A DNA stretch of 64,000 bases, from IMG/VR virus record IMGVR_UViG_3300045988_183322. The stretch is one strand, 5' to 3'. Under the pieces are notes generated by a model. That model worked only from the letters and a program-made list of their open reading frames with translations, was not told the DNA's origin and ran no database searches. The position numbers were made by a program, and so were the translations under genes. The first letter of the stretch is position 1. Every line of letters begins with the position of its first letter. Source of the stretch: a virus. This document shows, piece by piece, positions 1-64,000 of this stretch.

Positions 1-449
1 ACTCTAATAGTTCTATCATGATGTCTTTTAAGAGCTGGGTATTTTTTTGCAAACTCTGTCAATAAAATATAGCCAGAAGGAGGCGTATCAATCTCAGGCC
101 ACTTCATTTTAAAAAAAGCTTCTTTTCTAATAGGAGAGAAAAAGCGAGAATAATCATACTTCCCATCTATTATTTTTAAGGAGCTTCTACTTTTCAAAAC
201 TCGCGCCAAAATTGTTGCTCTTTTAAAGCCTAAAATTCTACATGCTTCATTGACACTAGGGAAAGTTTTTCCAAAAACAAGGATAGGAATCGTCAAACGT
301 TTAGTTTCTCGCTCACGAAAAAAATAAGGATTATTTGGTGATTCGCCCTTTTTCAAACGTCTGCGAATTATTTCAACGCTCAAGCCACAGCGGCGTGATA
401 ATTCAGCAAGGGATTTGTATGTTTCGCCTTTAACAATTATTTCTTTCAT
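1..449 (-). CDS. Partial CDS (start at 449, runs off window edge): putative DNA-binding protein with two HTH segments resembling NUMOD-type modules of homing endonucleases
   Basis: Manual translation MKEIIVKGETYKSLAELSRRCGLSVEIIRRRLKKG... with no stops to position 1; not in the ORF track because it lacks an in-window stop. Confidence 0.4.
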   Translation of the reverse strand, partial: MKEIIVKGETYKSLAELSRRCGLSVEIIRRRLKKGESPNNPYFFRERETKRLTIPILVFGKTFPSVNEACRILGFKRATILARVLKSRSSLKIIDGKYDYSRFFSPIRKEAFFKMKWPEIDTPPSGYILLTEFAKKYPALKRHHDRTIR

Positions 450-707
450 AAAAGCTTTTATACTTAATCCTAAAATAGTATTCCTGCTCTTCTTCTGCCT
501 CTTCGGAAGAATCCCAGTCTCGACAATAATCATTTAAGCTTTCAGGAGTCTTAAATAATCCATAGGTGTAACACTCGAAATCTCCGGCGTTGTTAATGCA
601 ATTTCTGCAACACGGCTTGAAAACAAATTCCTTTTCATTCTTTTTTGTTTGAGGGAATTTTTTCTTAGAAACAGAAAAAAGCTTTTTGATGGATAAGAGG
701 ATGTTAA

Positions 708-1094
708 TCATTGCTGGCCTCCTTTCTGCTCAAGCTCCCAGGGCCATTGGTCCACCTCCTCACAGTAAATGATGAAAGCGTCTCCTGCGTCGTTGCGAAC
801 GGTTATTTTACATAAATCAATGTCTAGAGAGACAATCGTAACGGGATAAATACTGCCACTACATACGAGTTTGTCCCCCCGCCAGACCCTCATGATAGGA
901 GGAAACCTGGAAATAAGGTCTTTTATCTGATTCTCGGCTTCTTGTGCAGAATCTGCTGGCGTTGTGGCAAGAGGACAGTTAATGCACTCATAATAATACA
1001 TTCGTGTATAATTTCCTGTATATAAGTCCTCGTCATATACGTCAGACTGCAACTGCATCTCCTTTCCGCACAGCGGGCATTTAAAAGTTTTCAT
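708..1094 (-). CDS. Hypothetical zinc-ribbon protein (CPLCGK...CINCP)
   Basis: ORF track; paired CxxC motifs. Confidence 0.3.
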   Translation of the reverse strand: MKTFKCPLCGKEMQLQSDVYDEDLYTGNYTRMYYYECINCPLATTPADSAQEAENQIKDLISRFPPIMRVWRGDKLVCSGSIYPVTIVSLDIDLCKITVRNDAGDAFIIYCEEVDQWPWELEQKGGQQ

Positions 1095-1478
1095 TTTAAT
1101 CTTTAACTAATTCATTCACATTATTTTTACAAACTTAGGCCGCAACCAGTTTTTCTCATTTTCAGAACTAAGGATGCCATATTTTCACCTCCTGCTATGA
1201 TTTTAATTTCACGACAAACAGCAATCAAACAACCAGCAATTCTTCCATCTGCCTCCCCTTCGGAATAAAAAACAGAAAATGTCATCACACCTCTTTTCCC
1301 GGCTGAACTTGCTAAGTAATTAGCAAACTCTTCGCAAACTTCTTTCTCCGTTTCAACCGTTTTAAGACAACCAAGCACTACTATTTTGTATTCTTTTTTA
1401 TTCATTTTTTATATGCCCTTCTCTCAGGGCTGGAAAAGAGATTAGCATCATTAGAAAAAGAAGTCAAGCTTCAAATTG

Positions 1479-2282
1479 CTAACCTATAAAAGCTCTATAC
1501 TGACAGCTTTCTGAATTAAAATATATAGCATTCTTGGCCTTTGAATTGAATTCCGCATAAAAGTCCAATCCATTCTCTTTTACTTCATCAATTATTGAAT
1601 TGATTTTCCAACAAGGGTAAACAAGCCTCTTTTGGCCGTAACGGATTTCTTTTTTTGACAAAAACTCAACTTCACTTTTATGATATTTCCAAACAATCTT
1701 TATGATAGAATGAATGCAATAATCAATCCACCTTCTCTCTTGTAAATATTTTTTAGACTCGGATAAAAAAGGCGGTAAAATCAATTTTAATTCATCCCAT
1801 CTCAAGCGGAAAATGCCGCCTAAAGTCCCATATCCATTTTCAACAATATCATAAGCCCATATTGGTTTATAATTTGCGACTTCTTTTCTCACATAAACAT
1901 TTGAAATATATGGATGCCGAAGTCTATTGCGATATTTCGTCTGAATAGACAGGTTTTTCAAATTAAGAAAATACCCTTTCAAAAGTTCTTTCGCTTCATC
2001 CTCATGGATATATTCTTCCCAATTAATTGAATTTACAATTTTAACAAAATCGCATCGTTTCTTTATCGGAGCTTTCGCAAGAACATAGTATGTTTTATCT
2101 TTATGTTGAAAAACAAATGGGCGAGACCTGTTTCTCTTGTAAAACTCTTCTGACGAAAAAGAAATTCCTAACTCTCCAATAGCGGTTTTTACTGTACGAT
2201 GTGATACCCCCAAATAGTTAGAAGCTTGTCGTAAAGAATCAAAAACCTTTCCATCTATAAAACATTTCTTAGCTCCAATCAC
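1479..2282 (-). CDS. Hypothetical protein with N-terminal HTH (homing-endonuclease-associated DNA-binding-like)
   Basis: FDSLRQASNYLGVSHRTVKTAIG resembles a NUMOD/HTH module. Confidence 0.3.
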   Translation of the reverse strand: MIGAKKCFIDGKVFDSLRQASNYLGVSHRTVKTAIGELGISFSSEEFYKRNRSRPFVFQHKDKTYYVLAKAPIKKRCDFVKIVNSINWEEYIHEDEAKELLKGYFLNLKNLSIQTKYRNRLRHPYISNVYVRKEVANYKPIWAYDIVENGYGTLGGIFRLRWDELKLILPPFLSESKKYLQERRWIDYCIHSIIKIVWKYHKSEVEFLSKKEIRYGQKRLVYPCWKINSIIDEVKENGLDFYAEFNSKAKNAIYFNSESCQYRAFIG

Positions 2283-2782
2283 CTGATTCGCCTAAAATTA
2301 ACTTGCAAATTAGCGGCCCCCATTCTTTTTCTTTTTCAGGATTTGAAATCTTTGAGAATAAAAGCCATAGCATTGGCGGCTCTTCTTTCAAGAAGAAGTG
2401 GAGAGCTTTAGACACATACTCAAGAGAATCGAAACAATCCCCTATGCTTTTAATTCTTTCTAAAGCCCATAAAAAAACATAAAGTTCCCGCCCAAAAAAT
2501 CTATCAAAATAAATATCTCGCCCCGGCGTTTTAGAAAATTTTACCCCTTTAGTAGAACAGTCATCCTTTTTCATGCGTTCCTTAAAACTTCTCTCTATTT
2601 CAAGAGTAGCCCCGGGAATGGTTTTAGTTAAATGCGGATAATAAAAGGTAAGCTGTTTACATGGCGGCGCACTTACGCAGTCGGAAGGAAGAACCTCATA
2701 AAAAAAGGCGAAATCATGATTTTTGAACGTCCTTAGCATGAAACCATGTCCATTCATCAAAAATCCAAAATCTATTGTTTCT

Positions 2783-3613
2783 TTAATCTCTGTTCTCATT
2801 TTTTAAATATATTTTATCTTCTCCAAAAGAAGGATTTTCCCATCTAATTAAATATTCATTATCTTTCATATAAATTAGTCTCCCATAATGAGAATAACTT
2901 TTCCAATCAAAAACCGAAACCAATTTTCTTTTAAGGTCAAAAATGCAATTCCCTTCTAATTTTCTAAATTTCCAATAAGTATTATAATTATGACTTTTTA
3001 CAAAATCCTTTTCGTATTGAGAAATCCATTTTTCTGAAAATTTATTTCCATGAATGAACCACGAAAATACAGAATCAAAATTATAGAGAAAAACATTAAT
3101 TGGCAAATCATCAACCTTCTCTAAAAGACTTTCATCATTTTCTCTTGCTGGAAAAGATTCTGCATTGAAAATCTTTTCTATTTCTGGCTTAATATATTCA
3201 CAAAATAATTTAACTTTGCTAATTTCTCCACCAAAAAAACACCCAGCATATTTAGCACCCCAACTCGTCGCTCTCAACATGACAAGCTCTTTTTCTAAAA
3301 TCTCTTTTGGGACGGGAGATTCAATTACATTATCAGAATCTAAATAGAAGATATAATCATAGCTTTGAAATTTCTCTAATACCTTAAGAAGATATAAATA
3401 TTTTAAATAATTGATGAAAGGCCATTTTTCTTCTTCAACTTCTTCAACAAAAACACTATCTATACTCTTTGCGAATTTTTTATAATTAGTAAAAAGAAAA
3501 AAATCTACATTCTCATTTAAAAAAAAATGCCTTTTATTCCGATTTATGGATTGTAGCCAAAAATCATAATATTGTTCTCCTAACGCAATTTGAACAACAG
3601 CTATTTTTTTCAT
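2783..3613 (-). CDS. GT-A fold nucleotide-sugar glycosyltransferase (GT8-like, FYLDSD DxD motif)
   Basis: N-terminal beta-strand MKKIAVVQIALGEQYYDFW and LDSD motif. Confidence 0.4.
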   Translation of the reverse strand: MKKIAVVQIALGEQYYDFWLQSINRNKRHFFLNENVDFFLFTNYKKFAKSIDSVFVEEVEEEKWPFINYLKYLYLLKVLEKFQSYDYIFYLDSDNVIESPVPKEILEKELVMLRATSWGAKYAGCFFGGEISKVKLFCEYIKPEIEKIFNAESFPARENDESLLEKVDDLPINVFLYNFDSVFSWFIHGNKFSEKWISQYEKDFVKSHNYNTYWKFRKLEGNCIFDLKRKLVSVFDWKSYSHYGRLIYMKDNEYLIRWENPSFGEDKIYLKNENRD

Positions 3614-3702
3614 TTTCTCTTTAGAAGAAAAATATAAGTCTCTACATTGCCACTAAATGGAAGTCTATAGGGCGTAAAACTTAAAATATCACAATTATTT
3701 CT

Positions 3703-4296
3703 TCAAGCTAAATCAACTGGACTCCCATCATGGGCCATACAAAGATATTTAGGAGAACTTTCATTTTGCGCCATAAAATCTTTAACTTTTTTGCAATTCC
3801 TAGTCCATCCCTTGATAACTTTATTAGAATCTTTATCAATAAGAACGAACTTATAAGGAATACGGCTCCTTACAGAGAGATGCGCCTGTTTACTTCTCTT
3901 TGAACAACAACCCAATTTCTCCATCAAAGATTTCCACTTCTTACCATGAGCACATAAAGGACGACAAGCATGGCATACTTCATGAATAATAGTATCGTAA
4001 GCTTCTTTATGATTCTTCATTATTTTGCTGTTCAAAAACAGCAGTTCTGACAAACGAATCTTTCTCTTAACCCAAGAACAATCACCCCATATCCCATATG
4101 ATGGCGTAGTTCTAACAGAATAATCTCCTAAGTTCAGAGCGTGAAGAACATCTTGGCAAAATTTCACCAAAATTTTCTCATCAAATCCTTCTTCAAAACA
4201 GGGGGGTTCAAGAAGATTTTTTTCTTTAAGTGCCTGATAAATTTCTTCATCAGTCATCTGAACTCCTGTCTTCTTTTCTTCTTTTTGTTCGTTCAT
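3703..4296 (-). CDS. SprT-like zinc metallopeptidase
   Basis: HEVCH (HExxH) followed by HGKKW, typical SprT/WLM arrangement. Confidence 0.5.
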   Translation of the reverse strand: MNEQKEEKKTGVQMTDEEIYQALKEKNLLEPPCFEEGFDEKILVKFCQDVLHALNLGDYSVRTTPSYGIWGDCSWVKRKIRLSELLFLNSKIMKNHKEAYDTIIHEVCHACRPLCAHGKKWKSLMEKLGCCSKRSKQAHLSVRSRIPYKFVLIDKDSNKVIKGWTRNCKKVKDFMAQNESSPKYLCMAHDGSPVDLA

Positions 4297-5177
4297 ATTT
4301 TTGTTTTATCTATTCTCTCATGTGGGAATGAGTATACCGTAAAATAAAAATATTGTCAAGTACTAATTGAAATCTTTTATTCTGCCTTTTTCTTTCAAGC
4401 TTCTCAAAAGATGCCTGAATTCTTTAGTGACAATATCAACAAGTACTTCTGTATCATCTTCTTCTTCAATTCTAAGAATACCAGCATTAGAGCCGTACTT
4501 TCTTCTATTTTGTCTCCATGTATTGTATTTCTTTTTCATACAAGCCTTTCTATAGACCAAAAACAATGTTTCACTTCCTCAAGCGTATTTAATATCTCAA
4601 CACTAGCTAACCCATCCGCTTCTAAAGCGTCTATTACATCCGTTAAAAGATTTTCTCCTTCTTGACATTCTTCTTCAATCTCTTTCCCCTCATCAGGAGA
4701 AAGAGCATACCAATTTTTATATTCATCAATTCGCTCTTTTACGACATTAGATATTTCTTCTTCGCACTCCTTACAAGGACTAACTAAAATATTCCCATTT
4801 TTATCCACCCTTTCTATTTCAAGAGGATAAATTTGATGCCCTTTTTTGCTACAAAAAATCATCATAAATAATAAGTTTTGTTTTTGAAATTATCTTTAAT
4901 GAAAATATGGGGTTTTCTATTCAAAACTAACAATATTTTTTTGAAGAAGTTAGTCGGCACTAATTTCATATTCGCAGAAGCACCACGTCTATCTGAGGTT
5001 CTTACGCAAGCATATTTTGGTCCTTTAAAAGTATAGTAACCTATCCCATAAGCAAATCTTTTCGTTGCTCCATACTTCCTTAAAAGATTGATTGTATTAT
5101 GCCTCAAATAAAGTTCATGACTGTAAGCTACAGAAAATCCTAATTTTATGCAAGTATTTTTAAACCAAGCTTCATGA

Positions 5178-5456
5178 TTACTTCGTTTTATTTGTACAAA
5201 TATATCCTTCGCCATTACATCTATCGCACATTAACCAATTATTAGTATTTTCTATTTCCTCGCCAGAAAAGAATGCGCCTGTTCCATCGCAAAATTCACA
5301 TATTTCCAAATCTTTATTAGGATTAAAAAATATACAACCAAATTCTTCTGGATTATTGATAAAATTGACAGGAGTTTTTTCGTTTCTACAACAAAACTGT
5401 TTTTGTCTTCTTTTTAAAGAAAGGCAATTTGAACAGACCTTCAATATGATTTTCAT
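5178..5456 (-). CDS. Small cysteine-rich protein with DnaJ-type CxxCxGxG zinc-finger repeats
   Basis: CEFCDGTG and CDRCNGEG motifs. Confidence 0.35.
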   Translation of the reverse strand: MKIILKVCSNCLSLKRRQKQFCCRNEKTPVNFINNPEEFGCIFFNPNKDLEICEFCDGTGAFFSGEEIENTNNWLMCDRCNGEGYICTNKTK

Positions 5457-5568
5457 TTCAATAAAAATATCTTGAATCTATTATTGCATAGCGGGACGTC
5501 CTGATTCTTTTTTTCGAAGAGAGCGATTCGGACAAATCTTTTTGGCATTTTCTTTCGATGAAGATATT

Positions 5569-6885
5569 CTAAATTATCTGACGATAAAAATCAACACATT
5601 TCTGATGAGCCTTTACATTTTTTTTCAAAAAATATTCTAACGTTAGCCCTTTAAGATTAGAAACGCGGCTAAGGGCAACATAGCATTGACCATGAGCAAA
5701 TGATTCTGAGATGTCTATATGCGCTTTCTTCAAAGTGACACCTTGACTTTTGTGGACAGTAATAGCATACCCGAGTCTTAAAGGAATTTGAGAAAAATAA
5801 GCCCCGTTTTTCTTCTCTTTGTCCAATTTCCAAATAAAATTAGTGACTTCAATGAAGTCAGAGCTGTCTTCCAATCTGACTACAACCGAGGCAGGAAGTA
5901 AATTCGTAACTGTTCCGATTTGTCCATTGAAATATAAGTTGTCTGGACTATTGGCCGTAACCATCACTTTAGCCCCAACTTTAAGTTTCAGCTCAACCGG
6001 GGAAAGGACTTGCGAAATTAATTGCGCTTGTTGTTCTTCTGTCCCTCCACCTACTTCTGCCCGATAGATTTTCTCTTCTGAATTAATTTCCTCAAATCTT
6101 TCATTATTCCATTCTTCAACAAGATTATTATGAGTCATAACTCTTGTTATTTCGTTTGAAGGGCAAGAGACAAATCGAGCTTTCAAAACTTCGTAATCAT
6201 TATCATTCATTTCCCCAAAACGAATTCGATTTAAAATATTAATGAAGCCTTCATCATCTTGCCTAATGACCTCTTTCAAATTGATAATTTCGAAATTGGC
6301 ATTCTGCCATGCTTCTGATTCAAAAGCGAACTTCGCTGTTCCTTCTCTGCATACAGGTTCTAATTGAAGAAAATCGCCAATAACAATCACTTGCATGCCG
6401 CCAAAAGGCTCGACATTCCCTCTCAGACATTGCAGCCTAAAATTAATAAAATCAAAAAGCCTCGCTTCTACCATACTTATTTCATCAATGAGTAGAACTT
6501 TCTTCTTATTGATTATTTGCTCCGTCTTTTCATTCCAATATTTATTTCTTTCTAAAATAGTCTCAAACTCTAAAAAACTTTGGTCTTTCCTAGGCCCGAA
6601 TCCAATTCCCAATGTTTTATGAATTGTTTTCCCTTCAATATTTAAAGACGCTATGCCTGTGGAAGCAGAAACAACAATTTTATGGCTTCTTTTGTGCTTT
6701 TTAATTACCTCTCTAATAAGAGTTGACTTCCCCGTACCCCCACAACCTGTCAAAAAAATATTCTTCCCTGCATAGAAAGCTTCCCAAAAACCTTTTATTT
6801 CCGAAGCGTTTTTTTCTGGAATCAAGACGTTTACCATAGAAATGATGATACATCTTTTCAAGAGAAAAGTCAATAAAAAATCCAC
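5569..6885 (-). CDS. SF1 helicase, Dda/PIF1/RecD-like
   Basis: Walker A GCGGTGKST; Walker B VLLIDEISMV; C-terminal ITVHKSQG motif typical of RecD/Dda helicases. Confidence 0.7.
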   Translation of the reverse strand: MDFLLTFLLKRCIIISMVNVLIPEKNASEIKGFWEAFYAGKNIFLTGCGGTGKSTLIREVIKKHKRSHKIVVSASTGIASLNIEGKTIHKTLGIGFGPRKDQSFLEFETILERNKYWNEKTEQIINKKKVLLIDEISMVEARLFDFINFRLQCLRGNVEPFGGMQVIVIGDFLQLEPVCREGTAKFAFESEAWQNANFEIINLKEVIRQDDEGFINILNRIRFGEMNDNDYEVLKARFVSCPSNEITRVMTHNNLVEEWNNERFEEINSEEKIYRAEVGGGTEEQQAQLISQVLSPVELKLKVGAKVMVTANSPDNLYFNGQIGTVTNLLPASVVVRLEDSSDFIEVTNFIWKLDKEKKNGAYFSQIPLRLGYAITVHKSQGVTLKKAHIDISESFAHGQCYVALSRVSNLKGLTLEYFLKKNVKAHQKCVDFYRQII

Positions 6886-7654
6886 CAGCCTTCCGACTGG
6901 TGGATTGAAATCGCACTAGAAAAACTTAGCCTCTTTTTTTATTCTTATTGTATTTATTTTGATTATTCCTGCTTTCTTCTTCGTCAATCTTATCTTCCTG
7001 TTTCGCATCATTTAATTTAACAGGCTCAGCAGGTTCAATAGATTTAACAGATTCAATGGTTTTAGCCTCTTGTCCCATCTTATCTTTTTCTTTTTGAGAT
7101 TCCAAATCAGAAACCAATTTCTCAAGTTCCTTATAAGATTGAGAATCTGTTCCGCATTCATATGCAAAAGTTCCAAGGATGTTTTTGAGGGCTTTAATAA
7201 TCTCTTGTTGTACCATAACTTTGTAATTTTCTATTTTTACACTAATCCGACAACTCATTTTGGAGTTCTTCAATAACTTTCAATTCTTTCTTATATCTTT
7301 CTTCGCCGTATTCTTTAGAAAGATATAAAAGTTCCCGTTTTTTAGTGTCTAAATTTATCAGAGAAATTTGTTTTTTAAATCCACTTATCCGCATGATAAA
7401 CCTTCTCCATCCAATCAACATGTCTTCGCATTTTTCCGCACAAAATGTTGCTATTGGAACAACTATAGCAAAAATAAAAGCGAAAATAATTAAAGGGAAG
7501 ATAAATATGAAAGAAAAATGATATAGGAAGTTAGTCCATCTTTCTGTATTTTGAGCTTTTTTTGTAATATTTACTTTTACTTGCCTGTTCCCATTATTTA
7601 AGTGAAACTTACAGCAAGTTCTCTTCAATTTTTCCTTTATTTCTATTTCTTCAT

Positions 7655-8824
7655 TCATAACATCTTTTTATCGATTTCTCTAGCAAACTCAATCAAAAAC
7701 TCTTTAATTTTCTTATCTTCCGAAAGTTTTTGGAAAAGAACAGTTTCATGAGAAAAAAGATACCTAGAGATAAATTTGTTGAAAGTCTCCATAATAGAAA
7801 AAGCTTCTGACGACCATCCCCAATAACTTTTGGAACTTATTCCTAACTCGCTAGGAAGTTCTAATTCGCTTTGCAACAAAAGTTTGATTCCCTCCTTGCT
7901 AGGAACAATGTGGCAAATATCAATTCCCATCCCTAAAGCGGCAACCCCAATTAACTCACCTCTGTGGCAATGTTGAGGATTAAACTCCGCACTCAAGAAA
8001 CAAATTCTCTTTTTATTTTTAATAGCTTTATCACAAAGCGCTTTCAGCCTATTATTTTTTTCACTATTCCATATTTTTTTATATATTACATGACTATTTT
8101 CATCAAATGAATCTCTTTGATTAAAACTTACTTCTGAAAACATATTGCCACACCAAGCATATCCAATATTATTCTCATGCAGTGCTTCGTTGAGAGCGTC
8201 TGTCCCATAAAATTTATTATGACTTATTGTAGAAGCCCTAATATCTATTAAGATTTCAATTCTATAATCCTTCAATAAGCTTAAGAAACCCTGCGGTCTT
8301 AAATTGCCATAGCCAATAGAATATATATAAGATTCTTTTTTAATTAATTCATCTCTTTTTCGAGAACGAATTTCCATAAGAAACTTCCCCAAATAATTTT
8401 CCCCTTCTCCTTCGCAAACACCTAAAAACGTGTCGCCATATGAATTATCAAAAATAAGTTCATTTTCTCCTGTATTTAAAAGCTTCTCTAGAAAGAATTC
8501 ATCAGAAAACTTTTGGGATAACAAAATGAATAAGATATCTTTCTTATTGGCTTCAAAGAAAGGGTCTATAAAAGATGGAATAACATCTTTCCATTCATTA
8601 AACTTCTTTTCTGCTTCTCCTGCCGACAAGAAGGAAAAAGCGTATCTCAATCCTCTGTCTCTAATTTGAGAAGCTAAAAAAGCAGAAGTTACGTTCGTGT
8701 ATTTTATTCCTTCATATTCAATAAAAGGAACTGGCTCCCCATTATTGCCAATTTTTTCTGTTGAATTATTAAGAAACTCGCTACCTTGAGAAAAAGAGTT
8801 AATCATGAATTTAGAACCAAGCAT
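7655..8824 (-). CDS. Two-domain protein: N-terminal NADAR (YbiA/DUF1768-like) domain fused to C-terminal DUF488
   Basis: N-terminal LLNTGENELIFDNSYGDTFLGVCEGEGENYLGKFLMEIR matches the NADAR core; C-terminal YSIGYGNLRPQGFLSLL...IEILIDIRA...ICFLSAEFNPQHCHRGELIG matches the DUF488 pattern (CHR motif). Confidence 0.5.
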   Translation of the reverse strand: MLGSKFMINSFSQGSEFLNNSTEKIGNNGEPVPFIEYEGIKYTNVTSAFLASQIRDRGLRYAFSFLSAGEAEKKFNEWKDVIPSFIDPFFEANKKDILFILLSQKFSDEFFLEKLLNTGENELIFDNSYGDTFLGVCEGEGENYLGKFLMEIRSRKRDELIKKESYIYSIGYGNLRPQGFLSLLKDYRIEILIDIRASTISHNKFYGTDALNEALHENNIGYAWCGNMFSEVSFNQRDSFDENSHVIYKKIWNSEKNNRLKALCDKAIKNKKRICFLSAEFNPQHCHRGELIGVAALGMGIDICHIVPSKEGIKLLLQSELELPSELGISSKSYWGWSSEAFSIMETFNKFISRYLFSHETVLFQKLSEDKKIKEFLIEFAREIDKKML

Positions 8825-9764
8825 TAAATTTAAAATATTCTTCCAATAGGCCTATAATCTTTAAATGAATACCAAGAAGAAGTGGGCGTTCCAAAATCAA
8901 TACCTTGGCTTGTCTTATCCCCCCAATATGCGACAAGTTTTATTTTCTTATAATCCGTGCAACCTTTTGGAATAACAAGTGTCCCCGGTAAAAATTTTTC
9001 AGCTAATTCTTTATCTATTTCTCCATATTCCTTTTTTAAATCCTCATAATAAAGCCTTATTAACTCTTCGTCTGGAATCTTCTCTTCATTCTTCTTTTCT
9101 ACAAAATCCTCATACTCTTTTTCTAAATCGCATTCAATTTCAATAATTTGACTAGGAATAAAAAAATTATCTTCGCGAGAAACTAATCGCCGTATTTCTA
9201 TTGCATCAGGGTTCATATTTAAAAATATACCCATGTTTGAAAAATTTTCTCTGACTTCCTTTGCAGAAAATTCTTCATAAACTTTAATCTCATTTTCATA
9301 TATAAACTTTTCTATTTCTGGCCGAAATTTAGAATAAAGCCAATCATAAATAAACTCAGAAAGCGACCATTCACTTTTATTGTTAAAGAAACATAAATCT
9401 TCCATGTTTTCTATAGAAAAAACGATAAATTCCGCTTTATTTCCAAAGATAGAGAACTCTATCTCTTCAACTTTCAGAGTAATTTTCTTTTTCATTTCAA
9501 GCGAGAAAGATATTGCGTTTTCCAATTTCATCTAGATAATCCTCTTCTAACGCCATGAGCATTAACATATTAAAATCGTCTTCGCTCATATAATCCTTGT
9601 CAACAGTCATAACATGACCACTACATTCCACATTGAGTTCTTTTTTTAGAACATCTATCATATCAAGAACATCAGCATTATTTCTATCAATTCCATATTT
9701 TTCATACATGCTCACCAATGCTTGAATGCATTCTTTGTCTTTGGCGTAATCTTCATTCATAGAT

Positions 9765-10244
9765 TTATATATAGATAATTTCCTTTACCAAATCTAAAAC
9801 ATCTTCTTTTTTCACTAAAAGAAAAACAGTGTTGCGCAGTTTTAAATTTGTTTTGTTTTGTTTTGTTGTTAATTTCTTTCTTTTTGTCTTTCCTTCTGCC
9901 TCTAAAGCAAGCACGCGAGCTTTAAGAAACGCAGTTTCAAAAATGCGGATTTCACCTCCCCAACATATAGCATAGAATTTAGATTTCCCAACTAAAAACC
10001 ATGACATTTTCCCATTATCATATTCTTCAAAAGCTAAGTTTCCAGTCTTCAAGACCGCTTGTTGATTTTTGACTGAATAAGGCTCTCCATCAACATACAA
10101 ATCAATATCTTTAAACTCATCTTCTCTAGTAGCTTTAAAAACAATGCATCCTTTTCTTCTGAAATGAAGAGCTACTAGATTTTCTATTCTTTTGGCTTCT
10201 TTGAATTGTTGGGATTTAGAATAATAAGAGAAATTACTTTTCAT
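9765..10244 (-). CDS. Hypothetical protein; contains a (TTTTG)3 pentanucleotide repeat near its 3' end
   Basis: ORF track; repeat at 9847-9868. Confidence 0.3.
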   Translation of the reverse strand: MKSNFSYYSKSQQFKEAKRIENLVALHFRRKGCIVFKATREDEFKDIDLYVDGEPYSVKNQQAVLKTGNLAFEEYDNGKMSWFLVGKSKFYAICWGGEIRIFETAFLKARVLALEAEGKTKRKKLTTKQNKTNLKLRNTVFLLVKKEDVLDLVKEIIYI

Positions 10245-11784
10245 TTTAACAGAGCTTCTCTATAGCGTCGTTATAATGATAAAAGCCATTATAATAATAT
10301 ACCATCCATACTCTTTTAAGAGATAACATATAGCATCAATTATTTTGTCCATTTTATTTATTTCTTTGTCTATATTCTGCACAATCAATAACCCAATCTA
10401 AAACATCACGCCCCTCTTTGAGATAAAATATTGCTTCACTTATATCCTCAAAAAAATCTTCATCAAAATCATATAAAAGCTCTTTCATATTTAAAATCTC
10501 TTGATTTAAACGAGATTGAAGCTCTTTCAATTTTTCAGTATCTTTTTCCATTCCAAATCACATCCTTATCATTAATCTTTGTCCTCCAAAAAAAGAGTAT
10601 AGCTACTCGAAATGATTTCCTTTCCATCCATAGAAATAGCTTTAATTACATTGCCACTTAGAAAAGTATATTTCTGAATAGGTATTGCTTCAACAGAGCC
10701 TGACGATTGATGAATATATAAGGTTCCCACTTTCAAAAGAGCTGGTGTTCTTATCTTTTTCTCAGAACCTACACATCTCGCAGTCTGCTCAAGCTCGCCC
10801 TTATTAGAGGACTCTAAAAAAATAACTGATGCCCCAAAAATTAAGATTATAAAGAAAATAATTGCTAGAACACTTGTTGGGACTTCTCCGCGGCTATCTA
10901 AGTTAGACATAGATGTATGATAGAGATTATTTATAACTTTGTCAACAAAAAAAACGCTCAAATATGAAATTTGAACGTTTGAAGAAAAATTATTTGCTTC
11001 TCTATTTTTTACATGCCATGTAATATTGTTGCCATAGCAACTTTTCTATTTCGTCAACTTGAGAATCTAGAAATGATTGACCATAGGAAATCTCTCTAAG
11101 ATAGTAACAAATTTCGCTTATCCTCTCTCTTAAAACGCCTAAAACAATAGCATCTGAAACTACAGGAGGAGTTTCTATATTACTAGCAATCATATTAGCC
11201 CCATTTGTAAATCCAGAATATGATTCTCTGAATTCATCGAATAATTTTGAACCTTTCTTATATATTTCATCCGTTGCTAAGTGAACCCAGCCATTCTCTG
11301 TGAAATGATGGACATTTTGGATGAAATCTAAAAATGCATTTAGGACTGATATATCTAAGGCTTTCATAATGACAATAATTAAAAACCTAATTATTTTCAA
11401 ATAGGCTATCGTAAAGCTCTATGCAATCAGAATCCGTCAATTCAACTTCCGGGAACGTGCATATACTTCCAGTTCCATCTTGAACAGCCTCTAAAGTAAT
11501 TCGAATAACTGGTGTTTTTTCAGAATTCAAGCTTTTATAAGCCCAAGCTTGACACACATTCCAATCGCCATGTTCAGCCTTAAAATAAGTTACTAAATTG
11601 GCGAATTTCTCTTGGTTATCCGAAGAAAGTTCTAATAAAGAAAGTCTAGCACTTTTCTTCCAATTAGCCTCTCCACCAAGAATGTCAATATAAGCTTCTT
11701 CAAAATTACCTATTTGTGGGAAAGTTACATGAATCATAATTAAAAATAAGAATTATAAAAAATAATGTTAGTATAATTTTTAAC

Positions 11785-13287
11785 TTAGACAGTTATATCT
11801 GATGTAATAATTTCCTTGTCCCCAATCGCCCACATAGCAATATCTGAAAGATAATAAATAGTAGAAACGCTTTTTGTTTCTAACTCTTTATATTCAGCTT
11901 CGGTCAACTCTACAAACTTAATATACCGCTGGTCATTGTCTATTCGCGTATAAACTGCTCTATCATCATCATATAGAGTTCCAATTACTGGTGGGGCAGA
12001 TATGGCTGTTCCACCAGTATCTGACTTAATTTCTATCGTTTTATCCAAATCTCCACTTGAATCAGATATATTTAAAGCGCCACCACTAAAACTTCCAATC
12101 CCAAGAACTATGAGAGATTGACTGACTGTTACGCCACTATGGGAAGTAATGCCACCTCTAACAAGAAGAGAAGACTCACAAGTTACACCACCATTTAAAT
12201 TAACATTAAATCCTCCACCTTGAACCACACCTTGAATCCCAACCAGACTTGTAGTAGTATATTGATACAACCTCATGTCATGATTAGGACTATTTTTATT
12301 TTTGAAAATAAATAAATCTATTTTTATCGGGGATAAACCCGTAATATCTGTCTTTAATTTATCTATTTCTAAAGTCTCTTGAATATTTACCGGAACTGCG
12401 ACATCTAATTCCGCCCCATTATCAGCTTCGATAACAGCATTTCCCGTTCCTGTACCATGAATTCGAACGGCATTTGTTCCAGAACCTAATGAAATTTGTT
12501 TGCCATCAGAAAGAACAATCCCATCTGTAAATGTTTTTATTCCACTAATATCGGAATTCCCCGTTTTAGAAACATATATCTCATCCGACATTTGCTTATT
12601 CATAACATCAATGCCCACAGGAGATTCTTTCGTGACTCTAGTCAAGCTATTGGTGAAATCATATGAACCAGAAATAGTCTGAGCATCAGAAGGGCTAAAT
12701 ACTGGAACGCTGTCTACTGCGCTATCAACATAACTCTTATTTGCCGCATCCATTAGTTGAACTGGCGCAGGTACACTTGGGGAGAGGAGGAAAGCTTTAA
12801 GCCCATCAATAGATTGATTCCCAGTAATTTTTACAGCTCCTGAAATCTGGTCATCCGTGTATTTTTTACTAGCATTTAACGAACAATCCACATAGTATTT
12901 ATTTGCGCTTTCTTGATTCTCTATGGGGCAAGGGACAAGAGGAGAAGAAGAAAATCCTTTCGTCCCACTAATTACTTGGTCAGAACTAATTGTTACAACA
13001 TCGCTTAAATCTACGCCTGTAGAACCAACTAATTCAAATCTATTCTCTTGTTCGAGCCAAATATATTCTTTAGATTGGTCTTCGCCAGAAGCATCAGTGC
13101 TGGGAACAAAATACAAAATTCCCGATTCTCCAACAGGAGGGAGTTCGTCTACAACCTTGGGAGTTAATGAATTTAATTTGGAAATTGCCGCCTCTAAATC
13201 TTCAACAGTTGCAAAATTACAAAAAAAAGGGATTTTCCCTTTTGCTGGGTGAAGAATATAACCTGTATTTTGAAAATCTTCTGACAT
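11785..13287 (-). CDS. Tail fibre / receptor-binding protein with phage tail-fibre repeats
   Basis: Reiterated motifs KYTDDQISGAVKITGNQSIDGLKAF, KSYVDSAVDS, ISGSYDFTNSL; Gly/Ser/Thr-rich beta-rich composition. Confidence 0.55.
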   Translation of the reverse strand: MSEDFQNTGYILHPAKGKIPFFCNFATVEDLEAAISKLNSLTPKVVDELPPVGESGILYFVPSTDASGEDQSKEYIWLEQENRFELVGSTGVDLSDVVTISSDQVISGTKGFSSSPLVPCPIENQESANKYYVDCSLNASKKYTDDQISGAVKITGNQSIDGLKAFLLSPSVPAPVQLMDAANKSYVDSAVDSVPVFSPSDAQTISGSYDFTNSLTRVTKESPVGIDVMNKQMSDEIYVSKTGNSDISGIKTFTDGIVLSDGKQISLGSGTNAVRIHGTGTGNAVIEADNGAELDVAVPVNIQETLEIDKLKTDITGLSPIKIDLFIFKNKNSPNHDMRLYQYTTTSLVGIQGVVQGGGFNVNLNGGVTCESSLLVRGGITSHSGVTVSQSLIVLGIGSFSGGALNISDSSGDLDKTIEIKSDTGGTAISAPPVIGTLYDDDRAVYTRIDNDQRYIKFVELTEAEYKELETKSVSTIYYLSDIAMWAIGDKEIITSDITV

Positions 13288-14301
13288 ATCTTACTTTCTA
13301 ATTAATCATTGAAGAATCTTATGATTCTTCCATTTTTATCAATCGCCCTCAAATCACTAATAGGAATAAAACCAATAAACTTTAGAAGAGAGCCTTTTTT
13401 ATTATCAGGCACATAATACTTTCTTAAAATTCTTAATCTTAATATCTTAATGATTTTACTCATAAAAACTCACTTTTTCATCAATTTCTTATAAAAATTA
13501 GCACAATCAACCATGCCAATGGACAATAAATGATTTATCATGTTCTCTTGTTGTTCAACAGAAAGACCAGAAAAATACTTATCAACCTGTCCTATCATTT
13601 CCTTCCTTCTATCTAAAGCTTGCTTCTTTGTAATCCTACCTCTTTGACTCAATCTAAAATCTCTTGCTGTTGTCTTATGCATCATATATAATTACAAAAA
13701 ACACTGGGCGACTTTCATTATTTATAAAAACAAAAAATAAGAACGGCTTCATCTAACGAAAATGAAGCCGAACTAATTTTCCACCCTTCTTGAAGGTATT
13801 GACTAATTACTTTTTCTGTAGGGAGATTATCCAAATTATAAGGAAGTTCCACGACTTTAAACATTTGGTTCTGGATGCTTTCTCCTCCATTTTACATTCA
13901 AACTCTCTAAATAAAACATGGCAATTTTCAAATATTCTGGAAAATCGCAATCTTCAAAAGAAGTTTTAAGAACGAAAACTTCTTCGAAAGAATCTCCTTC
14001 ATTCACTTTAATTCTAATATAACCATCTTCATCATAAAAAAGTCGGTAAGGAGATTCATCGCCCTTAGCTTCCTCAAATTTAAAAGTCAATAAATCTATT
14101 CCTTCTAAAAGAAAATAATCGCCATTTGCTCTTTCAATAAAAAAACAACTGAAATCTCCATCCTCCTCAAAAGCCCATCCGTTAATTTTTACTTTCCTTA
14201 ATTCCATCATTTCCTTTAATCTATAAATTCAAAAATTTCGTTGTTCATCTCTAATGACAAATGCATATCCAGTATCAGCCATACTTTCTCTATGTGCGCA
14301 T

Positions 14302-14565
14302 CTATGCCTCATAACTCCCATAAATCCCTTCGTCTACTAGAGCACCAGTTCCCTTTCTCGCCCATACAAATCTATTATATGCCCGTTCCCAACGATAATT
14401 TCTTTTTTGACATCTAACGCAGAAATAGTCAAGAACTTGGCCGCTCATAATTCCAAGCGTAAATACCCTAGCTAGGACTCTTTCTGTTTTATCAGCAACA
14501 TTCAACGAATCATGCAATGTTTCTTCTTTGCATTTCGGACAATAGAGATATGCTTTTCTTTCCAT
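14302..14565 (-). CDS. Small zinc-ribbon protein (CPKC...CVRC)
   Basis: ORF track; two CxxC pairs. Confidence 0.3.
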   Translation of the reverse strand: MERKAYLYCPKCKEETLHDSLNVADKTERVLARVFTLGIMSGQVLDYFCVRCQKRNYRWERAYNRFVWARKGTGALVDEGIYGSYEA

Positions 14566-14573
14566 AAATTTGA

Positions 14574-14650
<77 letters not shown>

Positions 14651-14906
14651 TAATTTTTATTTAAAAAATCCTTTGTCTTTCCCTCTTCGAAAAACTCTTC
14701 TGGCTCTTGATTTTAAAGAATTAAGAATCTCAACAATATCCTAAACATCTTCAACAAAATCAAATCTTCTATCACCAGCACTTTTATCCAGCCTACTAAA
14801 TCTTTCGAATTCAACGCAATAATATTCTTCTGCTTCAATAGAAGCTTTTTCCAAAGATTGGCAAAGTGATTCAAAAAACTCTTCTGCTTCTTTACCAGTT
14901 CTGAAT

Positions 14907-15323
14907 TTATTCTCTTCCTTCATTTTTCGAACTTTGCAATTCTTTTTCCCAATTAAGGCATTGAAGTTTAATTAAATCAGAAGCTTTAATTAAAGATTCA
15001 GAAAGGTTGTTGCTAATTCCAGTTAAAACTTCGCTTGATTGTGCAAGATTAACAATATATTCTGCGCAAACACCAATTTTCAACATCTTTGCCGTTCCTT
15101 CGGAAAGCGCGAATGCCGAAGCAATAATGAACGATATGCCAGTTACGCCTGCTATTTTTACTAACTTTTTAAATGGTTTTTCAAAATTTTCAGCTCCTTC
15201 ACAAAGAAGAACAACGCTCATAAATAATGCTACAAAAATCAATGCGCATCCTAGTATCTTAAGTATGTAGTTCAAATTAGATATAGCATCAATCGCCCAA
15301 AGTTTAATCAATAATTCCGTCAT
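14907..15323 (-). CDS. Hypothetical integral membrane protein
   Basis: Multiple hydrophobic helices. Confidence 0.3.
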   Translation of the reverse strand: MTELLIKLWAIDAISNLNYILKILGCALIFVALFMSVVLLCEGAENFEKPFKKLVKIAGVTGISFIIASAFALSEGTAKMLKIGVCAEYIVNLAQSSEVLTGISNNLSESLIKASDLIKLQCLNWEKELQSSKNEGRE

Positions 15324-15950
15324 TTTTTATTTTATTGTTTGTTATTTCATTTATTATCTTTCCAAATCCTTAATCCTTGCGCGAAGTTCTATAAGTTCTT
15401 TATTTTGAAGGAGTTCGTTTTCACGTTGATATTGGTATAGTTTTATCCTATCAAATCTAGTATGAAGAATCTTCAAGAAAAACTCTATTGTTGATAAACT
15501 ATCATCGCAATCTCTAATATTTTCATATTTGAAATTTAATTCGCCTCCTTTTACATCAAAATCTTTTCTAATCAAAGAAACTGCGTCAAGTAAATTATCG
15601 CGGAGTTTTTTAAAATTTAGTTCAAGATTGCTTAAATCCCTACTAATGTTAGTGACATCAATTTTAACTTCTTTATCGGTCATACCCTTATTTTGTATTA
15701 TGACTTATTTTTCGTTTTCTTTCTCTACGTCTTCTATTCCATCCAGTATAATAAGAAGACTTTCAAGAGATTTCAAAGCTACTTGAACGCTCGAACGAAA
15801 CTCTTTTAAATCCTTGTCTTTCGGTTTTCTTCCAGAAGAAAGGTCTTGACAAACGGAGAAAGATTTTTGAACAACTATCTCACTTTTCGACTTGAAAGAA
15901 ATAATATTGTTGCAAATGTTTAGATATAAATTCATTACTATATTTTTGAA

Positions 15951-16024
15951 TGGTTCGGCGACCGGGAGTCGAACCCGGATTTGCTGGTTAAAAGCCAGCT
16001 ACTCTACCATTGAGTTATCGCCGA
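15951..16024 (-). tRNA. tRNA-Lys (anticodon TTT), CCA encoded
   Basis: Acceptor TCGGCGA/TCGCCGA, anticodon stem GCTGG/CCAGC, loop CTTTTAA, T-arm CCGGG-TTCGACT-CCCGG. Confidence 0.85.
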
Positions 16025-16027
16025 ATT

Positions 16028-16102
16028 TGGAGGCCGCTCTCAGAATCGAACTGAGAAATGCTCCCTTACAAAAGGAGTCCTGTACCATTGAGGCAAGCGG
16101 CC
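16028..16102 (-). tRNA. tRNA-Thr (anticodon TGT), CCA encoded
   Basis: Acceptor GGCCGCT/AGCGGCC, loop TTTGTAA, T-arm CTCAG-TTCGATT-CTGAG. Confidence 0.8.
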
Positions 16103-16141
16103 CTATTGATGAAGACATTTAACAACAAAAAGGCGTTCTTG

Positions 16142-17119
16142 TCAAGCTAAAATCCACATTCCATTTTTAGATTTTTGAAAACTCTCTATTTTGCCATTAT
16201 TCCACTCTATGACAAATTTAGTATCTGAAAACTCTTTGACATCAGCGCATGTTTGATGAGATAAAAACCTTGCTTTTTTATCAAAAACATATATGTCCCT
16301 TAAAAAACCAGAATTCGGCTTTCTTAATGTCAAGATATGTTCATAATAATCAGGGTCCTTATTGAAGACCTCATTTTTCGCTCGAAAATCTCCCAAAAGA
16401 AATCCTTGGCGAGAAGTAGAAGCATTTGAAAAGTTTATACAAGAATTATCCTCTTTTATCAAAGAAGCTACGTTCAATGCGGGTTTCATAGACATATGAA
16501 ATAATCTATCTTCCCTAAACCCGCAACTATATAATTCTTCGGGCAATCCTTCTTCTTTAATATACTCTTGTAAATTAGAAACACTTTCTTCGGCTTTTCT
16601 TATTTTTTTAAGAACGGACTTTAACATACATAAAGTTGGACCCATATATATATTGCTTCCGTCATACTCTAATGAAACAAATCCTTTATAGTTTTTTCTA
16701 ACTAATCGCTGGCTGTCCTTTCGAAAAAAAAAGTTGTTGTTCGGATAATAATTTGCCAAATCATTATATGTTTTTATATAATCAGGGCTATATAAATCAT
16801 CATCATCAATTTTGCAAAAATAATCGAAATCCTCAATATCAATATCTCTTATTGTATCAAAAAAATTTGAAAGCTGATTTTTATTTGGAAAATAACGAAT
16901 TGTCAACTTCCCTTCATCAATGTATTTTTTATATTGAGGTTTAATGTATTTATTGAAATTAAACTCAGAAATGCCTTTGCAAGCAACAAAAACATGAAAA
17001 TTATCATAATTCTGATGTAACATTTGATAAATTTGCAATTGCATATTATCAAACCTTTTATACGAAGATAGGCATAATGCGAATTTATGCTTCATGAATC
17101 TTAAAAAGAGACTTTTCAA
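16142..17119 (-). CDS. GT-A fold glycosyltransferase (paralog of 24295..25269), DxD motif KIDDDD
   Basis: N-terminal beta-strand + SSYKR resembles the GT2 P-x-Y-N region; paralog alignment with 24295..25269 (shared N-terminal block, DxD, C-terminal VIxWxNG..F.K.K.G). Confidence 0.45.
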   Translation of the reverse strand: MKSLFLRFMKHKFALCLSSYKRFDNMQLQIYQMLHQNYDNFHVFVACKGISEFNFNKYIKPQYKKYIDEGKLTIRYFPNKNQLSNFFDTIRDIDIEDFDYFCKIDDDDLYSPDYIKTYNDLANYYPNNNFFFRKDSQRLVRKNYKGFVSLEYDGSNIYMGPTLCMLKSVLKKIRKAEESVSNLQEYIKEEGLPEELYSCGFREDRLFHMSMKPALNVASLIKEDNSCINFSNASTSRQGFLLGDFRAKNEVFNKDPDYYEHILTLRKPNSGFLRDIYVFDKKARFLSHQTCADVKEFSDTKFVIEWNNGKIESFQKSKNGMWILA

Positions 17120-17351
17120 AAATTAATTCAAGCATTTCTCCATGTGTACTCACAACTCTAGGCCCTTCTCCCGGCGAAAATCGAAGAGCAAACGCATCTT
17201 CTATGCTCATCCTAAGTTCAAGAAGGTCTAAACTATCTAAGCCCAAATCTCCAATCGGAATATTTTCTCGCAAATTTCCAATGTCTATACCAAACGATTC
17301 ATAAATTGGGAAAAGCATAGCTTCAATTTTTTCTTTATCTTCAAGCTTCAT
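17085..17351 (-). CDS. acpP: Acyl carrier protein
   Basis: GDLGLDSLDLLELRMSIEDAF matches the phosphopantetheine-attachment motif (DSL) in a small acidic protein. Confidence 0.6.
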   Translation of the reverse strand: MKLEDKEKIEAMLFPIYESFGIDIGNLRENIPIGDLGLDSLDLLELRMSIEDAFALRFSPGEGPRVVSTHGEMLELIFEKSLFKIHEA

Positions 17352-17368
17352 TTCTAAAACTTTAAGTA

Positions 17369-18418
17369 TTAGTTAAATTTCGAAATCTTTCTGAGATTAG
17401 AAAAATGGATTTTAATATATAAACTCTCAATTTCCCTAAAGCCACATGTAATCATTCCGCAATCCTCTTTTTTTTCAGTACTGAGCACTAAACCTCGCAT
17501 CCCTAATTTCAAAAGCTTTCTTTCCTCATTAGAAATTGCCGAACACAAAAAATCTCTCCCATTATCAATTACTTCGATAGCGTCTCCCCATTCAAAAAGT
17601 TCACATTCCTGAAAAAAATTAGGACAACTATCATTTAACTTTGCCCCCCCTTTTTTTTCTAATATTTCATAAAATCTATCTTCTTCATTATCTGCATTCG
17701 CGTCACCATTTTTTTGCCCGCACTTCAAAGAAATTACTGTATCCTTTTCCAAAAAATCTAAAGAATTATCACAATTTGTATATCCACGCTTTAGATAAAA
17801 ATCACGAACATGAGACGTGTTTTGAAAAACTGGATGGGAAGCCTTAATAACTTCCTGCAAATTAATAATAAAGAATGGTGCGGCATACTTTCTTTCCAAA
17901 AATCTATTTATTAAAATAAATTCTAATTCATTCAAAAGATTACCAACTAATGGCCTTGCATTATAAGAAGAAGGAGTTCTGCAAATTTTATCAAAAATGA
18001 CAATAGTTCTCTTTTGTTCTGGAAGAATATCCAGTTTTTTAATTTTTGCTAACTCAATAGCCTCTATCTTTCCATCCTCAGAAAGACAGCTTTCTTTAAA
18101 AACGCCTTTCCTAAGAACTTCATTCCCCATAATCCACCTAAAACAAAAAAGCTCATCATGATTAGAAGAATATGCCTTTAGCTCAACTCTTTTCCAAAAA
18201 TCAAATTCATTTTTAACTGAGAAAATAATCGTATCTCCTACTTCAAATCCAGTTAAAATCTTGTCTATATCAAGCCCAATTTTATAATAAATTGAAGACT
18301 CTGCTTTTTTACCGAAATCACCTTCGATGATAAAGCGATAACAACCGGAAAATCTTCCATTAGACTCAATGTTCCTAGAAAAAACCTTCGAATATTTTTG
18401 AGGAATATCTTGTTGCAT
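17369..18418 (-). CDS. Hypothetical protein upstream of ACP; contains a C7T8 (coding G7A8) homopolymer tract at 17644-17658
   Basis: ORF track; tract encodes ...EKKGGAK... Confidence 0.3.
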   Translation of the reverse strand: MQQDIPQKYSKVFSRNIESNGRFSGCYRFIIEGDFGKKAESSIYYKIGLDIDKILTGFEVGDTIIFSVKNEFDFWKRVELKAYSSNHDELFCFRWIMGNEVLRKGVFKESCLSEDGKIEAIELAKIKKLDILPEQKRTIVIFDKICRTPSSYNARPLVGNLLNELEFILINRFLERKYAAPFFIINLQEVIKASHPVFQNTSHVRDFYLKRGYTNCDNSLDFLEKDTVISLKCGQKNGDANADNEEDRFYEILEKKGGAKLNDSCPNFFQECELFEWGDAIEVIDNGRDFLCSAISNEERKLLKLGMRGLVLSTEKKEDCGMITCGFREIESLYIKIHFSNLRKISKFN

Positions 18419-18523
18419 ATGGCATTAACTTAAACTTAACAAAAAAAATGTCAAGTCTATTTTCTAAACCGTACACAACATAACTTGAGCCATTCTTTCT
18501 CCAAACTCTTACCAAGGTTTTTA

Positions 18524-18597
18524 TGGTAGCCCGCCAAGGACTCGAACCTTGACTGCCAGAATCAAAATCTGGAGTACTGCCATTATACAAACGGGCT
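18524..18597 (-). tRNA. tRNA-Gln (anticodon TTG), CCA encoded
   Basis: Acceptor AGCCCGT/GCGGGCT, anticodon stem CCAGA/TCTGG, loop TTTTGAT, T-arm CAAGG-TTCGAGT-CCTTG. Confidence 0.85.
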
Positions 18598-19074
18598 TTA
18601 AAATTCGTTTTTCCACACTATACGAAAACGATAAAGATTAATGAAGGGGAAAATACATGAACGGACAACATGAAAAAACCCTGTGTGACTTAATTATTTA
18701 CATTTTCAAAAAGAAAATATTAAATTTTTTTTGGCGGAAGATTGAGGTAACGCTCCCCATTCCTTTCGGAACACACCGCTTTCAAGGCGGGTTTTGTACT
18801 TTACAAATTAATCTTCCATTAAATATTTACTTCACAAGAATCAGCAAACTTTTTCCCAATGTTTGGATTTGTAAAACAAAGATAACCTACCTTTAATATT
18901 AAATTAGAAAGAGAAATCATTTCTTCGCCAGAAATCGTTCTTTTTAATTCTTCAAAAACATCAGGATATTTTTCTTTTAAAGATGGGATAATTTCATCCA
19001 AATAATCTACAGAGAAATATGTTTCTTTATCAAGAATCAGATTATTTTCATTAAACCACCATACTCCCTGCTCT

Positions 19075-19863
19075 TCAAGGTTTAGAGTTAAGGTCTCCTC
19101 TTCTACTTTTTGTAATCTTGAACTCATAAATTGTATCTATATCTAAAATTATAAATTCAGTTCCCTTATAAGGAAAAACATTATTAATATGAAAATGACC
19201 GCATATCCATTTTTTAGGAGAAATCTTCTCAATAATTTTATCTATGTTAGAACGTTCTTCCAATAATTCACTTTCCAATGTAGCATCTTTTTGCAAAAAA
19301 GAAGAAAGAAGAGATGAATCTAATTTATAGTGAGATTGAGGCGGCATTCCAGTATGCGCTAGAACGAAATCATATTTTTTGTCTGGCACTAAAGAAACAT
19401 CTGGCATATTTTCATCATACCAATAACTTACATCAGGTTTTCTCCAAACTCTATCAATAGAAATTCCTCCGGGAATAACAATTCCAATCTCCCCATTATA
19501 TTCAATTTCCTCTAAATCCCTAATTGATTTAATATTTTTGAATAAAGAGAAAAAATCATTACCTCTTTTACAATTTCTGAAAAAGATTGGATTGTCATGG
19601 TTTCCTCTGAAAAAATAACCATCAATCTTTCTTTCAGAAAAAAACTCATCTAATTCTTTATATTCAAATCTATCATAGAACTTAAAAATGCCAATATCTC
19701 CCAAGAAAATCATAGAGATATCTTTCAATCCTACTCTTTCAATAGTTTTAATGACATTCCTAGTGTTTCGATGAATATCGCCCACTAAAAAAAGAGGTTT
19801 TTTAATCGAAATCATAAATTGATGATAACATATATGCAAATCTTGTAAAGCTTTTTTTTGCAA
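19075..19863 (-). CDS. Calcineurin-like metallophosphoesterase (paralog of 25256..25900)
   Basis: Motifs GDIHRN, FLGDIG, RGNHDNP, GHFH. Confidence 0.55.
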   Translation of the reverse strand: MQKKALQDLHICYHQFMISIKKPLFLVGDIHRNTRNVIKTIERVGLKDISMIFLGDIGIFKFYDRFEYKELDEFFSERKIDGYFFRGNHDNPIFFRNCKRGNDFFSLFKNIKSIRDLEEIEYNGEIGIVIPGGISIDRVWRKPDVSYWYDENMPDVSLVPDKKYDFVLAHTGMPPQSHYKLDSSLLSSFLQKDATLESELLEERSNIDKIIEKISPKKWICGHFHINNVFPYKGTEFIILDIDTIYEFKITKSRRGDLNSKP

Positions 19864-20566
19864 TTATATATTGTTCAACTGTACAATAGCATTTTATATG
19901 TATAGTCAAGGGGCAAAATCTATAGCTATTAAACTTTGCACGGTTAGGCCAATGCTCTTTGTGGCTTCTGCATTTTTTGCTAATTTGGACTCATGTCTAC
20001 ACTCCTATTCTCCTACCTTGAAACTAAAAGAGCTATTGATGACAAGTCTTAGTATCATGGCTTTTTGCCCGTATACTCATTCATGAACACAACTCAAATC
20101 CATATAGTTTCCCAAGTTTAGATACTGCCCTAAACTAAGGCTGTTCGTCTCCACTATTTAATTCTATGCAACGAAAACAAAGAAACCTGTTGTCAAGTAG
20201 GCTGGTCAGCTCCCTTTGTCACCAAAGGGCGAACATCTTCCCATATACGCATCATTCTTTAGACTCTAAAGAGAGAGGCGGGCAAGAAAAATTAGGCATG
20301 CGAATGGCGCGCCATCGCATCATCCCCTTTGGAGGGTATTTACATCGCGGCTTCGTCCTAGTAAATCCTAGCTAAGCAAATCAGTCAGACCTATTTCTAG
20401 AATCAGCCTGTCCATCCTCGCCACGTGGAGGCTTGCTTAATGAGAGCATATTTACATAAAATCCATCAATAATCTCTTTATTTGAGGTCTTTGGATTTTC
20501 TATATTTTTATAAAGAATATAAGCTTGCTTATTTGTAAGTTTCATCGTAAGTTGCTAATAATAAAG

Positions 20567-20945
20567 TGGTCCTGACGAAGGGATTTGAACCCTCACTCCT
20601 GTAAAGGAAACGGATTTTCTTGCTACTACTAATCTCTTAGTCCGATATTTCTATCGTTGTAGTCTGGACTATATCTTCATCTGTTCTAGATGCAACGTGC
20701 ATAGTCTCTGAACCTTCTTCATAAGTATTTATACTTTTAGAAGCTCGGATGCTGATTGACCAATCTCGATTATTTTCAAGCATTCACGCTTACCATTTCT
20801 AGTTACGTTGTAGCTAATTAAGCTCTAAGGCTATTCCAGCAGTTCTCGTTGTTCCATTGCTAGATTCCTCTAGCAAGGCTCTCTAACTCATTATATTCTA
20901 ATGAGTTATAAAAGTCCGCAGCGTCTGCCATTCCGCCACGTCAGG
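20567..20945 (-). tRNA. tRNA-Leu (anticodon TAA) interrupted by a group I intron; exons 20945-20912 and 20618-20567 (CCA encoded)
   Basis: 5' exon CCTGACG-TG-GCG-GAATGGCAGA-CGC-T-GCGGA-CTT (3-bp D-stem and D-loop typical of bacterial tRNA-Leu); 3' exon AAAA-TCCGT, long variable arm TTCCT-TTAC-AGGA-GT, T-arm GAGGG-TTCAAAT-CCCTT, acceptor CGTCAGG-A-CCA; spliced anticodon arm GGACUU/AAAAUCC identical to cyanobacterial/plastid tRNA-Leu(UAA). Confidence 0.7.
20619..20911 (-). ncRNA. Group I self-splicing intron (about 293 nt) inserted between U34 and A35 of tRNA-Leu(UAA)
   Basis: Preceded by exon U, ends in G (omega-G) directly before AAAAUCCG; contains CAGAGACUAU (20710-20701) and AUAGUC (around 20668) able to form P7 (GACUAU/AUAGUC), resembling the GCAGAGACUCGACGG core element of tRNA-Leu group I introns; no ORF inside. 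Confidence 0.6.
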
Positions 20946-21020
20946 TTCTACTTTACTATAGTATGCGCTAGTTTTTAAAGAGAACTAGTAAACTCTAACT
21001 CTCGCCTTTATACACCAAAA

Positions 21021-21779
21021 TTAGTAACATGATTTTTTGATAAAACCAGTAGCAAGTTTGTCATCCCAAATAAGATAGGGACAAGTGCGCGGTCTTATTT
21101 TATAATCTAAATAAGAAAGTTCTTCTTCGTCTTTAGAAACTAATCCATTATCACCATAATACCTCTCGTATTCATGCTGAAAATCTTGAAACCCAAAATT
21201 TTGTTCTTCTTCAAACTCTTCTCTAGTTTGCCAAACATTAACAAATCTATAGTCAAGAATGAAATCAAACTTCTGACCTTTTTCTCTGAATCCAAGCATA
21301 AGTTCTCTTTTATCGGCTTTTAATCCCCGATATTCACGAAGATTTCTAACCTTCCCTCTAGTTTTGTAAATACAAAAACCTTCTCTGGAATCCTTAGAAG
21401 AAAAATCATCTTCTATCCATAACTTTCTTTTAAAGGACTTTAATGAAACAATGCCAATTTTTAGCATCCATTCAATTTTCTTTAAAGAAAACCTTTCAAG
21501 AAGATAACTTTTGTTAAAGGTGTTATAAATTGGGCCGCAAAAATCTATGGCTTTAGTTCCAAACTTCCTTTGATAAAAAAGATGATGATTCTCGCGAATT
21601 ATGAAATCATATACTTCTTTAAAAGGATGAGAGTCTTTTTGCGAATATAAGCTAAAAAGCTTTTCTTTTTCAAAAAGAAAATAGCTATATGTTTCTCTTT
21701 TATACCTTCTATTGTAAGAACGGACCTTATAACGATATTTACGAGGTATATTATTAAATTTACGATATGTTCTACTCAT
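21021..21779 (-). CDS. Hypothetical protein with a highly basic N-terminus, embedded in the tRNA region
   Basis: ORF track; MSRTYRKFNNIPRKYRYKVRSYNRRYKR. Confidence 0.3.
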   Translation of the reverse strand: MSRTYRKFNNIPRKYRYKVRSYNRRYKRETYSYFLFEKEKLFSLYSQKDSHPFKEVYDFIIRENHHLFYQRKFGTKAIDFCGPIYNTFNKSYLLERFSLKKIEWMLKIGIVSLKSFKRKLWIEDDFSSKDSREGFCIYKTRGKVRNLREYRGLKADKRELMLGFREKGQKFDFILDYRFVNVWQTREEFEEEQNFGFQDFQHEYERYYGDNGLVSKDEEELSYLDYKIRPRTCPYLIWDDKLATGFIKKSCY

Positions 21780-22219
21780 AATTAAAGTAATTAACTTAAC
21801 TATGGCACTTTATTTGTTTGAACTTTCATAATAGAATTAAATTAAAAATTGTTAAATGCAGACTGTTTTTTAAAAAGGGAAACAGTCAAAACCCCATTCT
21901 CTTTTACGTTCCTTGAAGGTTCCGCAAAAGATGGACGAATTTGCCCAAATTTAGAGTTTTTTCTCTGCCGATTCCTATATCTTTGTATAGGCAACTAAGA
22001 GGCAACCTCTACTCGTCACTTTGTTGTTTATTGGAAGCCCCTAAAAGATTTGAACTCTACTTTTCCGAATGGAAAAATTATTAAAAACCATGCGGAACGT
22101 GCTACCGTGACCTATAAAGCTAGCGTTAGGACGATTTACACCATAGGAGCATATAATTTGAACTATTAGCCGATAAACGTTTCCAAAATGCGCCACGTGG
22201 AGGCTAGTTCGTGCATTTC

Positions 22220-22295
22220 TCGTCCAGATGGGAATCGAACCCATGACCCCTCACTTATAAGGCGAGTGCTCTTTGCCAATCTGAGCTACTGGACA
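22220..22295 (-). tRNA. tRNA-Ile (anticodon TAT, reads AUA); CCA not encoded
   Basis: Acceptor TGTCCAG/CTGGACG, T8A9, D-stem GCTC/GAGC, anticodon stem CTCGC/GTGAG, loop CTTATAA, T-arm ATGGG-TTCGATT-CCCAT. Confidence 0.75.
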
Positions 22296-22517
22296 TTTAA
22301 AAGAGAGTACGTTTTTACGGTGTTTTCCTCTCAACTGCTCCACCGAGAATTAAGGACTTCGAAGGTATTTTCCCATCCTTGTCGGCATCTATACGGATTT
22401 ATCCTCTTGTCTGAGTCTGCATTTCGTTTTTAGTGGTCTAGTATGCATAACTCTTACACTACCAACATATTCTTGCCCCATTGGCAGGGATTTTCATGAT
22501 AATACCATCAAGAAAAT

Positions 22518-22596
22518 TGGAGGGATGACTCCGGCTTGAACGGAGATTATTCTAGACTCACAATCTAGGGCTTTAACCAATTAAGCTATCATCCCC
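22518..22596 (-). tRNA. tRNA-His (anticodon GTG) with genomically encoded G-1, CCA encoded
   Basis: G(-1)+GGGATGA/TCATCCC acceptor, D-stem GCTT/AAGC, anticodon stem CTAGA/TCTAG, loop TTGTGAG, T-arm CTCCG-TTCAAGC-CGGAG. Confidence 0.8.
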
Positions 22597-23132
22597 TCTA
22601 AGGCAGATATAAGACTTACTATGCTTTATTCTGCTCTTGAGTCTAGGTTCGCCTAGCCGCCTAAAAAGCTTCTATTTCTATCCGTTTAGGAGGAATGAGT
22701 TTAAACGAAGCAAACTACCGAGAAGTAGGTACTCATAACCTTGCATCTGAAACTTAAAATTATTCTAAAGTCGCGACTGAACAATTTTATATTGGCCTTC
22801 AAATGCGCCATTTCTGCCAAAGAAATTTAGAAAGGCCGGATGTTTTTTACTTGGGCATCCACCAAGTTCCTTTAAGCGTTAAGTAGCGACGCTTAGAGAG
22901 GGCTTTCGCCCCGGTTAATGTCCTTCAAGACAGAAGCATGATTGCAGATTGCTCAATCCTTATCCACAGAACGTTTAGCCTTTCTGTGCCGCTTTCCTTC
23001 TACTACTTTTTGAAGAAACCTTTGAAAACTTGCTTGATTCTGGCTCACCTCACAAGCTTTGGTGTGACGATTCGAGTTTGGAGCCTCGAATTAGCCCTTC
23101 AATAATGCTAAATAATCAACACGAATGAAATA

Positions 23133-23207
23133 TGGCTCCCAAGGCATGATTCGAACATGCAACGCACTGATTAACAGTCAGTTGCTCTACCATTGAGCTA
23201 CTTGGGA
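23133..23207 (-). tRNA. tRNA-Asn (anticodon GTT), CCA encoded
   Basis: Acceptor TCCCAAG/CTTGGGA, anticodon stem ACTGA/TCAGT, loop CTGTTAA, T-arm GCATG-TTCGAAT-CATGC. Confidence 0.85.
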
Positions 23208-23232
23208 ATTATAAAACTCCTATTCTTAATTG

Positions 23233-23306
23233 TGGTCTGGAATGCAAGAATCGAACTTGCGCCTCTAACGCCCAAAGTTAGCGTGCTACCATTATACTAA
23301 TTCCAG
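23233..23306 (-). tRNA. tRNA-Pro (anticodon TGG), CCA encoded
   Basis: Acceptor CTGGAAT/ATTCCAG, anticodon stem CTAAC/GTTAG, loop TTTGGGC (G37), T-arm GCAAG-TTCGATT-CTTGC. Confidence 0.8.
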
Positions 23307-24294
23307 ATTCCCTCTTATTCTAGGTAGAAAGGAAAAAGACCTAGAATAAGAGAGTGAGTTTTTCCTAGCACCCGAAAACTCTAAAGAGGATATGAACTAC
23401 GCCTGCTAGACTAATCTCATATGTGCGAATCGCACGGAGTTAAACTCTGGTTGCGGGTAAGGAAGTCGAATCCTGTTATGACTGTGGCTTATGAGACCCA
23501 GCCCCCACCGTGGGAACCCGCGATTGAAAATTTCCGGTTTTATCAGCCACGCCCGGAACCAGTTGTCTATCCTTTAATTGAAGGTGATATGATTAAAATT
23601 TTGCTGAATGGTTTTCCGCACTTACGGAAAATTAAGACTCTCATGTGTTATTACACCAAATGATTATCCGGGGCTTCATTGCCTATGCACTGCGCATCGG
23701 AATACCCTACCTTAATGCTGGCGCAATACATACCCCGAAGGGGTAAGCTGATAGATAGTCCGGGAGGGACATTCTACCCTTATGATAGCGTTTAAGTTCA
23801 CCATAACTTACTTCATAAGTTTGCGGAAATCAACTCATTATGGGATGGACACTTCTAATCCTACCCTTGAGAGCTGGAAAGGAAGCTCTTGCTCACCTTT
23901 CCTAAAACCTTGATTTTTGAAAAATGTCAATCTTCTATCAGCTACTCTTCCATTTTGGATAGAGCGTGGGCTTTTCTGCTTTGAAGAAATCTATTATCTT
24001 CCTTGCATGAAGCACACAAATGCTTTTACAATATTTAGATGATTTTGTCAATCATTTTCTTATGCTCTCAGATTTTTCTGAACACTAGAAAAGAGACGCT
24101 ATCTCTTTATATTGTAAAACGAACTTTCATTGAAAATCTTTCGTTCCTAGAGGTTTCTCATTCTAAGAAGCTTTACTTTCGCTTACCGACTTCCAAGATG
24201 TTCAACTCTTGTTCGTTTCGATGCCCTTATTATACCTTTAATAAGATTTTTGTCAACTACTTTTTGAAACTTTTTTTTGCTTTTTCATAAAGCA

Positions 24295-25269
24295 TTAACA
24301 CTCAATAGAAATATCTCCGGCATAAAGATAGAAACCTTCCTTATGCTTCTTAAAAATCTCCTTCCCCCAATTATCCCACTTGACAATTAAGACCCCATTC
24401 TCATGAGAAATTATTGTACCAGAATCGCCATCATTTTTAGAAAATCTATTGCCTAAAATAGTAAAATAATCTTCCCAATAAGCATGATAAACATGAAGAA
24501 CTTCCTGTTCATTCATCTTAAGAGCTTCTTTTAAAAGAAGATTATTATCTTTTCTTTTCGTCCCTAAAAATTTTGATGCATCTCGATAGCAACTAGCACT
24601 AGTATTATTATAAAAACAATCGTTATACATAGTTTTCTCCAAAAAGCCTCCTAGGGCACGAGCAATATCGCGGACTAAATTATCGTCCATTAAATTTTTG
24701 TAATCATCTTTATTAATGCCAAGTTTATCTAAAGATTTAAAATCCCCTTGTTCAACTTCAAATAATATTTCCATTACCTTGGGAGAAAAAGCTAATTGAT
24801 TTCCATATACTTGATTCCTCCAACGTTCAACGAACCATGTAAGATTATTATTCGCTTCAATATCATATGCGAAATGGCTTCCAACTCCATCTGGATAATT
24901 ACCTGCCTCATACTCTGCATTAAGAAAATCAACGCAATTTGAAACATAGTTCCTCAAATAAACATCATCATTATCCATTTTGACATAATAATCAATATCA
25001 GAAACATCTTCGTCCCGAACGCAGTCTAAAGTATTGGAAATCTGACATTTATTTGAACAAACCTTTATCACCAAGTCTCCTTTCTCAATAAAATCAAAGA
25101 ATTCATTAATAAACAAAATATTGGCATAATCTTCGGAATACCCTTTAAGGGCTACGAAAACTTTACAATTACCATAATTTTGATTTAAAGCAGAAAAAAT
25201 AGCATTTCTAGTTTCTATTGGTCTGCGATAGGCAGGAAGAAGAATCCCAATTTTTTTAATAGACTTCAT
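24295..25269 (-). CDS. GT-A fold glycosyltransferase (paralog of 16142..17119), DxD motif KMDNDD
   Basis: IGILLPAYRRPIETRNAIFSALNQNYGNCKVFVA parallels LCLSSYKRFDNMQLQIYQMLHQNYDNFHVFVA in the paralog. Confidence 0.45.
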   Translation of the reverse strand: MKSIKKIGILLPAYRRPIETRNAIFSALNQNYGNCKVFVALKGYSEDYANILFINEFFDFIEKGDLVIKVCSNKCQISNTLDCVRDEDVSDIDYYVKMDNDDVYLRNYVSNCVDFLNAEYEAGNYPDGVGSHFAYDIEANNNLTWFVERWRNQVYGNQLAFSPKVMEILFEVEQGDFKSLDKLGINKDDYKNLMDDNLVRDIARALGGFLEKTMYNDCFYNNTSASCYRDASKFLGTKRKDNNLLLKEALKMNEQEVLHVYHAYWEDYFTILGNRFSKNDGDSGTIISHENGVLIVKWDNWGKEIFKKHKEGFYLYAGDISIEC

Positions 25270-25900
25270 GGCATTTTAAAATTTTAGAATATTTACTGAG
25301 AGTGTTAGCCATATTAATATGACTAATAGGGGAATAATTATTGTACTCAACATTTACATTCACATATCTATAATCTGGTTTTTCTTTTTCTCCATCTGAA
25401 ATTAATATTTTATGTGGGGCGTGAAGATGACCATGTATATTAAAGTCAAATCTGCCCTCATTATATCTATCCCTCAACTGGGAAGCATGAATAGGAATAT
25501 GGGTCAAAATACAACGATACCCACAAAGCTTCATTTCTAAAGAACCACAGACTTCATCAAAATATTTAGAAAGCAAATCAACTCTTCTAGTATCATGATT
25601 GCCAAGAATAATAATTTTATAACCATTAAGGTTTTCTAAAATGCTCATGCGCTTCTCCATTATTCTCTGCGTCTCTTCCTCCGTCTTTCTTGGCTTACAA
25701 TCCATAACAGCATCACCTAGAATAAAAACATCATCATCGTTTTTTACTACTTTATTCCATTTTTCAATCATGAGCAATTCACAATCCTCTTGATTCAAAT
25801 GTCTTTGAAGATTACCAGATTCATCTTTAAATCTATAAAGATTAGAATGGCAAAAATGCATGTCTGAAACGAAAAATAATTTATCTATAACTTTTTTCAT
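25256..25900 (-). CDS. Calcineurin-like metallophosphoesterase (paralog of 19075..19863)
   Basis: Motifs VSDMHF, GDAVMD, GNHD, GHLH. Confidence 0.55.
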   Translation of the reverse strand: MKKVIDKLFFVSDMHFCHSNLYRFKDESGNLQRHLNQEDCELLMIEKWNKVVKNDDDVFILGDAVMDCKPRKTEEETQRIMEKRMSILENLNGYKIIILGNHDTRRVDLLSKYFDEVCGSLEMKLCGYRCILTHIPIHASQLRDRYNEGRFDFNIHGHLHAPHKILISDGEKEKPDYRYVNVNVEYNNYSPISHINMANTLSKYSKILKCHEVY

Positions 25901-26465
25901 AACATTCTTTCAATATCATTCTCCAAAATTTTTAATTTGCTTTTCTAAATCCTTTATTCTCTTTTCCGTTTCTTCTAAATCGTATTTGACAGCATTATAA
26001 TGAGATTTTTGACCTGCCAATTTCATTTTTAATTCTGTTAATCGTCCATCTACTTTAACTTGAAACTCTCCGTTCTTTTTAGATTCGAAAATAGAAATTT
26101 CTCCAGAAATAATTTTACTAAGAATAAAAGCAAGGGTAAAAGTTCTTATTCTTGTCCTTTTATTAATAAGTCCATTTTTAGAACAAGGTTGAAGTTTGAC
26201 CTGCCATACTGGTCTTCCAGAATAATAGCTCCTAGTAAATTCGACAGAAATTATTTTAAGATTCTTTTTCGTATTTTTGCCAATTTTAAAAGTAACTAAA
26301 TCATGGCTCATGTAAGAAATAACTTTCTCTACTAAAAACTCATTTAGCCCTTCTGGCATGTTCGATTCGGAATATCCATCGAAATGACGAAGTAGAGGTT
26401 CGTTTTTTATATTATCAATGCTCCACATAATAAGAAAATCGCCCTCTAAAAAGAGGGCTTGTTAA

Positions 26466-26900
26466 TTATTTCTGAGATGATTCAGCAAGTTCAATACCGC
26501 AAGAGATGCTTGCATTAGCTAGTCTCAGAGCTTTAAGTGCGTCATCTGGATGTTTCGCCATAGACTCTTCTATCTTTTGCATCACTGAATCAACTATCTC
26601 TTTTGTTAATGAAGCAGAGAAAATCTTCTGCAATTCGATAGTAAGTTTTGACCTAAAGGTTTCAGAATCTGTAGCACCAGAAGCAATATATTCATCAAGA
26701 ATAATTTGAACCTTTTTATAGGCATCAAGACGTTGAGGTTTATTTGGGTCTTGACGGATGCTTGCCGCAACTGTAGCCCCAGCTGTACATACTGTATAAT
26801 CCTCCTTAAATTGCTGGTCAAAAAGACTACAAGATGAGAAAGACAATACAGTCCCTAGTGTTAGGATAAATGGTTTCATAATAACATTATGATATACCAT
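26466..26900 (-). CDS. Putative lipoprotein
   Basis: Signal peptide with lipobox-like LSFSSC. Confidence 0.4.
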   Translation of the reverse strand: MVYHNVIMKPFILTLGTVLSFSSCSLFDQQFKEDYTVCTAGATVAASIRQDPNKPQRLDAYKKVQIILDEYIASGATDSETFRSKLTIELQKIFSASLTKEIVDSVMQKIEESMAKHPDDALKALRLANASISCGIELAESSQK

Positions 26901-27111
26901 CTTAAAAAAGATGTCAACAAAAAAAATTAAGGCTTATCGCCACCAATATACCCGAAGGAATATAAACAAAAAGCCAAAGCCAATATACCACATAGAAATC
27001 CACCAGCAAGAAATCCTACTATTACGGAAATGACTAAAATAACTAATGGGAATAGTTCTTTGCCATTCATGAACAAAATATATACAAAATCAAAGATTTG
27101 TCAACAAAAAA

Positions 27112-27135
27112 ACGGAGAGGGATTCCCCTCTCCGT
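27112..27135 (-). terminator. Rho-independent terminator (10-bp GC-rich stem, 4-nt loop, followed by T6 on the minus strand)
   Basis: ACGGAGAGGG-ATTC-CCCTCTCCGT; A-run 27106-27111 on plus = T-run on minus; just downstream of CDS 27158..27793. Confidence 0.7.
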
Positions 27136-27157
27136 CTATAAAGCGATTAATGAATTA

Positions 27158-27793
27158 TTATCGGCGTTCCATATCGACTTTTTCAGCGACATCCATCAGA
27201 ACTTCATAAAGTTCATCAACTTCCATGCCTAATTCTCTCGCAAATTGATGCATACCTCCTTTTTCAGCAAAGAGAGAAAGGACTTTAACTTCTTCTTCAT
27301 CTAAATCAGGGAATTCCTTTTTCAAATGATTTTTCATGTTAAAGCCCGGAGTCTTTTTGGATTTCTTTTCAAGTTCTTCAATTTCCATCCAAAGACCTTG
27401 CATGCATTCACCTTCTCTACCCCCACGACGGCCTCTTTCCTTACGATAGTCTCTATCCCTAGATGCGTAAGAAGAGCCTCCATCATTCCCACCGTATTCG
27501 CTACGGCCATAACCACGGCCACCGCTTCTTCCACCGCCTCTACGGCCACCACGTTCAGCCATTGAATAGTGAGAGTCACCAAGCCTTCTTTCCAAGGCAT
27601 CAATGAATTCACCTTTACCATCTTCAATAACTGTGACTAAACAACGTTCAAATTGGTCCATCATCTGGCGATTTTGGGATTCCATTTGACGACGTTGCTC
27701 ATCGTTCATATAATTGTTATTAACGCCAAATGGATTAGGCATGCCGCCATTACCCATTCCGCCAAACATTGACATCGGATTCATTCCCATCAT
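27158..27793 (-). CDS. Low-complexity protein with Met/Gly/Asn-rich N-terminus, RGG/Gly-Arg-rich centre and an acidic helical C-terminus
   Basis: GGRRGGGRSGGRGYGRSEYGG...RGRRGGREG. Confidence 0.35.
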   Translation of the reverse strand: MMGMNPMSMFGGMGNGGMPNPFGVNNNYMNDEQRRQMESQNRQMMDQFERCLVTVIEDGKGEFIDALERRLGDSHYSMAERGGRRGGGRSGGRGYGRSEYGGNDGGSSYASRDRDYRKERGRRGGREGECMQGLWMEIEELEKKSKKTPGFNMKNHLKKEFPDLDEEEVKVLSLFAEKGGMHQFARELGMEVDELYEVLMDVAEKVDMERR

Positions 27794-27862
27794 ATTTCTT
27801 CTTATTTGTTAAAGTTTAAAATATGGGGGAAAACTCCCCCATAAACAATATCTCCCTAACGC

Positions 27863-28042
27863 TTAAGCGGCTGGGGTAGTAGAAGAACTAGCTGGTCTTA
27901 AAGCCGAAATAATTCTGTCAGCGGCGGCCTGAGAAGCGACAGCCGCAATTTGTTCGCTTTGAGTGAGTTGTACTCTATCCCTAAGAGCGTTGATTTCAGC
28001 GTCCTTAAGAGACAGCAAGTCTTGAGTATGAAGGTCTTGCAT
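27863..28042 (-). CDS. Candidate small ORF (59 aa), GC-rich (about 50%), Ala/Gln-rich predicted helix; below the ORF-track cutoff
   Basis: Manual translation MQDLHTQDLLSLKDAEINALRDRVQLTQSEQIAAVASQAAADRIISALRPASSSTTPAA; local GC far above flanks. Confidence 0.25.
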   Translation of the reverse strand: MQDLHTQDLLSLKDAEINALRDRVQLTQSEQIAAVASQAAADRIISALRPASSSTTPAA

Positions 28043-28693
28043 GAGCTGGCGAGTAGCCGCGCCCTCTTTAAACTATAAATTATTAAATATCAATACTTAA
28101 ATAAAAAATAAGTTAAAGGATGAATGAAAACAAAAAAATGAAACAAAAGAATATTCAATCATTATAGCCTTCGGATAAATCCACTTCTTATGCCGTTAGT
28201 TCCGGTTCTCTACCAGCATAAGGTATTCTTCCTCAATAGGAACTAATTGAGTATTATTGAAACGGTTAATTTCATCCTCGCATACATACAGCCCGCTTCT
28301 CAAATTATCAATTATAGTATCTATATCGGAAAAAGTCAAAGAGCATTCATAAGAAAGTGAACCCTTTTGAACGCCAATTGGGGAAAATTTCTTTTCTTCA
28401 TGAGAATGTTTCTTCAAACTCTCATAAAATTCAATCTCGCTTTTTTGGAAACGAATAAAATAAATTTGGTCTAGAATAGGTATATTAGCTTTTTGAATTC
28501 TGGCTCTGATTTTAGGAATAGCCTGTGTAAGCATTGTATATTTTCCAATAAGGGCATTTATTTTTTTGGAATTCTCTGGTTTCGCAATATAACAATTTCT
28601 TTCTTTTATCTGTTCTTGCAATCTTTCTCGCATTTTAATGAGGCGGTCAACAAGAACTAAGGCCTCTCTTATGGTGATTTCCTTATCCATTTT

Positions 28694-29266
28694 CTAATTA
28701 TATGATTTTTCTAATTTATTGGCAATAGAAATTACATCTTTAACCCATTTTCTATTTTTTTTATTATGGTTTGGAGCATAAACTTGTTGAATTCTTTCTA
28801 TGGTTGTATGCCCTCTCTTAAAATAAAAGCTAGAATTCGCAAATAAATTACCAACATACCAAATACATTCTTCCACAGAATTAAAAGATTTCCCTTTTAA
28901 CCCAAAGACATTATTTTTACATCTAGCTAATTTTGAAGTACCATTACCACTCTCTAAAATTGCAATTCCTGCTAAAAAAGTAGCACTTATATTATAATAT
29001 TCTTGAACCTCTAAAAAAGTTTTTCCAGTTCCTTGCAAAACACCAGAAAAATGTCCATCTAATACTTCATGAGAAATAGGGCTTTCAAATCTAACATCTG
29101 TATTTTTTTCAAATCTAATCAAACTTTCATTATTAGTATTATTTTCTGCAAAAGCAGAATTAGAAAATAGCATAAAAAATAAATAATGCAACAATATAAT
29201 CATACTATTTTTTACAGGATTTTTATTTTTTGATGAAATTTTAAGAAATAACATATTATCAATCAA
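28694..29266 (-). CDS. Secreted GH73 glucosaminidase (FlgJ/Acm-like peptidoglycan hydrolase)
   Basis: N-terminal hydrophobic signal; FLAGIAILESGNGTSKLARCKNNVFGLKG matches the GH73 catalytic-Glu region. Confidence 0.55.
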   Translation of the reverse strand: MIDNMLFLKISSKNKNPVKNSMIILLHYLFFMLFSNSAFAENNTNNESLIRFEKNTDVRFESPISHEVLDGHFSGVLQGTGKTFLEVQEYYNISATFLAGIAILESGNGTSKLARCKNNVFGLKGKSFNSVEECIWYVGNLFANSSFYFKRGHTTIERIQQVYAPNHNKKNRKWVKDVISIANKLEKSYN

Positions 29267-29575
29267 TTATTTATACAATATACTATTCTTATCCAGTCTA
29301 GTCCCAATATTTCTATTCACCTCTATACCATTTTTGAAAGTCAAAATTGTAGGATAGGCGTTTATTTTATGTCTCATAGCTATGTTCCAGTTTCCCCTAT
29401 ATTTGAACTCACACCCATAAAATTTGATATTTTCATTTTCTTTTTCCCAGTTTTCTAAACTTGATTGAATCATTTCGCAAGGAGGACAATCATTCTTATA
29501 AAACTTAACAACAACAATCCCTTTCTCTTTCTCAACTTTTAACTCAAAATCTTTTCTCCCTAAAATTTCTTTCAT
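29267..29575 (-). CDS. Thioredoxin-fold CxxC protein (CPPC active site)
   Basis: VVVKFYKNDCPPCEMI arrangement typical of thioredoxin/glutaredoxin. Confidence 0.5.
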   Translation of the reverse strand: MKEILGRKDFELKVEKEKGIVVVKFYKNDCPPCEMIQSSLENWEKENENIKFYGCEFKYRGNWNIAMRHKINAYPTILTFKNGIEVNRNIGTRLDKNSILYK

Positions 29576-29582
29576 AAATAAA

Positions 29583-30302
29583 TTAAATTTTATTCAAATA
29601 ATCTTTATCTAATGAAATATTAGACTCGAACTTTTCTGAAGCTCTCAAGATAGAAATGTTAGTTCCAAATATCGGAAAATATCTACTCAATCGAACATAA
29701 AAACTATCTATTTCCTCGTTACATCCCCAACGCAAAACAGAAAAAAAACAATCAAGAAGATTTTTATCGCAATATCTATTATAGATATATCCTTGATGTC
29801 CCCATGTTGTCCCCTTAAAATACAAAGAGGATTCTGTTTTATCGTGACAAACATTTTGATACAATCTTTTTTGAAGAGAACAACATAACCAACTATCTTC
29901 TCTCTCTTCTAAGGAATCAATAAGTTTGACTACTTTATTTTTAAAGTCTGAACTTAATATCACATCATCTTCAAGAATCATCCCGCACTTACTTTTTATT
30001 GTATCAAAATCAAATACTTTTTGAAGAGCTTGAAGATGAGCTAAATATGCACCACAGGCTCTTTTTCTATACTCTACAAACTTCTCCTTCTCCTTCTCCT
30101 TCTCCTTCTCCTTCTCCTTCCAAAAGCCAACTGAAAGGAAGGCATTATCCGCAATAGAGTTCATCTGAACCCCATCCACAAATGATGGCTCTAGCCCATA
30201 ACAAGACAACTCTTGGGTGATAGATTCTCTTCTTTTAATATCAGAAGGAAGAGATACTACATAAACTTTGTCGAATAAAATATCAAATCTCTCTTTGCTC
30301 AT
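29583..30302 (-). CDS. GT25-family-like glycosyltransferase (Lic2B/LgtB-type) carrying an internal (EK)6-7 repeat
   Basis: N-terminal KVYVVSLPSDIKRRESITQEL resembles the GT25 IxVINLxxSxxRR start; KEKEKEKEKEKEKF encoded by the 30081-30120 repeat. Confidence 0.4.
   Translation of the reverse strand: MSKERFDILFDKVYVVSLPSDIKRRESITQELSCYGLEPSFVDGVQMNSIADNAFLSVGFWKEKEKEKEKEKEKFVEYRKRACGAYLAHLQALQKVFDFDTIKSKCGMILEDDVILSSDFKNKVVKLIDSLEEREDSWLCCSLQKRLYQNVCHDKTESSLYFKGTTWGHQGYIYNRYCDKNLLDCFFSVLRWGCNEEIDSFYVRLSRYFPIFGTNISILRASEKFESNISLDKDYLNKI
30081..30120. repeat. Hexanucleotide microsatellite (CTTCTC)6.7 inside the GT25-like gene
   Basis: Direct reading of sequence. Confidence 0.9.
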
Positions 30303-32277
30303 TAAATTAAATTAACTTTTTCTTTTCTGATTGCATTAAGAATACCATTGGAATAAAAATAAAGATAAAATTCGTCTATAAAAATGTCTTCATCTAAAAT
30401 ATCCTTAACTATATAATTATCTTTGCCTTTTATATACTCATTTCTTTTAGAAGAAAAAAATGATAATGGAGAAATTCTTAAATGAAAGGATTTATTCTCT
30501 TCAAAAAAAGAAATCTTCTTTTTGCCGCAGTAATACTCTAATACATCATCATATATTCCATTTTTTTTATCATAATTACCAATAAATATATTATCTTTAA
30601 ATTTAAAGATAATACTCCTTATCAAAGGAGAATAAGATATAAACCCATTCATAGAGATAATTAGATGAAGAACATCCCCCTCAATTTTATCAAAATTGAA
30701 TCCTTTCCCTATTAAAGTATATTTAGAGTCGAATACATTTAATTCATTTGAATTTTCAAAAGAAACAATAATTTCAGAAAAAGATTTAACGTGCAAAAGT
30801 CCCCGCAGATTATCAATAAGGATTTCTCTCCATAGCTCTTCCAGAAGTCGAAAAGAGAATATATATTCGTTTTTTTCTTTAAGCATATAGATGGACTATT
30901 TTTTTCTCTTCCAAATTAATATTCAAAGAATTGAGAATATTTTGCATTGAATCAAAGTCTATTTTTTTCTCTTGGAGAAACTTATCATGAAATATTGAAG
31001 ATAGAATTAGAATAGGCATTTTCCCTCCATAGATAATATTATCATTATCAAACTTAATAGAATTATCTAAATCTAAATCTAAATCTTCTAAATCTTTTAT
31101 TAACAAATAAATATTATTTAATATAGCTATATTTCTAATATCATCAAGATTAATTTTTTTTAGAATATATACAGAAGAAATTAAAGACAAAAATGGCTCT
31201 ACTATAGAATTGTTGGATTCTCCATCCAAAAACGAAAGTTCTGTTTTAAATCCTCTATTTTTTAATTCTAAGAATACTTTCCTATTATGTGTCAGATATA
31301 CAGTCTGCGTTTCTGAATATTTTTTTAATGTTCTATTTTTGAAAAGATAATCAATATCTCCATAAAACGAATTAGGATAGACTATATCTGGAACATTAAT
31401 AATAATTAAATCAGTCATTTTTTTTCAAGAAAAAGTTTAACTATTTCGTTTTTTCTCAAATAATGATGTATATCATTTTTTGAACCAAAAATGCAAAGAA
31501 TCCCATTCCTATCATCTAAATAAGAACTGGGAAAATCATGGATTTTTATTTCTACAATATTTTTATCTGTTTTGTTTAATCCAATATATGAAAATCTGAT
31601 ATAGAAAAGGGAATGGTATTCATCTAACTTTAGAATTTCATCTAAAATGCTTTCTTTTTTTTGAAATTCCAGAAAGGAAAATATAGGATTATTGTCTCCA
31701 ATACTTAAATAATCTATAGAAGAAGAAGAAGAAGAAATAATTGGTTTATCTAAGCTGATAAAAATTGGCATTTTTTTTGATTGGATATAGAAATCAACAA
31801 ACAATATTTTCCTATCAAACAAAAATTGTTTTAGCTTAGAGATATTTTCAAAAGAAATATCTCTCGCATTCAAAGAATCAAAAGCATCAAGATTCATTTC
31901 TCGGAGAATGCACCTATTCTTTTTAAGAAGAGAATGTTTTTTAACTCCACATAAAAAAGGGAAATCTAACCCATCAACATCATCTTTTATAAAAGAAGAG
32001 ATGGCTTCTTCAATTTTAGAACTAGGGATAAATAAATAATCCAAATCTATCCCTATCAGATAATCTAAATCGTTATACTTGAAAACTTCTCTTTCAAAGA
32101 GGGCTCCTAATGTTTCCCCTCGTTCATTATCAATTTCAGAAAAAATGATGTTATTGTCTTCCTTTTCAAAAAAAGGAGGTTCTTTCAAAAAAGAATAAAC
32201 ATTTGTATTTTCAGGTTGAATTATGCTCTTGGTGTAAAGTAAAATGATACGGATTTTCTTCATTCAAAAAATTTAAT

Positions 32278-32943
32278 ATGTTCAATTTTATTGCAGAAAC
32301 GTCAATTCATGACACAATCATTTCCATTGCGAACTTGATTGGGTACATCATTGCTGTAGGGGTTGGAGGCACTGGATATCATTATTTAAATAAATCCAAA
32401 AATAATTCAGAGAAAGAAAAAGGGGTAATAAATGAAATTTCATCTTCTATTATAAAGAATAAAATTATACAGTCTTGCCTAAGAGATTGCAGACAGTCTA
32501 TCGATGCTGACCGCGCTCTGATTTTCTTATATCATAACGGGGAAATATTTGCAAACGGAAATCATCTACTGAAAGTGTCATGCGCTTTTGAAAGCCTTAA
32601 CACGGGAATCACAAGCGTTTCTCCAAACTATCTAAATATCCCATATGTTATATTTAGAAAATGGGATGTAGGAAAAAAAGGAAATCCTTCTGTTTTTCAT
32701 ATAAGTAAAAAAAATGATAATAATGAAGACCCACTTCTTGTTCAAATGCTAATAGAAGGTGGGGTGGAAAGTAAATATACTTTACCATTAGATAATGAGT
32801 TCGGGGCCAATATTGGTTTCATTTCATTCCATTATTTAAGGGAAACAAATTTGAATGAAGATGAAATGAGAACATTAAAAACAATACCTCATAAAATAGC
32901 AAGAGTTTTAAGCTCTTCCGCAATTGAAGAAAAGAAAAAATAA
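32278..32943 (+). CDS. Membrane-anchored protein (single N-terminal TM) directly upstream of the endolysin; possible lysis accessory
   Basis: Hydrophobic segment IANLIGYIIAVGVGGTGY; position in the plus-strand lysis cassette. Confidence 0.3.
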   Translation: MFNFIAETSIHDTIISIANLIGYIIAVGVGGTGYHYLNKSKNNSEKEKGVINEISSSIIKNKIIQSCLRDCRQSIDADRALIFLYHNGEIFANGNHLLKVSCAFESLNTGITSVSPNYLNIPYVIFRKWDVGKKGNPSVFHISKKNDNNEDPLLVQMLIEGGVESKYTLPLDNEFGANIGFISFHYLRETNLNEDEMRTLKTIPHKIARVLSSSAIEEKKK

Positions 32944-32955
32944 TAAGTTGAATAT

Positions 32956-33684
32956 ATGAATTTTACTTATAATGTTAATTGGAAACCAATTCAAAAGAAA
33001 CTTAATATTGATGCTGATGGATATGCAGGTAAAAATACATTAAAGGCATTGAGTAATTATTTTGGTTGTGATGAAAATTGGAAATCTATCCAACTTGCAA
33101 TTGGAACAACAGCAGATGGTATTGCAGGACAAAATACTATTTCAAAAATTATGGAAAAGATGGGGATAGAAACTTTTTCGAACTCTAATATATTGCCGCA
33201 ATCCAAAGTCCGCACAAATAAATCTGTTTATGGAAGAGCAGGGGATGAAAGCAATTTAGTAAATGTTCCTGTTCCAACCAATTATCCTTTAAAGTATGAA
33301 GGAAAACCAGTTAAGACTATTCGAATTCATAAATTAGTAAAGGACAATCTTTCGAAAGCCCTACAAGAGATTGCAGATTATTATGAAAATAAATATGGTT
33401 CAGTTGAGGAAGCCGTAAAAAAGGTTCCGGGAATCTATAATTATTCTGGCTCCTACAATTTTAGAAAAACAACTGCTGGTTCTGTTTATAGCATGCACGC
33501 CTATGGTTTAGCTTTGGACTTTGATGCCGAAAATAATACTTATCATATGAAAAAAGATAAGGCTCGCCTTGCCAGACCAGAATATAAAGAGTTTTTTGAT
33601 ATTTTAGAAAAATATGGATGTTATTCTTTAGGCAGAAGGTCTAATTTGGATTGGATGCACATACAATTTTCAGATTGGAATTAA
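32956..33684 (+). CDS. Endolysin: two PG-binding repeats + M15 (VanY-type) zinc D-Ala-D-Ala carboxypeptidase/L-Ala-D-Glu peptidase domain
   Basis: Repeats DADGYAGKNTLKAL / TADGIAGQNTISKI; catalytic SMHAYGLALD = SxHxxGxAxD. Confidence 0.7.
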   Translation: MNFTYNVNWKPIQKKLNIDADGYAGKNTLKALSNYFGCDENWKSIQLAIGTTADGIAGQNTISKIMEKMGIETFSNSNILPQSKVRTNKSVYGRAGDESNLVNVPVPTNYPLKYEGKPVKTIRIHKLVKDNLSKALQEIADYYENKYGSVEEAVKKVPGIYNYSGSYNFRKTTAGSVYSMHAYGLALDFDAENNTYHMKKDKARLARPEYKEFFDILEKYGCYSLGRRSNLDWMHIQFSDWN

Positions 33685-33756
33685 ACGAGTTATGAATATT
33701 ATGTCATGGCTTGTATTTTTTAATGCACATTCACTAAGGTTTTGCTGTAATATCTC

Positions 33757-35448
33757 TTGATGAAACAAGAGATAAGAAGGCTATTTAAAGGAATACATCA
33801 TCCAAGAACTTTACATAAAATACTCAAGGACAATCCAGAGATAGTTGAGTACGCCAAAAGTGAAATAGAGAAATATTCGTATTATGAAAAAGTCGGATAT
33901 TATATCATATCTATAGCAAACGACATTGAGATAAAAAAGTGCCCTGTTTGTGGAAAAGAATTAAGCTATACTCAATGCATAAAGAATAAAAAGATATTTT
34001 GTAGTAGGTCTTGTTCAGCAACATATCAATTTTCTCATAAAAAAGATGCCTCTAAAAAAAAGCGTAGTACAGTAAAGTTACCTGCTCTTCCTTTATTTCC
34101 AATAAATGAAAAGGTAACATTGAGTAAACTAAGATGCCTGTATGCAGGAGCCGATATTACAAGGCTAAGATATGTAATAGCAAAGAACTCTTCAATCTTA
34201 TGTTTTTGCCAAAAAGCATTAGAAAAACATAAGGAATATCAAACAGAACAAATATTTCTTTACTGCATAATAAATAATCTAAAATTAAAAAAATGTAAGT
34301 TATGTGGAAAAAAGATGAACTATTATAAGTCCTATACTAGGCCAACATTTTATTGTTCATCAAAATGTAGTCACGCATCTTCTTCTTATAAAGAAAAGCA
34401 ACAAAAAAGTCATAACGATAGAAAATACGAAATATTAGTTCAGAGAGCCAGAGAAAAAAATTATGGAGTAATTACTCTTCGAGATGATTATAAGACTTCA
34501 AATCAAATTGAACTAAAGTGCTTAAAATGCAATAAAGTTTTCTCATCTCCATTATTGAATATATACAGAGACATGAGATGCCCATCTTGCGATAAAGTCT
34601 CATCTTTTTCATTCGAGAAAAAAATACGAGGCTTTATCTATTCATTAAACATAGATTTTACTTACAATAAGAAAGTTCTTCCTGATAAAAAAGAATTAGA
34701 TATATTTGTTCCTTCTAGAAATATCGCTATTGAATGCGATGGTCTCTATTGGCATTCATCTAAAAATGGAAAAGATAGAAACTATCATCTAAAGAAAACA
34801 AAACAGTGTGAAGAAAAGGGGATTTTTCTAATCCATATTTTTGAAGACGAATGGAGAGAAAAAAATAAAATTGTCAAGAATCGAATTAAATATATTCTCG
34901 GCAAAGCATCTTATAAGATAGGGGCAAGGGAATGCCGTATATCTCCAATTTCTAATGATGAAAGTAAAAAATTTTTAGATAAATATCATATTCAAGGAAA
35001 TGTATCTTCTCCTGTGAGATATGGATTATTTAAAAGAAACAGGCTAATAGCTGTAATGACTTTTGGCAAAAGCCGCTTCAACAAAAATTATGATTGGGAG
35101 CTTCTTAGATATTGTACTATTCCTAATTTCAATATAATAGGTGGGGCTTCTAAATTATTAAATCATTTTAGAAACCATCATTCTGGTTCTATTATTTCCT
35201 ATGCAGATAAAAGATGGAGCGATGGAAATCTTTATAGAAAACTTGGATTTATAGAATTAAAAGACAGTCAACCAAACTATTTTTATGTCAAAGACATAAG
35301 AAGATTTTCTAGAAATCAGTTTCAAAAGCACAAACTCAAAGATATTCTTAAAAAGTTTGACCCACTAATGACAGAAAAAGAAAATATGCTTGCTAATGGC
35401 TATTCTATTATTTGGGATTGCGGAAATAAAGTGTTTTCTTTAGAATAA
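33757..35448 (+). CDS. Multi-zinc-ribbon protein with C-terminal DUF559/Vsr-like (ECDGxxWH) endonuclease-fold domain; possible homing-endonuclease-like gene
   Basis: Three CxxC...C/CxxC modules (CPVCGKE, CKLCGKK, CLKCNK...CPSCDK) then IAIECDGLYWHSS. Confidence 0.4.
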   Translation: MMKQEIRRLFKGIHHPRTLHKILKDNPEIVEYAKSEIEKYSYYEKVGYYIISIANDIEIKKCPVCGKELSYTQCIKNKKIFCSRSCSATYQFSHKKDASKKKRSTVKLPALPLFPINEKVTLSKLRCLYAGADITRLRYVIAKNSSILCFCQKALEKHKEYQTEQIFLYCIINNLKLKKCKLCGKKMNYYKSYTRPTFYCSSKCSHASSSYKEKQQKSHNDRKYEILVQRAREKNYGVITLRDDYKTSNQIELKCLKCNKVFSSPLLNIYRDMRCPSCDKVSSFSFEKKIRGFIYSLNIDFTYNKKVLPDKKELDIFVPSRNIAIECDGLYWHSSKNGKDRNYHLKKTKQCEEKGIFLIHIFEDEWREKNKIVKNRIKYILGKASYKIGARECRISPISNDESKKFLDKYHIQGNVSSPVRYGLFKRNRLIAVMTFGKSRFNKNYDWELLRYCTIPNFNIIGGASKLLNHFRNHHSGSIISYADKRWSDGNLYRKLGFIELKDSQPNYFYVKDIRRFSRNQFQKHKLKDILKKFDPLMTEKENMLANGYSIIWDCGNKVFSLE

Positions 35449-35498
35449 TGTAGTTCAGTTACTTTCCTATAGCACCTGAAAAGGGGCAGGATTTAACA

Positions 35499-35780
35499 TT
35501 ATCGCGCGGCCTCGCTTTCATCAGAAAGCAGGTTTGCGTCTTTTCTATTTATGTCTGCAACTTCTTTCATGAGATTCATAAGTCTCTGTGAGGGTTCTTG
35601 CGAACTTTGTCTAATAGAACAAAACAGCTTGCTCGGTTCTTTGGAATAAGTCCGCTTGATTTGTTCGCCCGCTACTCCCGCAGGTCTGCTGTACCAAACA
35701 GAGGAGTTCTTCAAGCGGCGTTTTAGCATCTCTTGTCTCAAACTCATTTTAGAATGTTGTCCTAAATCCTTTAACAACAA
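35499..35780 (-). CDS. Small basic protein, anomalously GC-rich gene
   Basis: ORF track; R/K-rich; local GC about 45%. Confidence 0.3.
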   Translation of the reverse strand: MLLKDLGQHSKMSLRQEMLKRRLKNSSVWYSRPAGVAGEQIKRTYSKEPSKLFCSIRQSSQEPSQRLMNLMKEVADINRKDANLLSDESEAAR

Positions 35781-38058
35781 CTGGGTGCTTTAACTGATAA
35801 TAAGGGTCTGCATAAGCAAATGCCCCAATTCTCTTTCCTGTATAAAAATAAGAGTTTGGAGAATTCTCATTTTTCTTAGGAATCTTTTCTTTTGTTTTTG
35901 AATTAAAAGAAGATAAAAATCGAACTTGCCAATCTTTAAGTTTTTCTTCTTTATCGACTGTTCTAACAAATAATCCTTCATATGTACTTCCATCCTCTTG
36001 AACAGCATACAATCTCCATCCTTCTGGAGAAGAACCATCATAAGGCATAGATAAATCGCTAAAACTTATTATGCTATAGCCATTCCATGTATCTTCATGT
36101 TGAGCTGGTTCAGTCGTTTTATAATAGATATCCTCATCATTATCAGAAACACGATTAATTTCCAATCTTATTTTAGACGAAACAACAGAATCGGCAACGG
36201 AAGAATCTTTAACGATAAAATATAATTTTTGCAATTTTAATGTAGACGAACTATTAAAAATATTACCTACCATAATCCACCCATTTTTAAATAAATCAAT
36301 AGAATTATCAGTTAAAGGCCAATCGCCAGAAGCATCTCTAGGCTCTTGTGGAGGTCTAACACCTCGATAAGGATAAGAGTATTGATAAGGATAAAGTCCA
36401 TATGTTTCCACACCGCATGCACTAGCCATCCAAACCTCCCCTCCTAAATCATCTGAAACAGGGATTTTTAGAAATCTATCTTGAGCTTTAGGAGAAACAA
36501 TTTTCGATGTTCTAAATGGAAACCAATTTAGACCGGGATTAGAACCATCTTCATCAATTATATTTAAATAATATTCATCAGAATCTCTATTAAAAACTAC
36601 TGCATCCTCTTGATTAGGAGCAAAAGGCTCGGTAGAAAACTTGGGAAAATGAAATCTTACTTTAACTACGCCTTCTTCTGGAGAAACAATTATTTCGCAA
36701 GAGGCCGAATCAAGAATAGACGTGTATTCCCAATATTCTGTATCTGGTTGACCAACCCATTCGCTAGGAATAATTATTTTCTTTCGAGTACAAATTTGGG
36801 CTTTTTTATAAGTATTATAAATACTTGGCGACCAGCTATTTGGATAGATGATTTCAATATATGAAATTTCGCTATAATTTAATACTTGCGTGCCTTCTAT
36901 AACAAAGAATGGTGCTTCATCCTGTGCTTTAGTATGGACAACAGTATCAGAAGGAACTAAAGCTCCATAATGGACATTTCTTCTATCATTAGCAAATCCT
37001 TCTCCAAAAACTTCCAACAATAGTCCACAATAGCCAGAAGTAATATAATGAGAAACTTTGAATTCCAAAGGAGAAGCCCCCATGTTCATATGTTCGCCAC
37101 CGACAGAAGTATTCACTAGTTCGCCAGCATTATTGAGAGTTAGATAGTATTCATTAAAATAAGTATTGCCAGAATCCGACTTAGCTTGAATAGAGTATGT
37201 TGCGGTTTGCCACATTGCAATAGGAAAACCATCAAAAATTAGCGGCTCTTCTGAATTAACAACAGAAAAAGCGGTATTTTGTTCAATAGCTACTGGGTCC
37301 TCTCCACGAGAGCCAGCTAAAAAATCAATACAACTGACAACCATACATGAAGGTTCCTCTTGCTGAGGGCACATATATCCATAGCCTTTTCTAAAAACAA
37401 TACCTTTTCCAATATTATCATAAGGGACTAAAGTAAAATGATAATCATAATATGGGTCAACTTGAGTGATAGAGAACTGATGAATTTTACTTTCTCCAAA
37501 TGACCAATATGTCATAATATAATGCTCATCATCAATAGGAAAATCAGGCTCATCTTTAGAACCATAGACTTCAATTTTTTGAAGGAATCTCCATCCAGCA
37601 GAAAAATATACATTCATTTGGATTTCTCCCATGATAGGAGATAAATCATATTCAATTTCTGCGCCACAATCGCTTGCCCTTCTTCGGCAATCCTGAACAA
37701 TTACATTAGAGATTTCCGGAGAAGGAATAGTAATCAATGCATTCGCTTCGTCAAAATGAGTATATTCTTCATCCAACGGCATTTTATCCCATAATTTAAC
37801 TAAAACATCAAACTTCCTATCATTCTCTGGATAAATATCCAATTTGGGGTCAATAGTTTGCGCCCTAATTTCTTCATATGGAGAATCTTCATTTGTTCTC
37901 ATATAAAATTGAAGAAATGGAGAATATAAAGAAGCTAAATAATCTGTAGCTTTTACTAATTTTTTACCAGACCTATCTTTTCCTTCAACATACAAAACAG
38001 GATTCCCCTCTACAGAAAATTTATAAGAAACTCTTGGTGCTAAATCAAAACTCTTCAT
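35749..38058 (-). CDS. Large distal tail fibre / receptor-binding protein (by position after the gpJ-like gene)
   Basis: 769 aa, beta-rich; gene order J-like then fibre. Confidence 0.4.
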   Translation of the reverse strand: MKSFDLAPRVSYKFSVEGNPVLYVEGKDRSGKKLVKATDYLASLYSPFLQFYMRTNEDSPYEEIRAQTIDPKLDIYPENDRKFDVLVKLWDKMPLDEEYTHFDEANALITIPSPEISNVIVQDCRRRASDCGAEIEYDLSPIMGEIQMNVYFSAGWRFLQKIEVYGSKDEPDFPIDDEHYIMTYWSFGESKIHQFSITQVDPYYDYHFTLVPYDNIGKGIVFRKGYGYMCPQQEEPSCMVVSCIDFLAGSRGEDPVAIEQNTAFSVVNSEEPLIFDGFPIAMWQTATYSIQAKSDSGNTYFNEYYLTLNNAGELVNTSVGGEHMNMGASPLEFKVSHYITSGYCGLLLEVFGEGFANDRRNVHYGALVPSDTVVHTKAQDEAPFFVIEGTQVLNYSEISYIEIIYPNSWSPSIYNTYKKAQICTRKKIIIPSEWVGQPDTEYWEYTSILDSASCEIIVSPEEGVVKVRFHFPKFSTEPFAPNQEDAVVFNRDSDEYYLNIIDEDGSNPGLNWFPFRTSKIVSPKAQDRFLKIPVSDDLGGEVWMASACGVETYGLYPYQYSYPYRGVRPPQEPRDASGDWPLTDNSIDLFKNGWIMVGNIFNSSSTLKLQKLYFIVKDSSVADSVVSSKIRLEINRVSDNDEDIYYKTTEPAQHEDTWNGYSIISFSDLSMPYDGSSPEGWRLYAVQEDGSTYEGLFVRTVDKEEKLKDWQVRFLSSFNSKTKEKIPKKNENSPNSYFYTGKRIGAFAYADPYYQLKHPVVVKGFRTTF

Positions 38059-38059
38059 C

Positions 38060-41032
38060 TTATCTTCTCCCTTCTGCCTTCAACATAGTTATTTCTGGAC
38101 TTCTTAGAGTCATAGCCTCATCAACAAAATAATGGATAATCGAAGATGGATATCGACTTGCTAAATCATCAGCATTTAATGTCCACATATAAAAATAATA
38201 TTTATCTGATTCGGCACTAAAATAATAAGAAGTATCTCTATCAGCAGAAACTGTAATATCTATAAAAACTTGATTGGCTGAATTTTTGACGATAATCTTA
38301 TAAGCGGAAGCATGTTCTACAGCATCCCAAGTTAAAGTTAATCTTCCTAAATACCCTGTCTCTGGACTATCAAAAGATTCTTTTACAGCAAGATTATCTG
38401 GAGCAGGAAGAATACCCATCATTTTATCATACTCATCATCAGACATATCTTGATAATCCTTATTATAATTTTCGCTATTCGAAGCGTATAAAACTGGGTC
38501 ATTAGAAATTAAAGGAGAGGACTTTAATTTTGCAATAGATTTATAATGATTTTGTAAAGGAGTAGCAAGTTCTTCATACTGTTCTCTAGAAACATATGTT
38601 CCTACAACAGTATAAACACCATTACCTTCATCCCTAATAGTAGATAATCTATAAATTTGAGTAGAATTATCTTTTAAAGAAATAGAAACAACAGAACCTA
38701 TATAAAATCCACTAAAATCTGGACCAACATATTTCTTATGAACATAAAAAATTGTTTCTTCTACCCCAATAACCCATTTATCAGAAACTAATTGAAATAT
38801 GGTTTCTGGTGTAGGTTGTCCAGCTCCCCCCAAGGATTTATTAGGATTACTCCTATAAACTTGTATAATGATTTCTCCGTCGATATCAGCGCGTTCTAAA
38901 TCTAAAACGGTATCTACAGTAAAAGATAAATAATCATCTGCGTCTGGACCATGAATATCAACTAATCGCGCATAATTAACTGTTAAATTTATTAAATCAT
39001 CATCAACCAAAAACAAATCATTTAACTGCAACAATAAAGCATCATATCCTACAGAAAAAGATACTGTTTGGATAGCCTGAGATGATTGGACCAAAAATCT
39101 GTCTCCTATTCTTCGCGCCATCCCTTTAGAGCAACATCCCCAAGCATTCATAGCGACTTTTACGACTCCATTGTCTTTCAAGTCGCTTTCGTTCATTGCA
39201 TATTCAACTTTAGATTTATATAAATCTGTTTCATCATTATAAGTTACTTCAACCAAATTATATCTTTCATCTCTTCTGGACGAAGTATAGATAAATAATC
39301 CATCTACTACATTTCTATTATTAAATAACGCTCTAATTCGCGAATTAGATTCTTTATGAGTTAAAGAAATCTTACCATTATTCCAATAAAGAGAGGCATC
39401 TATTAAACCTAAAATTGAACTAACAACTTCTAACGTTTTCATCCTGTCCTTTAAAGTAGCAGAAAAGGAAAATCTTGGCTCTAGACCACCAAAACCATTA
39501 GAAAACCCAATAAAGTTCCCTTCTTCATCTACCCCATCACAATATTTTGCTACCTCATAAAACGAAAACATATCAATGTCTTCCATTGAAATGAAAGAAC
39601 CGAGGCCATACCTAGAATTAGTCAATAAATCCAAAGTTATCCAAACTGGATTATCTGTCCATCTCTTTACCAAAGAAATATAATCCCATTCGCCAACATA
39701 AACCTGTAATTTTTCTTCTTCTGTTGGCTTATCAATCGCTCTCTTATAACGCCTTCTATCCCTTTTGTGCTCCTTATAAATAGGAATTTTATTTCCCTCT
39801 TCGTCAAGAATAAAATTACCTTTGCTATCTTTTTCGTAACCGATGATTTCATATTCAGTTATCATCGGTTGGTAATTATTAGGGACGAAAACTTTCATTA
39901 GTCTCGCTAGATAAGCACGTTTAGGAACATTGGAAAATGTTCTTGCATCGCTTTTAACAGCCCCTAATGCACATAATGGATATTGCAAGAACATAGGGGA
40001 ATACTCACAAACTTTAGAAAGTGCTACAGTACGTTTAATGAGCGTAGAATAAGTTTCTGGAGTTGTTTTAGCCACCCTTAAAAATTTATAGGAAGTGTCT
40101 TCTCCACTCCAATTCTCCGGGAAAAAATATTTATCCATATTAACACCCGGTCTTCTATTTGAAATGACTCCCTGAAAAACCTTATATGGATTTTCAAAAT
40201 AGTTGTTAGCACCAAAATCAATAAAAACTTGGGATGTCGCCATCCCATACAAAACATAATGCTTTTTACCAGCAACTTCTTCTTTGCCATCTAAAGTAAC
40301 ACGACCCCAAGTTACATCAAATTCACAAAGTGTAGCATAATTGACTCCAGCTTTATATTCTTTGCCTGATATACTTCCCGGAATCCTATTATCTTTTTTA
40401 CTTCTCAAAGAGCCATCTTGACCTCCATCGATAGAACAAGTGTCGAATAATTGTTGTATGCCTATTGTAAAAGAAAAATAAATACAATCCTTATTTTTAA
40501 TTATATATGTTGCAGGGTCAGCAGTTTCATTAATATATTTTGAAGCTGTGTCCCACCATTTAGAGAAATCTTTATTATCATTAGCGGAACGAACGTCAAT
40601 GGAGTTCCATCCTTCTTTAGCTTGCCCATCACTCCTATTGTTAGGGAATAAATGCGGCCCAAATAAAGAACGATTGACATTATATTCCATTGAAGGACGA
40701 TTAAACCCTCTTAATGTGTCTTGATTAGAAAAACCTAATCTAGTATCATAAGCAAATCTTTGAAAATTATAAGAACCAGAAAGGTTCATCATTGGAACCT
40801 CGTCTAAATAAATAGCTTGAGGGATATCTTCTCCAACAACATTTTCCCCTGCTTCGCTAACAAAACCTTCAATGGGGCCTTCTGAAATAACATCAATAGC
40901 TTGGAAAGCCATGTTATTAACAAGAACATCTTCGACAGTATCAGGGTCAGGCGGATTTAATTTTGCTGGTTCCTGTTTGGCTTCACCACCACCACCACCA
41001 CCAATGATTTTTTTTACTTCAAAGTGTTTCAT
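38060..41032 (-). CDS. Lambda gpJ-like tail tip / host-specificity protein
   Basis: N-terminal AIDVISEGPIEGFV matches the gpJ-family signature (lambda VIDAISEGPIEG); 990 aa; FN3-like segment. Confidence 0.65.
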   Translation of the reverse strand: MKHFEVKKIIGGGGGGEAKQEPAKLNPPDPDTVEDVLVNNMAFQAIDVISEGPIEGFVSEAGENVVGEDIPQAIYLDEVPMMNLSGSYNFQRFAYDTRLGFSNQDTLRGFNRPSMEYNVNRSLFGPHLFPNNRSDGQAKEGWNSIDVRSANDNKDFSKWWDTASKYINETADPATYIIKNKDCIYFSFTIGIQQLFDTCSIDGGQDGSLRSKKDNRIPGSISGKEYKAGVNYATLCEFDVTWGRVTLDGKEEVAGKKHYVLYGMATSQVFIDFGANNYFENPYKVFQGVISNRRPGVNMDKYFFPENWSGEDTSYKFLRVAKTTPETYSTLIKRTVALSKVCEYSPMFLQYPLCALGAVKSDARTFSNVPKRAYLARLMKVFVPNNYQPMITEYEIIGYEKDSKGNFILDEEGNKIPIYKEHKRDRRRYKRAIDKPTEEEKLQVYVGEWDYISLVKRWTDNPVWITLDLLTNSRYGLGSFISMEDIDMFSFYEVAKYCDGVDEEGNFIGFSNGFGGLEPRFSFSATLKDRMKTLEVVSSILGLIDASLYWNNGKISLTHKESNSRIRALFNNRNVVDGLFIYTSSRRDERYNLVEVTYNDETDLYKSKVEYAMNESDLKDNGVVKVAMNAWGCCSKGMARRIGDRFLVQSSQAIQTVSFSVGYDALLLQLNDLFLVDDDLINLTVNYARLVDIHGPDADDYLSFTVDTVLDLERADIDGEIIIQVYRSNPNKSLGGAGQPTPETIFQLVSDKWVIGVEETIFYVHKKYVGPDFSGFYIGSVVSISLKDNSTQIYRLSTIRDEGNGVYTVVGTYVSREQYEELATPLQNHYKSIAKLKSSPLISNDPVLYASNSENYNKDYQDMSDDEYDKMMGILPAPDNLAVKESFDSPETGYLGRLTLTWDAVEHASAYKIIVKNSANQVFIDITVSADRDTSYYFSAESDKYYFYMWTLNADDLASRYPSSIIHYFVDEAMTLRSPEITMLKAEGRR

Positions 41033-41643
41033 CTTCCGCTCTCTTGGAGATAATCTTGCACTTCGACGTTTCCCCTTATGGAATTCAAAGAAGCGTAGAT
41101 AGACGTTCCGGGAACTAAAATCATTCCATACCCTAAAGGGACTGGCGTTCCCGAAGGAATACCTTGTTCTAATCCCATATAATTAGATGTCTTATTAGCA
41201 GACGTATCTGATTCTGCGCCTTGGCCGCCACCGCTAGGTTTAGAGAGAAGCGTTCCAATAGCAAGTAATGCGCCGCCAATCATAAGCATTGTCCCTGCTG
41301 ACATTCCTAAAATGGTTGTTGATAATAACGCCGCCGTTAAAGCTCCAGCGGTAAAAATAGCCCCAGCAACCGCTAAAACAGGAACTAAAACCCTAAATAT
41401 TCTTCCAATTCCCGCGCCGCAAATAATAGGAAGAATAATAAATTTCCCATCTTGTTTCATTAAAGTATATTCAAATCCATCTTTAGATAAGCGAATAATT
41501 CTATCTCTAAAACCTCTTAATTTTGAACAAAGCTCTTTTATGATATCTTTAATATCAGTAAAATACGTTTCGTATTTTAAATCATATTCAGTGCCTAAAA
41601 TTCCTTTAAACTCAACGATATACTTTTCCCTGCTCATAGTCAT
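41029..41643 (-). CDS. Tail assembly protein, gpI-like (by position; Gly/Ala-rich hydrophobic C-terminus)
   Basis: Position between K-like and J-like genes; 204 aa. Confidence 0.4.
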   Translation of the reverse strand: MTMSREKYIVEFKGILGTEYDLKYETYFTDIKDIIKELCSKLRGFRDRIIRLSKDGFEYTLMKQDGKFIILPIICGAGIGRIFRVLVPVLAVAGAIFTAGALTAALLSTTILGMSAGTMLMIGGALLAIGTLLSKPSGGGQGAESDTSANKTSNYMGLEQGIPSGTPVPLGYGMILVPGTSIYASLNSIRGNVEVQDYLQESGR

Positions 41644-42058
41644 GAATTATGATACTTTTTAAATCTTTAATTCCTTTTAAATAAGAAGATTTCTTATCTA
41701 AAATCTTGGGTAAAATTAAAGAAAAATTATTATCTCCAGCCCCATAAATAAGATATGGCAGACAAGTATTTCTACAGCCTAAATTATCATAAGCAGAAGG
41801 AGTAGATTCTTTTAAATGGTTATGATAAACAGCTATTATTTTATTTCTTATCAAAAAATCTAAATGGTCGTATGGACTGATTAAAAATGATTCATGCGGC
41901 TTATTGCACTTATTATCGCAAATAGCAACCACAAAACTTTTATGTCTTGGATTATAGCCTAAAAAACCGCAATTTTCAAGTGTGGGCATTTTTAAGCACT
42001 CATTTTCTATTCTTTGAAGGCACTCAGAAAGTGAGTCACAAAAAATTAAATCTTTCAT
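41612..42058 (-). CDS. gpK-like tail protein with JAB/MPN (JAMM) metalloprotease motif
   Basis: HNHLKESTPSAYD approximates HxHx7SxxD; position upstream of the I/J-like genes. Confidence 0.5.
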   Translation of the reverse strand: MKDLIFCDSLSECLQRIENECLKMPTLENCGFLGYNPRHKSFVVAICDNKCNKPHESFLISPYDHLDFLIRNKIIAVYHNHLKESTPSAYDNLGCRNTCLPYLIYGAGDNNFSLILPKILDKKSSYLKGIKDLKSIIIHDYEQGKVYR

Positions 42059-42060
42059 TT

Positions 42061-43221
42061 TTATACATATGTTAATGGGTCAACCCCGGGAAATGCCCCA
42101 AAAGGTAATTGCTTATAAACCTGTTTGTTATCATACAAAGAATATCCTTCTTCGCCAAATCTTAAACAACATCCTGCTTGAGTCTTATCGCAGGAATCAG
42201 GAGACCAGTAATCAGGGTTAATAGCTGGGTCGCGCTTGTTGGAAGAATCATTAGCTTTTATGCAAACATAGAATGTTTTTACTGTTTGGAAATCAAGATT
42301 TATTCCTCCAATATTATATTTTATTTCATCGTTACTTTCTTCATTAAGACAATAAGTTGCAGGAGAAATCAAAAAACATACATCTCCAACTTTATAATTG
42401 CTAGTTGGGTCATATTCTAATATTTGATTGGGCCATTGAGGGATAAGCACTACGTCTTCCTTAATCCCAGTTACTGCATTGACGCTTTTAAACCAATCCC
42501 CATTCTTATCTCTCTTTGGCAAACCTGAATATTGACATCCTTCCCCACGATAAACAAATCCACAATATCTCGCTCCGAATCTTCTGTTTGGAGTATAGCT
42601 TTGTTCTACGTCAAAAACAGAAGTTAATTCTAATTCTACGAAAAATTTATTCTCATTTAACTTTTGAGAAATAACCCAACTTGAATCCTCAATTACAGCA
42701 TATGGATTAGGAACTCCAAACGGATTACCGCCATCAAAATTAATATCATCAATAAATCTTAAGAAAGTTTTTTTTCTATTAATGCGAGCATTCTTCAAAT
42801 CATTATATGAACGCATCATTGTTGATATGAATCTATGCCAAGACATATATCCATACCCTTCTTCATCAACATTAGGGCTTCTGAACTTATTAACAATATT
42901 AGATACTCTTATTTTTGGTCTTGGGAACTTATTTCCAACACTCATTTCGAACCCGTCTGCTTCGCATGGAATTGGAAAGTATTTTTTACCATTATAAATT
43001 AATTCTTTTGTAAAAGAATAGCCCGTCAGTTTGCCATCCTTCTCTGTTTCAATAACCCCGGGGAAAAAACGATAAGTTGATTCTCCATATGTCATTTCAT
43101 ATAGGGTGATAAGAGAAGAAGGTTCAAAAGACAAAAGCTCTTGAACATTTTCTTCATATCCTCGACTGAAAAATTCTCTCTGTTGTTCAGTCAATTGTGG
43201 AACAGTATTAGGCAGAGACAT
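42061..43221 (-). CDS. Minor tail protein (gpL-position)
   Basis: Synteny only. Confidence 0.3.
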   Translation of the reverse strand: MSLPNTVPQLTEQQREFFSRGYEENVQELLSFEPSSLITLYEMTYGESTYRFFPGVIETEKDGKLTGYSFTKELIYNGKKYFPIPCEADGFEMSVGNKFPRPKIRVSNIVNKFRSPNVDEEGYGYMSWHRFISTMMRSYNDLKNARINRKKTFLRFIDDINFDGGNPFGVPNPYAVIEDSSWVISQKLNENKFFVELELTSVFDVEQSYTPNRRFGARYCGFVYRGEGCQYSGLPKRDKNGDWFKSVNAVTGIKEDVVLIPQWPNQILEYDPTSNYKVGDVCFLISPATYCLNEESNDEIKYNIGGINLDFQTVKTFYVCIKANDSSNKRDPAINPDYWSPDSCDKTQAGCCLRFGEEGYSLYDNKQVYKQLPFGAFPGVDPLTYV

Positions 43222-43243
43222 CGGAATTTTTTACACTTGAATC

Positions 43244-43747
43244 TTGATAGAAATAAATTACACTCATAACATGAGCAGTCAAGAGAAAAAAGACGGCCAA
43301 GGGAAAATTTGTTTCCTGAAAGACCAGAGTATAGCTTGGAAAATAAAAAACGAAATTCTTAAATTTTCTAAAGAAAAAAATATACTAGTATATGGAAGAA
43401 CTTTGCGAGCGAAAGAATCTTTCGTTAATCAAATGATTGATTTATCCGTCAAAGGAGAATATGACACTTTGTATATTAAGGATGATAAAAATATCGGATT
43501 TGCAACATTCATTAAACATGCTGATTCTATAGAAATATTTTTTGCTTTTCATACTTCAAGAGATATTTTTTTAGCAAAAAAAACTTTTTTTTGTGCATTA
43601 GATATCATTAAAAAAAAATATGAATGCAATAAATTTTGGTTCTCATTTTGTCCAAGAGACAATTTTGAAAAATACAAACAATTTATAATATCATACATGG
43701 GATTCTCTGAAAATAAAAAAGATAAAAGATTTGAATTGGAAATATGA
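43244..43747 (+). CDS. Hypothetical protein (first gene of a 4-gene plus-strand island)
   Basis: ORF track. Confidence 0.3.
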   Translation: MIEINYTHNMSSQEKKDGQGKICFLKDQSIAWKIKNEILKFSKEKNILVYGRTLRAKESFVNQMIDLSVKGEYDTLYIKDDKNIGFATFIKHADSIEIFFAFHTSRDIFLAKKTFFCALDIIKKKYECNKFWFSFCPRDNFEKYKQFIISYMGFSENKKDKRFELEI

Positions 43748-44517
43748 AAAAAGTTGCATTCCTTTTACTTACTGACGCAAACTTTTGTCGAATGGATATT
43801 TGGGAAAGATTTTTTGATAAAAAAGACAAAAGATGGAACTTATATGTTCATGCAAAAGAAGAACCTAATTTCAAATTTCTGAAAGATAGGCAAATAAAAA
43901 AACATGTTGAAACTGGCTGGGCAGAATTTGGTTTAGTCGAAGCAGAAAATGAATTGCTTAAAGAAGCTCTTGGCGATATGGATAATCAAGCATTTGTGCT
44001 TATAAGCGAGTCTCATTGTCCTTTATACGATATATCACGGACTATTGATAGAATATTATCTTTGAATTTGCCAATATTCTCAAATGAATCTCTAAAAGAA
44101 AATTTAGAATTCCGTTGGAAACGTTCTAATTTTGAAAGTGTATCATTCCTACATAAAATTCATTTCGCATTCTCATCTCAATGGTGGATTTTTGATAGAA
44201 ATACCGCCATTTATTTTTCAAGAACAAAAGACAATTTAAAAAAATACTTCAAAAATACCAATTTTGCTGATGAACATTACCATATTTCTCTTTGTAATTA
44301 TGAAGATATTGATTTTTATAAACAAACAACAACATATGTTAATTGGAAAGTTCCAACATCAAAACCTTATTGCAAATATGTGAAAAGAAAAAAACCAAAA
44401 ACATATTTCAAAGTGAAAAAGGCTTTTATAAAAAAATTAAGGAAAGAAGGGTATTTATTTTTCAGAAAAATAGATGAAAGAACAATAATTCCAGTAAAAG
44501 AAATTTTTGAAACTTAA
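43744..44517 (+). CDS. Hypothetical protein (plus-strand island)
   Basis: ORF track. Confidence 0.3.
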   Translation: MKKVAFLLLTDANFCRMDIWERFFDKKDKRWNLYVHAKEEPNFKFLKDRQIKKHVETGWAEFGLVEAENELLKEALGDMDNQAFVLISESHCPLYDISRTIDRILSLNLPIFSNESLKENLEFRWKRSNFESVSFLHKIHFAFSSQWWIFDRNTAIYFSRTKDNLKKYFKNTNFADEHYHISLCNYEDIDFYKQTTTYVNWKVPTSKPYCKYVKRKKPKTYFKVKKAFIKKLRKEGYLFFRKIDERTIIPVKEIFET

Positions 44518-44806
44518 TATTGAAATTTACTATAAAACGGAAATTCACTGCGTCAGTGAATTTACTGTAATTATCTATATGCAAGAGGCATTAGATTATC
44601 TTATCGCAAATTGGGAAATATCAATTCTTCCTACTCTATTGATACTCTGCGGCATAGCGGGTATTATTATTAAGAGGACTTCTACTAAAAAAGATGATGA
44701 AGTCTTGAATGATGTTGAAAAAACAATTCAAGAGGTAGATAAATTGATTACAGAAATAAAAAAATCCCAAAAGTCTATTAAGAAAGATGATTCAACTCCT
44801 GAATAA
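44507..44806 (+). CDS. Small membrane protein (plus-strand island)
   Basis: TM segment ISILPTLLILCGIAGIII. Confidence 0.3.
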   Translation: MKLNIEIYYKTEIHCVSEFTVIIYMQEALDYLIANWEISILPTLLILCGIAGIIIKRTSTKKDDEVLNDVEKTIQEVDKLITEIKKSQKSIKKDDSTPE

Positions 44807-45195
44807 TCTTATCGAACTTGGCATTGAATATTTAAAACTGAAAAATCAATCTTTTATTTTTGATAAAATAGACTTTTACGAAAAGGAAAAGTATGAAAAG
44901 ATTGGTAGGTTGGAAGAACTTAGGAATTCTGGCGTTAATTCTAACGAGTGCGTGTTCTTACGAAAAAGGATATCAGAACTCAATGGAAGAATTGAACATT
45001 TATCAGCCATCAATCTTAAAGATAAAAAAGGGAACGAAAATACAAACAATTGAAGGAATTTATATTCCTCAAACAAATGAGATTTGGTATTCTGAAAAAG
45101 AATTTAGAAATTTAGAACGCTCTATTTATTAATTGTGTAATTAATAATACATAGCGATTGTTCTTCAATTTTATAAACAATGGCGAGTTCAATTC

Positions 45196-45219
45196 AACCA
45201 CACCTTTTTGGGTGTGGTT
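45196..45219 (+). terminator. Rho-independent terminator closing the plus-strand island
   Basis: AACCACACC-TTTTTG-GGTGTGGTT followed by GTCTTATTT. Confidence 0.55.
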
Positions 45220-46503
45220 GTCTTATTTAAAGACATGTTTTCTCATTAGCTATTTTTTCATCTTCCTGATTTCCGCAGTCAATTTTTTGCACAAATCACT
45301 AGGAATATCTTCATATTTTTCATAAGAAAAGAAGGTATCATCAAGACCGAAAAGTTCAAGATTGGGCTTAACATACTTCTCTCTAAACTCTAGAAAAGTA
45401 TCAATATCGAGAAGAGTTGAAACTGTTTTTTCTAAAACTTTATTTGACCTTAAATTTTTAGGCCTAACATCTGTAGGTGCGGCATCAACTTCTTTCAAAA
45501 GACTAGGTTTGTCTAATTCTTCTTCACACGCAGAGGAAATACAAAAATATTCTCTTACCGCTCTAGCAAATGCCCGATTAGACGCATTAGCTTCTTTGAA
45601 TTTGAAAGCAATACCAAACATATTCTCTCTATTTGCAGAAGCAATACCCTCGGTAGTGACCTCTCTATACCCATTATACGATGTAGGTTCCCAAGTTATC
45701 CTACAACGCATAACGCAATTATCGTTATCAAGATGTAATGTCTCATAACGAGTAGATTTAAATCCATGCCTTCTGGCTAAATCACGAAGGCCAGCTAAAC
45801 GGATAATTACTCCATCATCTTCTGCGCTTGAAACATTTTCTGGAACCGATTTTTCTTTCCGCACATAATAGTTTTCATTTATGTAAAGAAAAGTTTCATC
45901 AACAAGTTCGCGCCATTTTATTTCAAAAAAATTCGGTTTTCCTTTCTCGTTCAAAAACTCGAATTTCTTATTGTCCTCTATTGCTTCGGCTCCTTTAATC
46001 TCGTTTTTCCGTGGTCTTCCCATATTTTTTTCTATCTTCTTGAGCTTTCATAATATTAGATTTCATAATATTAGTCAAACACATTTTCAAGCCTTCTCTC
46101 AATGCGATAGTTTCTCCTTCATCGAAAGAAATATAAAAACTTAAATCTCGACTTTTTGAAATGGTAAAATTAAAATAATGTGATACGCTCCCATCATCAT
46201 TATTCGATGTTTTTGGTGTTAAATTAATTTTAGAACTTCCACCATCGGATTGGTGATACAAATTGACAGGAACTCTCCTTTCAAAAGCGTTTATAAATTT
46301 ACCTAATTCAACAGCATTAAACTTGGCAGAAATTGATTTTGTAGGGTCTTTTGAATCTTGTTTAAAACTCCCATTTTTAGTTTGAGCATTCCACGATGAT
46401 TGTTTAATCATGCTAACAAAAAGGCATTTTTCTTCGGGATTGTAACTAAAATGCGCCGCATGACCAGAATTTTTAGAATTAGGCTTATAGATACTTAACA
46501 TAT

Positions 46504-47601
46504 TTAATTATAAACTAAATTCATAAATTTATCAACTAATTTTGAACATGAAGGAATAATTTTGTAAATATTAGATTTGAAATAATTTAATGTCTCAATA
46601 AACCTAACATGTTCTATCTTAAAAATAGAAGAAAATTCGCTTTCTATACATAATTTCATATATTCAACAATAGAGAGCCAGAATTTTAAAATAATAAAAT
46701 AATTGAAATATTCAATATACATATACTTCATCTCCGCCGCTAATTTAGAGTCAATCTTAGAGAACTCCTTAAAATAAATAGATTTATAATAATCAGAATA
46801 CTCAAATAATCTGTTCTCTAATATAAAATTCATGAAATCATACAATGGATTCCCTATAAAAGAATGTGACCAATCTAAAATATAGTGATTATGATATTTT
46901 CTTTCATTTCCACTAGGGAAAATAATATTGTCAGGATATAATGACGCATTAACTAATTTCCCTAAATCAAATTGAGAAGATTGAACAGTAAGAGATAATC
47001 TTATTCTATCTAATTCAGAAGTAAAATCATCAAAATTTACTATCTTTTTAAATTTTTCTAAAAAATCTTCTCCGAAAATCGGAGACAATTTTCCTACATT
47101 TTGTGCTATACTAGGCTCCGTTCGGCAAAACGCTATGTCTTTAGTATCAATAGAACTAATTTGAGCTAACACTCGAAAAAATCTTTCTATCTCTTGTTCG
47201 TCCGAAAAAACATTATTAATTCCGAACTCTGCAACAGAAGGACCTGATATAAAATTTGTTAGTAAAGCCAATCCTTCACTTGCAAAACAACTAATAGGAA
47301 ACTTATTCATTGCGCTAGGAGCACAATTCAGAGAAGAAATAGAGCGAAGAATATTATATTCAGCGACTAAACATTTAGATTCCCCAAAAGAAATTTTTAG
47401 AAGAAAAGAACCTTTATCTATAGAAGATACTTTATAAACATCATATTCAAAAGTGTTGAGATGTGGTTGTATATCACTAACATTAAATTGAATAATCGAA
47501 TTTTCATTAATCTGTTTAACTATATCAGAAACAACATTTTTTTCTGACTCGCTTATTTCTGCGATAGAAGCGCAAAAAATATCATTATTTTTTATACTCA
47601 T
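46504..47601 (-). CDS. APH/choline-kinase-like phosphotransferase (protein-kinase fold)
   Basis: LYPDNIIF (catalytic-loop-like) and HNHYILDWSHSFIGNPLYDF (IDWE..G.P.YDL-type motif). Confidence 0.45.
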   Translation of the reverse strand: MSIKNNDIFCASIAEISESEKNVVSDIVKQINENSIIQFNVSDIQPHLNTFEYDVYKVSSIDKGSFLLKISFGESKCLVAEYNILRSISSLNCAPSAMNKFPISCFASEGLALLTNFISGPSVAEFGINNVFSDEQEIERFFRVLAQISSIDTKDIAFCRTEPSIAQNVGKLSPIFGEDFLEKFKKIVNFDDFTSELDRIRLSLTVQSSQFDLGKLVNASLYPDNIIFPSGNERKYHNHYILDWSHSFIGNPLYDFMNFILENRLFEYSDYYKSIYFKEFSKIDSKLAAEMKYMYIEYFNYFIILKFWLSIVEYMKLCIESEFSSIFKIEHVRFIETLNYFKSNIYKIIPSCSKLVDKFMNLVYN

Positions 47602-49025
47602 AAAACTAATCTGGCAACAATAGATTCAATACTTTCTTTCTTCTCATGAGAAAAACCTAAGGATGAACTTTCTTCATCAATAGTTAAATAAAATAGGCAA
47701 AATGAAGAGAATGATTTTTTATTAGCCTGTAAAGAATGAAGCTTCAGATATGCCCCATAAGAATCTAAAATATCTATAGCTTTATCAGGATATTTTCTAT
47801 TCTTAAAAAACTCTTCGCAAATACTAATAATATTTTTAATAGTATTTTTGCCGTATCTAATTTCATGATACTGTTCGAACTTCTCTTTTATACCATTAAG
47901 AATTATTTTGACAGAATCAACAGTAGGCTCATCTATTTCAAGAGTAGAAAATCTCCTTTCTAAAGCAGAATCAGGATATATATATTCATTATATTCTTGA
48001 TAAGTTGTCGCACCTATGCAGATAATCTTACCCCTAGATAAATAAGGTTTAAGAATATTAGACAAATCACAAGAATCTTGAACTGATTTGCCGCCAGCAC
48101 CAACTATCATATGTATTTCATCAATAAATAAAATAATATCATCTCTTAATTCGAAATGATTTAATATTTTAGAAATTCTTTCTTCTGCTTGGCCTCTATA
48201 AGAGGTTCCAGAAATAAGTTGACATATATTCAAAGAATAGATTTCTCTCCCATCTAAAGACCCGTTTTCACCAATTCCATTGACAATATTATAGGCTAGT
48301 CCTTCAACAATTGCTGTCTTACCAACACCTGCTTCACCAATGAGAATGCAATTCGGTTTATTTTTCTTATTTAAAATATGAACAATTTTCGAAATTTCTT
48401 TCTCTCTTCCAATTGCTGGATGATGGGGATAATTTTTTATTTCATCTGTTATATTATGAAAATAAGAAAAAATATTATCATTTTGTGCAAACTCATTTTC
48501 ATCAAACTTTACGCTTTTTTCATCTGATAAATCCAAAGCAGATTCTTTGCTGTCATAAGAAAGAAAAGAATTGATAGCACTTTTTTTACCATAAAAACAG
48601 CACTCTACAGCCTTCAAAAATTCAATTAAATCTTTGCAATCGAAAAACAATGAACAAAAATCTTTGCAAGTAGAAGAGTTTTCCAATAAAAATTTTAATA
48701 AGTGCTCTTTTCGTATATCGTTTCTGAGGTCCTTCCCGCAATTATAAAATATAGAGCTTAAATATCCACTAACATCATCGTTGGAAATAACATCATTATC
48801 TATCGACCCTTCTACAACAGAAATATGTGGGTCTAACTCGTTTATCCGTTTTAAAATAACATCTTGAGAGATATTTCTATTTATCAAATAATCAGAAATG
48901 AAAATTGTTGGTTCATTAAAAATAATGAATAAAAAGCATTTTAAAGAATCAATTCTACATTTCTCCTTTTGAGAAAAAATATACAATTCTTTTACAAGGG
49001 TCGAAAAACAATCGTTATTCTGCAT
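47598..49025 (-). CDS. Clp-family AAA+ ATPase, N-domain + single D1 module (ClpA/B/C-like, truncated)
   Basis: CILIGEAGVGKTAIVEGLA (Clp D1 Walker A), ILFIDEIHMIVGAGG (Walker B/sensor). Confidence 0.6.
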   Translation of the reverse strand: MQNNDCFSTLVKELYIFSQKEKCRIDSLKCFLFIIFNEPTIFISDYLINRNISQDVILKRINELDPHISVVEGSIDNDVISNDDVSGYLSSIFYNCGKDLRNDIRKEHLLKFLLENSSTCKDFCSLFFDCKDLIEFLKAVECCFYGKKSAINSFLSYDSKESALDLSDEKSVKFDENEFAQNDNIFSYFHNITDEIKNYPHHPAIGREKEISKIVHILNKKNKPNCILIGEAGVGKTAIVEGLAYNIVNGIGENGSLDGREIYSLNICQLISGTSYRGQAEERISKILNHFELRDDIILFIDEIHMIVGAGGKSVQDSCDLSNILKPYLSRGKIICIGATTYQEYNEYIYPDSALERRFSTLEIDEPTVDSVKIILNGIKEKFEQYHEIRYGKNTIKNIISICEEFFKNRKYPDKAIDILDSYGAYLKLHSLQANKKSFSSFCLFYLTIDEESSSLGFSHEKKESIESIVARLVL

Positions 49026-52000
49026 CTTTTAAATCAGCAAATCTAGAATAAATCTTTTCTTCTACAATTGAAAGACCTGTAACAAAAACAATATCTTTAC
49101 TCTTTGAGCCAACGACAACAATTATATTTCCATCATGGGGGCGTTTACCGCCATTTGCAATATAATTACTTAGAGTAAGAGAAGGGTTTCTTCCATTTCG
49201 GGAATCCATCATTAAACACATGACTTTGCCTTTATCATCATTTATGGAAAAACGCCAATATTTTTCTCCATTCTTTTTGGATTTCCCCTCTTGAAAATCA
49301 TCAGAAGCCCATCCAACTATCTTAACTGTAGTATATTCTGCTAACTGTTTAATCTCTTGACAGTCTGTCATAGAAGAGCTTTTATCAGCAAAAATGTCTT
49401 TGACGTTTTTAGAATAAGCATAACCTAATACTCTTTTTTCATAATACCAGTCTGCAAAATCTGGCATTTTATTATTCTGTTCATAAATAGCTTTAAACTT
49501 TCTGCATTTATCTTGTAGAGATGAAAATCCACCACGGAATAGAACTCTTCCATTGGAGTCTCTAGTTTCGTTTTTAACGCAATCTGAAATAATCAACAAT
49601 AAATCAGGCTCATCTTGTGAAGATTCATTCAATTTATTTTTATAAATTGCAAAAACAGCGTCTCTTTGGCGCGGAGTTAGAACATTTATTACTTGCAATG
49701 TATAAACCATGTAACAACGTTCATGACCATTCAAGAAACTATCAAATAACCCAGCTTGAGCGAATGAACTTAACACTCCAATAGATAACCCAGCGCGTTT
49801 AGCGGAATTATAGATATCACAAATATCTCTTTGAGTATCATTTCTAAAATTAACTACTTTTTGAAGCGTTTGAGCGGAAACACCTTTAATAGATGCTAAA
49901 CCATACCTTATATTGTCGCCTTCAATAGCAAAATGAAGATGGGAATTAGCTAAATCAGGAGGTAGCAACTTTATACCAAAATAAGGAAGTTCTTGAGAAA
50001 TTTTTTCAATTTCAGCAAACGGGTCTGGTTCAGCATTAGCTTGCTCTAAAAGGGTACAGAAGAACTCTTTAGGAAACCAATATTTCAAATAAACTGTTTT
50101 TGCGGCTGTAGCGGCATAGGAAATGCTATGCGAATTAGAGACTACAACACCATTACAATAAAAATTATGGTCGGGGGAATCTACCTCTAAATCAATGCAA
50201 TCTTCAAACTTGATGTTCGAAAACTCTTCAAGTTCGGCTTCGCCAGATTCGGTCAAAATCATATGTGTTGGGGAGCCATAAGAAAGAGCATCATTCAATA
50301 TCTTGATTATTTCAATCATCTTGAAATTCTCACTATCAAGATACTTATGACGGAAAGACGAACGAATTTTAAATGTCTCAGAGACTTCTGTATAAGAAAA
50401 TGGACCATCTGCAAAACTTTCGTAAACAGATAATTTAAAATCGGCTAATACATTTTGGCTCTTATAAATATTAACCACTTTAACGAAATAGTCTTTCTTT
50501 CCTTTAACATCAAATGCCTTAATGGAGTCGCCAATTTTAACCTTTGAAAGAGGAATTTTTTCGCCAGATTCTAATTCTACCGTATTATTAAGGCCTAAAC
50601 ATCTATTAAAAGAGTAATTTGCAGACTCTTGGCATACATGCCAAAAATACAAAGCGGCTTCTTCTGAAATGCCATTCTTTTTAGCCCCATCAAGAATCTC
50701 TTGTTCAAACTGAGGCATCTTTTCCACCTGCTTCTTACCAACACATTTCCTGAGCGCATCAGCGCGTTCGAGAGTAAACCCAAAAATCTTGTGAGCAATA
50801 TTCATTAACGTCTCTTGGAATAAAAGAATGCCTTTTGTCTGGCCCAAAAGCGAATCCATATGTTCATCACCAGACGGGCGCATTTCGCCAGTATTCTTAG
50901 CTTTCACATAATCATTCACATAAGCCAAAGCGCCCGGACGTGCAAGAGCCACCACGTCAGAAAGTTCATCTAGATTATCAGGAGCTACCACTTGAGCGAC
51001 ACGATAATTTGTATCAGATTCAATCTGAAAAAGGCCTTTAGGCATTAAGTATTCATTGATATATTTATAGATTTCTGGATTTCTATAATCAATGTCCTTA
51101 TGATTAATGCCAAGCATATCGCAAGTTTCTTTAATTTGAGTAAGAGTCCTTAAACCTAATAAATCAAACTTGGTCATAATTTCGGCCACTTCTCCCATTT
51201 CAAACCCGGAGATTAAATCTCCTTCTTTTGTAGTTTGAAGAGGCATAGTTTCACTCAAAGGAAAAGCGCAAATAGCAATTCCCGATGGATGAACACCAGT
51301 ATTCTTATTCAAATTCTCTAATTTTAAAGAAATAAGATAAATCTTTTCATTAGAATTACAAAATTCTTTAAATTCTTTCGAAGTTTCATAAGCTTCTGAA
51401 AGTGGACGAACAACACCATATTTCTTAGGAATCAAATCAGAAATTGCCTTAGTGTCTTCTTCATGATAACCACCAGCTAATTTCATCGTTTCCTTAATAC
51501 AAAGTTTACCTGATAATGTGCTAACTGTCAAAATTTTGCAAGCATTTCCATTAAAACGTTGGAAAACGAAATCTACAACTTTTGACCTATCTGAATAAGA
51601 AATATCCAAATCACAATCAGCAAGTAATCCGCCATCCAAATAAACTTTACCATCTTTGCCAATTTTCTTTTGAGCACGAGCCATTGAAACAAATCTTTCA
51701 AAAATGAGATTATGTTCAAGAGGGTCAATGCCAGTAACACCAGTGAGGTAGAAAACTAAGCATCCTGCCGCTGAGCCTCGCCCATCACCAACTGGAATAC
51801 CAGAGGAATTGCAAAATCTTACAATTTCTCGGTTAAGAAGCATATAATCTATAAATCCACAAGCTTCAAGAACTTCTAATTCATAATCCAATCTTTTTTT
51901 GTAATCTTCAAAATTGGGAAGATTATCAATTCCTAATCTTTTAAATCCATTCTCGCAAAGAGCTTTTAAAAAATCATATGAAGAACAATTTCCATCTAAA

Positions 52001-53547
52001 CCTAATTGGATTGCTTCATCTTGGGGAATGTCCGCTTTAGGAAGTATAACTCCTTCCAACATAGGAGTATCATAAATTTGGTTATTCTCAATCAGTTTTT
52101 GAGAATATTCGTTCTCAAGAGAAAGAGAATAATCCTTGTTGATAAAACATGTTTCATTTTCTAAACCTAAAGCTCTTATAAGGCGAATGAATAATTCACC
52201 TGTCATTTCAGTGTCAACAAGGGCATCATGTAATTTATCTTCTTTATACTTGATGCCAAATTTATCAAGCATAGAACTTAATTTGACAGAGATTCTACCT
52301 TTCGGCTTAAAATTAAGAAGCTTATAGCAAAACTCAATCATAGTTTCATTTTCAGAACGATGGAAATTGAGTAGATAAGCCCTAGAAAGGGGAACAGTAT
52401 CTATACATTTATAAAGGAAAGAATAGTCTTCCAGATAACCAATGCATTTTCTTGCTATATTTAGAATAAAAATATCAAAACCAATGATATTTTGGCCTGC
52501 CAGAATTGTGTCTGGTTGATAAATTAAATTCCAAAATTTATCAATAATTTCTTTAGGATTTTCTTTCTTTACATCATATACTTTTTTATCAAAACCTGTT
52601 ACAGCCGCCGCTTCTTTTGAAACATTTAAATTATCCCATGCAAGATAATGCATTTCTTTGTTGAGAACCTTGCCATTTTTCATTTCGACCCAAGCAATCT
52701 GCCAAGGGCGGGAGGTTCTCAGATTCAATCCTTCGGTTTCTGTATCGAAAAGAATAATCCTTTTGTCTTTTAAAGAAAAATCTTCTTTAGGATGATAATT
52801 GAAGCTACATTTTCTATTTTCTTTCCAATCCTCAAAACAAAATTTATTACTACCAAAATGAGGGAGATTAGGTTTGTCTAAAGTGCTATTCCCATAAACA
52901 GAACGCCCACATATTAATCTATATACTGTGTAAGAATCAAAATCATCATAATTTTCATAATAGATTGATTTGCAAAATACGATGCGATTTTCATTGATGG
53001 AGCAATATTGTTTTACTCTATCTTGCACAATATCATCAAATGGATGACAATTATTTTCAACGCAGACAAAAGGAGACTTAATGCCGAAATCGGGCAAACA
53101 ATTCGATAGAGTCAAACAATTTTTTGCAATAAAAGAATCGTAGAATGGTAAACCGAAATCTATGTTGGACGAGCTGTCCCAAATATCTCTAAGAATCTTA
53201 TAATCAATACATTTTTTATCATTGGTGTGAACCGAGGTATAAAGCTTAATTAAGTCTTTGTAGCCATCATCATTTTTCATAATGGCTATCATTTTACAAC
53301 GCGAACTAACTATATCCTCATAAGATTCTTCTAAAGAATTACAAATATCGAATCTAATACCATAAATTAATTTAATGCCAGTCTTTTTGCTCAAACGTAG
53401 GGCTTCTGGAAACCCTATCATCATATCCTCAATAAGAACAACAGAATCAAGTCTATTATCTCCTGCTAAACGGAATACATCACTAACAGTTAAAATAGAT
53501 TTCCCTATTGAGTTGTGAGTCTTAAAGAATGGAATCGCATCTGGCAT
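49015..53547 (-). CDS. dnaE: DNA polymerase III alpha-like (DnaE/PolC family) with N-terminal PHP, fused DEDDh 3'-5' exonuclease, and a mini-intein
   Basis: FDTETEGL (Exo I) and HDALVDTE (Exo III); joined exteins give YSFNR|SHSISYAATAAKTVYLKYWFPKEFF, matching the DnaE FNKSHSAAYA motif. Confidence 0.7.
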   Translation of the reverse strand: MPDAIPFFKTHNSIGKSILTVSDVFRLAGDNRLDSVVLIEDMMIGFPEALRLSKKTGIKLIYGIRFDICNSLEESYEDIVSSRCKMIAIMKNDDGYKDLIKLYTSVHTNDKKCIDYKILRDIWDSSSNIDFGLPFYDSFIAKNCLTLSNCLPDFGIKSPFVCVENNCHPFDDIVQDRVKQYCSINENRIVFCKSIYYENYDDFDSYTVYRLICGRSVYGNSTLDKPNLPHFGSNKFCFEDWKENRKCSFNYHPKEDFSLKDKRIILFDTETEGLNLRTSRPWQIAWVEMKNGKVLNKEMHYLAWDNLNVSKEAAAVTGFDKKVYDVKKENPKEIIDKFWNLIYQPDTILAGQNIIGFDIFILNIARKCIGYLEDYSFLYKCIDTVPLSRAYLLNFHRSENETMIEFCYKLLNFKPKGRISVKLSSMLDKFGIKYKEDKLHDALVDTEMTGELFIRLIRALGLENETCFINKDYSLSLENEYSQKLIENNQIYDTPMLEGVILPKADIPQDEAIQLGLDGNCSSYDFLKALCENGFKRLGIDNLPNFEDYKKRLDYELEVLEACGFIDYMLLNREIVRFCNSSGIPVGDGRGSAAGCLVFYLTGVTGIDPLEHNLIFERFVSMARAQKKIGKDGKVYLDGGLLADCDLDISYSDRSKVVDFVFQRFNGNACKILTVSTLSGKLCIKETMKLAGGYHEEDTKAISDLIPKKYGVVRPLSEAYETSKEFKEFCNSNEKIYLISLKLENLNKNTGVHPSGIAICAFPLSETMPLQTTKEGDLISGFEMGEVAEIMTKFDLLGLRTLTQIKETCDMLGINHKDIDYRNPEIYKYINEYLMPKGLFQIESDTNYRVAQVVAPDNLDELSDVVALARPGALAYVNDYVKAKNTGEMRPSGDEHMDSLLGQTKGILLFQETLMNIAHKIFGFTLERADALRKCVGKKQVEKMPQFEQEILDGAKKNGISEEAALYFWHVCQESANYSFNRCLGLNNTVELESGEKIPLSKVKIGDSIKAFDVKGKKDYFVKVVNIYKSQNVLADFKLSVYESFADGPFSYTEVSETFKIRSSFRHKYLDSENFKMIEIIKILNDALSYGSPTHMILTESGEAELEEFSNIKFEDCIDLEVDSPDHNFYCNGVVVSNSHSISYAATAAKTVYLKYWFPKEFFCTLLEQANAEPDPFAEIEKISQELPYFGIKLLPPDLANSHLHFAIEGDNIRYGLASIKGVSAQTLQKVVNFRNDTQRDICDIYNSAKRAGLSIGVLSSFAQAGLFDSFLNGHERCYMVYTLQVINVLTPRQRDAVFAIYKNKLNESSQDEPDLLLIISDCVKNETRDSNGRVLFRGGFSSLQDKCRKFKAIYEQNNKMPDFADWYYEKRVLGYAYSKNVKDIFADKSSSMTDCQEIKQLAEYTTVKIVGWASDDFQEGKSKKNGEKYWRFSINDDKGKVMCLMMDSRNGRNPSLTLSNYIANGGKRPHDGNIIVVVGSKSKDIVFVTGLSIVEEKIYSRFADLKDAE
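50134..50601 (-). mobile_element. Mini-intein (156 aa) in the DnaE-like polymerase, inserted in the conserved FN(K/R)|SHS motif
   Basis: Starts CLGLNNTVELESG (block A, Cys1 at 50599-50601), ends IDLEVDSPDHNFYCNGVVVSN (blocks F/G) with +1 Ser; penultimate Ser instead of His; no endonuclease domain. Confidence 0.65.
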
Positions 53548-53641
53548 TCCTCTTTTATATAGAGAAAAATTTTATTGTCAAGTCATATCTAGGCTCAATC
53601 AAAAACATTGTAAAATGAATAAGTTACATGATAAAATAAGA

Positions 53642-53666
53642 CAACCACGCCTTTCGAGCGTGGTTG
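53642..53666 (-). terminator. Rho-independent terminator (CAACCACGC-CTTTCGA-GCGTGGTTG then TCTTATTTTAT on minus)
   Basis: Direct folding; same AACCAC stem family as the 45196 terminator. Confidence 0.5.
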
Positions 53667-53845
53667 AATAGAATTTATTGTCACCTTCACCACATGTTTC
53701 AGTGGCTAGTTACACTAAGCAACCAGTAACAACCTTGTGATTGAATCTTACAATAGTTTGTACACATGTCAACTGATTATTTTCTTATTTCTCGTGAGGG
53801 TGTATTCTAATGCTGTTTTAGGTCCAGCCATAAAGCATAAAAAAA

Positions 53846-53869
53846 TAGAAACGAGAATTTCCGTTTCTA
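53846..53869 (-). terminator. Rho-independent terminator after the nuclease gene (TAGAAACG-loop-CGTTTCTA, T7 on minus)
   Basis: Direct folding. Confidence 0.5.
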
Positions 53870-53896
53870 TCTAGAGAAGAGATTCGTTAGAATTAA

Positions 53897-54955
53897 TCAA
53901 TAATTGCATCTACAGTAATGTGGACAACCTGAATAAACAGCCCATTCAAAAAAATATGAATCTTTTGGGTATTTTTCTCTAAGTTTAGGTTTATCCTCTA
54001 AAAAACAAGTAGCAACAGTTTCTCCAGAATCTATCTTTTTTATTTTATAAAAATCGAAAGCAAATTTCGCTGGACAATACCACATAGGTGTTCCGTCTTT
54101 TTTAAGTTGATTAGGAGATTTAGCAAATCCACAGCTTAATGGACCACCAAAAGACCCATCTTTAGGATAATCTTTATAACAAGCCATGTCTGCATATGCG
54201 TTTCTTAAACAAAAAGAATCTAATAAAATTTGCCAATTCGTTAATTCATATTCAAAACCATCAAGAATATCATTATCAAATAAATCAATTGTTATAACCC
54301 CTGACGAATCCTTTTGAGACATACCATGCTTTAAAAATAAAAACTCTGTTCTTGACTGTTCAATTTGTGGGAAAAGCTCTCTGGCCGCTAAAGAATAAAT
54401 AAAATGCTGGATGTTGTCAGAAATTTCTTTACCAACATATACCTTTTTAGATGTCTTAAAGTCTCTTATTAAAGCTAATCTACCATTATCATATAAAAAT
54501 AATTTATCAAGGAATCCTCTTATTTTATAAAATTTCCCACCTTCATTTTTTGTTATATTAAATCCAATTTCAGAGAACCCTTCTGTCAATCTATCACTTT
54601 CTGCATAAAAATCATAATTTAATCCAGCCAAACACATTTGTTTGATATCAAATATATTTTCATCAGAATGAACGCCTAATTTCTTCGCATAAGAATAAAT
54701 CAATCTGGAAATAGAAGGACAAACATCAACATCTTGAGCTTTTATAATTTTTTCAAAATAATGCCCTCTTTTTTCTTTATCACCTAGAAGCTCCATAACC
54801 AAATGTGTTACAGAACCTTTTGAGGCCCCATCGTTACTTCTATCTGGAATTCCTAAAATATACTTTGCATAAAAAAGCCAACTACACGTTTCACATGTTT
54901 TTATTCTTGAAGCCGACAAGGGCATTTTAGGCTCTACTTTTTCTTCATTTTTCAT
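53897..54955 (-). CDS. PD-(D/E)xK Cas4/RecB-family nuclease with Fe-S-type cysteines
   Basis: N-terminal SASRIKTCETCSWLFYAKYIL (Cas4-like) and C-terminal C...CPHYCRC cluster. Confidence 0.5.
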   Translation of the reverse strand: MKNEEKVEPKMPLSASRIKTCETCSWLFYAKYILGIPDRSNDGASKGSVTHLVMELLGDKEKRGHYFEKIIKAQDVDVCPSISRLIYSYAKKLGVHSDENIFDIKQMCLAGLNYDFYAESDRLTEGFSEIGFNITKNEGGKFYKIRGFLDKLFLYDNGRLALIRDFKTSKKVYVGKEISDNIQHFIYSLAARELFPQIEQSRTEFLFLKHGMSQKDSSGVITIDLFDNDILDGFEYELTNWQILLDSFCLRNAYADMACYKDYPKDGSFGGPLSCGFAKSPNQLKKDGTPMWYCPAKFAFDFYKIKKIDSGETVATCFLEDKPKLREKYPKDSYFFEWAVYSGCPHYCRCNY

Positions 54956-55998
54956 AAGATAGACTTCGCTTGTTTAATTTCTTTTATAGTAAATAAATCA
55001 GGAGAGCCATTAAAAATAATATTTTTCATGTATTCTCTTTGCATATCAGGTTCTATTTCTTTATTAATCCATTTATCAAAGATATTTTTGTCAGAAGAAA
55101 GAACCATATCGCCAAAATCATTACATAAGGGTAATTTTATTCTTAATTTATCTATACTAAAAATAGAAGACAAGGCTAAAAAAGATTTAATACTCCCAAT
55201 AAGACCTCTATTTATAGGAGATTTTTTGTCATTATTAAAAGAGATAGTTATAATATCTGGATTTAAACGGTTTAATGTTGCATAAAGAGAATCGCATCCA
55301 TTTAACCCAAAAGATACAAGATTATTAAAGAAACCATTTTGGTAAAGAGCCATGCTATCTCCAATACTTTCCACAAGAATTACTTCTCTTCCTTCATTAA
55401 AGGAAGACATGAATTTATTCTCCATCTCAGGAATAAAAAAAGGATAAACAAAATTTTTCTTCTTCCCTATAATTTTCCACTTGGGAACATTTTTGTTTTC
55501 TCTTCCATAAACATCTCTGCCAGCGAAACCAATAAGCTGTCTAATTTCATCATAAATTGGAAAAACCATTCTTCCATACATTTTTCCAGAAGACGCATAT
55601 CCAGCTAAATACGCAGATTGAGTCTCTTTCGAAATACCCCGCTTTTCATAAAAAGTATATAGATTCAAAAGATTGTTTAAGATAGATGGTGGAAAAATAT
55701 CGTTCTTCATATAATCATCTTTAATAAAAAGAGATTGTGGAGTAGAGAAACTTTCTGAATCAAGATATTTCTTTAAAAAATCATCTTGCGATTCTCCTAA
55801 AGTCAATTTTATTAATTTTTCAAATGGGGCGCTTCTTATTCCTTGAGGAAAATCGCACCATTTGCCAGTTTTTTTAGAAATACTTAATGCGGTCGGATTA
55901 TCGCCGCCTCTATAAATCGCGCAACATCTGTAATATTCCCCTTGTTCAGTAGGAGAATACCCCATTTGAACTAAAAAATTGTAAATATCATCTCCCAT
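54952..55998 (-). CDS. DnaG-type DNA primase (zinc-binding N-terminus + TOPRIM)
   Basis: CCAIY...KWCDF zinc-ribbon-like; ILVESIGDSMALYQNGF TOPRIM (E..D) motif. Confidence 0.5.
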   Translation of the reverse strand: MGDDIYNFLVQMGYSPTEQGEYYRCCAIYRGGDNPTALSISKKTGKWCDFPQGIRSAPFEKLIKLTLGESQDDFLKKYLDSESFSTPQSLFIKDDYMKNDIFPPSILNNLLNLYTFYEKRGISKETQSAYLAGYASSGKMYGRMVFPIYDEIRQLIGFAGRDVYGRENKNVPKWKIIGKKKNFVYPFFIPEMENKFMSSFNEGREVILVESIGDSMALYQNGFFNNLVSFGLNGCDSLYATLNRLNPDIITISFNNDKKSPINRGLIGSIKSFLALSSIFSIDKLRIKLPLCNDFGDMVLSSDKNIFDKWINKEIEPDMQREYMKNIIFNGSPDLFTIKEIKQAKSIL

Positions 55999-55999
55999 A

Positions 56000-58450
56000 T
56001 TAGAATGGAACAGTATAACCTTTCTCTTTTTTTATGGGGGTATTATTAGCAGAGAACGAACGAACAATATCTCTTAAATCTCCTTTATCTTCAATAGAAA
56101 AATTCTTAAAATCTAAATTAATGGAATTCCTTCTTACTGAACCATCAGGCATATTTACTAAATTTAAATATCCGCTAACATCTTCACCAAGAAATCTTCC
56201 TTTAATGAAGATTAATTTATGAGTCCCAAAATTGGGGCCTTGCAATTTATATTCGTCATTAGTGATATTTCTTAAAATAGCACAATGTGAAGCATAATGA
56301 ATCAACCTATCAGAAAGACCAAAAACATTTTCCGAATCTTCCATTTCATTGAAGGTTTTTTTAGCAACAATCCCCAACTTATTAGACTGAACAGAAGTCA
56401 ACATTGAAATAACAGGTTTCCTATCAACTTTAATTTCATCATGGATAAGAGTCTTAAACTTATCCATCAAGCGGCCTAAATATTGATGCTCCTGCTCATT
56501 AAATGTTCCATTTTGGGAAGGTTTCATATAGTCATAACAGAAAATCATCTGTCCACCATGACAAACATTGTCATAAAAGCTCTTTATCAAGTCTCTCATT
56601 TCTTCATAACTTTTCCCCGCTACTTGATAATAAAACATTTCTTTTCCTTCTGTTGCTAACAAAGCTTGTTTCAATTTAGCAACACTCTGAGGAGACTTGC
56701 ACCATTTACCAGACTCAATATCATAATAATTAACGCCGCTCAAAGCCGATAAACGCCTATATTGCAACTCGCGTTCTGACATTTCGCCATTATCAAAATG
56801 AAGGATAGGAACCTTATAAGTTTCAGAAACTTTAGTCGCAATATCCATTGTTATTTGCGTATTATGAGTCAATATATTATTTTCCAATAAGAATAAATGC
56901 GATGGATTATTGACTAAAATACAAGTACAGGATAATTTACCGATTGGCCGTGCGTCATATATTTTAATATAATCTTGAACATAGCGACTATGAATTCCAA
57001 CTTTATTTTTGCAAAGTTTATACTCTCCATATTTGCTAGTGAAACAAGTTACATCAAACTTTTTCTTTTTCGAAGAAAAATTAACCTTTCCAAATCCGCC
57101 AACAGAACGAAAAATATTAATAATTAAATTCGCATATTCATTATCTTCCGTAGAAAATCTAATTTTAGTTTTTATCCCTAATCTATCGTCCTTAGCGAGA
57201 CTCAAACTAGAATTATCTGTCTGAATATAAAATTGAGGATTTTCTCTGATATATTCTTTAATAAAGAATACCCTTCCATATAAAGGAAATCTTTCAAAAT
57301 CTATTTTATCTAAAGCTCTATCTTTTAATCCTTCCATATCTGGAAAAAGATTAGAAAGATGCTCATATTCTTCATCCTCAATTTTTCCATCTCTAAAATA
57401 TTTCCCAAGAAGAACGTAGTCTTTTCTTTCGGCTTTTTTATAAATATTCTTTTTGACGAAATAAGAAGTAGGAATATAAAGTTTTTCTCCCCCTTTCAAT
57501 CTGCGGGCAATTTCAGCAGAAGTAATAACTTCTATTTTCTTTTTCTTATTGATGAAACTGCAAACTTCCCAAAGATGGTCATAGGAGCTTACAGTAGGAT
57601 TTCTACTATCCTCCCAATAAAATTTAATCATGTTCTTTCTTCCTTGAGGAAAAACACCTAAAACTCGCGCTTTTTGTCCTTTAACAGAAAAAACTTCATT
57701 CCCCTTTTTTAGGTCGCAAATGCGCTTTAGAGACCCATCTGCCATACGAACATTTTCATAATCGGCCAAAGCTTTTCCAACGCCAGAACGAGAAGTAAAA
57801 AGAGTGATATTGCCCGGTCTAGTAAGAGAACCAAAGATATTCTGAACAGTGGGATAAGGGCATGGATAGCCCTTCGTTGAAAAATCCTGATTTTTTGTCT
57901 CTTCTAAGGCTTCTGCAATATCTTGATAAATATTAATAGGTCTATCTGAACCTCTATCGACTCTACTTACGCATTCTGAAAATATTTTTTCAGCTTTCGA
58001 AATTGATATATTAGGATTATCAAAGGGGGTATTTAAAAGATTATATTGAATTTCAGAAGTTGCGATAAAAATCTTCCTTCGGACAGAAGCTTCTTTTAAA
58101 ATATTAGCTAGCCCTTTATGATTATCATCTCTGATAATCATAACCCCTAAAGATTCAATATACTGACTAATGTCCATATTGGCAACACTAGTCAAACGGA
58201 CAACACCAGAGTTTTTTATTTCATCAATAACAGCAGGGATAGAAACATACTTATATCTATCGAAACATTTTAGACATAAGTCATAAACAGTTTTATTTAC
58301 GGTGTCGCTCCCATTTTCAAAATCATCTTTTTTTAAAATAGTAACAACATCATCAATAACACCTCTTCGCGTCAAAATTAAAGCAAGCAAGCTCTTTTCG
58401 ACGCCTAAAAGATTAAATTTCTTATTGAAAATATCTCTATTCATCCTCAA
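56000..58450 (-). CDS. dnaB: DnaB-family replicative helicase interrupted by an intein in the Walker A P-loop
   Basis: Spliced P-loop SRSGVGK|TQITMDIA = GVGKT; downstream FDNGEMS and RRLSALSGV (DnaB H1a-like); DnaB-like N-terminal domain. Confidence 0.65.
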   Translation of the reverse strand: MRMNRDIFNKKFNLLGVEKSLLALILTRRGVIDDVVTILKKDDFENGSDTVNKTVYDLCLKCFDRYKYVSIPAVIDEIKNSGVVRLTSVANMDISQYIESLGVMIIRDDNHKGLANILKEASVRRKIFIATSEIQYNLLNTPFDNPNISISKAEKIFSECVSRVDRGSDRPINIYQDIAEALEETKNQDFSTKGYPCPYPTVQNIFGSLTRPGNITLFTSRSGVGKALADYENVRMADGSLKRICDLKKGNEVFSVKGQKARVLGVFPQGRKNMIKFYWEDSRNPTVSSYDHLWEVCSFINKKKKIEVITSAEIARRLKGGEKLYIPTSYFVKKNIYKKAERKDYVLLGKYFRDGKIEDEEYEHLSNLFPDMEGLKDRALDKIDFERFPLYGRVFFIKEYIRENPQFYIQTDNSSLSLAKDDRLGIKTKIRFSTEDNEYANLIINIFRSVGGFGKVNFSSKKKKFDVTCFTSKYGEYKLCKNKVGIHSRYVQDYIKIYDARPIGKLSCTCILVNNPSHLFLLENNILTHNTQITMDIATKVSETYKVPILHFDNGEMSERELQYRRLSALSGVNYYDIESGKWCKSPQSVAKLKQALLATEGKEMFYYQVAGKSYEEMRDLIKSFYDNVCHGGQMIFCYDYMKPSQNGTFNEQEHQYLGRLMDKFKTLIHDEIKVDRKPVISMLTSVQSNKLGIVAKKTFNEMEDSENVFGLSDRLIHYASHCAILRNITNDEYKLQGPNFGTHKLIFIKGRFLGEDVSGYLNLVNMPDGSVRRNSINLDFKNFSIEDKGDLRDIVRSFSANNTPIKKEKGYTVPF
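56861..57772 (-). mobile_element. Intein (304 aa) with Ala1 and class-3-like W/C/T features, in the DnaB P-loop
   Basis: Starts ALADYENVRMADGS, block B TVSSYDHLW, block F LSCTCIL, block G NNILTHN then +1 Thr; middle region may be a degenerate homing endonuclease. Confidence 0.6.
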
Positions 58451-58692
58451 AATCAGAAAAAGGATATCCTACAGAACAATAATTAGCATCATATTCTGCA
58501 ATCATATTTCTTATGTTCTGAATTAAGCCATCAAAAATGACTCCTTCTCCAGCCTCATATCTGCAAACTTTTCCATTCTTGTCGCAAGCAAAAAGAATAT
58601 ATCCTTTGAATTCTCCTGATGCTGAACCAGAATATTCATATATGACCTTTCTTACTTCGGGAGGAATTGCCTCCAATTTTTCGCAATCCATA

Positions 58693-59106
58693 CTATAATT
58701 CCACGCCAAATTTGTTCAGAATTTCGTTTCTATCCAATTTATCGTTTGGATAGATTTCAACAAGAACTATACCATTCCTTTCGCAAAACTCAAGCTTTTT
58801 CCCATCTCTCTCTATCTGATTCAGAAAATTCACTTTTGAATTACTATGTAAAAATGGAGAATATCTTGCATGTTGCATGCCTTGAACTTCGACAGCTATT
58901 TTTTTTGTATAATTATAAAAATCTATAGAGAGCTTTGTTCCAACAACAGGAAACTCTTCATATACAAAATCATATTTCCAATAATCATTTAAGAACTCCT
59001 TAACTCTAGTTTGGAATTTACTTCTAGAGTTGGCCTTCCAATCTACTAAAAATCTTTCAGGCCTCTTTAGAGATTTAGTTTTACCATTTAAAGCAATAAA
59101 CTTCAT
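58693..59106 (-). CDS. DUF559/Vsr-fold endonuclease-like protein
   Basis: IAVEVQGMQH resembles the E-x-DG-x-x-H motif. Confidence 0.35.
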   Translation of the reverse strand: MKFIALNGKTKSLKRPERFLVDWKANSRSKFQTRVKEFLNDYWKYDFVYEEFPVVGTKLSIDFYNYTKKIAVEVQGMQHARYSPFLHSNSKVNFLNQIERDGKKLEFCERNGIVLVEIYPNDKLDRNEILNKFGVEL

Positions 59107-60329
59107 TATATAAGTTCATCAATAATAGTATATCCAATATGTTTCCCATTGTCATCAAACTTATTTTTTTCAGAAATTTCTTTTCGGAATAAGTCTCTGA
59201 ATAATTTTAATGCCCCACTGTCTAACAATTCTTTCTCTGCCTTAGCTTTGCCACGAACACCATTAAAGATGGGAATGCCATGTTTCTCTAAAATTATATT
59301 GAAATAGTCATTTGGAGTTACTGAGGTTCCAATAGCTATCCAGCCATCGGCAATTAACTTTAACATTGTTTCTCGTTCCCACCAGATAGATTCTCCCGGC
59401 ATTCTATCATATCGGACTGGATATTCAAAGGGACGGTTTTGCACATTAGCATCTGCCTTTCTAACATACCCTCTCGCCAAATGTCCGTAAGGCTCATCCT
59501 TTTTCGAGGAAGAGAAATCTCTTATGGAAGCCGCTCTCGCTGGTTCTAGAGTATTATCATTAGATGGGAAATATTGCTTATTAACATCTACAGAAAGGAA
59601 CTCTAAAATGACATCTGGAAAATGGGTCAGGGCATGCCCGCCAGAACAATCTAATTTCATCTGGTTGACTTCATGAACATAACCTATAGACACCTTACTT
59701 CGTTGTTGTGAAATGATAGCCCAATAATGCCCTTTGGCACTGATAGGAGTAGCAAACTGTTTCATTGCAAGAGTCGCTAAAGTAGCACCAGCGGCTACTT
59801 TAGAAGCTTCGTCAAAACTCTTCTTGCTATCATCATATCTGATAAGCCCGTCGATAGAATCAATGATAAAAAAGTATTTTTGGGAGTTTTTAGGGGTATT
59901 GATGAGTCCTTGAATGGGATTAAAAACCCCTTCGTAAAAGTTAGTCTCAATAATTAAGCAAGTCCCCTCCAACCAATCTTCTGCCTTATCGACAAATTTC
60001 ACACCAGAACCCCTTTTGAGGGTATCGCTGAACCTGCCTTCTGACTTAAAATAAACGCCTTTGCTATTAGGAACTGTAGTTAGGAAATTTCTTAAATAAG
60101 ACAACACGCAAGACGTTTTCCCACTGCCCGAAGCCCCATAGAGACGAAAAAGACAAGGGGGCAACAATCCTATCATGTCATCCAAAATCAAACTTCCGCT
60201 AGATATTCTATAATCAGATTTATTCGAATCACCGTAGTAATAAATAGAATTTTCTTTGTCTTTAATGAAATTCTTGATGAACTCAATGGAAGGGTCCTTT
60301 TCGTTCTGCGATTTTTTTTCTTCGTCCAT
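59106..60329 (-). CDS. RecA-superfamily P-loop ATPase (recombinase or loader-like)
   Basis: Walker A GASGSGKTS, Walker B FFIIDSID. Confidence 0.4.
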   Translation of the reverse strand: MDEEKKSQNEKDPSIEFIKNFIKDKENSIYYYGDSNKSDYRISSGSLILDDMIGLLPPCLFRLYGASGSGKTSCVLSYLRNFLTTVPNSKGVYFKSEGRFSDTLKRGSGVKFVDKAEDWLEGTCLIIETNFYEGVFNPIQGLINTPKNSQKYFFIIDSIDGLIRYDDSKKSFDEASKVAAGATLATLAMKQFATPISAKGHYWAIISQQRSKVSIGYVHEVNQMKLDCSGGHALTHFPDVILEFLSVDVNKQYFPSNDNTLEPARAASIRDFSSSKKDEPYGHLARGYVRKADANVQNRPFEYPVRYDRMPGESIWWERETMLKLIADGWIAIGTSVTPNDYFNIILEKHGIPIFNGVRGKAKAEKELLDSGALKLFRDLFRKEISEKNKFDDNGKHIGYTIIDELI

Positions 60330-61086
60330 ATCAACAAATATATTTTTTAGAATCTTCTAAAGGGTAAGAGGAAAACTCATATTCTAAAAGAATCTTATCA
60401 GATTTATCTTCCCCATCAAGAAAAAGATTTCTATATTTCTCCAAAGAATATAAATTAATCCAAAAATCAATCTCATTAGGATTTGGAAAATCAGAAAAAT
60501 AACTATAGCAATCTGATATGGGCACTATTTCATTTTTTGGAATAGATATCGGTAAGATACGATACCGTAAAATATTTCTACCTATTTCAGAAGAGAAGAA
60601 TACGATATTAACGTCAAAAGCATCGCTTTCTATAGATGATTCATAAGGGATATATAATTTTTTCTTATAGAGAAAATTGAAATCATCTTCATCTATGATT
60701 AGATTCTGAAATGAACCATATATCTCTTCGTCTGAAAAGTTATGCTCTTTGTATACTAAATAAGCTTCTGCTTTTTCTGCATTTGAAATGTTGTCATTGC
60801 AAAAAAGATGCATCGCGTCTTTAGAAGAACAGCTTCTCAGAATCATAACCAATGTTATCACATTAAAGTTCTTGGGGTGAATTTTAGCCTGATTCTTATT
60901 AGAATATTCTACTATCCTTGAATAATTTTCTCTAAACCCTTCTCGCAATCTTCCAACAGGAAAACCGGACGTAATAGACAATTTGCTCAAAAGAAGTCCA
61001 AGCTTCCTTCTAAATTCAATTTCTCTTCTAATAAGAATATGTTCCATTGATTTTAATATGATACAATATAGTAGATTATGTTATAT

Positions 61087-62982
61087 TTATGAGACTTTAT
61101 AAGAAGCAGGAACTTTATTCAAATGCGTAAAATATTCAATTCCATCTATGACGCTTGGCTCTATCTTTTCGAACCATTCAAAAAGACTCTGTAAACATTC
61201 ATCGTGCTGATAGCCATTCGTAGCTATATCAAGAACTCTTTGAGCGTCTGTTATCAATAGAGCGAGTTCTGGATTAGAAAAATTTTTATCGACAAAGGCT
61301 CTAATTCGTCTCAAATCAAGAAGATATTTTTCATGAATAATCTTTTTCACCCCAGTTTTTTTAACTTCCATCATTCTAGAAACTTCATTTCCTGATGAAT
61401 CAAAAATACTTTCATCATATGTGGGAATATTTTCACAAATTTCTGCAACTTTAGAATTAATGTCATCTTCAAAATCTTCTTTATTTGTAGAATTCAAAAA
61501 TGTTTTTCCATCTGAAAAATTATTTTTGTAATTTAAGAAGGCGACTCTGTTTTCTTCTTCCATACGCAGAAGAATATTCTTATTCTTAGAAAAGAATGGT
61601 AGAGTCACCATCCCATTGTTTTTTTTCAATTCTTCTTTTACCTCTTCTTCCAATCTTAGAACTGCCTGAGCAAGTCTAGTAATATCGCATGATGGAATAT
61701 ATTTTTCATTTGCATATTCGGCAATTAAATTTTTTATGCTACTTATGAGGCGCACTAATTCAGCCTCTTTGTCTAAAAGAATTGGTTCTTTAAAATCTTT
61801 TATCCCCTCTTCGTATCTGTGCGATTGCTCAAAAGCCTTGTCAAAATCATATACGTCTATAAAGTTTCCAACTCCTTTAAAATCAAGGAAGTTTCTCCCT
61901 TTTCTGTCTTCAAAAAAATTCTCTTTTGTGATTATGCTATTCCTATCATCAAAAAAACAATCAAAAGAAAAAATTGGAGGATAATAGCCTTTTACGAGAA
62001 AATAATAAAATACTTGTTTTATGGTGTCATAATCTATTTCTTCATTATCAAAATCATCTTCATACCCTTTGAATTTCTCTAATATCGCCCCGCCGTCATC
62101 ATGAAGATATGCCTCAAAAGAGATAGATTGAATCTCTTCTCTCTCTTCATTAGAAAGATTTCTATAGACATTCTTATAGAATTTAAGAGGCATTCTGTAT
62201 TTAAACAAATCATCCATGCACTCTGGATATTTCCCACGGAAAAAACTTTCCTCAAAAGGGATGATTTCATATTTTCTGCAAATATCCCTATAAGAAGAAT
62301 AAATCCAATGTACAGAAGACTCAATAAACAATCCCGCGCCCTCAATAGGAGAGAGAGTAGAAAGTTCCCATTCATAACGAACAGAAGCTATCTCTTTCGC
62401 CATGCCGACACTCAAATTCTCCCCCTCAATTTTAATAATTTCCTCTGCGATACAAATAAAAGAAAAATACCTTGCAACATCTCTAGCGCAACTACTAATG
62501 ATATCCTCTTGTATTTTTTTCCTTATCTTATATATTTGAATATCTCCGTAATCATGACAATATGATTCAATTTTTTTATCGTCAAGGAGGAAATTTTCTT
62601 TTTCAACTTTCTTCCCTAGAGAACAAGAGACGGAGCAACACAAATCAACAAAATAATTAAAACTGGACACAAAACTTCTGATTTTGCATCTAAGCCTATC
62701 ATCAGTAATTCTTTTGCCTTCTGGCTTCAAATCTTCCAAACAGCTAGTGATATCATAACGGCAAGAACTTATTCTATTCCTTTCTAAAACACATTTAGAA
62801 AAATCATCTCCAAGAGGAATCAGAACTTCGTTGCAAAACAAATGGTAATATTTTCGAGCGACATAATTGCAGAACAATTCATCTGCTATCTCTAAAGAAA
62901 AAAGATATCTTTCCGGACTATCAGCAAATTGAAAAATATTCTGATTGTCAATTCTTAATCGAGAAATATTGATATCCTGCAT
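61087..62982 (-). CDS. Large hypothetical protein (631 aa)
   Basis: ORF track. Confidence 0.3.
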   Translation of the reverse strand: MQDINISRLRIDNQNIFQFADSPERYLFSLEIADELFCNYVARKYYHLFCNEVLIPLGDDFSKCVLERNRISSCRYDITSCLEDLKPEGKRITDDRLRCKIRSFVSSFNYFVDLCCSVSCSLGKKVEKENFLLDDKKIESYCHDYGDIQIYKIRKKIQEDIISSCARDVARYFSFICIAEEIIKIEGENLSVGMAKEIASVRYEWELSTLSPIEGAGLFIESSVHWIYSSYRDICRKYEIIPFEESFFRGKYPECMDDLFKYRMPLKFYKNVYRNLSNEEREEIQSISFEAYLHDDGGAILEKFKGYEDDFDNEEIDYDTIKQVFYYFLVKGYYPPIFSFDCFFDDRNSIITKENFFEDRKGRNFLDFKGVGNFIDVYDFDKAFEQSHRYEEGIKDFKEPILLDKEAELVRLISSIKNLIAEYANEKYIPSCDITRLAQAVLRLEEEVKEELKKNNGMVTLPFFSKNKNILLRMEEENRVAFLNYKNNFSDGKTFLNSTNKEDFEDDINSKVAEICENIPTYDESIFDSSGNEVSRMMEVKKTGVKKIIHEKYLLDLRRIRAFVDKNFSNPELALLITDAQRVLDIATNGYQHDECLQSLFEWFEKIEPSVIDGIEYFTHLNKVPASYKVS

Positions 62983-63057
62983 GAGCCTACTGCCTTTGAT
63001 GGGACTAACAGTACACGATAGATGGATTGTGTCAAGACAAAAAAATCGGCATAATAG

Positions 63058-63086
63058 TTGACAAAAAAGAAAAACGGGTGTAAATA
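63058..63086 (+). promoter_or_regulatory. Sigma70-like promoter candidate (TTGACA - 17 nt - TAAATA)
   Basis: Direct reading; faces the structured leader and the dUTPase gene. Confidence 0.25.
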
Positions 63087-63715
63087 ACCAATGAACTCGC
63101 CCGAACAGGGAACATAGAGTCTTATAGGTTTCCTAAATCGCCTGTAAGCGGAATAGGCAAGCAATACTGGAAAACGGGTTGTGGAGCTTCCGTAGAAAAA
63201 ACAAATCGATTCAATGTAGAACATTGCCCCGCCAGTTCCGAAAGGAAGGTGGACATGGAGAGATAACTTGAGACGGAAATCTTATCAAGCTTATCATTGT
63301 GTACAGGCTGACCGACACGATAAAAAGGGGAATAATCTCCATGACATTGTATACCGCGACACTCCGTTTATACGGAAGTTTTGAACAATGCACTCCACTA
63401 CCCTTTTAGGGGTGGAGTGTGCCCGCTCCCCTCGTTTGCCGGAAGCCTTTGAACAAGGGGGATAACTTACAATATATTAATAATATATAATATATACTGC
63501 GGAAGATTTACCTCGGAAGGAGAAATTATCATAAGGTAAATTTATAATATATAATAATATAAATAATGAAAATCCTACTTATATGATGGGATTAAGATAA
63601 GACCATCATATAAAAATACTAGAGTTACCAATTTGCTTGTCAAATTGATGTGACTCTAGTATCAATGAAATATATGTTGACAAAATAGAAAATTTGTGAT
63701 TCACATGAATGTGTT

Positions 63716-64000
63716 ATGTGTGGAACAAATATTATTTCTTTAAAAGACTTTGATAATACTGAATCAAGAATAATCAAACCTAAATGTGGAGATATCGGTT
63801 ATGATTTGATTGCGTATCAAGAACCTGATATTATTGGTGCTCATTTTGAAAAAGATAGTGAAATATATTATTCTCACGTTGACTATATTGAATATAAAAC
63901 TGGGATATTTATTCAACCTCAGAGCAAAAATTTATATTCCTTAGTATTTCCAAGGAGTAGCATTTCCAACACAAGATTGTCTTTAGCGAACTCTGTTGGT
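63716..64000 (+). CDS. dut: dUTP diphosphatase, 5' partial (runs off window)
   Basis: Manual translation MCGTNIISLKDF...KCGDIGYDLIA (motif 1/2) ... FPRSSISNTRLSLANSVG (motif 3 region). Confidence 0.6.
   Translation, partial: MCGTNIISLKDFDNTESRIIKPKCGDIGYDLIAYQEPDIIGAHFEKDSEIYYSHVDYIEYKTGIFIQPQSKNLYSLVFPRSSISNTRLSLANSVG

Follow-up and report, generated by a model that had tools for sequence, protein, structure and literature searches.

A split tRNA-Leu gene in a phage genome

The window, which is the entire 64-kb stretch of DNA analyzed here, comes from a phage, as seen from its genes for helicases, a primase, a UvsX-like recombinase, a polymerase, and tail proteins. Its minus strand carries a tRNA-Leu(UAA) gene with a group I intron inserted between U34 and A35 (Table 1). 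The sequence-only reading had proposed this arrangement, and it is confirmed by the intron mode of ARAGORN, the Rfam family RF00028, a dedicated covariance model (R1), and covariation. The exon halves and the 293-nt insert, which that reading described as following a U and ending in a G, are found as it placed them: the insert is preceded by U34, and its last base, G293 (20619), lies directly before A35.

In the intron-aware tRNA search that the same reading had suggested, ARAGORN finds a tRNA-Leu(UAA) gene in the genomic sequence and reports “Intron Length: 293, Insertion Position (34-35).” A default ARAGORN run on the window misses the split gene. When joined in silico, the exons form an 86-nt cloverleaf with an encoded CCA, which ARAGORN identifies as tRNA-Leu(taa). 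This spliced sequence has the long variable arm, A73, the Leu-type 3-bp D-stem, and the UAA anticodon of a class II tRNA-Leu. Its D-arm, UGGCGGAAUGGCAGACGC, is identical in at least 120 phage tRNA-Leu genes, and the junction GGACUU↓..G↓AAAAUCC (arrows mark the splice sites) is common to the window, Nostoc, and at least 218 other genes.

The ARAGORN intron mode is permissive: applied to 128 loci, it returned 183 calls, mostly artifacts that fuse neighboring tRNAs, which is why a junction-specific parser was used for reconstructing split genes. The abundance of such calls (about 180 in the fetched loci) is what could be said for a chance juxtaposition of tRNA-like halves at this locus. However, two covariance models and the covariation data identify the insert as a group I intron, and the identical arrangement is found in hundreds of loci; this explanation is refuted and its probability is negligible.

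UUA and UUG account for 40.3% and 19.2%, respectively, of the Leu codons of the phage (together about 60%), and no other tRNA-Leu is found in the 64-kb window. When near relatives were searched for an intron-less allele by means of two flanking proteins, only a sister genome was found; it is the single close relative, is 99% identical over 7.3 kb, and has the same intron. The two introns show three differences, none of them in the catalytic core. Two of the sister bases, G93 and U290, restore Watson-Crick pairs where the window has the A.C mismatches A93xC144 (in P5a) and A249xC290 (in the P9 closing stem).

Detection and fold of the intron

RF00028 (Intron_gpI) aligns to the insert over the full length of the model (positions 1 to 253) with a score of 46.4 bits and E values of 1.3e-10 in a local search and 1.2e-8 when the whole 64-kb window is compared with all 4227 families. 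The Rfam check put forward in the sequence-only reading thus gives a clear match, though one below the gathering threshold of 50 bits, so that default Rfam annotation leaves out the window intron. The covariance model R1, for which 32 other split tRNA-Leu genes served as seeds and the window and its twin (L007) were left out, gives it 65.7 bits and an E value of 3e-14. In the R1 alignment, the 5' half of the window intron is poorly placed owing to an insertion in P5, and a MAFFT alignment with ordinary family members misplaces it likewise; for this reason, the cores of the window type were aligned separately.

Table 1. Features of the split tRNA-Leu(UAA) gene, all on the minus strand; intron position n lies at window coordinate 20912-n
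Feature	Window coordinates	Intron positions	Description	Basis
Complete split tRNA-Leu(UAA) gene	20567..20945		379 nt of DNA	ARAGORN, genomic and spliced in silico
Exon 1	20912..20945		34 nt, CCUGACG UG GCG GAAUGGCAGA CGC U GCGGA CUU; acceptor 5' strand CCUGACG, 3-bp D-stem and Leu-type D-loop, anticodon stem 5' strand GCGGA, C32 U33 U34	
Group I intron	20619..20911		293 nt, without ORF	Rfam RF00028, model R1, covariation, MFE fold
Exon 2	20567..20618		52 nt; A35 A36 A37 A38, UCCGU, long variable arm, T-arm GAGGG-UUCAAAU-CCCUU, acceptor 3' strand CGUCAGG, A73, encoded CCA (20569..20567)	
P1	20877..20914		Exon C32-U33-U34 and intron U1-U2 with guide G29-G33 (20883..20879)	Read from the sequence
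P1 extension hairpin	20907..20885	5-12/20-27	8 bp	Predicted by MFE
P2	20857..20876	36-43/48-55	8 bp, GGAA tetraloop	Compensatory changes at 8/8 pairs
P3	20693..20851	61-65/215-219	CAACG/CGUUG	5/5 pairs compensatory, 99.1% paired
P4-P6 domain	20713..20841	71-199	P4, 71-76/157-162; P5, 81-83/151-153; P6, 164-165/198-199; P6a, 169-172/192-195; P6b, 176-180/185-189	Covariation, blastn to Twort nrdE intron
P5 extension	20762..20828	84-150	67 nt; P5a, 90-96/141-147; 3-bp helix, 97-99/131-133; P5b, 104-106/124-126 and 109-112/117-120, GAAA cap	15/17 pairs compensatory, comparison with Twort and AM1
P7	20666..20708	G204, G206-U211 with A240-C246	Guanosine-binding helix, pseudoknotted with P3	
P8	20692..20678	220-224/230-234		4/5 pairs compensatory
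P9 domain and 3' splice site	20619..20663		Closing stem, 249-253/286-290; P9a, 256-260/265-269 (GAAA loop); P9b, 272-275/280-283 (GAGA loop); tail AAG ending in G293 (20619)	Covariation

The secondary structure of the window intron, when applied to 22 type-A introns, leaves 95.9% of the positions paired, versus 28 to 42% in slid controls. Compensatory changes are seen in 42 of its 66 pairs, a result equaled in 0 of 500 shuffles. Similar values are obtained for the structure of the family (94.8% paired versus 32 to 41% with the partners slid; compensatory changes in 36 of 56 pairs). The MFE fold of the intron (z = -3.35) independently recovers the P1 extension, P2, P4, P5, P5b, P7, P8, and P9. 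The window intron, compared with its 22 relatives, contains the group I core P3-P8 with the P3/P7 pseudoknot, combined with a bacterial-type architecture that consists of a GNRA-looped P2, a single P8, and a P9 closing stem with two GNRA-capped hairpins.

P3 encloses P4-P6 and the 5' strand of P7, which in turn encloses P3' and P8, the sole hairpin between P3' and P7'. The P7 helix (GACUAU/AUAGUC), proposed earlier from the letters of the sequence, proves to be real, as 6 of its 7 pairs are invariant in the 22 related introns. The helices of the P5 extension also covary in this set. In that region, a hairpin AAGC/GCUU and the pair C99-G113 were dropped, as the comparison favors ACG/CGU, ACUA-GAAA-UGGU, and AGC/GCU. 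The signature of the P9 domain, GUCCAGACUAC...GURGUANG↓AAAAU, recurs in at least 240 loci of viruses and bacteria.

In the window sequence, the exon pairs of P1 are C32-G33, U33-A32, and the splice-site wobble U34.G31; these C-G, U-A, and U.G pairs do not vary in any of the 32 family members. At the homologous guide site, the canonical exon pairs number just these three (CUU/GAG), and the next position is an A.C mismatch. A GAGCC or GAGUC guide is found at the homologous place in the type-A relatives, and the GAGCC form of the window is also seen in loci L245, L246, L381, and L386.

Some of these traits would fit a decaying relic, in which case the intron would splice inefficiently and the locus would be a tRNA pseudogene kept by hitch-hiking. 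RF00028 scores the intron below the threshold, P1 is short and has an A.C mismatch, the intron has no endonuclease gene to keep it by homing, and both A93xC144 and A249xC290 are mismatched in the window and paired in the sister, the latter being the sole unpaired cell of the P9 closing stem among 22 introns, with C290 the only base that breaks this stem. However, the core helices are all intact, as are P7, the U.G wobble, and the terminal G; the exons make up a flawless tRNA with an encoded CCA, and none of the differences from the sister genome falls in the catalytic core. Further, the GAGCC guide is not peculiar to this copy, and the tRNA suits the dominant Leu codons of the phage. A relic is therefore very unlikely.

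Relatives in phages and bacteria

Split tRNA(UAA) genes could be reconstructed from at least 110 viral contigs and at least 108 bacterial genomes. About one third of the viral copies have HNH endonuclease genes; these ORFs occupy the L1 position of the long copies, where the window intron has its P1 extension hairpin. An unannotated split tRNA-Leu(UAA) is found in the cultured Agrobacterium jumbo phage Atu_ph07 (GenBank MF403008), where R1 scores 182.7 bits, and another in the 735-kb uncultured phage LR756501 (229.6 bits). The blastn match in LR756501 had been taken for a chance hit, a view overturned by ARAGORN, the junction sequence, and the family alignment. RF00028 at E<0.01 finds nothing in this genuine split tRNA-Leu (locus L003); the general Rfam model under-detects the tRNA-Leu intron family. 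The window gene is missed by default tRNA finders and by Rfam, so that the sole tRNA for the commonest Leu codons would go unannotated, as did the split gene of Atu_ph07.

Split tRNA-Leu(UAA) genes are not rare in phages, being present in >100 viral contigs and one cultured phage. The sequence-only reading had called introns in phage tRNA genes seldom reported. As to reports, this stands: a literature search found none that places a group I intron in a tRNA gene of a phage. As to rarity itself, it does not, given at least 110 viral genes. A 2014 review placed all phage introns then known in protein-coding genes, despite the many phage tRNA genes (PMC3984707). In Vibrio phage pVa5, a tRNA-Stop with a 2.5-kb insert was called by the intron mode of ARAGORN, and the authors flag it as a possible artifact (PMC5746245). 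[quoted passage not shown] The window locus and its >100 relatives show that phage introns are not confined to protein-coding genes.

The insertion site is, as noted earlier from the sequence, that of the cyanobacterial and plastid tRNA-Leu(UAA) intron; it is also that of many other bacteria. The intron of Nostoc (Anabaena) PCC 7120, which belongs to subgroup IC3 and self-splices in vitro (PMC13011429), lies in the same host gene and at the same site (GGACUU↓...G↓AAAAUCC), has no ORF, and has a short P1 with a GAG guide, P2, the P3-P8 core, and P9. It differs from the window intron in the P9 signature (GUCCAAUUCUC...GAGAAUG versus GUCCAGACUAC...GUAGCAAG in the window), in having GUGCAGAGACU at J6/7-P7, and in lacking the Twort-like P5 extension. 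The hosts differ too, a bacterium or plastid for the cyanobacterial/plastid intron versus a phage for the window copy.

The tRNA-Leu 34/35 introns of Acidobacteriota, Alphaproteobacteria, and other noncyanobacterial groups are also classed as IC3, as are the bacterial introns in tRNA-Ile2, tRNA-Arg, and tRNA-fMet (PMC13011429 supplement). These bacterial IC3 introns share with the window the insertion site, the 3' signature GUCCAGACYAC...GURGUANG, and the GNRA loops on the P2 and P9 hairpins, and a model made from them and their viral counterparts recognizes the window intron. However, they have a short P5 and GYGYAGAGRC at J6/7-P7, whereas the window intron has the 67-nt P5 extension, an extra P6b, and GUUCAGAGACUA. 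The short P5 hairpin and the GYGYAGAGRC motif occur together in 207 of the 218 reconstructed members, including 106 of the 108 bacterial copies; the window has neither. The Azoarcus intron is likewise compact and ORF-less, is found in a tRNA anticodon loop, and, like the window intron, has GNRA tetraloops on P2 and P9. It differs in its tRNA and insertion site, its bacterial host, and the absence of an extended P5; this pre-tRNA-Ile intron is an IC3 member that serves as a structural model system (PMC13168695). Atu_ph07 and LR756501 match the window in the phage tRNA-Leu(UAA) gene, the site, and the intron family, but they have the ordinary IC3-like core (GUGUAGAGACU, short P5) and not the Twort-like P4-P6.

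The best DNA matches in deposited phages (309 records) are introns within ORFs, namely those of Staphylococcus phage Twort nrdE and the Lactococcus phage AM1 polymerase. In blastn, intron positions 67-186 (P4-P6) are 84 to 86% identical to the Twort nrdE intron; the 67-nt P5 extension within this region is 84% identical and includes a 33-nt stretch without a difference. Global pairwise identities of the sub-domains do not discriminate between Nostoc, Twort, and the family members. The ORF introns of the Twort nrdE type, found in AM1, Serratia and Aeromonas jumbo phages, and the Bacillus phages PBS1 and SP-15, reside in phages as the window intron does, have P4-P6 with the extended P5 arm, and include relatives with HNH endonucleases. 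In contrast to the window copy, which is ORF-less and lies in a tRNA gene, they occupy protein genes, often together with an endonuclease. The Twort intron also has a P9 domain and a guide unlike those of the window, and it has additional hairpins between P3' and P7', where the window has just P8 (intron 220-234) and no P7.1/P7.2.

Introns of the window sub-type are also found within phage genes for dnaK, ribonucleotide reductase (RNR), and DNA polymerase (PolB). In dnaK, the exons join exactly (MSKIIGI↓DLGTT). The guide covaries with the target site, being GAGUC/GAGCC for 34/35, GGUC for 33/34, and GUCCC for dnaK. This sub-type directly links the tRNA-intron and ORF-intron populations.

Origin of the intron

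By sequence, the P1-P2 region and the 3' domain appear to match the widespread bacterial IC3-type tRNA introns, and J6/7-P7 seems to be of the IA-intron type. Membership in the cyanobacterial intron lineage, raised in the sequence-only reading, therefore holds in part: P1-P2 and the 3' domain are IC3-like, and P4-P6 and J6/7-P7 are Twort/IA-like.

The Twort-like features could be taken to indicate that an IA2-like phage ORF intron of the Twort nrdE family invaded the anticodon loop independently and that its 34/35 site is convergent. The best matches among the deposited phages, the resemblance of GUUCAGAGACUA to IA introns, and the presence of the same sub-type in dnaK, RNR, and PolB genes point in this direction. 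However, the IC3-type tRNA-Leu model that recognizes the window intron gave no match when searched against the Twort and AM1 ORF introns, the single P8 sets the window apart from Twort with its extra hairpins, and P2 and the entire P9 domain (GUCCAGACUAC...GUAGUANG) are of the tRNA-family type. Independent invasion is accordingly unlikely, and a mosaic origin would explain the two groups of observations more readily than convergence by itself.

Phage tRNA genes are often derived from the host. The phage might accordingly have taken an already split tRNA-Leu gene from its bacterial host, in which case the locus would be uninformative on the mobility of phage introns. Split tRNA-Leu(UAA) genes that bear the 3' signature of the window are indeed widespread in bacteria, Bacilli and Clostridia MAGs among them. 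However, among the matches listed, the window-type core is found in 7 of the 110 viral copies and in none of the 108 bacterial ones, a core-only pattern finds it in at least 27 viral contigs, and close relatives of the intron reside inside phage protein genes. On the matches listed, host capture is improbable.

The best explanation, and in our view a very probable one, is that the phage tRNA-Leu(UAA) gene is interrupted at U34/A35 by an ORF-less self-splicing group I intron that belongs to a mobile HNH-carrying family. This family would circulate among phage tRNA-Leu genes, and the window copy may have derived from it by loss of the endonuclease. The occurrence of the window sub-type in dnaK, RNR, and PolB, together with the extended P5 arm shared with Twort nrdE-like introns, would be part of the same history. 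This ancestry, with endonuclease loss and exchange between tRNA genes and ORFs, is inferred from sequence comparison.

A broader interpretation, which we offer as a tentative one, is that these introns represent an undescribed phage-borne mosaic clade that combines an IC3 tRNA scaffold with a Twort-type P4-P6 and moves between tRNA-Leu 34/35, tRNA-Leu 33/34, and dnaK/RNR/PolB, retargeting by a change of guide. If this is true, the divide between bacterial tRNA introns and phage protein-gene introns would be no real barrier, and phages could be what carries the tRNA-Leu intron from one bacterial phylum to another. Defined sequences now make it possible to test intron promiscuity, HNH homing at tRNA genes, and a role of phages in spreading the “ancient” tRNA-Leu intron. 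The compact ORF-less members might also be candidate scaffolds for RNA circularization tools, similar to those based on the Anabaena intron.

Predicted splicing pathway

A scan for promoters and terminators found 5 promoter-like sites versus 2.9 expected, with no recognizable promoter or terminator flanking the split tRNA gene. It would be transcribed together with the minus-strand cluster of tRNAs and ORFs. Splicing is predicted, and its likely steps follow from established group I chemistry. The intron would fold into P1-P9, and the exon end C-U-U would pair with the internal guide G-A-G, U34 and G31 making the wobble. Free guanosine, docked in P7, would cut 3' of U34, after which the terminal G293 would occupy the guanosine site and U34 would attack the 3' splice site. 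This would free the intron and restore the anticodon loop CUUAAAA, and processing of the ends would then yield the 86-nt tRNA, predicted to read UUA and UUG.

The split tRNA-Leu gene and its intron

The split tRNA-Leu gene is found on the minus strand within a cluster alongside eight other minus-strand tRNA genes and is the only tRNA-Leu gene that ARAGORN calls in the window. Its joined exons form an 86-nt class II cloverleaf, called by ARAGORN as tRNA-Leu(taa). In intron mode, the same gene is called in the genomic sequence with a 293-nt intron at 34-35, in agreement with the sequence-only reading, which had split a tRNA-Leu(UAA) gene at U34/A35 and correctly described the insert as following a U and ending in G. 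Default ARAGORN misses the gene, and a default Rfam scan (gathering threshold) misses the intron. At permissive thresholds, Rfam Intron_gpI (RF00028) matches the insert end to end (20912..20643; E = 1.3e-10 local and 1.2e-8 for the entire window against all families), but the score of 46.4 bits falls below the 50-bit cutoff of that model. The 64-kb window contains no further intron-like elements.

An alignment of 32 family members, with the window left out, backs the standard group I fold (anticodon stem, P1, P2, P3, P4, P5, P6, P6a, P7, P8, and P9), which is 94.8% paired, versus 32 to 41% with the partners slid, and has compensatory pairs at 36 of 56. The derived covariance model scores the window intron at 65.7 bits (E = 3e-14) and gives no match to the Twort or AM1 ORF introns. 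Because the 5' half of the window intron carries a large P5 insertion, a second alignment was built from 22 introns having the window core. Here, the window structure is 95.9% paired (28 to 42% in slid controls), with compensatory changes at 42 of 66 pairs, every helix of the P5 extension included; neither value is reached by any shuffle. Most helices are found again by an energy-only fold, independent of the alignment (z = -3.35). The catalytic elements are all in place: P1 contains the U34.G31 wobble, P7 has its bulged A, and both J8/7 and the terminal G293 are present.

A sister genome (UViG_3300045988_183135 of IMG/VR, 173 kb; 99% identity over 7.3 kb) carries this split gene as well, differing by three substitutions. 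Two A.C mismatches of the window copy, A93/C144 in P5a and A249/C290 in the closing stem of P9, are Watson-Crick pairs there; the latter is the sole unpaired cell of that stem across the 22 sequences. The window guide reads GAGCC instead of GAGUC, as in four other members; it pairs with three exon bases and leaves an A.C mismatch. These mild warning signs bear on splicing efficiency, not on the identity of the intron. P1 is extended by an 8-bp hairpin at the exact position of the HNH gene of relatives, which is consistent with endonuclease loss.

The tRNA spliced in silico reads UUA and UUG (40.3% and 19.2% of the leucine codons in the long ORFs of the window). The intron is most plausibly a selfish element that must be removed for the tRNA to function; more speculatively, it might shield the tRNA-Leu gene from HNH enzymes that co-infecting phages bring in. 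A scan reveals no clear promoter or terminator at the split gene, so this gene is probably cotranscribed with its neighbors.

Features of the window and of comparison loci (L, loci in other viral and bacterial genomes)
Source	Position	Strand	Feature
Window	from 20945	-	exon 1, 34 nt, 3' end GCGGACUU
Window	20911-20619	-	intron, 293 nt
Window	to 20567	-	exon 2, 52 nt, starts AAAAUCCGU, ends ACCA
Window	22220-22295	-	tRNA-Ile(UAU) (ARAGORN)
Window	33757-35448	+	563-aa HNH/homing-endonuclease-like ORF
L369	~3010-3190	+	tRNA-Leu(UAA) 33/34 intron
L373	~8168-8340	+	tRNA-Leu(UAA) 33/34 intron
L384	~2140-2321	-	tRNA-Leu(UAA) 33/34 intron
L376	3' splice site 11948	+	protein-gene copy
L370	3' splice site 1772	+	protein-gene copy
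L387, L383		-	protein-gene copies
L371, L378, L380			protein-gene copies
L393 (Atu_ph07)	695-1056 (MF403008.1 ~112890-113251)	+	split tRNA-Leu(UAA), 278-nt group I intron; 182.7 bits with the model of 32 split genes
HTVC120P	MH598807.1 19651-19807		match to ordinary core
L003	1070-1360	+	family member missed by Rfam
L127	~847-949	-	tRNA-Leu(UAA), short insert
L039	~1914-2000	+	tRNA-Leu(UAA), short insert
L064	7507-8092	-	ROOL RNA (RF03087, 290 bits)
L004	4688-4758	-	HDV-like ribozyme match (RF02682)

Split tRNA-Leu genes in other genomes

Scans with patterns spanning the exon junction detect numerous split tRNA-Leu genes among uncultivated phages, all with the 3' signature GUCCAGACYAC..GURGUANG|AAAAU. 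This signature has at least 120 matches in the viral and at least 120 in the bacterial genome collection, which yield, on reconstruction, tRNA(UAA) genes split at 34/35, at least 110 from viruses and at least 108 from bacteria. Among the matches listed, introns range from 189 to 1087 nt, with at least 35 viral and 11 bacterial ones of 600 nt or more. Nearly all long introns examined encode HNH endonucleases; in relatives of the window type, the HNH ORF lies between the guide sequence and the 5' splice site. The Rfam general group I model gives no match at E<0.01 to L003, a bona fide family member; these introns are therefore systematically undercounted where annotation relies on Rfam.

Two deposited phages have a split tRNA-Leu: the uncultured LR756501 (735 kb) and the cultured Agrobacterium jumbo phage Atu_ph07, whose record carries no annotation at the site and which offers a ready system for experiments. 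According to a 2014 review on group I introns in bacteria, phage introns had so far all been found in protein-coding genes, despite the many phage tRNA genes (PMC3984707). Within an incomplete coverage of the literature, more recent overviews of introns in phages, of jumbo phages, and of tRNA introns in bacteria contain no mention of phage tRNA introns, full-text literature searches bring up none either, and a group I intron in a phage tRNA is probably unreported so far. The group I intron in tRNA-Leu is a classical kind of element; the interest of the window intron lies in its phage setting, abundance, and tie to ORF introns.

At least eleven viral loci (L147, L154, L160, L172, L176, L182, L197, L200, and others) contain intron-bearing tRNAs with a UAA anticodon whose short variable arm gives them a class I shape and whose D-arm is not of the Leu type; among the matches listed, this form is found in none of the 108 bacterial genes. 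L127 and L039 carry 20- to 24-nt inserts at or beside 34/35 (for example, GGGACUU-CGAGAAUAGAUUCUCUCGCU-AAAAUCCC). These are far too short for group I introns and could represent a remnant, an intervening sequence of another type, or an inactivated gene. L064, a viral contig with a split tRNA-Leu of its own, has a ROOL RNA next to its tRNA cluster. In the viral tRNA cluster of L004, a near-threshold match to an HDV-like ribozyme family from F. prausnitzii (40.7 bits versus 44) directly abuts a tRNA.

The intron core in tRNA and protein-coding genes

The core is the sole part of the region that resembles DNA of deposited phages, and it matches group I introns of protein-coding genes in 309 phage records, including the Twort nrdE intron (84 to 86%), the Lactococcus AM1 polymerase intron, and others. 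Among the matches listed, this core is found in 7 of 110 viral and none of 108 bacterial reconstructed genes. A core-only pattern finds it in 27 viral contigs, at tRNA-Leu 34/35, at tRNA-Leu 33/34 (three), and in protein-coding genes. In the 33/34 introns, exon 2 starts with UAAAAUC, and the guide has moved to GGUC, in keeping with exon GACU. The protein-gene sites are dnaK codon 7, the NP|C motif of a ribonucleotide reductase, and NSL|YG of a family B DNA polymerase. The dnaK junction is exact (ATG AGT AAA ATT ATA GGG AT | T GAT TTA GGA, giving MSKIIGIDLGTT; MSKIIGI|DLGTT), and the intron guide GUCCC is complementary to exon GGGAU. From these sites and this junction, one intron type therefore occurs in both phage tRNA genes and ORFs. 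Phage DnaK genes interrupted by an intron where the ATPase domain begins may be of interest in their own right. In Pelagibacter phage HTVC120P, the annotated capsid protein gene contains a stretch that matches the ordinary core of the tRNA-Leu type (IC3-like) at 80%, suggesting that the IC3-like type is present in phage ORFs as well.

Bacterial tRNA introns bearing this 3' signature are classified as IC3, as is the Nostoc tRNA-Leu intron, which occupies the same site and has been shown experimentally to splice (PMC13011429, supplement). The window intron resembles them in P2, the single P8, and the P9 domain but differs in its 67-nt P5 extension and in GUUCAGAGACUA at J6/7-P7, which is found in IA-type introns (PMC13011429, table). 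In the P5 extension, 33 consecutive bases are the same as in the Twort nrdE intron. The membership of the cyanobacterial tRNA-Leu intron lineage suggested by the sequence-only reading fits the site; the P2/P8/P9 scaffold is that of bacterial IC3 tRNA introns, and the P5 extension and J6/7-P7 depart from it. Judged by its sequence, the window copy appears to be a mosaic, with a P4-P6 domain of the phage-ORF type set in a tRNA-type scaffold.

The phage genome and its tRNA cluster

The window genome is that of a phage. It encodes Dda-like and DnaB-like helicases, a primase, a UvsX-like recombinase, an exonuclease, a PolC/DnaE-like polymerase (1510 aa), minor tail and J-like tail proteins, and a probably free-standing HNH endonuclease. 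No close relative is found among 50,697 deposited phage records, and the polymerase shows at most 32% identity to deposited phage proteins. The 563-aa HNH-like ORF (PHROG 3339/559, E ~1e-115), probably a free-standing mobile endonuclease, is among three neighboring ORFs on the plus strand (32278-35448); the region around them is mostly minus-strand. The tRNA cluster includes Arg-UCU, Lys-UUU, Thr-UGU, Gln-UUG, Leu-UAA, and Ile-UAU, the last with an anticodon unusual for bacteria-type decoding; the bias of the cluster to A-ending codons fits the 32% G+C genome.

Follow-up and report, generated by a model that had tools for sequence, protein, structure and literature searches.

A DnaB-family helicase gene on the reverse strand of IMG/VR virus record IMGVR_UViG_3300045988_183322 (the window, a stretch of 64,000 nucleotides) carries a long in-frame insert in the middle of its Walker A motif, which raises the question of what the insert is and how a helicase could work around it. 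A preliminary description of the locus, made from the letters and translated reading frames, had proposed a class 3 intein. The analysis presented here makes it highly probable that the insert is a class 3 intein able to splice, situated at the P-loop site known as DnaB-b in the helicase of an uncultured tailed phage, and that its homing endonuclease has decayed.

Results and Discussion

A helicase gene interrupted between the Walker A Lys and Thr

The translated insert is exactly 304 aa long, runs from ALADYEN to NNILTHN and corresponds to residues 227-530 of the 816-aa ORF (Table 1). It splits the Walker A motif in frame, after the Lys and before the Thr (GVGK|A...THN|T), with ...TSRSGVGK preceding it and TQITMDI... 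following it, and Thr531 doubles as the Walker A Thr and the putative +1 nucleophile. This numbering presumes translation from the TTG; an alternative ATG at 58444, two codons downstream, gives an 814-aa protein in which the intein occupies residues 225-528, and the database protein P0001 is identical to the 814-aa version and begins at the same ATG. The host had been called a DnaB helicase, in keeping with the Pfam matches of the precursor (DnaB N-terminal at 15-120 and DnaB_C at 530-670), with TIGR00665 (E 9e-23, spanning the gap) and with PHROG 19, DnaB-like helicase (E 2.6e-21).

Eleven intein-less homologues, 496-508 aa in length, were found. In all eight that were aligned (P0009, P0010, P0012-P0014, P0016, P0018 and P0019) SRSGVGK|T(Q/N/T)F is unbroken, with no residue missing or added at the junction, and the boundaries of the intein are therefore exact to the residue. 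Excision of residues 227-530 thus restores the GVGK|T Walker A as the preliminary description had foreseen. The spliced helicase would measure 510-512 aa.

Table 1. Positions of the helicase gene, the predicted intein and its key residues in the window
Feature	Position	Strand	Evidence or remark
dnaB precursor ORF	56000..58450	-	816 aa from TTG 58450; DnaB-family helicase
N-extein, aa 1-226	57773..58450	-	DnaB N-terminal domain, linker and first Walker A half, ends SRSGVGK
Predicted class 3 intein, 304 aa (ALADYEN...ILTHN)	56861..57772	-	translation, homologue alignment, profile, model
Hint N-lobe, intein aa 1-105, blocks A and B	57458..57772	-	alignment A3, HMM, model
Ala1 codon	57770-57772	-
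Ser63 (B:7) codon	57584-57586	-
His66 (B:10) codon	57575-57577	-
Trp68 (B:12) codon	57569-57571	-
LAGLIDADG-type endonuclease remnant, truncated, intein aa 106-262	56987..57457	-	profile, HMM, model
LAGLIDADG motif 1, RKDYVLLGKYFRDG	57386-57427	-
LAGLIDADG motif 2, candidate placement RVFFIKEYIRENP	within 57236-57283	-	other candidate: SLSLAKDDRLG
Hint C-lobe, intein aa 263-304, blocks F and G	56861..56986	-	alignment A3, related copies
Cys282 codon	56927-56929	-
Cys284 (F:4) codon	56921-56923	-
Thr302 (G:5) codon	56867-56869	-
His303 codon	56864-56866	-
Asn304 codon	56861-56863	-
Thr531 (+1) codon	56858-56860
C-extein, aa 531-816 and stop	56000..56860	-	starts with Thr531; remainder is the RecA-like ATPase domain

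Relatives and predicted fold of the insert

An exhaustive phmmer search of the insert against 1.84 billion cluster representatives returned 1503 representatives at E<=1e-3, 39 of them at E<=1e-10, a relatedness far beyond chance. Residue counts were made on the nearest 218 intein copies, found in 176 proteins. GK directly precedes the intein in 195 of these copies, and the +1 residue is Thr or Ser in 216. The related inteins are found in P-loops across a wide range of ATPases (DnaB, Clp/AAA+, SNF2, terminase, RecA-like). Class 3 inteins had been described beforehand as characteristic of phage DnaB P-loops; the P-loop part of this statement stands, whereas a special tie to phage DnaB does not. 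The P-loop DnaB-b class 3 inteins are described in PMC6195587, and the 'phage origin' claim of Tori and Perler (2011) is cited here through PMC5050341 and PMC6195587. A tblastn search of 50,697 phage records gave no close cultured phage, the matches being intein to intein (22-26% identity) within terminases and helicases.

Single-sequence comparison of the intein with solved class 3 inteins was not significant (phmmer, 6RIX, E 0.08-0.9). What ties the insert to them is the family profile together with the fold. The profile, built from alignment A3, matched solved inteins at E 1e-15 to 1e-23 in general, and in the alignment to class 3 inteins that had been suggested as a check it gave E 9e-18 for MchDnaB1 and E 2e-15 for Msm DnaBi1. 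Pfam Hom_end_hint stayed below threshold on the insert (19.9 against a cutoff of 32.1 bits), and no NCBIfam model matched the intein. An AlphaFold model of the intein alone (32 sequences in the alignment; pLDDT 88.9, pTM 0.86) has a Hint plus endonuclease architecture, with the Hint N-lobe at pLDDT 88-98; the insert is a Hint-fold element, with splicing blocks A and B in the N-lobe and F and G in the C-lobe. In Foldseek searches this model matched PI-SceI at E 3e-14, the Hint domains of MchDnaB-1, Msm DnaB class 3 and gp41-1 at ~1e-5, and many mini-inteins at E 1e-5 to 1e-3, the class 3 DnaB inteins having target-normalised TM scores of 0.78-0.82. A model of the whole 816-aa precursor (16 sequences) was poor (pLDDT 64.6, pTM 0.38) and was kept out of the fold search.

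The class 3 signature

The definition and mechanism of class 3 inteins are given in PMC2807308, and their published sequence signature in PMC2807308 and PMC5050341. The preliminary description had read this signature in the insert, and every element of it was recovered. Position 1 is Ala in the translation, leaving the intein without an N-terminal Cys, Ser or Thr nucleophile; Ala1 is found in 158 of the 218 related copies and in six of the seven members of the clade to which the window's helicase belongs, the seventh (P0007) having Ser1. In block B, DHLW corresponds to D65-H66-L67-W68, and the Trp, two residues past the block B His, is B:12 (Trp in 215/218 related copies). Block F, SCTCIL, spans S281-C282-T283-C284-I285-L286 and contains two Cys residues. 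The second, Cys284 at F:4 (Cys in 218/218), is the predicted catalytic one, as it aligns with position 107 of gp41-1, which is Asp in the wild type and Cys in the engineered D107C variant gp41-1_WCT (PDB 6riz). The C-terminus, ILTHN|T, provides T302-H303-N304 followed by T531, with Thr at G:5 in 216/218. The full W/C/T triad is present in 213 of the related copies.

Alignment A3 shows no variation at His66, Trp68, Cys284, Ile285, Thr302, His303 or Asn304, and the splice-site residues do not vary among relatives down to 28-32% intein identity. All sequence marks of the class are thus present, which supports the assignment of the insert as a class 3 intein.

A decayed endonuclease within the intein

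The size of the insert had led to the guess that it holds a degenerate homing endonuclease, and the HMM, the profile and the motif spacing bear this out by pointing to a truncated LAGLIDADG domain between the Hint lobes. PI-SceI is matched by the family profile in its LAGLIDADG domain. Motif 1 (RKDYVLLGKYFRDG) survives as RDG (LLGKYFRDG) with the Asp retained; the Asp is kept in five of the seven clade members and lost in P0006 and P0007. Motif 2 is placed differently by alignment A1 and the model than by alignments A2/A3 (MAFFT), and the exact lesion in the endonuclease is uncertain for that reason. Neither candidate, RVFFIKEYIRENP or SLSLAKDDRLG, ends in the canonical acidic residue and Gly, and the segment varies within the clade. 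In the first placement (RVFFIKEYIRENP) the two motifs are 50 aa apart, against a median of 95.5.

An HMM built from 75 intact relatives matches intein residues 3-137 (E 5e-24), and its positions 136-228 are unmatched, a stretch that covers the first-half sheet, block D and motif 2, which are unrecognisable here. Compared with intact relatives, the endonuclease region is short by 30 + 14 aa. The model contains nothing but helices between residues 116 and 175, after motif 1, and a single full half at 182-253 (strand-strand-helix-strand-strand-helix), in place of the two complete halves of a DNA-binding saddle; of the two LAGLIDADG helices that should each end in an acidic residue and Gly, motif 1 is the sole representative. 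Pfam LAGLIDADG_3 did not match the window's intein and did match P0008. Taken together, the evidence marks the middle 157 aa as a LAGLIDADG remnant, which is probably catalytically dead.

Probable vertical descent, selection and the fate of the remnant

The intein, its catalytic residues and the gene order are retained in a further six homologues, which have 46-87% identity along the full protein. In comparison with the closest relative, and with rough values because dS is ~1 even in this pair, dN/dS was 0.029 for the N-extein, 0.038 for the C-extein, and 0.034 for the exteins together; the Hint lobes came to 0.08-0.09 and the endonuclease remnant to 0.23. The range obtained for the remnant is 0.21-0.23. 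Across the two closest pairs the exteins fall at 0.03-0.07 and the Hint lobes at 0.07-0.09. Intein and extein divergence increase in the same order across relatives, which fits vertical descent.

Continued mobility, either through a shortened LAGLIDADG enzyme that is still active (perhaps as a dimer) or through a neighbouring free-standing nuclease that cleaves in trans, is an improbable reading of these data. It would account for the motif 1 Asp in most of the clade, for a remnant dN/dS of ~0.2 rather than 1 and for the half domain modelled with high confidence, and an intact-looking LAGLIDADG intein does occupy the same site in the related helicase lineage represented by P0008. The missing first-half sheet, block D and motif 2, the 30-aa shortening of the region, the lack of the acidic residue and Gly in both motif 2 candidates and the variability of that segment speak against an active enzyme, as does the shared order of intein and extein divergence. 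A candidate for a trans-acting helper was a 137-aa ORF at 58693..59106, which matches PHROG 'HNH/homing endonuclease' families and returned nothing in Pfam. A role as a free-standing homing enzyme is not supported, the ORF being near-constant in size (136-137 aa) and position in 5/5 relatives examined, unlike a mobile nuclease gene.

With a dN/dS of ~0.2 the decayed endonuclease remains under purifying selection, and it could also have been retained for a post-homing role, for example in folding or in the control of splicing. Six of the seven clade members retain Cys282, two residues from Cys284, as do six of eleven relatives that are more distant. By analogy with the disulfide between Cys48 and Cys118 in M. 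smegmatis DnaBi1, Cys282 and Cys284 might together act as a trap sensitive to redox state or metal. This reading, in which the intein is a conditional switch on maturation of the phage helicase and more than a stranded selfish element, seems unlikely.

The purifying selection seen in both exteins and Hint lobes indicates that splicing is very probably active, as a helicase so constrained must be functional and therefore requires splicing. Loss of splicing, leaving a dead intein or permanent extra domain in a dnaB copy that is non-functional or works with its insert, would be in line with the clear decay of the endonuclease part and with the finding that WCT by itself is insufficient for splicing in an engineered intein (PMC7664689), but it has very little probability in view of the low dN/dS values and the invariant splice-site residues; nucleotides could not be bound with 304 extra residues lodged between the Lys and Thr of Walker A, and in the ORFs that were scanned, about half of the large ones in the window, no second DnaB-family gene was seen.

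Proposed splicing pathway

The model of an actively splicing class 3 intein is drawn by analogy with characterised members of the class, from which we infer all steps, including formation of a branched intermediate at the Cys of block F. A precursor of 814-816 aa would be made with a split Walker A and would have no ATPase activity. The Hint lobes (intein aa 1-105 and 263-304) would fold around the active site, and Cys284, helped by His66 and by the packing of Trp68, would attack the Lys226-Ala227 peptide bond, as Ala1 offers no nucleophile. The resulting thioester would constitute the branched intermediate, from which the N-extein would move to the side chain of Thr531. Cyclisation of Asn304, assisted by His303, would free the intein, and an O-to-N shift would create the Lys-Thr bond, restoring GVGKT in a helicase of ~510 aa. 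The intein would now be passed on vertically with the helicase gene and would no longer home.

A very improbable variant is that splicing follows a class 2-like or other route in which Thr531 attacks the N-terminal junction directly, with Cys284 assisting and without a branched intermediate on it: Ala1 is common to class 2 KlbA inteins and modelling of the Bethlehem intein put Thr+1 at almost the same distance from the scissile bond as the Cys of block F (PMC2807308). In class 2 inteins, however, the +1 residue is Cys, F:4 is Asp and there is no WCT triplet (PMC2807308); the window's intein combines Thr+1 with Trp B:12, Thr G:5 and the F:4 Cys of all its relatives, excluding membership of that class, and the F:4 Cys is absolutely required in characterised WCT inteins (PMC2807308, PMC6195587).

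Implications

The main use of these results lies in annotation, as gene callers report a long DnaB or a hypothetical protein for such an ORF, while the mature helicase would be ~510 aa and its Walker A whole only after splicing. Class 3 P-loop inteins form a very large family, to which the locus contributes a phage clade; in this clade the intein probably persisted vertically while the endonuclease decayed. Protein engineers may also find in it one more natural class 3 intein with Thr+1 to build on. The intein is an ordinary representative of an already known type and leaves current understanding unchanged.

The neighbouring polymerase gene contains a second intein. The two inteins together depict a replication module that collects such elements.

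Comparison with known inteins

The mycobacterial DnaB-b class 3 mini-inteins, namely M. smegmatis DnaBi1 (PDB 6BS8), M. chimaera DnaB-1 (PDB 6RIX) and M. leprae DnaB, share with the window's intein the DnaB P-loop host and the site directly after the Walker A Lys, the N-extein of MchDnaB1 reading SVGK (PMC7664689). Msm DnaBi1 and MchDnaB1 are the characterised inteins at this position. They also share a +1 Ser/Thr that doubles as a P-loop residue, Ala1, WCT and the terminal His-Asn (PMC6195587, PMC7664689). In contrast, the mycobacterial inteins are 139-145 aa long, carry only a linker where the endonuclease would be and reside in bacterial chromosomal dnaB. B:7 is Asp in Msm DnaBi1 and Ser63 here, and the redox partner Cys48 of Msm DnaBi1 has no counterpart shown in the window's intein. 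Pairwise similarity is low (phmmer E 0.08-0.9; ~10% identity in Foldseek).

The DnaB intein of mycobacteriophage Bethlehem, the class 3 prototype (PMC2807308), was compared by its published description. It too sits in a phage DnaB, lacks an N-terminal nucleophile and has Ser B:7, His B:10, Trp B:12, Cys F:4, Thr G:5, a terminal Asn and Thr+1, and at 341 aa it also holds an endonuclease-sized insert between blocks B and F. It differs in having Gln-1/Pro1, and thus a junction other than GK|T.

Among solved structures the best sequence match is the gp41-1 intein from a cyanophage-like gp41 helicase (PDB 6QAZ; WCT-grafted 6RIZ), with E 0.0018 for the single sequence against 6RIZ and E 3e-18 for the family profile against the wild type. 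Common to both inteins are VFP..K, EHL and ILTHN, including Thr G:5. Nevertheless, gp41-1 is a class 1 intein with Cys1, Phe B:12 and Asp F:4, is 128 aa long in the solved structures without an endonuclease domain, and does not splice when grafted with WCT (PMC7664689).

PI-SceI, TliVMA and PI-PfuI have the same architecture as the intein described here, with a LAGLIDADG endonuclease interrupting the Hint domain. The PI-SceI-type fold is matched with a query-normalised TM of 0.58-0.65, and the profile aligns across blocks C to E. All belong to class 1 (Cys1), measure at least 454 aa and possess an endonuclease that is complete with both motifs, whereas the domain in the phage helicase intein has no recognisable first-half sheet, block D or motif 2.

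Insertion into a replicative helicase

The insert lies in a single ORF whose two ends are, from their domain matches, those of a DnaB-family replicative helicase. Pfam places a DnaB N-terminal domain at residues 15-120 and DnaB_C at residues 530-670, TIGR00665 covers residues 16-670 in one alignment (E 9e-23), and PHROG 19, 'DnaB-like replicative helicase', also matches (E 2.6e-21). The insert (ALADYENVRMADGS...NNILTHN) is flanked by ...TSRSGVGK on its N-terminal side and by TQITMDI... on its C-terminal side, and its excision restores Walker A as the preliminary description had proposed, the insert-less translation reading SRSGVGKT. The numbering 227-530 given there holds if the TTG start is used and is not independent of the start choice. 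The identical protein in the database, P0001 (814 aa), begins at an ATG two codons downstream, start calls differ among the relatives (MNKDIF, MSINKDIF, MGINKDLF), and the start position is uncertain by two codons.

Homologues of the complete ORF fell into three groups: seven full-length proteins (804-820 aa; one identical, the other six at 46-87% identity), 11 helicase-only proteins (496-508 aa) and one protein of 867 aa, P0008, whose insert at this place is a different one. In eight short homologues of alignment A1 the sequence SRSGVGK↓T(Q/N/T)F (arrow, junction) is continuous, with no residue gained or lost. No homologue with the segment as part of a contiguous helicase domain, which the preliminary description had named as a refutation, was found in this search, where the opposite pattern was seen. 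As aligned, the insert has exact borders and is optional within the helicase family.

Coordinates of the features discussed
Feature	Position	Strand	Remarks
dnaB precursor ORF	56000..58450	-	816 aa, single ORF
dnaB start	58442..58450	-	TTG in ORF list; ATG at 58444
90-aa ORF upstream of dnaB	58437..58709		overlaps dnaB start
Intein insert in dnaB	56861..57772	-	304 aa by translation; ORF residues 227-530
Cys282-Thr283-Cys284 codons	56921..56929	-	within the dnaB intein
Polymerase III alpha gene	49015..53547	-	
Insert in polymerase III alpha	50134..50601	-	156 aa (aa 983-1138)
137-aa ORF	58693..59106	-	between UvsX-like recombinase gene and dnaB
563-aa ORF	33757..35448	+	strand opposite most genes

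Class 3 signature and fold

Class 3 inteins are defined by a position 1 without Cys, Ser or Thr and by Trp at B:12, Cys at F:4 and Thr at G:5 (the WCT triplet), with +1 usually Ser or Thr (PMC2807308, PMC5050341). The window intein has Ala1, His66 (B:10), Trp68 (B:12), Cys284, Thr302 (G:5), His303, Asn304 and Thr+1. The Ala1, W/C/T triad and Thr before the terminal HN noted earlier are all present, matching this definition, and the quoted motifs were located at intein residues 65-68 (DHLW), 281-286 (SCTCIL) and 300-304 (ILTHN, then Thr). Within SCTCIL, F:4 was assigned by alignment to PDB 6RIZ, the gp41-1 intein with C1A, F65W and D107C, and is taken as Cys284 because this residue pairs with the engineered Cys107.

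An exhaustive phmmer search with the intein against 1.84 billion cluster representatives matched 1503 proteins at E<=1e-3, 39 of them at E<=1e-10. Catalytic positions were mapped in 195 proteins; outside the window's own clade, these comprised 218 intein copies (median 345 aa) in 176 proteins. His at B:10 and Cys at F:4 were invariant in the related copies (218/218 each), Trp at B:12 was found in 215, Thr at G:5 in 216 and the full triplet in 213. Ala occupied position 1 in 158 copies, GK directly preceded the intein in 195, and the +1 residue was Thr in 194 and Ser in 22. The observation in the host gene is confirmed, and the reading of the 304-aa insert as a class 3 intein is supported with small corrections; it adds one member to a large, well-described kind.

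Two further features of the family deserve mention. P0007, an 804-aa homologue from the clade of the window intein, has Ser at position 1 (GIGK↓SLANFEQ) and retains the Trp, Cys and Thr, possibly a natural combination of the class 3 signature with an N-terminal nucleophile. Cys282, two residues ahead of the catalytic F:4 Cys, is conserved in 6/7 clade members and 6/11 more distant relatives, and B:7 is Cys in 67/218 related copies; Cys282 may form a redox or metal site next to the F:4 Cys.

A profile from alignment A3 (18 inteins), searched against all PDB sequences, matched gp41-1 with grafted WCT (6RIZ, E 4.7e-23), PI-SceI (E 4e-19), wild-type gp41-1 (6QAZ, E 3.3e-18) and the class 3 inteins M. 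chimaera DnaB-1 (6RIX, E 9e-18) and M. smegmatis DnaBi1 (6BS8, E 2.3e-15). The link to the solved class 3 inteins rests on this family profile and on the fold, because their matches to the window intein as a single sequence were not significant (E 0.08-0.9). Modelling of the whole precursor gave a poor result (pLDDT 64.6), and the intein-only model reached pLDDT 88.9 and pTM 0.86 (32 aligned sequences). Foldseek against the PDB ranked PI-SceI first (E 3e-14, query-normalised TM <=0.65), followed by other endonuclease-bearing inteins and then by mini-inteins, among them the class 3 DnaB inteins MchDnaB-1 and Msm (target-normalised TM 0.78-0.82).

A degenerate endonuclease

The LAGLIDADG consensus of the relatives is DPYxLGxLxGDG ... 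KFIP ... GLMDTDG ... SxxLAxDVxxLxRSLGG, and the A3 profile maps the middle region onto PI-SceI blocks C to E. The window intein retains motif 1 as DYVLLGKYFRDG and, downstream, STEDNEYANLIINIFRSVGG. An HMM of 75 relatives that have the two motifs intact finds just two matching stretches in it, residues 3-137 (E 5e-24) and residues 201-304 (E 2e-15). Intein residues 138-200 are 30 aa fewer than HMM positions 136-228 (the sheet of the first half, block D and motif 2), for which they contain no significant counterpart, and the C-terminal part is another 14 aa shorter. The placement of motif 2 conflicts, being RVFFIKEYIRENP by alignment A1 and the model and SLSLAKDDRLG, a segment variable within the clade, by alignments A2 and A3; both candidates are without the terminal acidic residue and Gly. 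Past the motif 1 helix, the model has helices only, then one full strand-strand-helix-strand-strand-helix half. The motif 1 Asp-Gly is lost in two homologues (P0006 and P0007), and AT content within dnaB is highest in the remnant (GC 0.278, GC3 0.185; window GC 0.328). The HMM gap, the shortening and the incomplete motif 2 bear out the earlier suggestion of a degenerate homing endonuclease, which, judged from sequence and model, is very probably inactive. An intein that is still mobile is unlikely given these lesions.

Selection, splicing and descent

DNA was recovered for five relatives, all with the gene order RecA/UvsX-like recombinase, 136-137-aa ORF, small ORF, dnaB with intein, DnaG-like primase, PD-(D/E)XK nuclease and DNA polymerase III alpha. 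Nei-Gojobori dN/dS against the two closest, L001 and L007, respectively, was 0.034 and 0.067 for the exteins, 0.091 and 0.088 for the Hint N-lobe, 0.077 and 0.066 for the Hint C-lobe, and 0.228 and 0.208 for the endonuclease remnant, values that are rough at a dS of ~1. Because Walker A is split yet the helicase is under strong constraint, the intein must, on this reading of the coding sequence, splice and so restore the helicase. A dead intein is unlikely given the selection pattern.

What was observed is the anatomy, the set of catalytic residues, the membership of the family and the selection on the gene; the splicing route would be that of characterised class 3 inteins. Cys284 would attack the Lys226-Ala227 bond, the N-extein would be transferred to Thr531, Asn304 would cyclise, and an O-to-N shift would rebuild GVGKT. 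A class 2-like route, with direct attack by Thr+1, is unlikely given the invariant F:4 Cys and the lack of Cys+1.

Intein identities to the window (0.77, 0.77, 0.47, 0.47 and 0.29 in the five relatives) fall in the same order as extein identities (0.94, 0.87, 0.84, 0.78 and 0.68), which fits co-descent, with non-synonymous change being faster in the intein (dN 1.7- to 4.4-fold higher). P0008, from an otherwise intein-less, more distant helicase lineage, has at the same site a full-size class 3 intein with Met1 and two intact LAGLIDADG motifs. Its identity to the window intein of only ~20%, its intact motifs and its lineage suggest an independent invasion of the same target.

Genomic surroundings

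The window is tailed phage DNA, encoding tail proteins L and J-like, Pif1-like and DnaB helicases, a primase, a UvsX-like recombinase, an AAA+ ATPase and polymerase III alpha; among 50,697 phage records, no close DnaB homologue was found in a cultured phage. The polymerase gene contains a second insert, SFNR↓CLGLNNTVELESGEK...NFYCNGVVVSN↓SHSISYAA, unrelated to the dnaB intein and absent from the orthologue of relative L008 (SFNR↓SHSISYAA). It was not flagged by Pfam at E<=0.01 and, from its Cys1, terminal Asn and Ser+1, looks like a class 1 mini-intein. The polymerase genes of L001 (10739-14445), L003 (10585-14433) and L005 (10593-14463) have another intein at a different position in the polymerase, ALRK↓CVSG...VIHN↓CVGK, which is absent from the window and L008 and seemingly part-deleted in L003. 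Intein occupancy of the replication module therefore varies among close relatives.

The 137-aa ORF matches PHROG HNH/homing endonuclease families (best E 4.9e-14) and had no Pfam match. Its size (136-137 aa) and position are nearly constant in 5/5 relatives, so that the nuclease gene is probably fixed rather than mobile. For the 563-aa ORF, Pfam matches were weak and below threshold (MTES_1575, a restriction-endonuclease-like domain; the Mom family; Lar restriction alleviation); a role in anti-restriction or DNA modification is possible, and the ORF has no relation to the intein.

[quoted passage not shown] The 'classic' P-loop site separates the invariant Lys from the nucleophilic Thr (PMC5050341), M. 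smegmatis DnaBi1 occupies 'insertion site b' of the DnaB P-loop, its +1 residue likewise being a P-loop residue, Ser (PMC6195587), and the modelled N-extein of MchDnaB1 is SVGK (PMC7664689). The prototype, the DnaB intein of phage Bethlehem, is at another junction, since it has Gln-1 and Pro1. Relatives of the window intein occupy varied P-loop ATPases (Pfam labels DnaB_C, AAA/Clp, SNF2, RecA-like and helicase families), and matches in phage records are for the most part in terminase and helicase genes; the view of class 3 inteins as characteristic of phage DnaB P-loops was right in spirit and too narrow. Wild-type gp41-1, a class 1 intein, matches the class 3 P-loop profile as strongly as the solved class 3 DnaB inteins do and has VFP..K, EHL and ILTHN in common with it. 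This match bears on the published argument against a direct divergence of class 3 from class 1 (PMC7664689).
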